42,236 nucleotides of DNA, from the NCBI GenBank assembly GCA_041288045.1, contig JBGGMM010000181.1, positions 1 through 42,236 of the forward strand, read 5' to 3'. Source of the DNA: Pseudobdellovibrionaceae bacterium (GTDB lineage: Bacteria > Bdellovibrionota > Bdellovibrionia > Bdellovibrionales > Bdellovibrionaceae). The notes beneath the pieces were generated by a model. It was not told the origin of the DNA. It made no database searches and was given only the letters and a program-made list of their open reading frames with translations. Below, one piece after another: positions 1-42,236 of the stretch; within the stretch, counting starts at the first letter, position 1; the number at the start of each line of letters is the position of its first letter. The position numbers and the translations under genes are program-made.

Positions 1-76
1 TCAGAATCAGTGTCAGTACCAATCGCCGATCAACGGGCAGAGATGTCAGAGTCGGCATTTCCTTGAAATTGATCAT
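1..76 (-). CDS. Possible 5' end of a gene running off the window (MINFKEMPTLTSLPVDRRLVLTLIL...)
   Basis: Open frame from ATG at 76 (or 58) to the window edge, ending in a hydrophobic stretch. Too short to identify. Confidence 0.35.
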   Translation of the reverse strand, partial: MINFKEMPTLTSLPVDRRLVLTLIL

Positions 77-190
77 CGCCGACCTGTGGCTTTTGCAGGA
101 TCGAATGAAATGCAAAATCTTCGGGTGCTTTGTCGGTCTCACAATCAGCAGATGGCTAAAGTTTGGGGCTTAACGGGCGTGGGGTGAAAG

Positions 191-210
191 GGCAGAGCAG
201 GTGCTCTGCC
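191..210 (-). terminator. Hairpin just downstream of gspE, possible terminator or stability hairpin
   Basis: GGCAGAGC-N4-GCTCTGCC 8-bp stem, 12 nt past the gspE stop. Only a short U-tract follows on the minus strand. Confidence 0.5.
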
Positions 211-222
211 TTGATAAAAAAA

Positions 223-1914
223 TTAAAGATCCAGTTGGGTGTTTGAAATCAGCTCTTCGATGGTGGTGATACCGCTCAAGACTTTTTGGATTCCGTGGTC
301 GCGGAAAGTTTTCATTCCGGCAGCGACGGCTGTTTTACGAATGGTATTTCCATCTTTTCTTTGCATGACTTGGGAGCGGATGTCGTCGTTGACCACCAGC
401 AACTCAGAGATAATGGTTCGTCCGATATAACCCTTTTGGTTGCATTGGTTGCAGCCAACAGCCATGTGAATGTTGCCGGCGCGAGCTTGTTCGCGCGTTA
501 GGCCCAGAGTGCTGAGCTGAAAATCAGTGGGTTCATAGCGAACTTTGCAGTGTGGGCAGAGAACTCTCACCAGACGTTGAGCGATGACTCCCAAAATCGA
601 AGTGGCAATCAAGAAAGGCTCAGCTCCAATATCAATCAAACGGGGAAAAGCCCCGGCCGAGTCATTGGCGTGAATGGTGGAGAGCACCAAGTGACCAGTC
701 AGTGAGGCATTGATCGCCAGTTCCGCTGTTTCCAAGTCGCGAATCTCACCCACCATGATGGTGTCGGGATCTTGCCGCAAGAAAGCTCGCAGACCAGCAG
801 CGAAGGTCAATCCAATTTTTGAATTCACTTGCACTTGTCCGATCCCGTGAATTCGTTGTTCGACGGGATCTTCGACTGTCAGAATGTTCACATCAGGCTT
901 GTTGAGCTTGGTCAGGCAGCCGTACAAAGTGGTGGATTTTCCCGAACCTGTTGGTCCGGTGACAATCAAAATACCGTAGGTTCTTTGCACCAGATCATCA
1001 ATGATTCGCAAAGCCTCATCGGAAAAGCCCAATTGCTCAAGCTCCAGAACCACATTGGATCTATCCTGCAAACGCATGACGATTCGCTCGCCGTGAGAGG
1101 TGGGAACAGCGTTCAAACGGATGTCGATGTCTTTGCCTCCCACTTTGAGAGGGATGCGGCCGTCTTGTGGTAGCCTTTTTTCTGCAATATTTAAATTGGC
1201 CATGACCTTCAAACGAGAGGTGATGGCATTTTGCAATTTTTTGGGTGGTTTGAAAATATCAAACAAAATACCGTCAATTCGAAAGCGGACCGACATGTCT
1301 TTTTCGTAAGGTTCGATATGAATATCAGAAGCTTTTTCTTTCACCGCTCGAAACAGCAGGGAATTGACGAGCTTGATGACTGGAGCGTCGTCTTCGCCAG
1401 CTTCGAGAAGATCGACGATCGGGTCGTCCAGATCGTAATCTTCTTCTTCGATATCATCGAGGCCGGCCAAATTGGCAGTGCTCTTTTCGTAGACTTTGTT
1501 GATGGCGTCTTGAATTTTCGACGAAGTCGAAATCAGCGGGCGGATTCGTTTTCCGAACATCACTCGCAGATCATCCAAAGCCTTCATGTTCACCGGATTG
1601 GCTGTCAGGGCGATGATGACATCAGGTTCTTCCTTGAAAGGGAGAATCGAATGCTGTTTGGCGTAGTTGATAGGAATATCCCGAACCAAATCGACAGGGA
1701 TATCATTGACTGGAATGTCCTTGATGAAATCCAAGCCCATTTCCCGGCAGAGATCGGCGACTAGGTCATCGGCAGTTGAAAACTCTTTTTCAGTGAGAGC
1801 TTCACCAATGGTCGAATGACCCGATAGGCTGGTGTTGCTGAGAACAGTTCGGATCTGTTCTGTCGACAGACCCGTTGTTTTCGATAAAATATTTGCAACA
1901 TCAAGAGCTGCCAT
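223..1914 (-). CDS. gspE: Type II secretion system ATPase GspE
   Basis: Walker A GPTGSGKSTT, ASDIHIEP, LPQDGR, TVEDPVE, LRQDPD..MVGEIRD, TGHLVLSTIH, tetracysteine CPHC..CNQC. Follows gspD. Confidence 0.95.
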   Translation of the reverse strand: MAALDVANILSKTTGLSTEQIRTVLSNTSLSGHSTIGEALTEKEFSTADDLVADLCREMGLDFIKDIPVNDIPVDLVRDIPINYAKQHSILPFKEEPDVIIALTANPVNMKALDDLRVMFGKRIRPLISTSSKIQDAINKVYEKSTANLAGLDDIEEEDYDLDDPIVDLLEAGEDDAPVIKLVNSLLFRAVKEKASDIHIEPYEKDMSVRFRIDGILFDIFKPPKKLQNAITSRLKVMANLNIAEKRLPQDGRIPLKVGGKDIDIRLNAVPTSHGERIVMRLQDRSNVVLELEQLGFSDEALRIIDDLVQRTYGILIVTGPTGSGKSTTLYGCLTKLNKPDVNILTVEDPVEQRIHGIGQVQVNSKIGLTFAAGLRAFLRQDPDTIMVGEIRDLETAELAINASLTGHLVLSTIHANDSAGAFPRLIDIGAEPFLIATSILGVIAQRLVRVLCPHCKVRYEPTDFQLSTLGLTREQARAGNIHMAVGCNQCNQKGYIGRTIISELLVVNDDIRSQVMQRKDGNTIRKTAVAAGMKTFRDHGIQKVLSGITTIEELISNTQLDL

Positions 1915-1927
1915 GAATCTCCTTCAA

Positions 1928-4207
1928 TCACTCCGTCTCAGTGGGCTTGTTGGGACTTGCAGCGCGACGCTTTTGAATTTCATCAACAGCTTCGCCATAA
2001 GGATCCCGGCCACCGATACTTTGGATGTATTTTTGTCGCTGGTCAATTTTCTGTCCGAGCAGCGAATTGGCGTCATTGGCAGTGCGCACGATTTTCGGAG
2101 TCAGGAAAATCAGCATGTTCGTCTTTTCCTTAGAAGTGGCCCGGGATTTAAACAGCCAGCCCAGAATCGGGATGTCTCCCAAGAGAGGAACTTTAGTGAT
2201 GTTCTCAACATCATCCTCTTTCATCAATCCCCCGAGAACGGCCGTGTCGCCATTTCGAACAACGATGTTTGTTTCTAACTTACGAGTCGCCAAAGGTTGA
2301 GTGGTAGTTTGAAAAGCCTCTGGAGTTTTGGCGAGTGACAGTTGTTTGATGTTGGATTTCAGCTCCATGCGCACAGTGTTTGTCTTTGGACTGATAAATG
2401 GCTTAATTTTCAGCTCAATATTCGCTTCTTCGAAATTGGGCTCTGACAATGATTGAGTCCCATTAGCTCCTGGAGTCACTTTTGTTCCGGTTACAACCTT
2501 ATCACCCACAGAGATCAATGCTTCTTGCGCATCCAAAGCCAAAATTTGCGGAGTGGAAAGAATATTCGCATTGGCGTTGGTCTTGAGGAAATTCACAAAG
2601 CCCACCAAGGAGGGAACAGTGACGCTCGGTTGACCAGGAGGAGTGATGGTGACTTTGTCGCCGCTTCCAAATCCTAAAATAGTCCCAGCTCCGGGTTGAG
2701 GGCTTAAAAGTGAAGCCAGAGAATTGGCATTTGTGAAGCCATTGAAGCCGACTTTTGCTCCTGAGCCGCCTTTATCAAATTGGAAATAACCGATCTGATA
2801 GTTGAAAGCGTCTGTGGATTTCATTTCCATAATGATGGCTTCGACGTACACCTGATCGCGTGGGATGTCGATGCGCTTCAAAAGATTCAAAACGACTTCG
2901 TAATCCTGTTTGCTGGCCACAATCACGAGAGAGTTGGTACCTTCATCCGCTTGGATTTTGACATCGCCGCCGAAAATTTCCTGAGGAGCTGCAACTCCGC
3001 CAATAGGAGAAATCAGAGGAGAAGCGGAGCCGCCGGTGGAAGGTTTGGGAGCAGCATCTTTTGCCACACCTTGCAGAGTCGCTGCGATTTTTTTCGCATC
3101 GCCATTTTTCATGTAATAGACGTAAACACCACCGGCATCTTCTGGACGGATGCGGAAATCAAGTTGAGTGAGAAGCTTTTTGATTCTGGCAATCCCGGCC
3201 TTGTTGCCCACCACAATCAAGGAGTTGGTGCGATCATCGGGGATGACCATGTAGTAAGCAGAACCTTGAGAGCCTTGAGTGCTTTGAGCTCTTGAAAAAC
3301 GCGGAACTCCAGCTGTGAAGCCGCCGCGGTTGGCCTGCTGATTGCCTTGTCCTTTGTTAACGATTTTATCAATCAGCTCAGCAATGTCTTTGGCTTTGGC
3401 ATAGCGAACGGGAATGACTTCCATTTGATCTTCAAAGCCGGGGACATCAAGCTGAGTGATGATTTTCATCACTCGGTCAATGTTGGATCCATAGTCAGAA
3501 AGGATGATCGAGTTGGTCGGCGGATAAACGCTCATCTCGCCGTCTTTCGAGCTGAGGATTCGAAGATCCCGATTCACAGCTTCGGCCTGAATGTGCTTCA
3601 AGTGAATGATCCGAGTGATCATTTGATCTGAATTGGGGTAATAGTTTCCAGAGTAAGTTTCAATACTGTCCCGCTGCGCATTTCTTGCTGAGCGGATTTT
3701 GAGAAATTTTCCTTGGGGAACAATGGCGTAACCATTGATGGCCAATGCCGACAAAAAGGCTTTGTAGGCTTCGGCGACTGTGATCCGGCTGGGGGCGATG
3801 ATTGTGATCTTGCCGCGAAGACCATTGTCGATAATAAAATTCTTGCCGGTCAGTTCAGAAATCGCTTTGACGATGTCTTGAATGTCAGCATTTGGAAAGT
3901 CGAAGGATTCAATGGTCTCAGGAAAGTTGGCATCCGTGATGTCTTCAATCGAGGCTTTCGAAAATTTGTTTTTCTGATTTTTGTTCAAAAGCCCTGGGGT
4001 GCCATTGCCTCCACCGGCGCTGTTCATGGAGCCGCCACCGGCTCCCGAATCTGCAGCTCCTGGCATTCCCATGTCTGTCGGGGCTCCGCCGCCGAAATCA
4101 GGTGGTGGGGGAGGGGGAGCGCCAAACTCTCCGCCGAAATCGTCTTGGGCTGAAACGGGTTGAATGATCAACGCCTGAGTCAGGAGAAGAGAAGCGATTT
4201 TTTTCAT
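1928..4207 (-). CDS. gspD: Type II secretion system secretin GspD
   Basis: Signal peptide, N0 domain (FDFPNADIQDIVKAISELTGKNFI), repeated TNS(L/I) N-domains, QVYVEAIIME, secretin motif KVPLLGDIPILGWLF. Confidence 0.95.
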   Translation of the reverse strand: MKKIASLLLTQALIIQPVSAQDDFGGEFGAPPPPPPDFGGGAPTDMGMPGAADSGAGGGSMNSAGGGNGTPGLLNKNQKNKFSKASIEDITDANFPETIESFDFPNADIQDIVKAISELTGKNFIIDNGLRGKITIIAPSRITVAEAYKAFLSALAINGYAIVPQGKFLKIRSARNAQRDSIETYSGNYYPNSDQMITRIIHLKHIQAEAVNRDLRILSSKDGEMSVYPPTNSIILSDYGSNIDRVMKIITQLDVPGFEDQMEVIPVRYAKAKDIAELIDKIVNKGQGNQQANRGGFTAGVPRFSRAQSTQGSQGSAYYMVIPDDRTNSLIVVGNKAGIARIKKLLTQLDFRIRPEDAGGVYVYYMKNGDAKKIAATLQGVAKDAAPKPSTGGSASPLISPIGGVAAPQEIFGGDVKIQADEGTNSLVIVASKQDYEVVLNLLKRIDIPRDQVYVEAIIMEMKSTDAFNYQIGYFQFDKGGSGAKVGFNGFTNANSLASLLSPQPGAGTILGFGSGDKVTITPPGQPSVTVPSLVGFVNFLKTNANANILSTPQILALDAQEALISVGDKVVTGTKVTPGANGTQSLSEPNFEEANIELKIKPFISPKTNTVRMELKSNIKQLSLAKTPEAFQTTTQPLATRKLETNIVVRNGDTAVLGGLMKEDDVENITKVPLLGDIPILGWLFKSRATSKEKTNMLIFLTPKIVRTANDANSLLGQKIDQRQKYIQSIGGRDPYGEAVDEIQKRRAASPNKPTETE

Positions 4208-4237
4208 TTGAGCACCTCATCAATTCATCATGAATTG

Positions 4238-5146
4238 TTATTTAACTGTGTAATTCAAATCCTGAGCTCGCCCATCCCGTTCCAACTGGAGGTTGATGGA
4301 GGCGGCATTCTTCAGTGTGTTGTACAGTTCCATGGCTTTCGCCGGGCTGTCGATTTTCTCGCCATTGACGCCCTTCAAGACATCGCCAGGTTGAAGTCCG
4401 AGTTGAGTGAAAACAGAGCCGGGTTGAATGGCGACAAAACGAAAACCTTCAATTTCTCCGTTGGCACCTCGGACGGGAACTGTCGATGCTTGCTGAAGCA
4501 AAGAGGACAGGTCGCTTGTGTACTTGCTCAAATCGGATTTTTTGATTTCAAATTTGTTGGGAGCGACTTGCGCCACGTCGCTCTTGTCACTGGCCATGGA
4601 AGCTTTCGCACCAGTGAAATTGATTTTTCCGCCTTCAAGTTTCATTTCGATGTACTCAAGACGGTTGTTGTTCAGATTTTTAAATACGGCTCGAGTTCGT
4701 TCGACTTTTTGCAAAGTGGCCAGTCCTTCGATATCGCGACCGACAGCAAAAGCCAGAACCTGGTTCTTTGAGCGGACTTCGATGTTGGCAATCGATTTGG
4801 CGGGATTCGAGTGAACAATTGTTCCTTTCAAACTCAATGGCAGAGACGACAGAACCGGAGCCGAGAGATCTTCAGGTCGATTTTGTTGGCCGGCTGGCGC
4901 TAAGGCATCTGGAATCGATCCATCAGCTGAAAAAATATTTCGCGAAATGATGCTGTCGTATTGGCTTCTTGAAGCCACGGCTTGGCTGTCGAATTGCTGT
5001 GGGCGAGAAGCCGGATTTTGAGTCGGCAGCATCAGGTCTCGGTAGCTCAGGATCACAAGGTCAGCAATGCAATAACCCATGAAAATGAAAAGCAAATATG
5101 GCAAATAGTTTTCAAAGAATGGTTTTCGGACATGGGGCTGTTTCAT
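4238..5146 (-). CDS. gspC: Type II secretion system protein GspC with C-terminal PDZ domain
   Basis: N-terminal TM helix, RNIF, L.L.GT HR-domain motif, PDZ signature PGSVFTQLGLQPGDVLKGVNG. Directly upstream of gspD. Start 5146 (ATG) or 5167. Confidence 0.88.
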   Translation of the reverse strand: MKQPHVRKPFFENYLPYLLFIFMGYCIADLVILSYRDLMLPTQNPASRPQQFDSQAVASRSQYDSIISRNIFSADGSIPDALAPAGQQNRPEDLSAPVLSSLPLSLKGTIVHSNPAKSIANIEVRSKNQVLAFAVGRDIEGLATLQKVERTRAVFKNLNNNRLEYIEMKLEGGKINFTGAKASMASDKSDVAQVAPNKFEIKKSDLSKYTSDLSSLLQQASTVPVRGANGEIEGFRFVAIQPGSVFTQLGLQPGDVLKGVNGEKIDSPAKAMELYNTLKNAASINLQLERDGRAQDLNYTVK

Positions 5147-5204
5147 ACTGCAAAAATAGGGTATCAAAGGCCCCCGTGAGAAGGTACCGACAAAGGTCGA
5201 GAAT

Positions 5205-6335
5205 TCAGAGAATTGTGTAAGCTTCGATTTCCGGATTCAGACTGATGCTTGGGTGTAAGAACGAAGGCATTTCTTTATCTGGCGGAGTGACCGCATAGAG
5301 GGCGTAGGGCAAAGAAGCTGAGACCCAGTTTTCAGGTGGAAGCAAACGGTAGTCCTGCTCGGCATGGGCATACAGCAAGAACTCTTGATTGGTGAGGCTT
5401 TCGAAAGTCGTGTACAAAAGGCTTTCAAAAACATCTTCGTTGTCACAAAAAAGATTGGTGAGATAGCGAAACTGAAATTTGCTTTCAATCCCAGTTGAAA
5501 CCACAGGCTTTGCCATTCTTCGGGTTAAACCCAAAAGCCAGCAGAACTTGAGAAACTGACGGAAATTATGAGCTCGCAGCGAGTAGGAAAGCGGGATCAG
5601 GTCCTGAATTCCAGAAGCGGACCAAGGGGCCATGCAGCCAATGACATTTTCGTCAGAATCAAAAGCCACCCAGAAATCTGAAATTTTCATTCCGGTCAGT
5701 CTTTGCAATTTTTTTTCGAAACTGGGAATGTCCCAGACGCTGGCAAAGGGTCGATACTGGGACCTTCGAATGATGTAAGCGGCGATCGCATCAGCTGTGG
5801 CTTCGGATCCTTGGCGAATTCGCAAACTGCTCAAGGGTCTTTTGGCCCAAGGATATCTGCCGTGTAAACTGACCATTCGAAATCTTCGATAAAGATAGTA
5901 GCGGGGCATGGCTCTCTTCATGTTTCGGGGCCGGATAAAAGTATTTAAAACTGTCGGGTCGGAAAGATTGATGGCTGAAAAGACAGAGCTGATATGGTTT
6001 TTTTCGGCTTCTTTTTCCAGCACTGGCAAAAAGTGTTGGGACCACTGCAAAATTGCTCGGCGATTGGGGCGCACGCGAAGATCTGTGGCTGTTGCGACTG
6101 TGCAGAGCTTTCCTTCTGTTGAAGTGTCGCGGATGATAAAGCTGGCAGCTCCCTGGATGGTCGCTTCTTCGTCTTTCAAAAGATAAGTGTGGTAATTGTC
6201 GGATTGAAGCGAGTAGGGCGCAAAAAAATCCTTGTTGCGATCGACTTTCAGTTCAATCATGCCCTTGATTGGAAACTCTTTGAAAAATTCGACCAGTTTC
6301 AAATTGTCTTCGGCTGTTGCCAGATCCAGTCTCAT
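5205..6335 (-). CDS. Hypothetical protein, probable GNAT-fold acyltransferase-like
   Basis: 376 aa ORF. N-terminal LATAEDN..L..FF and DLRVRP.RR resemble GNAT elements. Function unclear. Confidence 0.55.
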   Translation of the reverse strand: MRLDLATAEDNLKLVEFFKEFPIKGMIELKVDRNKDFFAPYSLQSDNYHTYLLKDEEATIQGAASFIIRDTSTEGKLCTVATATDLRVRPNRRAILQWSQHFLPVLEKEAEKNHISSVFSAINLSDPTVLNTFIRPRNMKRAMPRYYLYRRFRMVSLHGRYPWAKRPLSSLRIRQGSEATADAIAAYIIRRSQYRPFASVWDIPSFEKKLQRLTGMKISDFWVAFDSDENVIGCMAPWSASGIQDLIPLSYSLRAHNFRQFLKFCWLLGLTRRMAKPVVSTGIESKFQFRYLTNLFCDNEDVFESLLYTTFESLTNQEFLLYAHAEQDYRLLPPENWVSASLPYALYAVTPPDKEMPSFLHPSISLNPEIEAYTIL

Positions 6336-6412
6336 CTGATCAGTTTGTCGAGAGCCCGAGACTGAGTCAGCTCAAAATCCATCGGATCGACGAAGGTCGA
6401 GAGGTTTTGAGC

Positions 6413-7003
6413 TCAAGGATTTTCTTTTTTCCAGATCTGATCGGGAACTTGCAGGCATTGGTTGCAGAATCGAGCAGCGACGAAAAGATAATCGCTGAGT
6501 CGATTGAGATAGCGAAGCGATCTTTGGTTTTCAATTTCTTGGTGACCTTCTTCGATCAATTGCACCACCCTGCGCTCGGCCCGTCGGCAAACGGTCCGGG
6601 CCAAATGCAAAAAAGAAGCGCTTTCGGATCCGCCAGGAAGGATGAAATTTTTTAAAGGTGGAAGTTCGGCTGTCATTCGATCAATTGATTTTTCAATGTC
6701 TTCAATCCAGTTTTCTTCGAGAGCCGGCAGCATTTTTCGAGTTTCAGTTTTTTCGCAGGCCAAGTGAGAGCCCAAATTGAAAAGCTGGTTTTGAATTCGC
6801 TCGAGCTCCTGCGAAAGGGTCTGGAGTGGATTTGATTTTTCCGTTTTCAAAGAAGTCATGGTCAGGCCCAGCCAGCTGTTGAGTTCGTCGACTCCGCCAT
6901 AGGCTTCAACGCGAATGGAAGCTTTGGAGCATTCGCGGCCATCCACCAATTTCGTCAGACCTTGGTCGCCAGTTTTGGTATAAATTTTTGCCTCGGCCTT
7001 CAT
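6413..7003 (-). CDS. ATP:cob(I)alamin adenosyltransferase, PduO/MMAB type
   Basis: KIYTKTGD.G.T, RVEAYG.VDELNS, FILPGGS, ARTVCRRAER, YLNRLSDYLF..AR. AGGAG SD upstream of ATG 7003. Confidence 0.92.
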   Translation of the reverse strand: MKAEAKIYTKTGDQGLTKLVDGRECSKASIRVEAYGGVDELNSWLGLTMTSLKTEKSNPLQTLSQELERIQNQLFNLGSHLACEKTETRKMLPALEENWIEDIEKSIDRMTAELPPLKNFILPGGSESASFLHLARTVCRRAERRVVQLIEEGHQEIENQRSLRYLNRLSDYLFVAARFCNQCLQVPDQIWKKENP

Positions 7004-7008
7004 AGTCT

Positions 7009-7037
7009 TTGACTCCTGACAATGATTTACATAGAAT
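7009..7037 (+). promoter_or_regulatory. Sigma70-type promoter for dinB; predicted start site at the dinB ATG
   Basis: TTGACT (7009-7014), 17-bp spacer, TAGAAT (7032-7037), then 6 nt to ATG 7044. Confidence 0.7.
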
Positions 7038-7043
7038 TTACAC

Positions 7044-8123
7044 ATGGTCAATCGAAAGATCATTCATGTGGACATGGATTGTTTTTACGCTGCGGTTGAG
7101 GAGAAATACAACCCGAAACTCAAGGGCCTGCCCATGGCCGTTGGCGGGCCGCCTCAATCTCGGGCCGTGATTTGCACTGCCAATTATGAAGCGCGGAAGT
7201 TTGGCGTTCGAGCTGCTATCCCCAGTTCAAGAGCAGTGCGACTTTGTCCGCAGCTGATTTTGATTCCACCGCACTTTGATCTCTACAAAAAAGAAAGCCG
7301 ACATGTTCGCGAAATTTTTCAGCGATTCACCGACAAGTTTCAGCCTTTGTCGTTGGATGAAGCCTACCTGGACGTCAGTCAGTGTTCGCAATTCCACGGA
7401 AGTGCCACTTTGATTGCCAAAGAAATTCGTCGACAGATTTTTCACGAGACCGGTCTGACCGCTTCGGCCGGGATTGCGCCCAATAAATTTCTCGCCAAAA
7501 TTGCCAGCGATTGGAACAAACCCAATGGCCAGTTCGTGATTCGACCTGAAGAGATCGAAAATTTTGTTCGCACATTGCCTATTGAAAAACTTTGGGGCGT
7601 GGGCAAAGTCACCGCTGAGAAAATGCACGCCATGGGTTTGCACACTTGCGAAGACATTCAGAAGCTTTCTCTCATTGAATTGAAACGACGTTTTGGAGCT
7701 TCCAGAGCGCTGGAACTTTTTCAGCTGTCTCGGGGGCAAGACGAGCGTGAAGTGCATGTGGATCAGGAACGAAAATCCCTTTCCGTTGAAGAGACTTTCT
7801 CTCGTGATCTTCAAAGCTTAGATGAGATTCTTCAAGCTTTGCCTTCGATTTTTGAGGATTGGAAAAAGCGTTTGCAAAGATCAGAGGATGAGTCTCGGAT
7901 TCGCGGGGCCGTTATCAAGATGAAGTACATGGATTTTAAATCTTGCACTCATGAAGAGAGCCTTCGTCATTGTCCCACTCTTGAGGATTTTCAGCGACTC
8001 ATCATCGCAGCGTGGCAGCGGCGATCGGATCCCATTCGTCTTTTGGGGGTTGGGGTTCGTCTGGCGTCTCAGGCGGACTCATCCGAGCAACTCCGGTTTG
8101 ATGTCCTGGATGAAGTCTGTTAG
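7044..8123 (+). CDS. dinB: DNA polymerase IV
   Basis: RKIIHVDMDCFYAAVE, NYEARKFGV, SLDEAYLD, SAGIAPNKFLAKIASD.NKPNG, GVGKVT, RLLGVG. Confidence 0.97.
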   Translation: MVNRKIIHVDMDCFYAAVEEKYNPKLKGLPMAVGGPPQSRAVICTANYEARKFGVRAAIPSSRAVRLCPQLILIPPHFDLYKKESRHVREIFQRFTDKFQPLSLDEAYLDVSQCSQFHGSATLIAKEIRRQIFHETGLTASAGIAPNKFLAKIASDWNKPNGQFVIRPEEIENFVRTLPIEKLWGVGKVTAEKMHAMGLHTCEDIQKLSLIELKRRFGASRALELFQLSRGQDEREVHVDQERKSLSVEETFSRDLQSLDEILQALPSIFEDWKKRLQRSEDESRIRGAVIKMKYMDFKSCTHEESLRHCPTLEDFQRLIIAAWQRRSDPIRLLGVGVRLASQADSSEQLRFDVLDEVC

Positions 8124-8132
8124 ATCAAAAGG

Positions 8133-8936
8133 ATGTCGCTTCCTTTTTTTGTGACCATTCCACATTCCGGTGAAAAGCTTCCCGATTTCTGCACTTGGCT
8201 TCAGGGTTTGCCTGAAGAAGTTTTGATGTGCGATGTGGATCGCTATGTCGATCGACTTTATGAACCTTCCCTGCAAAGTCTGCAGATTCCTTGGATAAAA
8301 ACCGAATGGCACAGATATGCTGCCGATCTTAATCGCATCCCAGCCGATGTGGACGAGAGCTCGGTGATTGGCAATCCCACCAAAACGGGGACCCACAGCC
8401 GGGGATTCCACTGGGTGGTGACGACGACGGGGATTGCTTTGATGAAGGAGCCGATCCCGCAAGCTGTTCATGAAAAGCTTGTTCAACTGATTTATGAGCC
8501 TTTCCATCAAAAGGTGCGAGATCACTATATCCAGTTTGAAAAGCTGGGCCACAAAAAAATCTTTCATTTGGATGCGCATTCGATGCCTTCGGTGGGCACA
8601 AAGATGCACAAAGACCCAGGCGAAAAAAGAGCCGATATCGTGGTCAGTGATTGCTTGGGAAAAAGCGCGCAAAAAGAATTCGTCGATCTGGTGATTGCGG
8701 CTTACACCAAAGCCGGATTCAAAGTCGCTTACAACTGGCCCTACGTCGGAGGTCGAGTCAGCGAACAATACGGCGAGCCGAGCAAGGGCCATCACACCGT
8801 GCAAGTAGAAATGAACCGGGCGCTCTACATGGACGAAGTCAGCAAGAAACTGAAACCCGACCTGGCAACAGATGTGACGAAGCGAGTAGAGCGGGCCCTG
8901 AAGTACATTCAGGTCGAGCTTCCGCGCTTGATCTGA
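8133..8936 (+). CDS. N-formylglutamate amidohydrolase family protein
   Basis: IPHSG, D..VDRLY, R...DLNR, Y.PFH, LDAHSM, N.PY.GG, H.VQVEMNRALYMDE. Confidence 0.9.
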   Translation: MSLPFFVTIPHSGEKLPDFCTWLQGLPEEVLMCDVDRYVDRLYEPSLQSLQIPWIKTEWHRYAADLNRIPADVDESSVIGNPTKTGTHSRGFHWVVTTTGIALMKEPIPQAVHEKLVQLIYEPFHQKVRDHYIQFEKLGHKKIFHLDAHSMPSVGTKMHKDPGEKRADIVVSDCLGKSAQKEFVDLVIAAYTKAGFKVAYNWPYVGGRVSEQYGEPSKGHHTVQVEMNRALYMDEVSKKLKPDLATDVTKRVERALKYIQVELPRLI

Positions 8937-8996
8937 ACTGGATCAGTCGCTGAAGACACTTAAATTCATTTATGACTGTCAATGAGATGCTCTAGC

Positions 8997-9022
8997 TTCC
9001 GTACACCTTAAGGTGTACGGAA
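8997..9022. repeat. Perfect 26-bp palindrome
   Basis: TTCCGTACACCTT|AAGGTGTACGGAA with no spacer, intergenic. Confidence 0.95.
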
Positions 9023-9109
9023 TGGCGAGTGCATTCTGGCATCATGAAAACGCGACTTACCGAAAGGCTTGCTTGAATGTGGACTGCGTCTCAAGCTACC
9101 GTCAGATCT

Positions 9110-9928
9110 ATGAAAGCCATCTGCTTCTTCGCCATCGCTTTTTTCGTTCTTGGTTTTGTCATCATCGCACAAGCCAAAGTCGATTTTAAAAAAGTTTTTG
9201 GTGAGCGGGATGGGTGTTTTCTGATTTCGGATTTGCAAACTGGGAAGGTCCTGGCTGAATACAATCAAACCCGGTGCAAAGAGCGCTTTTCGCCTTGTTC
9301 GACTTTTAAGATTCCGGCAGCGTTGATGGCTTTTGAGAAAGGTATTTTCAAAGATGAAAATCACCTCATCCCCTGGGACCATGTGAAAAGAGACCGGGAA
9401 GAATTGAACAAGGATCAAACTCCTTTTACTTTTATGAGCAATTCGGCGAAATGGGTAACCGAGTGGATCCTGCCTCAAATCGGCAAGACTCAGATCCAGT
9501 CTTTTTTGAAGAGCTTTCAGTATGGGAACCAGGATTTTTCCGGTGGTCTTCAAAATGCTTGGGTGAGTTCGAGTTTGAAAATTTCAGCGCATGAGCAAGT
9601 GGCTTTTCTGTCCAATTTTTGGAATCAAAAGCTGGGTCTTTCAAATCGAACTACGGATCTGACGAAGAAGATCATCTTCATTAAAAAGTTTGGGGAGAAA
9701 GCTGAGCTTTACGGCAAGACCGGGACGGGGTGTTTGGATGGCAACCAATGCTTCAGTCAACCGGGCCCAATGCTTGGATGGTTTGTCGGAATCCTGAAGA
9801 CTGATTCGAAGCAGTATGTCTTTGCTGGAAATGCTGCGGACCTAAAGCCACAGAAATCGCCTGCGGGTCCTCGAATGCGAGAGACTGTGATTGAGATTCT
9901 CAAGGGGATGAAATTAACATCGGAGTGA
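9110..9928 (+). CDS. Class D beta-lactamase / BlaR-sensor-like penicillin-binding protein, secreted
   Basis: Signal peptide, PCSTFKIP (SxxK), YGN, omega-loop Trp, LKISA, YGKTGTG, GWFVG. The SxV motif reads SAK. Confidence 0.85.
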   Translation: MKAICFFAIAFFVLGFVIIAQAKVDFKKVFGERDGCFLISDLQTGKVLAEYNQTRCKERFSPCSTFKIPAALMAFEKGIFKDENHLIPWDHVKRDREELNKDQTPFTFMSNSAKWVTEWILPQIGKTQIQSFLKSFQYGNQDFSGGLQNAWVSSSLKISAHEQVAFLSNFWNQKLGLSNRTTDLTKKIIFIKKFGEKAELYGKTGTGCLDGNQCFSQPGPMLGWFVGILKTDSKQYVFAGNAADLKPQKSPAGPRMRETVIEILKGMKLTSE

Positions 9929-10011
9929 AGTTCATCTCAAATCGTTTTCACTTTCTGCGAAAACTTGCCAGTAAAGGACCTCAGAGTTAGGAAGACAGCT
10001 CAGGAGGTCCT

Positions 10012-10449
10012 ATGCGACACTTATTTTTCGTGGTTTCTCTTTTTTCATCTTTGGTTTTGGCGGATATGAAGCCCGGGGCTTATCAGGGTTTGGATCAAAG
10101 CGGCAAAGCCTGCAAATTCACTCTGGGTGAGGGCTGGTTTGAAGACAATTTGCCTCATCCTTTGAATGAGAGAGTTCCTGTCAGCGGGATTGGGTTTGAA
10201 GGTCAGACTTTGGATCAAGCTGTTTGGAATGTCGCTCATCCTCCGCAGTTGGATGTCCAAGAAGGTCGTGTGCGTTTCAATCATGACAGCTTCACGCAAA
10301 TCGTTGCCACTCCATTTGGAGCGGTGAGTGTGGTGTTACTGAAAGATTCAGCTGAATCTTCAGAAGGCCACAAACCTTCAGGTTTGGTTTATATCGAAGA
10401 TCATTACAAGAACGCGACAGATTCCAAAAAGTTGACTTGCACGCTGTAA
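10012..10449 (+). CDS. Secreted hypothetical protein
   Basis: AGGAGG SD, Sec signal ending VLA, two Cys (one early, one C-terminal). Confidence 0.75.
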   Translation: MRHLFFVVSLFSSLVLADMKPGAYQGLDQSGKACKFTLGEGWFEDNLPHPLNERVPVSGIGFEGQTLDQAVWNVAHPPQLDVQEGRVRFNHDSFTQIVATPFGAVSVVLLKDSAESSEGHKPSGLVYIEDHYKNATDSKKLTCTL

Positions 10450-10530
10450 AACAAATGCAAAATCTCCCGCTGTGCACCATTCAGTAGAAAAACTCTTGCG
10501 AAGATGAGTTGATGAAGCAAAAGTGCTTTT

Positions 10531-11055
10531 ATGAATATAAAAGCACTTTTCTCAATTTTATTACTGGTCAGTTCAGCTTCAGCTGCGGATTCGCTTGTTG
10601 AGACCAATGAATTTGAAAAGCTGGATGGATGTTATGACATGCTCTCAGGACGCCTGGATGGGGTGTTGTACTCGGTTGAAATTAAATCGGAACCAGATTC
10701 TTGTTCTGGATCGAGCGTTGGAAAAACAAGCTTTATTGTGACCACATCGAAAAATGGCCGGCAGACCAAGTCGACATGGTTTGATATGCATATTTTAAAA
10801 AGTGGCGGGCAGTTTACCTTGGCCGAAGATAAAGTCGCTTATAAATATCAGGGGCCTGATCACTATGGCTGTAATTTAAAGGACAATATGATTTTGGTCG
10901 AATCTCTTTCCTTTGATTCCCGCCAAGATGAAGCATTCGACGTCCGCTGGTTCGGTATGCACTGTGATCTTCCGATGTCATACAAAAAGTGCGAGTCTTT
11001 AGCTCTCATCTGGAAATGGCAATTAAGAAAATCTGCGGATTGCAATCCGAAATAA
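10531..11055 (+). CDS. Secreted Cys-rich hypothetical protein
   Basis: Sec signal ending ASA; six Cys in the mature part. Confidence 0.7.
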   Translation: MNIKALFSILLLVSSASAADSLVETNEFEKLDGCYDMLSGRLDGVLYSVEIKSEPDSCSGSSVGKTSFIVTTSKNGRQTKSTWFDMHILKSGGQFTLAEDKVAYKYQGPDHYGCNLKDNMILVESLSFDSRQDEAFDVRWFGMHCDLPMSYKKCESLALIWKWQLRKSADCNPK

Positions 11056-11059
11056 AACT

Positions 11060-11827
11060 TTAAAGCAAATCCATTGTTCCAAGCCACTGCCGAATCTGAT
11101 CACAAACCCACTGCGGATCCTCGAGCGGAATGTCATGTCCCGCTTTTGGGTTCACATGCGGCTTTAAAGTCCACATCTCGCCAATTCGATCTGTGCAAGA
11201 CGGATTCACCAATTGATCCTGGGCTCCGCTCAGAAGAAGAATTTCTGTTCTGGGTTTCTGCTTTGGGAATTCGTAAGTTCCTGCCGCCACCAATTGGCGC
11301 ACCAAATTCATTCGGCTGGTCGGTTCAATTTTTGCGAAATTGTCTGCCCACTCTTCTTTGTTTTCATCTTTGAGATTGGTGGTGGTGATATCGAGAATTT
11401 CTTTTTCCAGAAACGGATTGGTGTGTTTGCTAATGAAATTGAGGACCTTCAGGTAATTTGAAGGGCGCATGCGCTGAAAAAAAGAAGATGTGCCGCGGTC
11501 GCTGGTATTCGCAATGACTAAGCCTTCAATTTCTTCAGGATAAAGCTTGGCCCATTCAACGCCAACCATGGAGCTCAGGGAGATCGTCATCAGATAAACG
11601 GATTCGCCCTGCTGAATCCATTTCGACCGCGCTCGCAAATCGCGAACGTTGTCGGTGATGGAAAGGCAGCTGGGGCTGTGAACCAAATGGCCATTGCCCC
11701 GCAAATCCAATTGCTCGATCTGGTCATCGGGAAACATCTTTTGAAATTCAGGGATAAATGGTCCCCAGTGAATGGTGTGGCGGCCCAGGCCCCGGACGAA
11801 AATCCATTTGCGCGGATTACTTGCCAT
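11060..11827 (-). CDS. Alpha/beta-fold hydrolase
   Basis: VRGLGR..HW, DLRGNG, nucleophile elbow TISLSSM, acid DQLV, His in GHDIPLEDP. Confidence 0.85.
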   Translation of the reverse strand: MASNPRKWIFVRGLGRHTIHWGPFIPEFQKMFPDDQIEQLDLRGNGHLVHSPSCLSITDNVRDLRARSKWIQQGESVYLMTISLSSMVGVEWAKLYPEEIEGLVIANTSDRGTSSFFQRMRPSNYLKVLNFISKHTNPFLEKEILDITTTNLKDENKEEWADNFAKIEPTSRMNLVRQLVAAGTYEFPKQKPRTEILLLSGAQDQLVNPSCTDRIGEMWTLKPHVNPKAGHDIPLEDPQWVCDQIRQWLGTMDLL

Positions 11828-12911
11828 GGGAACCTCGATACCACTGATCTAGAGCCCGCTCAGAGAATTTATTTTTTTGCTCAGGGCCTAAGCTGGACCA
11901 GCTCGAATGCGAAAGTGTGGAGCGAATCAGAAAATCAAAAAAAGTCATATGCCTTCTTAAAATGCGTTTGTGGCGATGCGGTTTGATCGGATTAAAAGGG
12001 CCCAGGCTTGAGAAAATCTGCAGTGGATTTTTTCTCACCCAAAGCCAAGATCCCATCTCGAGCGCCAGTGCCAAATAGGCATTGGGATTCACTTTGCGAA
12101 ATTCGTCATAAATGTAATCCCACAAATCTCCATGGGTCGTGTAATGCACAGTCTGGGGCTCAATTTTATAAAAGTGATGGGGATGAGTGCGCTGAAAATT
12201 TTCACTGAGAGCATAAATTTCAGCCAGATGCGGAAAGGGCTTTTGAGATTTCGCGTAGGGAAACCAAATCTGATCTTGAATCCCAAAGCCCGAATGAAAA
12301 TCCACAGTGATCACAGCCTCTGACTGGAAAAATTGTTTTTCACAAAACTCAATCAGTGCTTTCGCCTCTGGCTCCAAATGCCCATAGCCGCGAAACCAAG
12401 GAAGCTTGGGGGAAAGCTTCTGACCCCCCACCAAAAAAGTCGGTTTATCTTCGGCATCAATCGGCGCATTTCGCATCAGATCCACGCCCTGCGGATTGGA
12501 TCTCGTCTTCTCCATCATCCCCAGCGGATTGATCATCGGAAAAAACAACAGACGAATTTTTTTGAGCGAGTGCTGAAGCATTTCGTCCCAAAGACGCATT
12601 TCCAAAAAACTCTGCAGAAGCGACAGCACGACCTGCGCGCCAATCCTCTCCAGCCCATGCACACCCCCAAAAAGTCCCAGCACGGGAGCTTTCGGATCTG
12701 GATTGCCAAATTCAAAAGCAATCAACGGAAGCTGATTTTCAGAATTTTGAGTGTTGCCCAGAAAATGAATCTGGCCCTGTCCTTCGACTTGGGCCAGAAG
12801 TTTTTCCAGAGTGAGCCACTCGGGTAGTTTTTTTTCTAAGAGACTGCGGCTGGGAATTCGCTCGATGCTGTCAGGGTGGAATGATGGACTTGCGAATCCG
12901 TTGACGGACAT
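11817..12911 (-). CDS. M14-family zinc carboxypeptidase/deacylase
   Basis: GGVHGLE (HxxE), NPLG..R.N..GVDLMRN, DFHSG, catalytic Glu in LEMG. Start overlaps the upstream gene by 76 bp. Confidence 0.85.
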   Translation of the reverse strand: MSVNGFASPSFHPDSIERIPSRSLLEKKLPEWLTLEKLLAQVEGQGQIHFLGNTQNSENQLPLIAFEFGNPDPKAPVLGLFGGVHGLERIGAQVVLSLLQSFLEMRLWDEMLQHSLKKIRLLFFPMINPLGMMEKTRSNPQGVDLMRNAPIDAEDKPTFLVGGQKLSPKLPWFRGYGHLEPEAKALIEFCEKQFFQSEAVITVDFHSGFGIQDQIWFPYAKSQKPFPHLAEIYALSENFQRTHPHHFYKIEPQTVHYTTHGDLWDYIYDEFRKVNPNAYLALALEMGSWLWVRKNPLQIFSSLGPFNPIKPHRHKRILRRHMTFFDFLIRSTLSHSSWSSLGPEQKNKFSERALDQWYRGSHGK

Positions 12912-13720
12912 AAGTTGTATTTTCTCCAGAGAGCTCTATTTAAGTTCTCTCTTTCAAGGATGGTCAAGAAATCGATGCATTTGAATTCCTGGTCATAGGC
13001 CGGCTCTCCACCAAGCGACGCACCAGCTTTCAAATAAGCACGGCACAGGGGAGGGATCAGAGCTGTAACTTCGGATTGCTCTTCCAAAGAAAGCGGCCTT
13101 TTCATCGATTGAATCCAAAGATTCAAAGCCGGCATCGCATACTTCATCGTCGGCGGGCAAAGCGAATTTTCCTGAAAGCGCTCTTCCAATTCAAAATGTC
13201 GGTAAAGCAAAGCCGCCTGTCTAGCGCTCTCTGTTTTGATCGAAGCGCAGCCAAACAAAACGTCGGAATTGGTTTTATTCATGTACTCACCAATGCCACG
13301 CCAAAGAAGTGCAATCACAATACCTCGGCGAAAATCTTTGTGAATGCAAGCTCGTCCCAGCTCGAGCTTCGTCCCCGGTCTTTCCAGAATTCGCCGCAAA
13401 TTAAATTCATTGGCCGAATAAAACTGCTGCGAGAACAATGAGCAATTGAGCCGGTAGGTGCCGACGATCTTCATTGTTTTCTTTTCTTGAATGATCAAGT
13501 GATCGCAGATGAAGTCAAATTCATCCACATCGATCCCACGAGGTTTGCTTTTGCCGATCATTTCACGATGAAAGACTTCATAACGAAGACGCAGAGCTTC
13601 GATCAGCTCTTCACTGTTGGTCACCGTTTTTAAAATAAACGGTCCCTTGTCATTGAGAATCTCCACCTTCGGTCTGAACTGATGAACGCGGTTCTTTCGA
13701 ATCTGAAAGAATTCAAGCAT
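12836..13720 (-). CDS. OlsB-like GNAT (ornithine/amino acid N-acyltransferase, Acetyltransf_5 type)
   Basis: LRYEVF, D.DEFD..CDHL, VGTYRL, FYS..EF, LELGRACIH.DFR, LLWRGI, LFGCAS, PPL.RAYL..GA, PAYD.EF..IDF. GGAGG SD. Confidence 0.85.
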   Translation of the reverse strand: MLEFFQIRKNRVHQFRPKVEILNDKGPFILKTVTNSEELIEALRLRYEVFHREMIGKSKPRGIDVDEFDFICDHLIIQEKKTMKIVGTYRLNCSLFSQQFYSANEFNLRRILERPGTKLELGRACIHKDFRRGIVIALLWRGIGEYMNKTNSDVLFGCASIKTESARQAALLYRHFELEERFQENSLCPPTMKYAMPALNLWIQSMKRPLSLEEQSEVTALIPPLCRAYLKAGASLGGEPAYDQEFKCIDFLTILERENLNRALWRKYNLCPSTDSQVHHSTLTASSEFPAAVS

Positions 13721-13860
13721 GGCCCCTCCTTGTGCTTGAATTTATTGTGCGCGAGATCAGGCTCTGGAAATGTCAGGCTTTGGTAGGGCTTCCGTCAGGG
13801 TATTGCTGCGCGGCATTTCTCTGGCCATAGGTCCAAATCAAGGATACCTTGCTTCGACTC

Positions 13861-15237
13861 ATGTTCAAAAAAGTCATCAAGATTTTAGCATCTTTGAAAC
13901 TGGCCGTTGTGGTGATCCTTGCCTTGGCCGCGTTGATATCGGCGGGCACCATTGTCGAATCCAGATTGGACGCGCAGGCCGCCGCCAAACTTGTTTATCA
14001 CACTTGGTTTATGTTTCTCACTCTGGGAACTCTGTGCACAGTGCTCATTGCCGTCATGGTGGATCGCTGGCCTTGGAAGAAAAGACACATTCCTTTTCTG
14101 CTCGCGCACATTGGGATTTTAATTCTGCTTTCAGGTTCATGGATCACTCACAAGTACGGCCTGGACGGAACCATGCGATTTGGAATCGGCGAAAAAAATC
14201 GCTTCGTCACTGTGCCGGCCACCGATTTGACTGTTTGGTATTCAGCTGATGGGGATCGCTACACCAAGCTGGTTGAACAAGAAGTGGATTTCTTTTTGAA
14301 ATCACCGAAAAAAAATCCATTCCGTCTGCCCATGATGGAAGGGGAGCTGGTGATTGACGATTATGAACCCTATGTCAGCGCCAGCCGCAATATCACTCCA
14401 AGCCAGCAAGAAAAAGTCGGAAGTGCGCTGCGCTTTCAACTTCAAAACGCCAATGCCAATATCAATGAGTGGCTCTTTCAGCCAAAGCAAGGGCAGGGGG
14501 TTACGAATCAATTCGGTTTGGCTCAACTGTCGCTTGGCATTCCTGCCGATTTGAAAAGGGCTGAAAACGCTTTGTATTTGAATCCGAAAAATGAAAACGA
14601 AGTCGATTATGTTCTCACTTACAGAGATCCTCAACGAAAACCTCTCAAAGGAACGTTGAAAGAAGGTCAAAACTTTCAAACCGGTTGGATGGGGCTTGAA
14701 TTCAAGCTGCTTCGCTACTTTCAAAAAGCCGAAGAAAAATTTGATTTTAAAAAATTAGAGCGCCCAACAGAACTTTCAACCTCTGCCATTCAAATTCAGT
14801 TTCAAGGGAAAACCCATTGGGTGCAACTCAATGATGTGCTGAAACTTTTCACTGACAAAGCGGTTTACATTTTAACTTATGGCAATCGTCGCATCGATTT
14901 GGGTTTTCAACTGGATTTAAAAAAATTCGAAATCGGAAGATACCAGGGAACTATGCGAGCGGCTTCTTACCAAAGCTTGGTGGCCACTCCTGAAGGAACA
15001 GAAACATTGATCTCCATGAATGAGCCTTTGAAATACAAAGGTCTCACCTTTTATCAAGCGAGCTTTCAAGAGGGTCCTGACAAGGAACCTATCGCTTCGA
15101 TTCTGTCGGTGAATTATGATCCCGGTCGTTGGATTAAATACCTGGGCTGTTTGCTGATTTGTCTGGGAACAATCTGGCTTTTTTACAACAAGCGAAAGGC
15201 GGCAAGGGCGCAAGCGCCAAAGCCGGGTGAGTTATGA
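13861..15237 (+). CDS. resB: System II cytochrome c biogenesis protein, ResB/CcsB/Ccs1 family
   Basis: LASLKLAV..., GT.VES, AHIGILIL, large periplasmic domain, MNEPL.Y.G.TFYQAS, DPG..IKY.G. ATGA-coupled to ccsA. Confidence 0.85.
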   Translation: MFKKVIKILASLKLAVVVILALAALISAGTIVESRLDAQAAAKLVYHTWFMFLTLGTLCTVLIAVMVDRWPWKKRHIPFLLAHIGILILLSGSWITHKYGLDGTMRFGIGEKNRFVTVPATDLTVWYSADGDRYTKLVEQEVDFFLKSPKKNPFRLPMMEGELVIDDYEPYVSASRNITPSQQEKVGSALRFQLQNANANINEWLFQPKQGQGVTNQFGLAQLSLGIPADLKRAENALYLNPKNENEVDYVLTYRDPQRKPLKGTLKEGQNFQTGWMGLEFKLLRYFQKAEEKFDFKKLERPTELSTSAIQIQFQGKTHWVQLNDVLKLFTDKAVYILTYGNRRIDLGFQLDLKKFEIGRYQGTMRAASYQSLVATPEGTETLISMNEPLKYKGLTFYQASFQEGPDKEPIASILSVNYDPGRWIKYLGCLLICLGTIWLFYNKRKAARAQAPKPGEL

Positions 15238-16883
15238 AGCACATTTTTTCCTTTCTGATTTTATTTTTCTCTTTGCATCTTCAAGCCGCTGAAGGGATTT
15301 CCGGTCTGGCAGTTCAAGACGCCGGTCGGATCAAGCCCTTTGACACTTTCGCCCGCGAATCTCTGCAACTGATTCATGGCAAAGACACTTTTAAAATGGA
15401 AAAGGGCAATCAGCCCGCCAGGCCCGCCACCGAAATCCTGATGACCTGGCTCTTGCAGCCAGGAGCTTGGGAGAAAACTCCGCTGTTTGAAATCCGCTAC
15501 GGTGAACTCAAAAAAGGTCTGAAGCTCCCTTCTGAGCAAAGACATTTTTCCTATGCCGAAATCATGGGAGCGGATCGATTGCCGACTCTCATGCAAGATC
15601 TCAGCAGTCGCCTGCAAGCCAAAGAGAAGCTAGACCCCTACTTTCAAGCGGTGCAAAGACTGGAATCACAGCTCTTCACTTTTCGTGAAATCGCCGCCGG
15701 TCGCATGGTGCGTTTAGTCCCGCCAAAAGAAGGTCACACTTGGAAGTCCGTGGCCGAACTGGACGGGGAGCTACAAGAAAAATTCATGGCGATCACCCAG
15801 GCTTTCGTTCCTCTTTTGGGGGTTGTCGTGGATCCCTCGTCGAGCTCTGATCGAAAAAAAGAAGTGGAAAGTCAATTCAATGGGGCGGTTGAAAAGTTCA
15901 AACAATCAGCTCGAGCTGAGAATCCCACACTCTATCCGCCGGAAAGTCGTCTGGATTTGGAAATCCATTACAATCATTTTCATCCTTTCAAATGGAGTTG
16001 GATTCTGTATCTGCTCGGAACCATCTGCGTTTTTCTTGCTTGGATTTTGGGGAAAGAAGGATTTTACAAACCGGCTTGGATTTTTGTGATTCTTGGATTT
16101 CTTTTGCACACTTACGGATTTGGCATTCGCAGTTACTTGGCGGGACGGCCACCTGTGTCCAATATGTATGAAACGGTGATTTGGGTTGGTTGGGGTTCGG
16201 TGCTTTTCTCAATGGTCATCGAGGCGATGTACCGATGGCGATTTATTTTGCTGGCCGGTACCCTGGTTGGCTCCTTCTGTCTGATTCTTGCCGATTTGGC
16301 GCCAGTGATTTTGGATCCATCTCTGCAGCCTCTCGAACCTGTGCTTCGAAACAATTTCTGGCTTCTCATTCACGTTTTGACGATCACCATCAGTTATGCC
16401 GCTTTCTTTCTGGCCTTCGGCTTGGGGGACATCGGTTTGATCTTTTATTTAAAAGATGAATCCAAATACCGCGATCGCCTGAAAGCCATCACTCTCGCCA
16501 TTTACCGGGCGATGCAAATCGGGGTTTCGCTTCTCGCTCCCGGAATTATTTTGGGTGGGATCTGGGCTGATTACAGCTGGGGACGTTTCTGGGGTTGGGA
16601 TCCAAAGGAGACCTGGGCACTGATCGCACTGCTTGGATATCTTGCCGTTCTACATGGAAGACTCGGCGGTTGGCTGAAAGATTTCGGCATGGTTGCTTCT
16701 GCAGTGATCACTTTTTCTTTGGTGATCATGGCCTGGTACGGAGTGAACTTCGTTCTAGGGGCCGGACTTCACTCTTATGGATTCGGTGCTGGTGGAGTTG
16801 GATATGTCTCTGTCTTTGTCGCCCTTCATCTTCTCTTCGTGATTTTTGTTGGAGTGGTTCGCTTCGGGCGCTTGAAAAAATAA
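15234..16883 (+). CDS. ccsA: System II cytochrome c synthase CcsA/ResC
   Basis: PVSNMYE, WLLIHV, WWD motif GGIWADYSWGRFWGWDPKETWAL, GLHSY. Confidence 0.95.
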   Translation: MKHIFSFLILFFSLHLQAAEGISGLAVQDAGRIKPFDTFARESLQLIHGKDTFKMEKGNQPARPATEILMTWLLQPGAWEKTPLFEIRYGELKKGLKLPSEQRHFSYAEIMGADRLPTLMQDLSSRLQAKEKLDPYFQAVQRLESQLFTFREIAAGRMVRLVPPKEGHTWKSVAELDGELQEKFMAITQAFVPLLGVVVDPSSSSDRKKEVESQFNGAVEKFKQSARAENPTLYPPESRLDLEIHYNHFHPFKWSWILYLLGTICVFLAWILGKEGFYKPAWIFVILGFLLHTYGFGIRSYLAGRPPVSNMYETVIWVGWGSVLFSMVIEAMYRWRFILLAGTLVGSFCLILADLAPVILDPSLQPLEPVLRNNFWLLIHVLTITISYAAFFLAFGLGDIGLIFYLKDESKYRDRLKAITLAIYRAMQIGVSLLAPGIILGGIWADYSWGRFWGWDPKETWALIALLGYLAVLHGRLGGWLKDFGMVASAVITFSLVIMAWYGVNFVLGAGLHSYGFGAGGVGYVSVFVALHLLFVIFVGVVRFGRLKK

Positions 16884-16889
16884 GCGCCC
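16866..16889 (+). terminator. Hairpin spanning the ccsA stop codon
   Basis: GGGCGCTT-N8-AAGCGCCC 8-bp stem with only a weak A/U tail. Confidence 0.4.
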
Positions 16890-17140
16890 ATATTGATCTG
16901 CGTCGAAAATTTCTTGTTTTCAAATCCTCTCTTTTAAGAAATCCTTTGAAATGCACAAAGCTAACGCAGCGGTTGATTAGAAACTGAGCAACTTTTTGAA
17001 GGCCTCGAGGATTTTCATTGGGTTTTCAAAAACGCGTTGATTTGTCAGATGTTTAGGTTTTTAAATAGGTGACAAACGACGTCTTGATAAGACGTTCATA
17101 ATTGAGAAACATTCCACTTCAGCTTGCGAAGGAATTCGTC

Positions 17141-17686
17141 ATGCATCAAAGATTTTCGGCAGGTTCTCTGTCTTTCGCGCTCTCGGTGCTCGCGGTTGCT
17201 GCTGCATTCGCACTCACAGGATGCGATCAACTTCATAAACTTGGAATTGGCTACAATCGCGGATATCAACCCGATCAACCAATTCCATTCGATCACTCCG
17301 TTCACGTTGGGCAAAATAAAATTCAGTGTCAGTACTGCCACAATCAAGTGGAAAGATCCGCTCATTCCAACATTCCGGCGTTGAGCACTTGCATGAACTG
17401 CCATCTCACTGTGAAAACCGACAGTCCGCATATTCAAAAACTCCGCGATGCCTATGACAAAGGCAAATCCATTGAGTGGGTGAATGTTCACATGCTTCCG
17501 GATTTTGTTCACTTCAATCACTCGGCTCACATTCAGCGGGGAGTGAACTGTCAGACTTGCCACGGGCCCATCGAAACCATGCAGAAAGTTTATCAGTATG
17601 AAACTCTCAGCATGGGCTGGTGTGTGAACTGCCACCGACAGCCTGAGAACCGAGCTCCTTTGAACTGTTCAACTTGTCACAACTAA
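17141..17686 (+). CDS. actA: Alternative complex III pentaheme cytochrome c subunit ActA
   Basis: Five CxxCH (CQYCH, CMNCH, CQTCH, CVNCH, CSTCH), QPIPFDH..H, LPDFVHFNHS.H, LSMGWC. Lipobox-like LTGC. Confidence 0.92.
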   Translation: MHQRFSAGSLSFALSVLAVAAAFALTGCDQLHKLGIGYNRGYQPDQPIPFDHSVHVGQNKIQCQYCHNQVERSAHSNIPALSTCMNCHLTVKTDSPHIQKLRDAYDKGKSIEWVNVHMLPDFVHFNHSAHIQRGVNCQTCHGPIETMQKVYQYETLSMGWCVNCHRQPENRAPLNCSTCHN

Positions 17687-17707
17687 ACGAAAAGTGTGTG
17701 GGATTAT

Positions 17708-20700
17708 ATGTCTGAAATGAATCAACACGATCACGACCACGAGAATCACGATCACAGTGCCGCTCCGAAAGAGCGTGACAGTCGCTACTGGCTGTCACTG
17801 GATCAATGGGCTCAGGATCCTGAGTTCCAGAAAATGGCTGAGCAAGAATTCCAGTCATCACCTCTGCGCGAAAGCGATGGCGAAGACGGCTGGGCTCGCC
17901 GCGAATTTTTGAAACTGATGGGAGCCTCATTGGCCATGGCTTCTGCTGGCTGCATCCGTCGCCCAGTTCAAAAAATCATTCCTTACAATAAGCAACCTGA
18001 AGAAGTGACTTTCGCAGTCTCAAATTTTTACACTTCGACCTATTTCGATGGCAGTGAAGCTTTGGGACTTTTGGTTCGCACTCGTGAGGGGCGTCCTCTG
18101 AAAATCGAAGGAAATCCGAAGCACCCCATGAATCTCGGGGGAACTTCTGTTCGTGCTCAAGCTCATATCCTTTCTTTGTATGATCCTGAGAGAATCAAAA
18201 CTCCAATCCGCAATCTTTTAAATAAAACAAAAACCAATCGCGACACGATCACTGCCAAATGGGAAGAGATCGACGATGCAGTGGTGAAGCAGTTGGCAAA
18301 AGGTGGGGTCGCGATCCTGACTGGATCCGTGAATTCTCCGACAGGCCGAGCTGTGATTGGAGATTTCGCTCAGGCCTTTGGGGCTCGCCACGTGCAGTGG
18401 GAGCCTTTGGCTCACGAAGAAATTCGTGAAGGACAAAAGCTTTCCTACGGTGATGACAGTTTGCCATTTTATCGATTCGACAAAGCCAAAGTGATTGTCT
18501 CTGTGGATGCTGACTTTCTGGGAACTTGGCTGATGCCAACCACTTTCAGTCGTCAGTTTTCAAAAGCCCGCAAAGACATTGCCAATATGCCAAAGCTCGT
18601 GGCTTTTGATTCGGCTTACTCTCTCACTGGTGCAAATGCGGATATTCGCGTTCGTATCAAACCTTCGCAGCAAATTGCTGTGGTCATGGGTCTTGCTCAT
18701 GAAATTATCGTGAAAAAAGGGCAGACTCGCTTTGCTGGCAATGCCTCTGTGAAATCCGCTTTGGATCCCTTCGCCAACGTGGCCAGCCAACTGGCATTAG
18801 AGCCGGCTCTTTTTACAAAGCTTGCGGATGATTTGATTCAAAATCGCGGTAAGTCTTTGATTGTGGCTGGGGGTTTGCCAACTCTGACTGCGCAATCTCA
18901 GGATTTGCAAGTGGCTGTGAATTTCTTGAACTCGGCACTTGATAACGACGGAGCGACAGTCGAAGGTAAAAATGGTCTTCCCGGTGTCGGAGCTTCTTAT
19001 TCTGCACTTGCGTCTTTAGTGAATGATCTCAACAAGGGCACGATCAAGACCGTGATCATTCATGGTTGCAATCCGGTGTATGCGCTGCCGGAAGAGTTCG
19101 GGTTTGCTGAAGCTTTAAAGAAAGCCGAAATGGTTCTCTACACAGGCGATCGGAACGATGAGACCGGACGACAAGCTCATTTCGTAATTCCTGACCATCA
19201 TTCACTCGAATCTTGGGGGGATGCTGAAATTGGTCGGGGAGTGTACAGCATTCATCAGCCCACCATCCGTCCCATGTATGACACTCGCTCACTGGGTCTG
19301 ACTTTGATGACTTGGGCTTATATGGCGAAGCGCGGATCTAAACGCCTGACCACTTATGAAACTTATTACGATTTCTTGCGCTCTGTTTGGAAAGAAGAAA
19401 TTCATCCCAAAGTCGGAAAAGGCCAGGCCTTTGAGGATTTCTGGGAAAATGTTTTACAAGAGGGATTTGCCGGATCTCTGGCTGATTCTTCTGCTCGTAA
19501 TTTCAAATTGGAGGCTCTGTCAGGCGTAAAACCAGTCAGCTCTCAAGGCTATGAATTGGTGCTTTATCCAACCATCGCTCTGGGTGATGGTCGCTTGGCC
19601 AACGTGCCTTGGCTGCAAGAGCTTCCAGATCCTGTGACGAAAATTTGCTGGGACAACTATGTATGCCTTTCGCTTGCCACCGCTGAAAAAATGCATGTGC
19701 GTGAAGGTCACTTGATGGAAATCAGTGTGAACGGCAAAAAGCACAAGCTGCCAGCTCATATTCAGCCCGGTTTGCATGACGATGTCTTGGCAGTGCCAGT
19801 TGGCTACGGTCGAACGGCGGCTGGTAAAGTTGGTAATGGCATTGGTTTGAACACTTACCAAATGGTGAGCATTCAAAAAGGTCTTCCGATCTTTGCAGGC
19901 GCCAAAGCCGAAATCAGCAACACAAAAATGAAATACCAATTGGCCAATCCACAAGGTCACCACTCGATGGAAGGCCGACAGATCGTGGTCGAAGCCACTT
20001 TGAAAGAGTATTTAAAAGATCCAGGCGCAGGGATGCACAAGCACCATGTGTTCTCGATCTGGCCAGCCCATGCTTACAACGGACACAAATGGGGAATGGC
20101 GATTGATTTGAACTCTTGCACAGGTTGCAATGCCTGCGCAGTGGCTTGTCAGTCTGAAAACAACATTCCTGTTGTCGGTAAAAAGTATGTCATCCAAGGT
20201 CGCGAAATGCACTGGCTTCGGGTGGATCGCTACTATGTCGGTGATCCTGCCAATGCTCAAACAGTGTTCCAGCCAATGATGTGTCAGCACTGTGCGACGG
20301 CTCCTTGTGAAACTGTCTGCCCAGTGGCCGCGACTGTTCACAGCAGCGAAGGTCTCAACGATATGGTTTACAACCGCTGCGTGGGAACTCGTTACTGCTC
20401 GAACAACTGTCCTTACAAAGTTCGAAGATTCAATTGGTTCAATTATGCCAAGCTGATTGAAAAGCCCATGCATTTAGCTCTGAACCCAGATGTGACTGTC
20501 CGGGTCCGTGGGGTCATGGAAAAATGCACGATGTGCGTTCACAGAATCAAAGCTGGCAAATCAAAAGCCAAATTGGAAAATCGCGAGCTTCAAGACGGTG
20601 AATTCACAACGGCCTGTGCGCAAGCTTGCCCGACGGATGCGATCACCTTCGGAGATATCAACAATCCAGAATCAAGAGTCGCCAAGCTGTTTGCAGAAAA

Positions 20701-20830
20701 GCGCCAGTACGCAGTGCTTGAAGAGTTCCACACGGCTCCGAATGTTCGCTACCTTTCAAAAATCAGAAATGATGATCAAGAGACACGACCCGGTTCACAC
20801 GGTCACGACAGCAAAGGCGGTCACTCATGA
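17708..20830 (+). CDS. actB: Alternative complex III subunit ActB (molybdopterin-oxidoreductase-like domain plus Fe-S domain)
   Basis: YW.SL N-terminus, Tat motif ARREFLK with SAGC lipobox, [13 protein letters not shown], Fe-S motifs [44 protein letters not shown]. Confidence 0.95.
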
Positions 20831-22188
20831 GTCAGATGAAAAGAAATCCTCTGGTTCTGGGACGGAAATCCCTGAAAGATATCACTGAAGACATTGTCGC
20901 TCCGGTGGAAAGCTTCCCCTCTAAAGGTTGGCTGGGGCTTTTTCTGAGTGCGAAAACTCTTTTCATTTTTTACATCATCACCTTAGGACTTGTGGTCAGC
21001 ACAGGGATGGGGCTTCTCGGGGTCAATCATCCCAATGCCTGGGGAACGATGATTATCACTTTCGTTTTCTGGATCGGGATTGGTCACGCTGGGACTTTGA
21101 TTTCGGCGATTCTTTTCTTGTTCCGACAAAAATGGCGAACTTCAGTGGCCAGAACTGCCGAAGCGATGACGGTTTTTGCGGTGATGACCGCGGGGCTTTT
21201 TCCGCTTCTGCACACGGGTCGTCCTTGGTTGGATTTCTGGCTCTTTCCTTATCCGAATCAGCGCGGTCCACTGTGGGTGAATTTCCGCTCGCCGCTTCTG
21301 TGGGACGTGTTTGCGGTCTCCACCTATGCCACTGTGTCCATGGTTTTTTGGTACATCGGGATGGTTCCGGATTTCGCGACCATTCGGGACCGGGCGAAAA
21401 ATAAAATTCGCTACATGATGTACGGTGCTTTAAGCCTCGGCTGGCGAGGAACGGCAAAGAACTGGAGCCATTATGAAATGGTTTACTTGCTTTTAGCTGG
21501 CCTTTCGACTCCGTTGGTTCTTTCGGTTCACACCATCGTTTCTTTCGACTTCGCTGTTTCGAACCTTCCGGGATGGCACACGACGATCTTTCCACCGTAC
21601 TTCGTTGCCGGTGCGATTTTTTCGGGTTTCGGGATGGTTGTGACTTTGATGACTTTGGTTCGGATCGGCTTTCCGGAGTTTAAGAACTACATCACTTTGG
21701 ATCACATGGAAGTGATGAATAAAATCATCATGGCCACAGGTCTCATGGTTGGTTACGCTTACGGATCTGAATTTTTCGTAGCCTGGTATTCTGGAAATCT
21801 TTATGAGCGAGCGGTCTTCATCAACCGGGCTTTTGGGGATTATGGCTGGTCTTACTGGTGCATGATCAGCTGTAACGTTTTGATCCCGCAGCTTTTCTGG
21901 TTTAAGAAAATCCGTCGAAGCATTCCAATCATGTTTGTGATTTCGATTTTCGTAAATATCGGAATGTGGTTTGAGCGCTTCGTGATCACTGTCACATCCC
22001 TGCACCATGATTTCCTGCCTTCTTCTTGGGGGAACTACGCCTGGTCGCCCTATGACACTGCGATTCTGGCAGGTAGTTTTGGGATGTTCCTCACTCTGTT
22101 CTTGCTCTATCTCCGCTTGTTCCCAGCGATTTCTATTGCTGAAGTGAAGCCTGTGATCAACGTCGGTTACGAGGAAGGGAAGCACTAA
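20827..22188 (+). CDS. actC: Alternative complex III quinol-oxidising NrfD-family subunit ActC
   Basis: [76 protein letters not shown]. Confidence 0.96.
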
Positions 22189-22712
22189 TGGCTCAGAAAT
22201 ACAAAATCGGCACTGCCGCCATCTTTAGTACCGAAGCTGAAGTTTTAAAAGCCGCTGCTGCTGTTCGCAGTGCGGGCTTTCAAAAATTTGATGCCATCAC
22301 TCCTTATCCTGTTCATGGTATGGAGGAAGCTTGCGGCATCCAGCGATCTTGGATTCCTTATGTGACTTTTGTTATGGGGATTTTGGGTTGTCTTGCGGGC
22401 TGGGCATTGACCTGGTGGACTTCGGCAGTGAGCTGGCCTTTAAATATTGGCGGCAAGCCTTTTCACTCTTTGCCAGCTTTTATTCCGATCATGTTTGAAT
22501 TGACGGTTTTATTTGCGGCTCTTTCCAGCGTCGCTGTTCTTTTGTGGGCTTGTGGACTTCCGAAAATCAATCCTCCAGTGATTCATCCGGATCTGACTTC
22601 TCATAAATTTGGGATTTTCATTCCTAATGATGATTCTGGGTATGACGAGCGCAAAGTGGAAGAGCTTTTCCGAGGGCTGGGCGCTTCGGAAATCAAAAAG
22701 GCGGAGTTCTAA
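22188..22712 (+). CDS. actD: Alternative complex III subunit ActD (DUF3341)
   Basis: D..TPYPVHG, WPLNIGGKP, PAFIPIMFELTVL. Expected position in the operon. Confidence 0.93.
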   Translation: MAQKYKIGTAAIFSTEAEVLKAAAAVRSAGFQKFDAITPYPVHGMEEACGIQRSWIPYVTFVMGILGCLAGWALTWWTSAVSWPLNIGGKPFHSLPAFIPIMFELTVLFAALSSVAVLLWACGLPKINPPVIHPDLTSHKFGIFIPNDDSGYDERKVEELFRGLGASEIKKAEF

Positions 22713-22713
22713 A

Positions 22714-23265
22714 ATGAAAGCATATTCACTGATGATTTTGCCTCTGTTAGCTTCGGGCCTCATCGCCTGTCAGGGCAGCGGCAATAACACCAACTTGGAA
22801 TTGATTCAGGACATGATGGAATCTCCCGCTGTCGATCCTCAAGAGTACGATGATTTTTTTGAAGACAAGGCCGGCGGGGCGCGAGTGCCTCCGGAGCACA
22901 CAGCCCCAGTGGGCTTTAAGCCTTATCGAGCTGGCTTTGATCCAAATCTGGCCAAGGCCGATCGAAATCCTTTGGCTGGCGACATGAGTGATGAAGTCCT
23001 TTTGGTTGGTCAAAAGTATTTCAATACCAACTGCATGGTTTGCCATGGACAGAAAGCGGCGGGCAATGGAACTGTGGCTGAAAAAATGCCCAACAAGCCG
23101 CCGTCACTTTTGTCTGATAAAGTAAGATCCTGGGCTGATGGGCAAATCTACCAGGTCATCACAATGGGGCAGGGAACGATGGGCCCCTATGCATCTCACA
23201 TTCCACAAAAATACCGCTGGCAGGTTGTGAACTACATCCGGCATTTGCAACGAACTGAAAAATAG
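22714..23265 (+). CDS. actE: Alternative complex III monoheme lipoprotein ActE
   Basis: Lipobox LIAC, DM..SP, single CMVCH, DG.IY..IT.G.G.M..Y, RW.VV.YIR.LQ. GGAG SD. Confidence 0.92.
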   Translation: MKAYSLMILPLLASGLIACQGSGNNTNLELIQDMMESPAVDPQEYDDFFEDKAGGARVPPEHTAPVGFKPYRAGFDPNLAKADRNPLAGDMSDEVLLVGQKYFNTNCMVCHGQKAAGNGTVAEKMPNKPPSLLSDKVRSWADGQIYQVITMGQGTMGPYASHIPQKYRWQVVNYIRHLQRTEK

Positions 23266-23276
23266 GTGAATGAAAA

Positions 23277-24476
23277 ATGGCTGACACACATCACACACAG
23301 CTTCATGCGCAAAAATTCGAACCCTCTCAAAAGCTCAAAACAGCAGCGATTGCCTTTTTGGTGATCGGTGTTTTGGGATTCGTGATCGGATTGATGAAAG
23401 ACCAGGAACGTCTTTGGACTTCTTACCTTGTGGCCTTCTTTTATGTTTCTTGCTTGGGATTGGGTGGACTTTTCTTCACTTGCATCCAGCATGTGACGAA
23501 AGCTGGATGGAGTGTGAGCATCCGTCGATTGACCGAGGGCATGGCCTCTTTTCTGCCAATGATTATTGTTGGGAGCTTGGTGCTTCTGCTGGGTGTGAAA
23601 AAGCTTTATCTCTGGGCGGACGCTGGTTATGTGGCCGAGCATCCGATTGTTCAAGCGAAGACCTCGTACCTGAACACTGGATTTTTGATTGTTCGCCTTT
23701 TGATTTTCTCAGTCGGGATGTTTTTGTTCGGCCGAAAAATCATTGGCAACTCTTTGAAACAAGACCAAACAGGGGATCATCATCTCACTCACCAAAATGT
23801 GGGCTGGAGCATTGCGTGGGTCTTGTTCTTTGCTCTGTCATTTTCTTTGTTCTCAGTCGATCTTTTGATGTCGTTGCTGCCCACTTGGTACAGCACGATT
23901 TTCGGGGTTTATTGCTTTGCTGGTCTTTTCCAGAGCTCATTGGCCTTTTTGATTTTGGTCATGTTCTACTTTAAGAACACGGGCGTGATCCAAGGTTATT
24001 ACACCGAAGACCACATCCATGACGTCGCAAAGTTCCTGAAGGGCTTCACCGTGTTTTGGGCCTACATCGCATTTTCACAGTTTATGTTGATCTGGTATGC
24101 GAACATTCCAGAAGAGACCGAGTACTATTTGATGCGAGCAGAAGGTGGATGGATGGCCATTTCCTTCAGTCTGCTGTTCTTCAAATTCATCATTCCCTTC
24201 CTGGCTCTGCTGCCACGAGGAGTGAAGCGGGATCAAAAACGCTTGATCCCCATCTGCATCCTGATTCTGGTCATGCAATACATCGATGTGTACTGGATGG
24301 TGTACCCCAATTTCTACGAAGGCCAAGTGACTTTCGGTTTCTACGAAATCACCTTGCTGATGCTCTTCCTAGGCGCATTCCTGATGACCATGATCAATTT
24401 CTTCAGAAAGAACAACGTGGTCGCAATCAAAGATCCAAGAATGCACGAGGCTCTTCATCACCATGTGACGTACTAA
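23277..24476 (+). CDS. actF: Alternative complex III membrane subunit ActF
   Basis: Multi-TM; AGWSV.IRR..E, YLN..F..R, D.LMSL.P.WYSTIFG, FWAYI.FSQFMLIWYANIPEET. Confidence 0.93.
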   Translation: MADTHHTQLHAQKFEPSQKLKTAAIAFLVIGVLGFVIGLMKDQERLWTSYLVAFFYVSCLGLGGLFFTCIQHVTKAGWSVSIRRLTEGMASFLPMIIVGSLVLLLGVKKLYLWADAGYVAEHPIVQAKTSYLNTGFLIVRLLIFSVGMFLFGRKIIGNSLKQDQTGDHHLTHQNVGWSIAWVLFFALSFSLFSVDLLMSLLPTWYSTIFGVYCFAGLFQSSLAFLILVMFYFKNTGVIQGYYTEDHIHDVAKFLKGFTVFWAYIAFSQFMLIWYANIPEETEYYLMRAEGGWMAISFSLLFFKFIIPFLALLPRGVKRDQKRLIPICILILVMQYIDVYWMVYPNFYEGQVTFGFYEITLLMLFLGAFLMTMINFFRKNNVVAIKDPRMHEALHHHVTY

Positions 24477-24510
24477 TCTAACTGATTCTCAAAAAAATCG
24501 AGAGCAAACG

Positions 24511-24540
24511 AAAAGGACGGGGAAACCTGTCCTTTTTGTT
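24511..24540 (+). terminator. Intrinsic terminator of the act operon (A-tract/U-tract, possibly bidirectional)
   Basis: AAAAGGACGGG-GAAA-CCTGTCCTTTT followed by TGTTTTT, 35 nt after the actF stop. Confidence 0.85.
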
Positions 24541-24571
24541 TTTAAAGACCAAAAAATACCCACAACACAAG

Positions 24572-24935
24572 CCCTCCTTCTCCCAAACACTTGCCAGACG
24601 ACCCGGAGCCGCGGAGGCGAAGCTGGACGATGCCATGTCGGCGGATGGTCGTCTGGGAGCCTTCGCATGGACGGACCTACTCGCGTTTACCCTCGGCACC
24701 GCTGTGCTGGAGACCCTCCATCCACGATGTTGACCGTCGGCACGCTATACCAACGGACAACATCGTGGATGGGGTCGCCGCGAAGTCTTTTCACAAAGTG
24801 ATGCGCGAAGCCCAGGTCTTCGCCTGATCGTGAACGTCCGTGTCCGTCTTTTCTGGAAATTCGGCCCTCCACGGCCTCACCCCTTCGGGGCTCGCCTGCG
24901 GCGAGTTTCCAGAAAACCTGATGGGAGGGGGAGGG
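24572..24935 (+). ncRNA. Candidate large structured RNA or non-autonomous structured repeat element, unidentified
   Basis: 14-bp closing stem 24572-24585/24922-24935 (2 G.U); perfect stems 24594-24603/24647-24656 (10 bp), 24718-24732/24758-24772 (15 bp), 24849-24859/24906-24916 (11 bp); C(UUCG)G loop; GC-rich; no credible ORF. Confidence 0.55.
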
Positions 24936-24965
24936 GAGATAGAGATAGAGATAGAGATAGAGAGA
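24936..24965. repeat. Hexanucleotide tandem repeat (GAGATA)4 plus GAGAGA
   Basis: Four perfect copies at 24936, 24942, 24948 and 24954, then one variant copy. Confidence 0.95.
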
Positions 24966-24990
24966 AATGCAGTCTTGTGCTTGGTGGAAA

Positions 24991-26064
24991 CTAATCTAGC
25001 TCGTCCAGCACGTTGAGATATTGGGCTGTGTTTTCTTTGTTGTCCTTGTCAGGATCGACGTTCTTTTTTTCGATTTTGGACATCTTTCCCTTGTTCATGG
25101 GGTACTTCATGTTGTGGTTTTCTTGGAGCCATCCGTTCAGGGATTTGATTTCGGCAAGTCCCGGGAAGAGTTCAATGTCTTCTGGGCTGAGCTTTGAGTA
25201 AGCCACTGGGATTTTCACTTCGATAACTGTCTCGCTGGGGGCGTAGACATTGAATGATCTGTTGTCGGCCAAACGGGTGAGGCGGACGTTTTCATCCAAA
25301 GTGATTTGAACATCGATGGCTTCTTCTGGGTTTTTAGAATTTTTCATTTTGATGCTGTAAGAAACTCTTTCGTATTCTGTCTTAGCATACAAGTTTTGAA
25401 CTCGGCGGGCAGGGTTGGCGTAGAGCTCTGTCATGAACTCGAGAGCATTGTCGACTTCTTCAGCTTTTCCGGGATTGAGAAATTCCAGTCTTTTCCTGAT
25501 TTGTTCTTTGTGTAGGAAAAAGGAATCCGTGGTGAAATTGCGGATGTCTTTATCATAGCAAAGCAACCGAGGCTTGTTGACCACGTTAGGAAATTCTGGA
25601 TGCTGAATTTTTAGTTCGAGCCAGGATTTATCGGCTAGATCTTCAGAGACTTTCAAGTCCCGCCAAAAAACATCAATCTCTTTTCGAGTGAAGTATTTGC
25701 GAAATCGGACCTTGGCCGATTTTTCTTCACCTTTCACAGTCTTGTACTTGGCCACCGTCAAATAAAGAGTGGAAGTGATGTTGAGAATGCCGTCTGGGGC
25801 TTTGTCCCTGTTTTTCATGGCTTTGCCAAAATATTGTTGAAGGCGATGGAGCTGCTGGTTGAGGTCGGTGGTTTCAACCACGTATTTCACCTCTTGGCGA
25901 AGCGAAGTCGTATCTTGCTTTTTTCCATTCTGGATTTTTTGGACCACTTGGCTAAAGCGGTCCAGCTGGACAGGTTGTGGGTAAATTGCAGAGCAAAGTG
26001 GCGCGCTCGCAAAGGCCTGCGCCAGGAAAAGGAAAAAGAAAAAAAACGAGACAAGATGTCTCAT
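24991..26064 (-). CDS. VTC-domain / CYTH-superfamily (polyphosphate-polymerase-like) protein with signal peptide
   Basis: R.E.KY (RQEVKY), ITSTLYL, KVRFRKY, LELK, YERVSY, ITLD, VIEVK in the expected order; Sec signal ending AFA. Confidence 0.72.
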   Translation of the reverse strand: MRHLVSFFFFFLFLAQAFASAPLCSAIYPQPVQLDRFSQVVQKIQNGKKQDTTSLRQEVKYVVETTDLNQQLHRLQQYFGKAMKNRDKAPDGILNITSTLYLTVAKYKTVKGEEKSAKVRFRKYFTRKEIDVFWRDLKVSEDLADKSWLELKIQHPEFPNVVNKPRLLCYDKDIRNFTTDSFFLHKEQIRKRLEFLNPGKAEEVDNALEFMTELYANPARRVQNLYAKTEYERVSYSIKMKNSKNPEEAIDVQITLDENVRLTRLADNRSFNVYAPSETVIEVKIPVAYSKLSPEDIELFPGLAEIKSLNGWLQENHNMKYPMNKGKMSKIEKKNVDPDKDNKENTAQYLNVLDELD

Positions 26065-27332
26065 TGTGCGATTCCCTCCATCTGAATCGGAAGAAATTGT
26101 CCTTTGTTCTGAAGATAATTGATCAAGGCACTGTATTTTTTGGAATCAATTTCGGTCACGGCATAATCAATATTTCCAAATTTATTATCTTGAGTGATAA
26201 AAAACAGTGTGACTTCTCGATTTTGATCTTTATCGAAATGCTTGACGATCCACATGAACTGATCCTTGCTCACTTGAAATTTTTCAGCATTGAGATTCGC
26301 AGGATATTCATTGGTTTTTGGGTACAATGGCGACTGTTCGCGCAAAGTCTTATCAAAATCCGATTTGAGGTCTCTCATTTGGTTTTTTACGGTCTCCGGG
26401 AGAGTCGGTGAGTCGACGGCCTTGTCGAGAGCGGAATTGAGCCATGCTTTTTGGTCTCCGCTCAGCACGGATTGTACAAAGTTTTTTCCAACGAGAACCT
26501 GATTTGGAAAGAAAGTGACAGCGCCGACAAAAACAGAAAAGATGATCATTGGTCTCATCGTCATTTTGAGAAATGTCTTGAAATACTCCTTATTCATGAA
26601 TTGACCCATTTTAGTTTTGAAGGCTCGGTAGTGCATCAAAGTCTTCATTCTGAAGTAATTTTTGGAATTGGCGAGATCCCTCAATTCGTCTTTTGTCAGG
26701 AGCTCAAGACGGGGGGCGATCTTGCCAAATTCAGTTAAAACTTCGCCAGAAATCTCACTTGGGATGTGAAGTTTGAAGTCTTTGAAATTGATGCCAGTGA
26801 AGTCATTCAGGTCAAAGTTAATGGATGTATCCAATGTGCCATCCATATTCAAAAGTGTGTTTCGGACTTGATGAGAATTTCCAGAAGGATCAATCAAAAC
26901 CAAGTTTTTTGGGATGTAGCGCGCATGAGTACGGAAATCTGATTTATAGGTGATTTCAACGGACCAACCCTTTTCCAGCGGAAGTCCCAAAACCAGGGAG
27001 CCTAAGGCCTTTCCCTCAAAATCTTTGAAAGAAAATTTCACTGCCCGGGTGTGGTTGATCATTCGGACCAGTTCCATCACAGCCATTCTGGATTTGGGGG
27101 CTAGGGGCTGTTCGCTTAAAAAGAGAGCTCCAGCTGGAGAATCAATTCGGATATTTCCCTTTTCATCCAGAAGCAATTCTTTGTCTTTGCTCTCCACTCG
27201 CCACTGGAGAGAAAAAGGCTGGGCACTGCTATGAACCAGGTCACAGCTTCTTTGCGCAAGACCAGGAAAATGGACTGCGGTGACGGTCAGAATGACCGCC
27301 AGGATCTGGAGAATCCAACTTTTTTTCAACAT
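26061..27332 (-). CDS. Hypothetical exported protein with one internal hydrophobic helix
   Basis: GGAGG SD before ATG 27332, signal ending GLA, hydrophobic PMIIFSVFVGAVTFF. ATGA overlap with the VTC-like gene. Confidence 0.75.
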   Translation of the reverse strand: MLKKSWILQILAVILTVTAVHFPGLAQRSCDLVHSSAQPFSLQWRVESKDKELLLDEKGNIRIDSPAGALFLSEQPLAPKSRMAVMELVRMINHTRAVKFSFKDFEGKALGSLVLGLPLEKGWSVEITYKSDFRTHARYIPKNLVLIDPSGNSHQVRNTLLNMDGTLDTSINFDLNDFTGINFKDFKLHIPSEISGEVLTEFGKIAPRLELLTKDELRDLANSKNYFRMKTLMHYRAFKTKMGQFMNKEYFKTFLKMTMRPMIIFSVFVGAVTFFPNQVLVGKNFVQSVLSGDQKAWLNSALDKAVDSPTLPETVKNQMRDLKSDFDKTLREQSPLYPKTNEYPANLNAEKFQVSKDQFMWIVKHFDKDQNREVTLFFITQDNKFGNIDYAVTEIDSKKYSALINYLQNKGQFLPIQMEGIAQ

Positions 27333-27390
27333 TTTTCGCTCCTCCAATAAAGAGACTTCGAATCGGCAAACCGATCTGTAGGGGTCTAGA

Positions 27391-27404
27391 GCAGAAATTA
27401 TGCC
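27391..27404 (-). promoter_or_regulatory. Sigma54-like -24/-12 element for the 27332/26064 operon
   Basis: Minus strand GGCATAATTTCTGC = GG-N10-GC, about 60 nt upstream of the ATG. Confidence 0.45.
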
Positions 27405-27546
27405 CAGTTGCCAGATTCAACAAATTGGTCATTCCGAAAAAAGACTGGCTAAAGTTTTGACAACCAGGTGACGGTTCACGTCTAGGCCCTTGATCTGACG
27501 GATTTCTCATTCGATGATAGAGGTTCATCACACGAAAGGAACAAAC

Positions 27547-27897
27547 ATGGAAAAGCGAAAGGGCAGCTGCCATTGCGGAAAAGTCCAATTTGAAGCCAAG
27601 GGCAATTTCAACGAAGCCCTCAGTTGCAATTGCTCAATCTGCCAGAGAAAAGGCACTCTGTTGGCCTTTGTCCCCGAAACTGATTTTCAACTGCATTCCG
27701 GCGACAATTCACTGACTGATTATCAATTTGGAAAAATGCGAATTCATCACACTTTTTGCTCAACTTGTGGAGTGCAGGCTTTTTCTTCAGCCCAAATGCC
27801 AGATGGAACCAAAATGAAAGCGATCAATGTGCGATGTCTGGAGGGGATGGATTTGAAAGATCTCAAAATCAAAGAATATGACGGGAAGTCGATTTAG
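27547..27897 (+). CDS. GFA / CENP-V family zinc protein
   Basis: GSCHCG, CNCSIC, H.FCSTCG, INVRCL, YDG. AAGGA SD. Confidence 0.93.
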   Translation: MEKRKGSCHCGKVQFEAKGNFNEALSCNCSICQRKGTLLAFVPETDFQLHSGDNSLTDYQFGKMRIHHTFCSTCGVQAFSSAQMPDGTKMKAINVRCLEGMDLKDLKIKEYDGKSI

Positions 27898-27906
27898 ATA
27901 AAAATC

Positions 27907-28362
27907 TTAAATCAAATCCCGAATCTCGCGAATAATCCCCTCAATCTGCGCTGGCGAAGCAGGAGCGACGAAGATGGTGTCGTCGCCAGCAATGGTGCCC
28001 AGGATGCCGCCGATTTTGGCTCGGTCAAAGTGGGCAGCCACCAAGCTGGCGGATCCCACGGAGGTGTGGATCACAATGAGAGATCCGTTATGGCGAATGT
28101 CCAATAAGAGATGCTTGAGGCTGGAGGAGGGGAGAGCCGGTGACGAGGAGGCTTCGGCCGAGAGTCTGTAAACGGTTTCGCCTGTAGAATTGATGGTTTT
28201 AATAGCGCCGATTTTTCTGAGGTCTCTGGAAATCGTGCTTTGAGTGATGTCGAAATTATGCCTTCGCAAATCATCGGCCAGCTCTTCTTGAGTGGAGCTT
28301 TTCCCCTCAATCAGGAGCTGGCGCAGGAGCTGTTGTCTTTGTTTTGGATCAGTGTTGCCCAT
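27907..28362 (-). CDS. argR: Arginine repressor
   Basis: TQEEL, TQSTISRDL, GTIAGDDT. Confidence 0.96.
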   Translation of the reverse strand: MGNTDPKQRQQLLRQLLIEGKSSTQEELADDLRRHNFDITQSTISRDLRKIGAIKTINSTGETVYRLSAEASSSPALPSSSLKHLLLDIRHNGSLIVIHTSVGSASLVAAHFDRAKIGGILGTIAGDDTIFVAPASPAQIEGIIREIRDLI

Positions 28363-29278
28363 TGTAAAGTCCAATCAGCAAAGCTTTTTGTGCGTGCAAG
28401 CGGTTTTCCGCTTGTTCAAACAGAGCCGACGCCGGCAATTCCACCACATCCGCTGTGATTTCTTGTCCTTTGATCATAGGCAAGCAATGAAGAACGATGG
28501 CATTGGGATTTGCTTTTGCCAGCAAGGCTTTGTTGATTTGATAACCTTCAAAAGCTTGCAGTCGAATTTTATTTTCAGCTTCAAATCCCATGCTGGTCCA
28601 AACATCGGTGTAAATCGCATCCACGTCCTTGACAGCTTCAGCAGGCGTTTGAAATTTTCGAATTTGAGCACCAGCTTCTTTGGCTCTGAGTTCAGCTCTT
28701 TTGAGAATACTCTCATCCGGCTCATAACCTTTGGGACAAGCATAGTGCACATCCACGCCAACATAAGGAGCTATCAGCAAAAGTGAGTGCAAAACATTGT
28801 TGCCATCACCGATATAGGCAAGCCGAAGGCCTTTCAATTTTCCAAAGCGCTGCTTGAGTGTTTGCAAATCCGCAAGGGCTTGGCAGGGATGGTGGCTGTT
28901 GGAAAGGCCATTGATCACTGGGATCTTAGATTGAGAGACCATTTTTTCTAAAGTCTCATGCTCAAAAGTTCGAAGCATCACTCCATGGACCATACCTTGA
29001 AGAACGCGGATTGCATCTTCAGGTTCTTCATTTTTCTTTTGGCTTCCTTGCAGCTCAACCACTTGGCCGCCCAATTCTTGAATTCCCACAGTGAAGCTCA
29101 GTCGAGTTCTCAATGAGGGCTTTTCAAAAATCAGAGCGAGAGTTTTATTTTCAAGAGTTGTTTGTCTTTCACGGCCTCTGGTTTTCTTTAAGCTCTCCGC
29201 GACATCCAAAAGCTGAAGGAGCTCTGCTTGCGAGAGCTCTTCGCCTGTTAGAAAATGCTTTGTTTTAAACTGCAGCAT
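28349..29278 (-). CDS. argF: Ornithine carbamoyltransferase
   Basis: FEKPSLRTR, HPCQALAD, GDGNNV, DVWTSMG, HCLP, QAENRLH. AAGGAG SD before ATG 29278. Confidence 0.95.
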   Translation of the reverse strand: MLQFKTKHFLTGEELSQAELLQLLDVAESLKKTRGRERQTTLENKTLALIFEKPSLRTRLSFTVGIQELGGQVVELQGSQKKNEEPEDAIRVLQGMVHGVMLRTFEHETLEKMVSQSKIPVINGLSNSHHPCQALADLQTLKQRFGKLKGLRLAYIGDGNNVLHSLLLIAPYVGVDVHYACPKGYEPDESILKRAELRAKEAGAQIRKFQTPAEAVKDVDAIYTDVWTSMGFEAENKIRLQAFEGYQINKALLAKANPNAIVLHCLPMIKGQEITADVVELPASALFEQAENRLHAQKALLIGLYNGQH

Positions 29279-30083
29279 AGTGGACTCCTTCCCAAGAATT
29301 TGCATCATCAGGCACGCACCAAGTGCCGACCTGATCGCTCCAAACCCCTTTGACTGAATCTTTGGTGTTCATCACCCGAACCGCTTTCACTCCGTGCTTG
29401 AGAGCAAATTGCAAAGCTCGAGTTTTCGTCAGCATTCCGCCGGTGACGACTTCTTGATTCACCAGGGTCTGCAATTGATCTTCCGTCAATTTTTCAATCA
29501 AGTTTTTTTGAAGATTGAGAATTCCTGATTGATCCGTTAGAAAAATCAAATACTCCGCTTTCAGTGCTGAAGCCAAGTGGCTCGCAGCCCAATCCGCATT
29601 GATATTGTAAGCTTCACCCTCTGCGCCCACACCAATCGGCGCAATCACGGGAACAGGCGAGCCTTCTGTTTTCAGAATGCCTTCAATCCATTGGGTCATC
29701 ACTTCTTGAATGGCGCCCACTTGCCCAAGCTCCTGAGAGGCCGCTTTGCAAAGCAATGTCTGACCATCAGCACCGGAAAGGCCTACAGCCGGAACACCGT
29801 GTGAGCTGAGGTGTCTGACGAGTTTGCGATTCACATCCCCGCAGAGCACGCTTTCAATCACGCCCATCATTTCAGGAGTTGTGATCCTTTGTCCTTGCAA
29901 GAAATTCCAAGTGATCCCGCGACGAGTGAGCTCGGCATTGATCGCCGGACCCCCGCCATGCACTAAAATCACCTGGTAATTGTATTTTCTCAGTTGAATC
30001 AAAGCTTCCGTCAGGGTCGTCAAAACGGTTTCATCCTGCAAAGAAGCACCACCTAATTTAATCAATATGCGTGATGATTTCAT
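29265..30083 (-). CDS. argB: Acetylglutamate kinase
   Basis: IKLGG, VHGGGP.IN, G.RIT, GLSG.DG, NINAD, LTD..G, GGM..K. Confidence 0.95.
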   Translation of the reverse strand: MKSSRILIKLGGASLQDETVLTTLTEALIQLRKYNYQVILVHGGGPAINAELTRRGITWNFLQGQRITTPEMMGVIESVLCGDVNRKLVRHLSSHGVPAVGLSGADGQTLLCKAASQELGQVGAIQEVMTQWIEGILKTEGSPVPVIAPIGVGAEGEAYNINADWAASHLASALKAEYLIFLTDQSGILNLQKNLIEKLTEDQLQTLVNQEVVTGGMLTKTRALQFALKHGVKAVRVMNTKDSVKGVWSDQVGTWCVPDDANSWEGVHYAAV

Positions 30084-31276
30084 GAGTACTCCGTGTTGAT
30101 TTCAACATATTTTTTGGAAAGGTCGCAGCCCCAAGCCACAGCGGCTTCCTCTCCGGATTTCAAATCGATTTGGACTTGGATTTTGGTTTGCTTCAAAAGT
30201 CCTTTGACCGATTCGCGATCAAACTCCACTGGCATTCCATTTTCAAACAAGGTCTGTCCTTGCAGTTTCAAAGTCATCGCATTCAAACAAGACATCGGAA
30301 CTTTGTCGGCTCCTAGTCGCGCTAGAATCCGACCCCAATTGGGATCTTCGCCATGAATCGCCGTTTTCACCAAAGGACTGAGAGTGATCCCGCGAGCGGC
30401 CGTCTTTGCAAGCTCCCGATTGGGGGCACCCGTGAGCTGCACTTCAATCAACTTACTCGCACCTTCTCCATCAGCGGCGATGGACTGAGCCAAAAATTTG
30501 GAGACGTCAGAAAGGGCCTCTTTGAAAAGAGCCAGATCCTCAGCTGTCGAAAGCTCAACGCCACTCTCACCACTCGCCATCATAAAAACGCAGTCATTGG
30601 TGGAAGATTCGCCGTCCACGCTGATCATGTTAAAGCTCACGTCCGTGGCTTCACGCAAAAGCGATTGCGCCAATTCCGGGGTCAATTTCAAATCCGTGAG
30701 CAGGTATCCCAGCATGGTCGCCATATTGGGATGAATCATTCCGGAACCTTTGCAGATCCCAGTCAAACGAATATCCCCTTGCGAAAGTTTCACAACAGTC
30801 GTTACGGATTTCGGCACAAGATCAGTAGTCAAAATCGCCAGAGCAAAATTCTCAGCCACATCCGTCGCTCTTTCGATAAGCTCAGGGATTGATGGCGTGA
30901 TCTTCTCAATTTCCATTTGCTTGCCGATCACGCCGGTGCTGGCGGTGAGAACTTGGTTCGATTGAATATGGAGGGAATTGGCCACAGCCTCTGCCATTTT
31001 CAAATTGTTGACAATCCCTTCGGGACCTGTAGCCGCATTGGCCTGTCCAGAATTCGTGACAATGGCTCTCGCATTCGAGCAAGGGAGAATGCTTTGGCAG
31101 TAGGTGACCGGAGCCGCTTTCATTTCGTTCAAAGTGAAAACTCCGGCTGCCACTGCGTCTTTCTCAGTGAAAATCAAACCAATATCGGGACGGTAGCGTC
31201 GGACTCCGCAATTCACACCGCTAGCGAAAAACCCCAAAGGCAATTGTGTTCGGTGAAGTCCTGGACCTGGTGTCAT
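30080..31276 (-). CDS. argJ: Glutamate N-acetyltransferase (ornithine acetyltransferase)
   Basis: NSG.ANAATG, STGVIG, TTD, KGSGMIHPNMATML, DGESSTND, DGEGA.K, DPNWGRI. Confidence 0.96.
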   Translation of the reverse strand: MTPGPGLHRTQLPLGFFASGVNCGVRRYRPDIGLIFTEKDAVAAGVFTLNEMKAAPVTYCQSILPCSNARAIVTNSGQANAATGPEGIVNNLKMAEAVANSLHIQSNQVLTASTGVIGKQMEIEKITPSIPELIERATDVAENFALAILTTDLVPKSVTTVVKLSQGDIRLTGICKGSGMIHPNMATMLGYLLTDLKLTPELAQSLLREATDVSFNMISVDGESSTNDCVFMMASGESGVELSTAEDLALFKEALSDVSKFLAQSIAADGEGASKLIEVQLTGAPNRELAKTAARGITLSPLVKTAIHGEDPNWGRILARLGADKVPMSCLNAMTLKLQGQTLFENGMPVEFDRESVKGLLKQTKIQVQIDLKSGEEAAVAWGCDLSKKYVEINTEYS

Positions 31277-31279
31277 CTT

Positions 31280-32326
31280 TTACTCCTTCAGCCCCAAGCC
31301 AAATTGCTCAGGGAGATCCAAAAGTCGGTTCAAATTTGAGACAGCCTGGCTGGCTGCTCCCTTCATCAAATTATCAATCGTTGAAAACAGATAAAGCTTG
31401 TTCCCACTCAGTTGATAGCTGAGATGTGTGTGGGGAGTTCCCACCACAAATGAAAGCTTGGCCAGCTTGGCAATGTTGGATCCAAAAGTGACAAGCGGAT
31501 TGGATTCATAATCCTCGGCAAAAGCAGCTTCAATCAAAGCCAAATCGGTCGTCTTGCTCTGCGCATAGATCGACGCCAAAATCCCTTTTTTCACTGGCAA
31601 GAGATGTGTGGAAAAATGCGGCTCAATTTTTTTGCCAGTAAATAGCTCCACGGCCTCTTGAATTTCGGGATAGTGCTGATGATGGCCAATTCGGTAGGGA
31701 AGGCAATTGCCATCCACTTCCGAGAAAAGCAAATTCTCAGCCGCTTTTCTCCCAGCCCCTGTGGTTCCGGACTTGGCATCAATCACGATGTTCTCAGCCT
31801 GAATCAAATCTCTTTTTAAAAGAGGAATTAAGGCCATGGACACAGCCGTCGCGAAACATCCGGGATTGGAAATCAACAAAGTCTCAGGAGTGCTTGGCTT
31901 TGCAAATGGCACCAATCCATAGTGAGCTTTCTGAAGCCACTCTTTCTCTGTGTGTTCAAAGTGATACCATTTCTGATAGTCATTTTTCTTCAAGCGAAAA
32001 GCACCGCTCAAATCAATGACTCGTTTTCCTCGAGAAAGAATTTGCGGAGCCAACTTCAAAGAAACTTCGGGCGGAGTCGCCAGAAAAACCACATCCGTCA
32101 GATGATTCATCAATTGATCATCTGAAAGACAAACGACCCTCTCTGCTTTTTTCTCCATAAGCTCTTCGCTGAGCGAAAATTCTCTCAAAGCAAAGGCATA
32201 GGTGAGCTCAACCGCTGGGTGATGCAAAAGCAAACGCGAAAGCTCCAATCCGGAGTAACCGCGAGCGCCCACAATGCTGACGCTGATTTTATTTTTGAAT
32301 AGGTGAACTGCCTCTTTTTTATTCAT
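31280..32326 (-). CDS. argC: N-acetyl-gamma-glutamyl-phosphate reductase
   Basis: VGARGYSG.EL, IDLSG.FR, NPGCFAT, DAKSGTTGAGR, H.H.PEI, DNL.KGAASQA. Start at ATG 32326 is inferred. Confidence 0.95.
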   Translation of the reverse strand: MNKKEAVHLFKNKISVSIVGARGYSGLELSRLLLHHPAVELTYAFALREFSLSEELMEKKAERVVCLSDDQLMNHLTDVVFLATPPEVSLKLAPQILSRGKRVIDLSGAFRLKKNDYQKWYHFEHTEKEWLQKAHYGLVPFAKPSTPETLLISNPGCFATAVSMALIPLLKRDLIQAENIVIDAKSGTTGAGRKAAENLLFSEVDGNCLPYRIGHHQHYPEIQEAVELFTGKKIEPHFSTHLLPVKKGILASIYAQSKTTDLALIEAAFAEDYESNPLVTFGSNIAKLAKLSFVVGTPHTHLSYQLSGNKLYLFSTIDNLMKGAASQAVSNLNRLLDLPEQFGLGLKE

Positions 32327-32408
32327 CGTGTGTGCATAATTATTGAATAAATTTGCATTGTCAAATATATATTGCATTAGAAATTCAATGAATGCATAAG
32401 TATGCTTG
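32310..32408. promoter_or_regulatory. Cluster of ARG-box-like ArgR operators in the divergent argC/argG control region
   Basis: Cores resembling TGNAT-N4-ATNCA: TGCAT-AATT-ATTGA (32333-32346), TGAAT-AAAT-TTGCA (32344-32357), TGCAT-AAGT-ATGCT (32393-32406); extra ATTCA half-sites at 32321 and 32383. Confidence 0.8.
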
Positions 32409-32487
32409 ATGAGCTTGGACAAAGATCTTGAAAGTTTGCTTCAGATCCTTGATGACGAGCCAAAAAAAGAAGGGGAGACTCAAGCAC

Positions 32488-33717
32488 ATGAATCCAAAAA
32501 CAAACACCAATAATAATGATGCCGTTCTTTTAGTTTATAGTGGCGGACTAGATACTTCTGTCTGCATCCCTCTCATGCGTGAAGAGTACGGATACAAAAA
32601 AGTCGTCACGGTCACCGTGGATGTGGGCCAAGATCCGGCCGATATCACACAAGCCGCAGAAAAAGCAAAAATCCTCCAAACCGAGCACTACACCGCCGAC
32701 GCCAAGGAAGAGTTCGTCAAGGATTACTGTTGGTCCGCAGTGAAAGCCAATGGGGATTACCAAGGCTACCCCATGTCGACTTCGATTGCGCGTCCACTGA
32801 TCGCCGCGAAAGCTGTTGAGTACGCAAAAAAATTAGGCATTCAAGCTTTCGCTCACGGCTGCACAGGAAAAGGCAACGACCAATACCGAATCGAATTCGG
32901 CATCCGAAGCCAAATGCCAAACGCAGTGATCCACGCGCCAGTGCGGGAGCGCAATATGACTCGCTCATGGGAAATCCAATACGCCAAAGAAAAAAACATT
33001 CCGATCCAGCAATCCCTGAATAAGATCTGGTCGATTGATGAAAACCTCTGGGGGCGATCCATAGAGGGCGGCCGACTGGAGGAGCCGAACTTTGTCCCAC
33101 CGGAAGAGATTTTCCAGTGGACAAAATCAGTCGAGACTTCAGATTCGCAAGCAAGCCTTGTGAAACTGGGATTTAAAAACGGAGTTCCAGTCAGCATCAA
33201 TGGTGAAACTGCCACCCCAGCCCAGTTGGTTCTGCAAATGAACAAAATGGCCGGAAGCCACGGCATTGGCCGCATCGACATCATGGAAGATCGAATGATG
33301 GGTCTGAAAGTTCGCGAAAACTACGAATGCCCAGCGAGCACCGTTTTCCTCAAAGCTCACAAAGCCCTCGAAAACTTGGTTCTGACCCGCGATGAAATCA
33401 GATTCAAAGCCATCGTCGATCAAGAGTGGAGCCGCTTGGCCTACGAAGGCCTCTGGTGGGATCCGCTCAAAACAAATTTGGAAAGTTTTATCGATCAAAC
33501 CCAAAAGCGAGTGACTGGTGAAGTGACTTTAAAACTTTACAAAGGTCAAACCACAGTCTTGGGTCGAAGCTCTCCCTGGGCCCTCTACTCTGAAGATCTC
33601 GCATCTTTTGACACCACGACTTTTGATCAAAGAGAAAGCACAGGTTCAGTGAAAAACTTTGGTTTGCAATCTCGTATGTTTCATCAACTGGTGGAAAAGC
33701 ACCAAAAGGAAATGTGA
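32488..33717 (+). CDS. argG: Argininosuccinate synthase
   Basis: YSGGLDTS, ARPLIA, HGCTGKGNDQ.R, SIDENLWGRS.E, GRIDIMEDR..GLK.RE.YE. Confidence 0.97.
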   Translation: MNPKTNTNNNDAVLLVYSGGLDTSVCIPLMREEYGYKKVVTVTVDVGQDPADITQAAEKAKILQTEHYTADAKEEFVKDYCWSAVKANGDYQGYPMSTSIARPLIAAKAVEYAKKLGIQAFAHGCTGKGNDQYRIEFGIRSQMPNAVIHAPVRERNMTRSWEIQYAKEKNIPIQQSLNKIWSIDENLWGRSIEGGRLEEPNFVPPEEIFQWTKSVETSDSQASLVKLGFKNGVPVSINGETATPAQLVLQMNKMAGSHGIGRIDIMEDRMMGLKVRENYECPASTVFLKAHKALENLVLTRDEIRFKAIVDQEWSRLAYEGLWWDPLKTNLESFIDQTQKRVTGEVTLKLYKGQTTVLGRSSPWALYSEDLASFDTTTFDQRESTGSVKNFGLQSRMFHQLVEKHQKEM

Positions 33718-35087
33718 TCATGAAGCTCTGGGGTGGTCGATTTGCCAAGCCGACAGCAAAGGATTTTGAGGCTTTCTCTTCATCCATTGATGTGGATGCG
33801 AAGCTTTGGGCAGTGGATTTGAAAACATCCATCGCGCACGCTCGTATGCTCAGCCAGCAGGGAATCATCGGCAAAGAGGACGGCGAAAAAATCATCCAGG
33901 GCTTGCATCAAATCCACGAGGAAATTTCCAATCAGAAATGGACTTTTGATCCCAAGGCCGAAGACATTCACGGAGAAATTGAAAAGAGACTCTTTGAACT
34001 GATCGGCCCTGCTGCTAAAAAAGTCCACACCGCCAGAAGCAGAAATGATCAAGTCGCCACAGACACTAGACTTTATCTGAGCGAAGCGATCCGGGATCTG
34101 CTGCAGGATCTCAGGTCCGTGCAAGCCGAAATTTTAAAGCAGGCGAAAGATCACACCACAACCATTTTGCCTGGAATGACCCATTTGCAGCACGCTCAGC
34201 CAGTCAGCCTGGCCCATCATCTCATGGCCTATTACTGGATGTTTCAGCGAGACAGCAAACGATTGCAAGAAAGTCTGCCAAGGATTCTCAGTCTACCGCT
34301 GGGATCTGCGGCCTTGGCAGGAACTGGCTTTCCCATTGACCGGCAAATGACGGCGAAAGAAATCGGCTTTCAAAAAGTCAGCGAAAACAGTTTGGACGCC
34401 GTTTCCGATCGAGACTTTGTGATCGAATTTCTTTCTGACGCTTCAATGATCATGATGCATCTTTCAAGGCTGTGTGAAGAGTTGATTCTCTGGAGCACTC
34501 CCGAATTTGCTTTTGTCGAATTGGGTGACGAAGTCACAACGGGTTCTTCAATCATGCCGCAAAAGAAAAACCCCGATGTGGCCGAGCTCATTCGCGGTCG
34601 CGTGGGTCGGGTCTACGGCGCTTTGATGGGCGCTCTCACCATGATGAAAGCTTTGCCTCTCAGTTACAATCGCGACATGCAAGAAGATAAGATCCATCTT
34701 TTCGAAGGACTGGAAACTGTTCAGTCCTGTCTTCAGATGATGAAGCTGACGCTGGAAACCTGCCAGTGGAACAAAGAGAAAATGATGAAAAGTCTGAAAG
34801 CCGATTTTTCAAATGCCACTGATCTTGCTGATGATTTGGTTTTGAAAGGACTGAGCTTTCGTGAGGCCCATGAAATCGTTGGCCAAGTGGTGCAGGCCTG
34901 CGTGCAGGCGAAAAAAGGGCTCGAAGATCTGACATTGCCAGAGCTTCAAAAATTTCATTCTCTCTTTGATTTGGAAAGTTTAAAAAAAATGAACCATCAA
35001 CAAGTGATGTCTTTGAGACTTTCAGAGGGTGGAACAGCCCCTTCACAAGTGGAAAGACAAATTCAGATGGCTGAGAAAAATCACTGA
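33714..35087 (+). CDS. argH: Argininosuccinate lyase
   Basis: KLWGGRF, EDIH, HTARSRNDQ, THLQHAQP, GSSIMPQKKNPD, YNRDMQEDK. Start GTG 33714 or ATG 33720. Confidence 0.97.
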   Translation: MIMKLWGGRFAKPTAKDFEAFSSSIDVDAKLWAVDLKTSIAHARMLSQQGIIGKEDGEKIIQGLHQIHEEISNQKWTFDPKAEDIHGEIEKRLFELIGPAAKKVHTARSRNDQVATDTRLYLSEAIRDLLQDLRSVQAEILKQAKDHTTTILPGMTHLQHAQPVSLAHHLMAYYWMFQRDSKRLQESLPRILSLPLGSAALAGTGFPIDRQMTAKEIGFQKVSENSLDAVSDRDFVIEFLSDASMIMMHLSRLCEELILWSTPEFAFVELGDEVTTGSSIMPQKKNPDVAELIRGRVGRVYGALMGALTMMKALPLSYNRDMQEDKIHLFEGLETVQSCLQMMKLTLETCQWNKEKMMKSLKADFSNATDLADDLVLKGLSFREAHEIVGQVVQACVQAKKGLEDLTLPELQKFHSLFDLESLKKMNHQQVMSLRLSEGGTAPSQVERQIQMAEKNH

Positions 35088-35383
35088 ATGTAGCCGCCGT
35101 AACCATCAGTGGCCAAATTGAAATCCTTTTTATCATGGGTTTCTTCAGTCACTGGTTTTGCGGCTGAGCTCTGGGTGATTTCTTGATTCAATTCATCAAT
35201 GCTCAAATCTTCATTTTGAACTTTGGCCTGACGAGATTTCTTCTTCACAGTTTTTTTTGCAGAGTGGGTTTTGGAGATTTGTTTTTTATGGGTTTTGGCT
35301 TCAGCCGAGTCAGCCATTGAAAAGCTCAAAATCAGCCCTAAAGTCAAAGATGCGATTAAAAAGAAGAACCGGGAGCCTTTCAT
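35081..35383 (-). CDS. Small secreted Lys-rich hypothetical protein
   Basis: GGAGG SD, signal ending AEA, basic K-rich segment, acidic tail ending DGYGGYIQ. Confidence 0.7.
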   Translation of the reverse strand: MKGSRFFFLIASLTLGLILSFSMADSAEAKTHKKQISKTHSAKKTVKKKSRQAKVQNEDLSIDELNQEITQSSAAKPVTEETHDKKDFNLATDGYGGYIQ

Positions 35384-35410
35384 AAAAACCTCCAATGCAA
35401 CATAAGACTT

Positions 35411-35424
35411 ACAAGCTTCGTGCC
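35411..35424 (-). promoter_or_regulatory. Sigma54-like element upstream of the small Lys-rich gene
   Basis: Minus strand GGCACGAAGCTTGT: GGCAC plus TTGT at the -12 spacing (GT instead of GC). Confidence 0.4.
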
Positions 35425-35565
35425 GGGCCAAAAGTGATTGAGGCCGGGGCTCTCTGATCAATCCCTGTGTCTTAAAATGAGAAAAAAGCCCTCAAGACTT
35501 TGAAATCTCAAAGCTTCCTGAAAATTCGACTAAAAGAGTATCAGTGAATGAAAATTATCCAGCTC

Positions 35566-36468
35566 TTACTGAGAATTCAGCTCATACTGAGACTTGGCGT
35601 GAACAAACCAACAAGCTGGCCGCGTGCCTTTGGCTTCCAAAAACTGATGGAAGCTGCAATTGTCGGGATCTCCTAATTTGCCTGTGGGATGGGCCTGTCG
35701 TCGGCAGAGGGCACCGGCAACAAGAGTGTCCAGTCGACATTGAAAACTGGGGTAGGACTGCAAAGTGGTGCTGGGGACTTCTTTTGCAGGTGTAAAGAAG
35801 GAAACTTCAGCATCGCCCAATAAGGCTGAAAGAACATTGGTCAAAGAGAGGCTGGCCATCAGACTTCGCTGGCAAATGGCGGAATCTTCGGATCCAGCAC
35901 CCCAAACGTGGTCACATTTCAGCTTCATCTGAATGGGGACTGCCAGTTTTAGCAAAGAGGTTTTGTTATTTGCGCCCTTCAACATCAAAGGCAGGCAAAC
36001 ATTGGTGGCATAATAATCCGCCTGACCTTCGGCACTCAGATCAGCAAAGGGGTGTTGGGGTGCGCCAGCCAAATGATGGCCCATTTCGTGACAGAGGACG
36101 AGCAGATAATTATCCAAAGTCATTTGAGCTGTTCGAAAAAGGCCGCCATAAAGGTTCAACCAGCGGCGATCATCCGAGTGAGAGGCAAAAGCATTTTGTT
36201 CTTGCGAATCCCAATCCGCTTCAATCTCAATTTGCATGTGATGACTTTTTAAAATCGGCTGAAAAACCTTTTGGACCGAGCCAATCAAACTCCAAAACTG
36301 CTTCTCATTTTTATTTTCCAAAGATGGCGAAGCCCCCGATGCAGAAGCCATCGGCTGAAGGACTGAATCCGTCGGGAGCAATTGACAAAGAATTTCGCTG
36401 TCACTTCCAGGCGCTGCCAAAAGCGGAGAGCTCATCAAAACAGTCATCAACATGAGAATTCGGATCAA
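35566..36468 (-). CDS. Secreted HExxH zinc metallopeptidase (M48/ImmA-like), Cys-rich
   Basis: NAFA, LYGGL, LVLCHEMGHH, EGQADYYA, YPS.QCR; signal peptide; GAGGAGG SD before TTG 36468. Confidence 0.8.
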   Translation of the reverse strand: MIRILMLMTVLMSSPLLAAPGSDSEILCQLLPTDSVLQPMASASGASPSLENKNEKQFWSLIGSVQKVFQPILKSHHMQIEIEADWDSQEQNAFASHSDDRRWLNLYGGLFRTAQMTLDNYLLVLCHEMGHHLAGAPQHPFADLSAEGQADYYATNVCLPLMLKGANNKTSLLKLAVPIQMKLKCDHVWGAGSEDSAICQRSLMASLSLTNVLSALLGDAEVSFFTPAKEVPSTTLQSYPSFQCRLDTLVAGALCRRQAHPTGKLGDPDNCSFHQFLEAKGTRPACWFVHAKSQYELNSQ

Positions 36469-36700
36469 GAAGGCCTCCTCGGAAATCAACAACAGGGTCG
36501 AGTTGATATCCTGAATTGAAGCCGCTGGGAATCGCAAATTTTTATTTTTTCTAGAGCTTTTCATCCAAGCGGGGTTCAAGACCCGGTCCAATGGCGAAAG
36601 CTCGACCATCAGCGGGCTTCTGCGACAATCCGATGATTTGAATCCTGATCCCGGCTAATCTTGAAAAGTGCGGGCGATAAAGGCATGGCGTTTTCTTGAG

Positions 36701-37633
36701 ATGATTCTATGGGGACTCTTCAGTGGGTCTTTTTTCTTTTTATCACAGGCTTCTGCTGAAACTGACCTTGAGTGCTACCGAATGCCCGGATGCCGCGGGT
36801 TTTTTCGCGGAGCTTCGCCCAATCCGACAGTGGGAAGTCAGGTCAGAATCAACCCTTCAGCAGTTCCCACAGCCAATGCCTTTGGCCTTGAAGGAATCTT
36901 CTTTAAGGACTCCGTCGATGTCTCCATCGTTCGAGGAAACGGTCGGGTGGGAGCTGCTCTTTCACCCACCAACAGTGAAGAGACTTTCTTCGGTCCGCCG
37001 ACTTTTGAAGTGCCAGAAGATTATGCGTTAAGAAAAATCAACGCCGATAAATATCCCAATCAAAAATTGACTCTGGCAGCGGCCGTGGATTTAAAAAAGC
37101 GCAGCGGCTCTGGCCTCGGAGCCGTGGAACTCAAAGCGGGTGTGATGGGTCGCTACAATAAACTCACCCATAATGTCAGCCCAGGTGTCGGCCTCAATGG
37201 GATTTTGGGGCCATTGACTTTTGGGGGCTCGATTTATAGCGATGAAACGCAATTGGATTACAGAACCTATGGGCTCTTGGAAACCAAACCCGTCGTCAAG
37301 TATCAAGTTCAAACTTACAATGTCGGTCTGTTTCTGAACTCGTTGATTCTGGATTACTCGCAGCTTCGAATGAAAACTGTGGACACTTCCATCGTGCATA
37401 TTGTGACTGCCAGTCTTTCCTACCGGCGAGTGATTCTCTCAGCTTCCAAGAGAACCGAAGACAGCGAGCGACCGGCCTACAACTATCGGACAAAATTATT
37501 AGAAGATGAACGTTACAAAGAAGAGTACTTTGGCGGACTGCAAGTGCAAATCACCAAAAATTTCATGGTCGGAGCTCTTTACAATTATTATCTTCTGCAT
37601 GAGATGTCTGGATCTTTGACTTTGTTCTTTTGA
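36701..37633 (+). CDS. Probable outer-membrane beta-barrel protein
   Basis: Signal ending ASA, NPSA motif, alternating amphipathic strands, C-terminal Phe. Start 36701 or 36668. Confidence 0.65.
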   Translation: MILWGLFSGSFFFLSQASAETDLECYRMPGCRGFFRGASPNPTVGSQVRINPSAVPTANAFGLEGIFFKDSVDVSIVRGNGRVGAALSPTNSEETFFGPPTFEVPEDYALRKINADKYPNQKLTLAAAVDLKKRSGSGLGAVELKAGVMGRYNKLTHNVSPGVGLNGILGPLTFGGSIYSDETQLDYRTYGLLETKPVVKYQVQTYNVGLFLNSLILDYSQLRMKTVDTSIVHIVTASLSYRRVILSASKRTEDSERPAYNYRTKLLEDERYKEEYFGGLQVQITKNFMVGALYNYYLLHEMSGSLTLFF

Positions 37634-37636
37634 TTT

Positions 37637-37975
37637 TTATTCAATTTCGACGATATCAACAGTCGTGGCGCCAGCTTCAGGGCGGACGACTGTCATTTGA
37701 ATTGGATCCGAGCCCGAGTGCGAGAAGCTTTTGACATAGGCATTTCCAGAAACGATCGACCGATTGCCATTCCAGGCGACCACAGCTTCATCCTCAAGCA
37801 TCACGTAGGTGCTGCTGGTGCCAGAGTAAAAGATCACTGAGCAGCTCGCCAAAGTGACCGAGGGTTTGTAGCAGTAGGTTGATTTTCGCAACTGCTCAGT
37901 CGGCAAGAGGTCGTCATCCACTTCGGCACAAGCTAAAAAAAAGAGAGTCGGAAAAAGAGCCAAAAGGATTTTCAT
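37637..37975 (-). CDS. Small lipoprotein, hypothetical
   Basis: MKILLALFPTLFFLAC lipobox. Confidence 0.7.
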   Translation of the reverse strand: MKILLALFPTLFFLACAEVDDDLLPTEQLRKSTYCYKPSVTLASCSVIFYSGTSSTYVMLEDEAVVAWNGNRSIVSGNAYVKSFSHSGSDPIQMTVVRPEAGATTVDIVEIE

Positions 37976-38033
37976 GCCTTTATTTTAGCCCTGGAAAGGC
38001 CGTCTGTCTTTCGGTCCATTGGCCAGATTCGGT

Positions 38034-39329
38034 CTATTTTTCGATAAAACCGGTCAGGTTTTCAGGTCCCTGAGAGGTGATTAAAATATCATCCTCCAGG
38101 CGAATTCCACCAAACCCCCGCCACTTTTCAACTTCGTTCCAATCAATCATTTGCGAGAATTTCTGGCGAGTTTCTTTTCTCTCAAGGAGAGCATCGACAA
38201 AATAAAGTCCGGGCTCGACAGTCATCACGAAATTTTCCTGCAAGGGGAAATCAACGCGGACTCGGACTCCGCAACTCATTCGAGGAGGCTTTAAAGGATT
38301 GGCGCCAACATCTCGAACTTTCAAGCCCACCATATGTCCTACGCCGTGAGGAAAGAAAACAGAAATAGCTCCGCTTTCCAACAAAGAGTCCGTTTCTCCT
38401 TTGAGAATTTTTAATTCCTTCAGGCCGTTGGCGATGATCTCAGCCGATGCGCGGTGAACATCATGCCACTCGCGGCCCATGGTGCAGAGAGAAATGGATG
38501 TTTTCTGAGCTTGGAAAACCAAATCGTAAATTTCTTTTTGCTGAGAGCTGAATTTTCCCGAAGCGGGAAAGACACGAGTGATATCCACGCAGTAATCAAA
38601 TAGATCCGCCCCAGCGTCAATCAACACCATTTCGCCGGGTTGAAGCTTTCGATCTGTGGGCAGAGCGTGCAAAACAGCCGATCTGGGGCCTGATCCCACG
38701 ATGCTGGTATACGGGAATTTTTCGGAACCTGCCTTCATGACTGTGGATTCAAATTCAATTTGAATTTCTCTTTCGCTCACTCCGGGACGGATAAAAGATT
38801 GAAGTTTTTGATACCCCTGGTGAGCCATTTGGGCGGCTTTTTGGATCAGTTGAATTTCAGCTTCATCTTTTTGCCGGCGAACTGAATTGATCACTTCTTG
38901 AAAATTCAAATGAGTTGTCGGATCCACATGGGTGGCCCAAGTTTTTTGCGCAGGACTGGGTTGGCCGTAAAGAAAAAGCCTTTTGCATTTCTGTTTTTCA
39001 AACCAGCCATTGAAAGACTGGATATCTTCGCCGGCAAACTCTTCACCGCCACCTTCCCAAAGTCTTTCCTCCGGAGTGAGGGGCAGGACAAAGTCTTTCC
39101 ATCCCAGGTCCTTGTTGTAGGCCAAGAGGCCTTGAGGGCGATAAAGTCCAGACAGCCAGAGATACTCGGGGTGGGGGATGAAGGGGTAAGTTTGATCCAA
39201 TCCCCCGGGCTTTTGAATGGGTTCGCCGCTGAAAATGAAAACCCAATCTTGAGCTTCCAGATGGGAATTCATGGCTTTTTCCAAGCGAAGGCGGCGGCTC
39301 TTTAAAACAGAATCCGTAAAGATTTTCAT
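38034..39329 (-). CDS. pepP: Xaa-Pro aminopeptidase (M24B)
   Basis: R..KD..EI, SIVGSG...VLH, LIDAG...Y..DITR, PHGVGHMVGL.V.DVG, TVEPGLYF, GIRLEDD. Confidence 0.92.
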   Translation of the reverse strand: MKIFTDSVLKSRRLRLEKAMNSHLEAQDWVFIFSGEPIQKPGGLDQTYPFIPHPEYLWLSGLYRPQGLLAYNKDLGWKDFVLPLTPEERLWEGGGEEFAGEDIQSFNGWFEKQKCKRLFLYGQPSPAQKTWATHVDPTTHLNFQEVINSVRRQKDEAEIQLIQKAAQMAHQGYQKLQSFIRPGVSEREIQIEFESTVMKAGSEKFPYTSIVGSGPRSAVLHALPTDRKLQPGEMVLIDAGADLFDYCVDITRVFPASGKFSSQQKEIYDLVFQAQKTSISLCTMGREWHDVHRASAEIIANGLKELKILKGETDSLLESGAISVFFPHGVGHMVGLKVRDVGANPLKPPRMSCGVRVRVDFPLQENFVMTVEPGLYFVDALLERKETRQKFSQMIDWNEVEKWRGFGGIRLEDDILITSQGPENLTGFIEK

Positions 39330-39361
39330 GGGCCCAGCTTAATGGATCCAAGAGCCATTTG

Positions 39362-39461
39362 AAACAAACTCAAGAGTCATTGCGACATTTTTTGACGCAT
39401 CTTTTCATATTGCCTCTCAGAGAGGGCCTTGTTAAGACTAAAAGCTATGTTGAGTTTGTTT
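39362..39461. repeat. 12-bp perfect inverted repeat in the pepP/thrS divergent intergenic region
   Basis: AAACAAACTCAA (39362-39373) and TTGAGTTTGTTT (39450-39461). Confidence 0.8.
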
Positions 39462-39540
39462 TTTGCACTTCTTTTTCAATCTTCATCTGTTGTTTCGACA
39501 ACAACCATGACTTTTTAATTCATGGCTCTTAAGAATTTGC

Positions 39541-41502
39541 ATGTCTGAAATTCGTATCATTCTCCCAGATCAATCAGTGAAGACTTTTGACCACGAACCC
39601 ACCGCTTTGGAAGTGGCCCAATCCATTGGTCCGCGTTTGGCCAAAGAGACTTTGGGTGTGAAAATTGGCAATGATCCCGAAGTCCATGATTTCCGTTTGC
39701 CGCTGAAAGATGGCAGTCAAATTTCTTTGGTCACCACCAAATCTCCGGAAGCTGTCGAAGTGATCCGTCACTCGGCGGCTCACGTCATGGCTCAGGCTGT
39801 TCAGACTCTCTGGCCCGAAGTGAAAGTGACCATCGGCCCAGTGATCGAAAGTGGCTTCTTTTACGATTTTGATTCTCCGAGAAATTTCACCGAAGAGGAT
39901 TTTCAAAAAATCGAAAAGCGCATGGAAGAAATCGTCAAAGGCGATTACCCCTTGGTGCGAAAAAATGTGCCGATCGATCAAGCGATTGCCACATTCAAAA
40001 AAATGGGCGAGCGCTTCAAAGTCGAAATCATCGAAGATCTTAAAAACAAAGGCGAACACGAAGTCGGCATTTACGAGCAAGGCGAGAATTGGTTTGATCT
40101 TTGCCGCGGACCTCATGTGCAAAGCACGGGTCAAATCAAAGCTTTCAAGCTGATGTCCGTGGCCGGTGCCTACTGGCGGGGAAATGAGAAAAATCCCATG
40201 CTCCAGAGAATTTACGCCACTGCCTTTGGCGACAAAAAAGAACTAGAAGCTTACCTTCATCAGATGGAAGAAGCGAAAAAGCGCGATCATCGAAAGCTAG
40301 GGAAAGAGCTAGGGCTTTTTCACTTGCATCCCTGGGCTCCGGCTTCGCCTTTTTTCACTGGTCGGGGAGCTGTTGTTTACAATGAACTGCAAAAATACAT
40401 CCGGGAGCTTTATTTTAAATACGGCTACCAGGAAGTGATCACTCCACAGATTTTTGATACTGAATTATTTAAGACTTCAGGTCATATGGGAAATTACGCT
40501 GAAAATATTTTCTTCACCAAAGTGGATGAAAGAGATTTTGCGGTGAAACCGATGAACTGTCCTTCTCATTGTGTGCTGTTTAAATCCGAGCATCATTCCT
40601 ACCGGGAGCTTCCGCTGCGCATGGCTGATTTCGGCCGCCTTCACCGCAACGAAAAGAGCGGAGCGATCCACGGTCTGACAAGGGTTCGCTCTTTCTGTCA
40701 GGATGATGCGCATATTTTCTGCTCTATGGATCAAGTGCAGTCGGAAATTGCTGGCTTCATGAGTCTGCTTCGCGAAGTTTATACTCAGCTGGGAATGACA
40801 AATTACAAAGTCATGCTCTCCACGCGGCCAGAAAATCGTGTGGGATCCGATGAGATCTGGGACCAAGCCGAAGACGCTTTGGCGAAAGCTTTGGAATCTT
40901 TAAAAATCCCCTACACTGTCAATCCAGGCGATGGCGCTTTTTACGGTCCCAAGATCGACATTGTGTTTGTCGATGCCATCAATCGGCCTTGGCAGCTAGG
41001 GACTTTGCAGTGCGATTTCAATTTGCCGCAACTTTTTGATCTCAATTATGTCGGCGAAGACAATCGGGAGCACAGACCGGTCATGCTCCATCGGGCGATT
41101 TTGGGATCACTCGAGCGATTTATTGGGGTGTATCTGGAGCACACAGCTGGACATTTGCCAACTTGGCTCTCCCCAGTTCAAGTGCAGATTCTTTCGATCA
41201 CAGATCGTGTGAATGGATTTTGCAATGAGATTCTCGGTCAATTGAAGAGTCACGGAGTGCGTGTCGAATTTGACCAAAGGAACGAAAAATTGAGTCGTAA
41301 AATCCTTGATGCCCAAATGATGAAAGTTCCCTTTATGATCATCGTTGGCGACAAAGAAGCCGAAAATCGAAGCGCTTCATTGCGGCTTCGCGACGGCAAA
41401 CAATTGCAAGGTATTAACGTTGGAGAATTAATCGAAACAATCGTCGTTCAAATCAAAGAACGACGACTCACACAGGAACCAAACCAGGAGGTTTCCCATT
41501 AG
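39541..41502 (+). CDS. thrS: Threonine--tRNA ligase
   Basis: TGS domain, RHSAAH.MAQA, DLCRGPH, GAYWRG, RDHRKLG, KPMNCP.H, RVR.F.QDDAH, GAFYGPK, HRAILGS.ERF. Confidence 0.98.
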   Translation: MSEIRIILPDQSVKTFDHEPTALEVAQSIGPRLAKETLGVKIGNDPEVHDFRLPLKDGSQISLVTTKSPEAVEVIRHSAAHVMAQAVQTLWPEVKVTIGPVIESGFFYDFDSPRNFTEEDFQKIEKRMEEIVKGDYPLVRKNVPIDQAIATFKKMGERFKVEIIEDLKNKGEHEVGIYEQGENWFDLCRGPHVQSTGQIKAFKLMSVAGAYWRGNEKNPMLQRIYATAFGDKKELEAYLHQMEEAKKRDHRKLGKELGLFHLHPWAPASPFFTGRGAVVYNELQKYIRELYFKYGYQEVITPQIFDTELFKTSGHMGNYAENIFFTKVDERDFAVKPMNCPSHCVLFKSEHHSYRELPLRMADFGRLHRNEKSGAIHGLTRVRSFCQDDAHIFCSMDQVQSEIAGFMSLLREVYTQLGMTNYKVMLSTRPENRVGSDEIWDQAEDALAKALESLKIPYTVNPGDGAFYGPKIDIVFVDAINRPWQLGTLQCDFNLPQLFDLNYVGEDNREHRPVMLHRAILGSLERFIGVYLEHTAGHLPTWLSPVQVQILSITDRVNGFCNEILGQLKSHGVRVEFDQRNEKLSRKILDAQMMKVPFMIIVGDKEAENRSASLRLRDGKQLQGINVGELIETIVVQIKERRLTQEPNQEVSH

Positions 41503-42166
41503 CAGCCCTTTTGAAAGAAAAGGTTTTGGCGGAGGCGGACGAGATTTCCGCCAGAAAAACAAAGACAAAGACGGACTTCGTGTCAACCGCGAGATCCGAG
41601 CCCAGCAAATCCGAGTGATCGATGACGAAGGTCAAATGCTCGGAGTGATGACTGTCCCCGAAGGTGTGCGCCTCGCCGAAGAGCGCGGCCTCGATCTGAT
41701 TGAAATCGCACCGACAGCCACTCCTCCCACTTGCAAAATCATGGATTACGGCAAGTGGAAATACGAAAACAAAAAGAAGCAAGTGGCAGCTCGTAAAAAG
41801 CAAGTCATCGTTCAGGTCAAAGAAGTTCAATTGCGTCCGCGCACCGATCAGCACGATTTCGACACCAAAATGCGCAATGCCCGCAGATTCATCCTCGACG
41901 GAGACAAAGTGAAAGTGAATATGCGCTTTCTCGGTCGCGAGATGGCTCACCAGGAGCTGGGCATGTCTCTGATGCACAAAGTGGTTGAAACTTTGAAGGA
42001 TGTGGCCAATTCCGAAGCTCCACCGAAAATGGAAGGCAAGCAGGCCTATCTGATTTTGGCTCCAGATCCAGTCAAAGTGAAAGACTACATGAAGCTCCAC
42101 CCAAAGAGCACTCAGGGCCCTGCCCCTGAAAGCGAAAACGAAGAGGATCACGGAGACGAAGAATGA
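41498..42166 (+). CDS. infC: Translation initiation factor IF-3 with ATT start codon
   Basis: AGGAGG (41486-41491), 6 nt, ATT 41498 in frame with the ORF called at 41615. Motifs RVNREIRA..IRVID, LDLIEIAP...PP.CKIMDYGK, KEVQLRP, GDKVK...F.GRE. Confidence 0.95.
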   Translation: MSSPFERKGFGGGGRDFRQKNKDKDGLRVNREIRAQQIRVIDDEGQMLGVMTVPEGVRLAEERGLDLIEIAPTATPPTCKIMDYGKWKYENKKKQVAARKKQVIVQVKEVQLRPRTDQHDFDTKMRNARRFILDGDKVKVNMRFLGREMAHQELGMSLMHKVVETLKDVANSEAPPKMEGKQAYLILAPDPVKVKDYMKLHPKSTQGPAPESENEEDHGDEE

Positions 42167-42236
42167 TTCAAACAGGGCAGCGATTGATTCTGATTTTTTC
42201 GCTGCTCTTTCTCACTGTGGGCTGTGACCAAGCCAC
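42163..42236 (+). CDS. 5' end of a probable signal peptidase II (LspA-like), truncated by the window edge
   Basis: ATGA overlap with the infC stop, GGAG SD. MIQTGQRLILIFSLLFLTVGCDQAT fits the LspA first helix followed by DQxxK; a lipoprotein (VGC) is the alternative. Confidence 0.55.
   Translation, partial: MIQTGQRLILIFSLLFLTVGCDQA

Follow-up and report, generated by a model that had tools for sequence, protein, structure and literature searches.

The structured element at 24559–24987 of the window (the whole 42,236-nt stretch of DNA analysed here, a contig of a Pseudobdellovibrionaceae bacterium) belongs to a familiar class of selfish repeat DNA, here in a form that is undescribed and unusually elaborate. 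The reading we favor, with a probability of about 0.68, is that these 430 nt represent a single copy from a modular family of dispersed, nested palindromes of the REP/BIME/REPIN kind, the units of which spread as single-stranded DNA by way of Y1 enzymes. The composite as it stands here is most likely a non-autonomous element that a divergent family of Y1/HUH transposases moves in the form of single-stranded DNA hairpins. A first-pass annotation of the same DNA had left two readings side by side, an undescribed ncRNA and a non-autonomous ssDNA or RNA mobile element. Our analysis removes the candidate novel RNA gene and documents an undescribed repeat system instead.

On one side of the element a plus-strand ORF ends at 24476 and has a hairpin-plus-T-run of its own (24506–24541); on the other side a minus-strand ORF ends at 24991. 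As the first-pass annotation had remarked, it is GC-rich (0.56–0.62) relative to its flanks (0.42–0.46). Also in keeping with that annotation, which had seen neither a clear promoter nor the signature of tmRNA or another known RNA, Rfam gave no match at the gathering score over the whole window, a permissive Rfam search of 24400–25100 returned only noise at E > 0.7 (best E = 0.77), an ARAGORN scan found no tRNA or tmRNA, and a promoter and terminator pattern scan of 24300–25200 found nothing, including no promoter-like site. The names "actF" and "VTC-like" that had been given to the neighboring genes lack Pfam or NCBIfam support, the ORFs at 23277–24476 (+), 24991–26064 (−) and 26061–27347 (−) being without a match at E ≤ 0.001. 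The only related matches in the profile search of flanking genes were a chance-level LolA match and a weak DsrP/NrfD-like match on the ORF at 20827–22188.

Relative to dinucleotide shuffles the fold has z scores of −3.88 as plus-strand RNA, −4.99 as minus-strand RNA and −5.29 as plus-strand DNA, and in all three cases none of 100 shuffles folded as well as the element. The stems that had been named at 24559–24987 are present, either in a repeat search or in minimum free energy (MFE) folds, and the parts run as follows on the plus strand. The left tail (24559–24593, ACCCACAAC...) contains the pyrimidine-rich outer arm CCCTCCTTCTCCCA (24572–24585) and an A-rich spacer before the first hairpin, H1; it is homologous to the stretch that joins H1 to a Y1 gene on contigs C234 and C189. 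H1 (24594–24656) is a 10-bp stem found in the repeat search as fully (100%) complementary arms, CCAGACGACC (24594–24603) and GGTCGTCTGG (24647–24656). Its loop, usually 3–5 nt, is expanded in the window copy by module D (24604–24644), an inserted 41-nt GC-rich mini-hairpin. The body of module A (24644–24716) carries the box CATGGACGGAC, the word GTTTAC and a small hairpin (GGCAC-CGCT-GTGCT), and ends in ..GAGAC. Module B (24717–24776) is a long palindrome with 23-nt arms (24718–24740 and 24750–24772, repeat search) and a 9-nt loop. A variable linker follows (24777–24848) with a GCGAAG/CTTCGC hairpin (24805–24823, repeat search) and then GTGAAC and GTCCGTC, which in MFE folds close long-range helices with module A: GTGAAC at 24830–24835 with GTTTAC at 24685–24690, and GTCCGTC at 24842–24848 with GACGGAC at 24670–24676. 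Module C (24849–24917), a cloverleaf recovered both by the repeat search and by MFE folds, is a four-way junction with the stem TTTTCTGGAAA/TTTCCAGAAAA and hairpins GGCC..GGCC, CCCC-TTCG-GGGG and CTCGCC-TGC-GGCGAG. The right tail (24918–24981) comprises the purine-rich outer arm TGGGAGGGGGAGGG (24922–24935), a (GAGATA)4.7 microsatellite (24936–24963) and then AAATGCAG..GTCTTGTG. An GAGGAGGG-like run follows most full copies, and the copy on C235 is alignable out to 24979. The two 14-nt outer arms are 86% complementary in the repeat search and close the whole structure in the window copy, and strong outer pairing occurs in only about five to six of the 14 full copies; a proposed extension of these arms by CACAAG/CTTGTG appeared only in centroid folds of the window copy and is not confirmed. 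The "closed multi-domain" shape first described for this element is a nest of palindromes.

Copies of the element are scattered through its own genome (G000; 2.89 Mb in 249 contigs, labelled here by C-numbers, and 83% complete). A BLAST search with 24500–25050, the copy-number check that the first-pass annotation had proposed, gave 92 HSPs that resolve into 58 loci on many contigs, and so revealed a dispersed multi-copy family. The core (24644–24919) has 20–48 other copies, and this number thins to a few by about 24572 and 24938. The whole A-B-C order is found at about 16 loci with 71–92% identity, the rest being separate modules. Among the 300 most abundant 16-mers of the genome, 131 fall in the element, and in contigs from two soil-metagenome runs the summed depth is 44–214 on the element versus 5–6 on its flanks. 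Repeats with at least five other copies make up about 2% of the genome, and the repeat system breaks the assembly at many contig ends. According to a simple long-ORF gene call made for this analysis, the 58 loci comprise 26 convergent, 19 tandem and three divergent intergenic sites and ten contig ends, against a background of 437 convergent, 1589 tandem and 435 divergent intergenic spaces. Most copies thus lie past the 3' ends of genes, and many start 0–20 nt after a stop codon.

The individual modules also occur apart from one another, in different orders and orientations. The H1-A unit (24588–24716; a 10–11-bp hairpin, the box CATGGACGGAC and the small hairpin) stands alone at at least ten loci. 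Module C, taken as a unit of about 24799–24919 that holds the four-way junction, stands alone at C51:7499 and on C244, and its first 25 nt are absent in seven of the 14 full copies. Module B is a free-standing palindrome with unrelated flanks in other Bdellovibrio MAG records, and within an otherwise unchanged scaffold it is flipped in copies C51b, C229, C235 and C113, which BLAST aligns better to module B on the minus strand. Module D is missing from 13 of the 14 aligned full copies. It expands the H1 loop in the window copy and on C25, C234 and C189, and its sequence recurs in reverse within module C on C167, C209, C64 and C217, where it occupies the loop of the GGCC..GGCC hairpin; both settings adjoin a GGATGG(Y)C context. 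Small units are thus found inside the hairpin loops of larger units. Further short repeat modules (..AAATGCAGCAGAGCTGATCATG.. and GTTCAGAAAACGCTGCGGCATTT) follow module C copies at C167:24860-25010, C209:31570-31730, C64, C217, C77:6815-6910, C51:7460-7500 and C244:2697-2740, so that the mosaic extends beyond the four modules H1-A, B, C and D.

The gene upstream of the element is present in seven of seven congeners with 73–77% DNA identity; synteny of the downstream gene is lost, so that an empty site is undefinable in these genomes. Three soil-metagenome runs (DNA contigs) contained no joint that spans this locus and lacks the element, and as to mobility we saw no empty site, excision junction or polymorphism, the relatives being too distant (~75% neighbor-gene identity). 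In two congeners, G006 (locus L085) and G007 (locus L086), other GC-rich repeats lie behind the orthologue of the ORF ending at 24476; the one in G006, at the orthologous position, consists of an oppositely oriented H1-A unit whose stem, CAAGACGGCC/GGCCGTCTTG, is fully compensated. The other five congeners have no repeat behind this orthologue. Viral contigs, phages and plasmids gave no matches, and neither a 26-nt flank word nor a 24-nt module-C word had a match in JGI metagenome contigs. A match to the B-arm pattern in a Thermoanaerobaculales sequence (L061) consists of a single arm in GC-rich sequence and is most likely due to chance. Searches of the literature turned up no account of REP, MITE or IS200-type repeats for Bdellovibrio.

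The fold is conserved among copies. For an alignment of 14 full copies (A1) RNAalifold predicts 73 pairs, and 97.6% of the 999 pair cells are standard pairs versus 35–42% in controls with slid partners; over the 14 copies, pairing reaches 94.9% in helix 3 and 95.2% in helix 4. Column identity is higher in paired than in unpaired positions (96.0% versus 87.6%, p = 4e-8). The covariation check suggested at the outset did turn up compensated pairs: five pairs (10 cells) changed on both sides versus 2.8 ± 1.3 cells in shuffles, and in module C the pairing CTCGCC/GGCGAG is replaced by TCCGCC/GGCGGA, a double compensation, in two of the 14 copies. In H1, eight of ten pairs are compensated (see below). 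Covariation in palindromes is no proof of function or of selection, because arm-to-arm copying can keep palindrome arms paired without selection.

The conserved fold has no preferred strand. Among 789 cells of pairs defined as Watson-Crick there are nine G.U and five A.C cells, per-copy MFEs may be lower on either strand, and the RNAalifold energies are −81.5 kcal/mol for the plus and −85.8 kcal/mol for the minus strand; the earlier statement that G.U pairs favor folding of the plus strand does not hold. Such symmetry is more in keeping with DNA palindromes than with an RNA specific to one strand.

These observations bear directly on the alternative that the copies are functional structured RNAs or 3'-UTR elements (terminators, stabilizers or sRNAs) with a fold selected as RNA. 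Their position a few to tens of bases past stop codons, the enrichment between convergent genes, the conserved and partly compensated stems, a UUCG-type loop that is invariant in 12 of 14 copies and a terminator-like tail, CAAGTTTTT, that follows H1 on the minus strand in most copies would all be natural for such RNAs. Against this, strand asymmetry is absent, the orientation in tandem-gene contexts is mixed (six copies run with the genes and 13 against), modules occur in either orientation and in many combinations, indels of 41 and 25 nt and a flipped B module are tolerated, Rfam has no match and the terminator and promoter scan of 24300–25200 is empty. We consider this alternative unlikely. 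A single undescribed RNA gene between two genes, as the first-pass annotation had put it, is unsupported, the element being multi-copy and modular, with no strand asymmetry, promoter-like site or fixed orientation to neighboring genes. An RNA-level or host-serving role, for instance termination between convergent genes, is possible but unsupported.

The units of the composite differ in how widely they are distributed. A covariance model of H1 plus A (R1, built from 31 copies) matches in eight of 61 sampled genomes of the family, with 48 matches in the own genome, 51 in G006, 22 in G018, 18 in G197, seven in G176 and a single match in each of three more. A model of module C (R2) gives 30 matches in the own genome and one weak match among 60 other genomes. 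A strict H1 pattern, for a hairpin of about 25 nt, occurs in 31 places in the own genome. Across 38 H1 sequences from eight genomes, 98.4% of cells are paired and the compensated pairs number eight of ten, figures that come from an H1-A alignment fitted to the model and therefore favor the structure. The H1 stem is wholly replaced between genomes (CCAGACGACC, ACTTCCGGCC, TCAGATGGCC and others) and still pairs; what is fixed across genomes is the A[CG]GA[TCA] sequence of the loop and, downstream of it, the CATGGAYGGA box. In G006 and G176 H1-A often forms inverted doublets. From these distributions H1-A is an old unit common to several genera, B is genus-wide, and C and D are young, which makes the composite a lineage-specific assembly of old, genus-wide and young units.

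The annotation had also recommended a search for RAYT/HUH genes near copies, and this search was positive: Y1_Tnp genes adjoin copies of the repeat, which, together with the 58 loci, fits the mobile-element reading. The own genome has 16 matches to Pfam Y1_Tnp, in three families. Family 1 consists of ~700-nt units, each coding for a protein of about 150 aa that bears the motifs SHIH and YLxLNQ, and is represented by six full or near-full copies and eight fragments, several of them at contig ends. The family-1 protein scores 35.6 bits on Pfam Y1_Tnp (cut-off 23) and aligns best, although weakly, to ISHp608 TnpA, with HIH on the HUH motif of the latter; on the NCBIfam models IS200 and REP_Tyr_transpos it scores 33 bits (cut-off 55) and 21 bits (cut-off 80). 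Its homologues carry the label "REP element-mobilizing transposase RayT" or "transposase" in public sources; of 151 genomes sampled from the order, 82 have them, and many copies per genome are common. Copies are 84–91% identical at the protein level, and the five full-length paralogs of the own genome show dS of 0.46–0.80 and dN/dS of 0.08–0.19, values that point to old copies kept functional by purifying selection.

Nine family-1 units have a readable 5' flank, and in seven of them H1 or module A lies just upstream of the gene. H1 is intact in five (on C234, C25, C189, C12 and C242), and the unit on C242 carries the entire composite; the unit on C24 has the 3' half of H1 and the end of D in its 5' flank, that on C86 has module A only, and those on C27 and C43 have only doubtful repeat remnants. 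In all nine units the repeat is antisense to the gene with its H1 end nearest to it. The strict H1 pattern is found within 600 nt upstream of four of eight family-1 starts, where 0.05 would be expected (Poisson 3e-7). The junction between H1 and gene unit varies: it abuts CAAG at C25, is placed ~50 nt further along at C234 and C189, and lies inside A at C86. Because they share a homologous junction, the linked copies are counted as possibly one event, and the nine gene-linked copies may stem from one ancestral fusion of gene and hairpin rather than from independent events. In a member of another genus, G197, two family-1-like genes have by eye an antisense H1-A-like hairpin ~70 nt before the start codon, a placement that differs from the own genome and that is the only independent second instance of the arrangement. 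One of seven Y1 loci in G197 has a weak H1-A match (19.9 bits, at the threshold of the model), and none of 28 Y1 loci in G006, G018 and G176 has H1-A within ±1.5 kb. We found no repeat downstream of family-1 genes, and the composite has no clear similarity to the 3' end of the family-1 gene. A resemblance between the 3' hairpin of the gene unit and module C through the 9-nt word TCTGGAAAT, seen by eye, was too weak to use.

Family 2 (nine copies, ~200 aa, DHIH and YIRLNE motifs, several at contig ends) consists of self-contained units of ~700 nt without flanking repeats, on C100, C2, C71, C134, C108, C42, C41, C9 and C10. Family 3 is a single RAYT-like gene at C213:12950-13720 (221 aa, HFH and Y---NP, 63 bits on REP_Tyr_transpos). 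Close on both sides it has inverted copies of a different repeat, the genome's most abundant 16-mer family (AAAAGAGAAAGGCACC, 50 copies), an arrangement that resembles a classical REP-RAYT or TIR-Y1 system and is unrelated to the element. TnpB and reverse transcriptase genes, which had been named as further candidates, were not found above cut-off in the own genome: reverse transcriptase had no match and TnpB reached at most 18.4 bits against a cut-off of 26.3. None of 12 multi-copy genes examined encodes a DDE transposase (in a genome that is 83% complete).

Under the reading that we prefer, the units would spread as single-stranded DNA hairpins that are recognized, cut and rejoined by the family-1 Y1 transposases, and these enzymes would act in trans on gene-less copies such as that of the window. 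New insertions would prefer exposed hairpin loops, and successive nesting would then produce the large fold as a by-product and not as a designed RNA. If the repeats serve the host at all, for instance in termination or insulation where genes converge, that role would be secondary. Several findings speak against this reading: no movement was observed, the gene-linked copies may go back to a single fusion, the 28 Y1 loci of G006, G018 and G176 are free of H1-A, the repeat is missing downstream of family-1 genes, in contrast to the two-sided REPtron layout, and the orientation of the element shows no bias relative to local GC skew (Fisher p = 0.57, a weak test in a fragmented assembly).

The link between hairpin and gene could also be read the other way around, with H1 as a landing site for Y1 units and not their substrate, and with the repeats spreading by recombination, by switching of the template during replication or through an enzyme not seen here. 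REP sequences are known targets for insertion sequences from other families, the junction of H1 and gene unit differs among copies (C25; C234 and C189; C86), and in G006, G018 and G176 no Y1 gene adjoins H1-A, all of which would suit a landing site. The identical orientation in all linked copies would not, nor would the independent antisense arrangement in the leader of the G197 genes, and other candidate movers (reverse transcriptase, TnpB, and DDE transposases among the 12 genes) were not found; we regard this explanation as rather improbable. A classical MITE, that is, a deletion derivative of a DDE insertion sequence with terminal inverted repeats CCCTCC../..GGAGGG that moves by cut-and-paste with target-site duplication, is very improbable. 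The outer arms of the window copy do form inverted repeats, and the arms of a copy pair better with one another than with arms of other copies (permutation p = 0.007); set against this are the scarcity of strong arms noted above, the absence of a flanking direct duplication in aligned copies, the lack of a parent DDE insertion sequence among the multi-copy genes examined, and a modular nested build that is unlike a deletion derivative. We therefore rejected assignment to the MITE class.

REP, BIME and REPIN elements associated with RAYT (TnpA-REP) Y1 transposases are the nearest known systems (PMC3333891, PMC3116915, PMC5581495 and PMC6006769). The family shares with them the high copy number of extragenic palindromes behind genes and the mosaic combination of units. 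As in REP sequences, there is a short palindrome repeated between ORFs (H1, ~25 nt; 58 intergenic loci), a hairpin with an adjacent conserved box and a physical link to a Y1/HUH gene, and as in REPINs, H1-A forms inverted doublets in G006 and G176. Unlike REP sequences (20–40 nt), the composite measures about 330–430 nt and has long-range closing helices. For REP palindromes, PMC3733652 describes a tetranucleotide, GTAG or CGTC, that is conserved at one end; the foot of H1 lacks such a conserved tag across genomes, and it is the loop that is conserved and the stem that varies. RAYT genes are described as usually single-copy with REPs or REPINs on both sides in PMC5581495 and PMC6006769, whereas the family-1 gene exists as at least nine diverged paralogs with the repeat on the 5' side only. 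Table 1 of PMC6006769 gives HUH plus Y---NP as the RAYT motifs; the Y1 proteins examined here have HIH, with the Y motif YL(I/L)LNQ in family 1 and YIRLNE in family 2, and this Y---N[QE] motif matches none of the 12 TnpA-Y1 subclasses tabulated there.

IS200/IS605 elements and gene-less PATEs offer a second comparison, as the gene unit measures ~700 nt and holds a lone Y1 gene of ~150 aa; as in IS200/IS605, hairpins lie near the ends and target duplication was not seen. Subclass 1.1 of IS200/IS605 is characterized in PMC6006769 by DH[VI]H, Y[IV]ENQ, a high copy number at ~99% identity and subterminal hairpins at both ends. Family 1 differs from it in its SHIH and YLxLNQ motifs, in having old copies (dS 0.46–0.80) and not near-identical ones, and in having H1 on the 5' side only, with a different short hairpin at the 3' end; moreover, the gene-less composite lacks the 3' end of the gene unit, and there is no tnpB. 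The build of the composite also recalls another kind of intergenic repeat. BOX elements of Streptococcus pneumoniae are modular intergenic repeats (boxA-boxB-boxC) of variable content with a predicted stable fold, and to our knowledge they have no associated transposase. Our family resembles them in its intergenic, modular A-B-C build with variable content and differs in being linked to a Y1 gene.

The hairpin repeat and its gene could conceivably be a distinct partnership of Bdellovibrio-like bacteria, with diverged, selected paralogs that each have a 5' antisense hairpin and with a transposase that forms a separate TnpA-Y1 subclass. We offer this as a tentative and still doubtful proposal. 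In such a partnership, recognition by the enzyme would depend on the fixed loop and box and not on the freely renewing stem arms, and the repeats would nest in one another's loops to give large folded composites. The contribution of this window is the physical link to a Y1 gene, through which a hairpin repeat specific to this clade, conserved in its loop and covarying in its stem, becomes tied to a concrete family of Y1 enzymes; if the link is true, the REP-RAYT picture would come to include Y1 genes with several paralogs and enzymes that recognize a loop plus a box. On the practical side, such repeats should be masked before ncRNA or covariation calling in Bdellovibrio-like genomes.

Two further observations concern other genes and gene parts seen in the course of this work. 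Small genes for HNH endonucleases (~130 aa, with a single 210-aa ORF) occur in about six copies or more that do not adjoin the element, with sites at C98:19663-20073, C137:2569-2961, C228:4068-4448 and C212:1-633. The leader of family-1 genes contains a 10-nt box, GGGGCGAAGG, that is exactly complementary to the coding word CCTTCGCCCC (codons for FTLRPF) ~500 nt away. This complementarity is found in all six aligned copies of the own genome (e.g., L077, C234:8170-8920) and at the G006 loci L112–L116, and it may represent a candidate long-range pairing for regulation or for end recognition.
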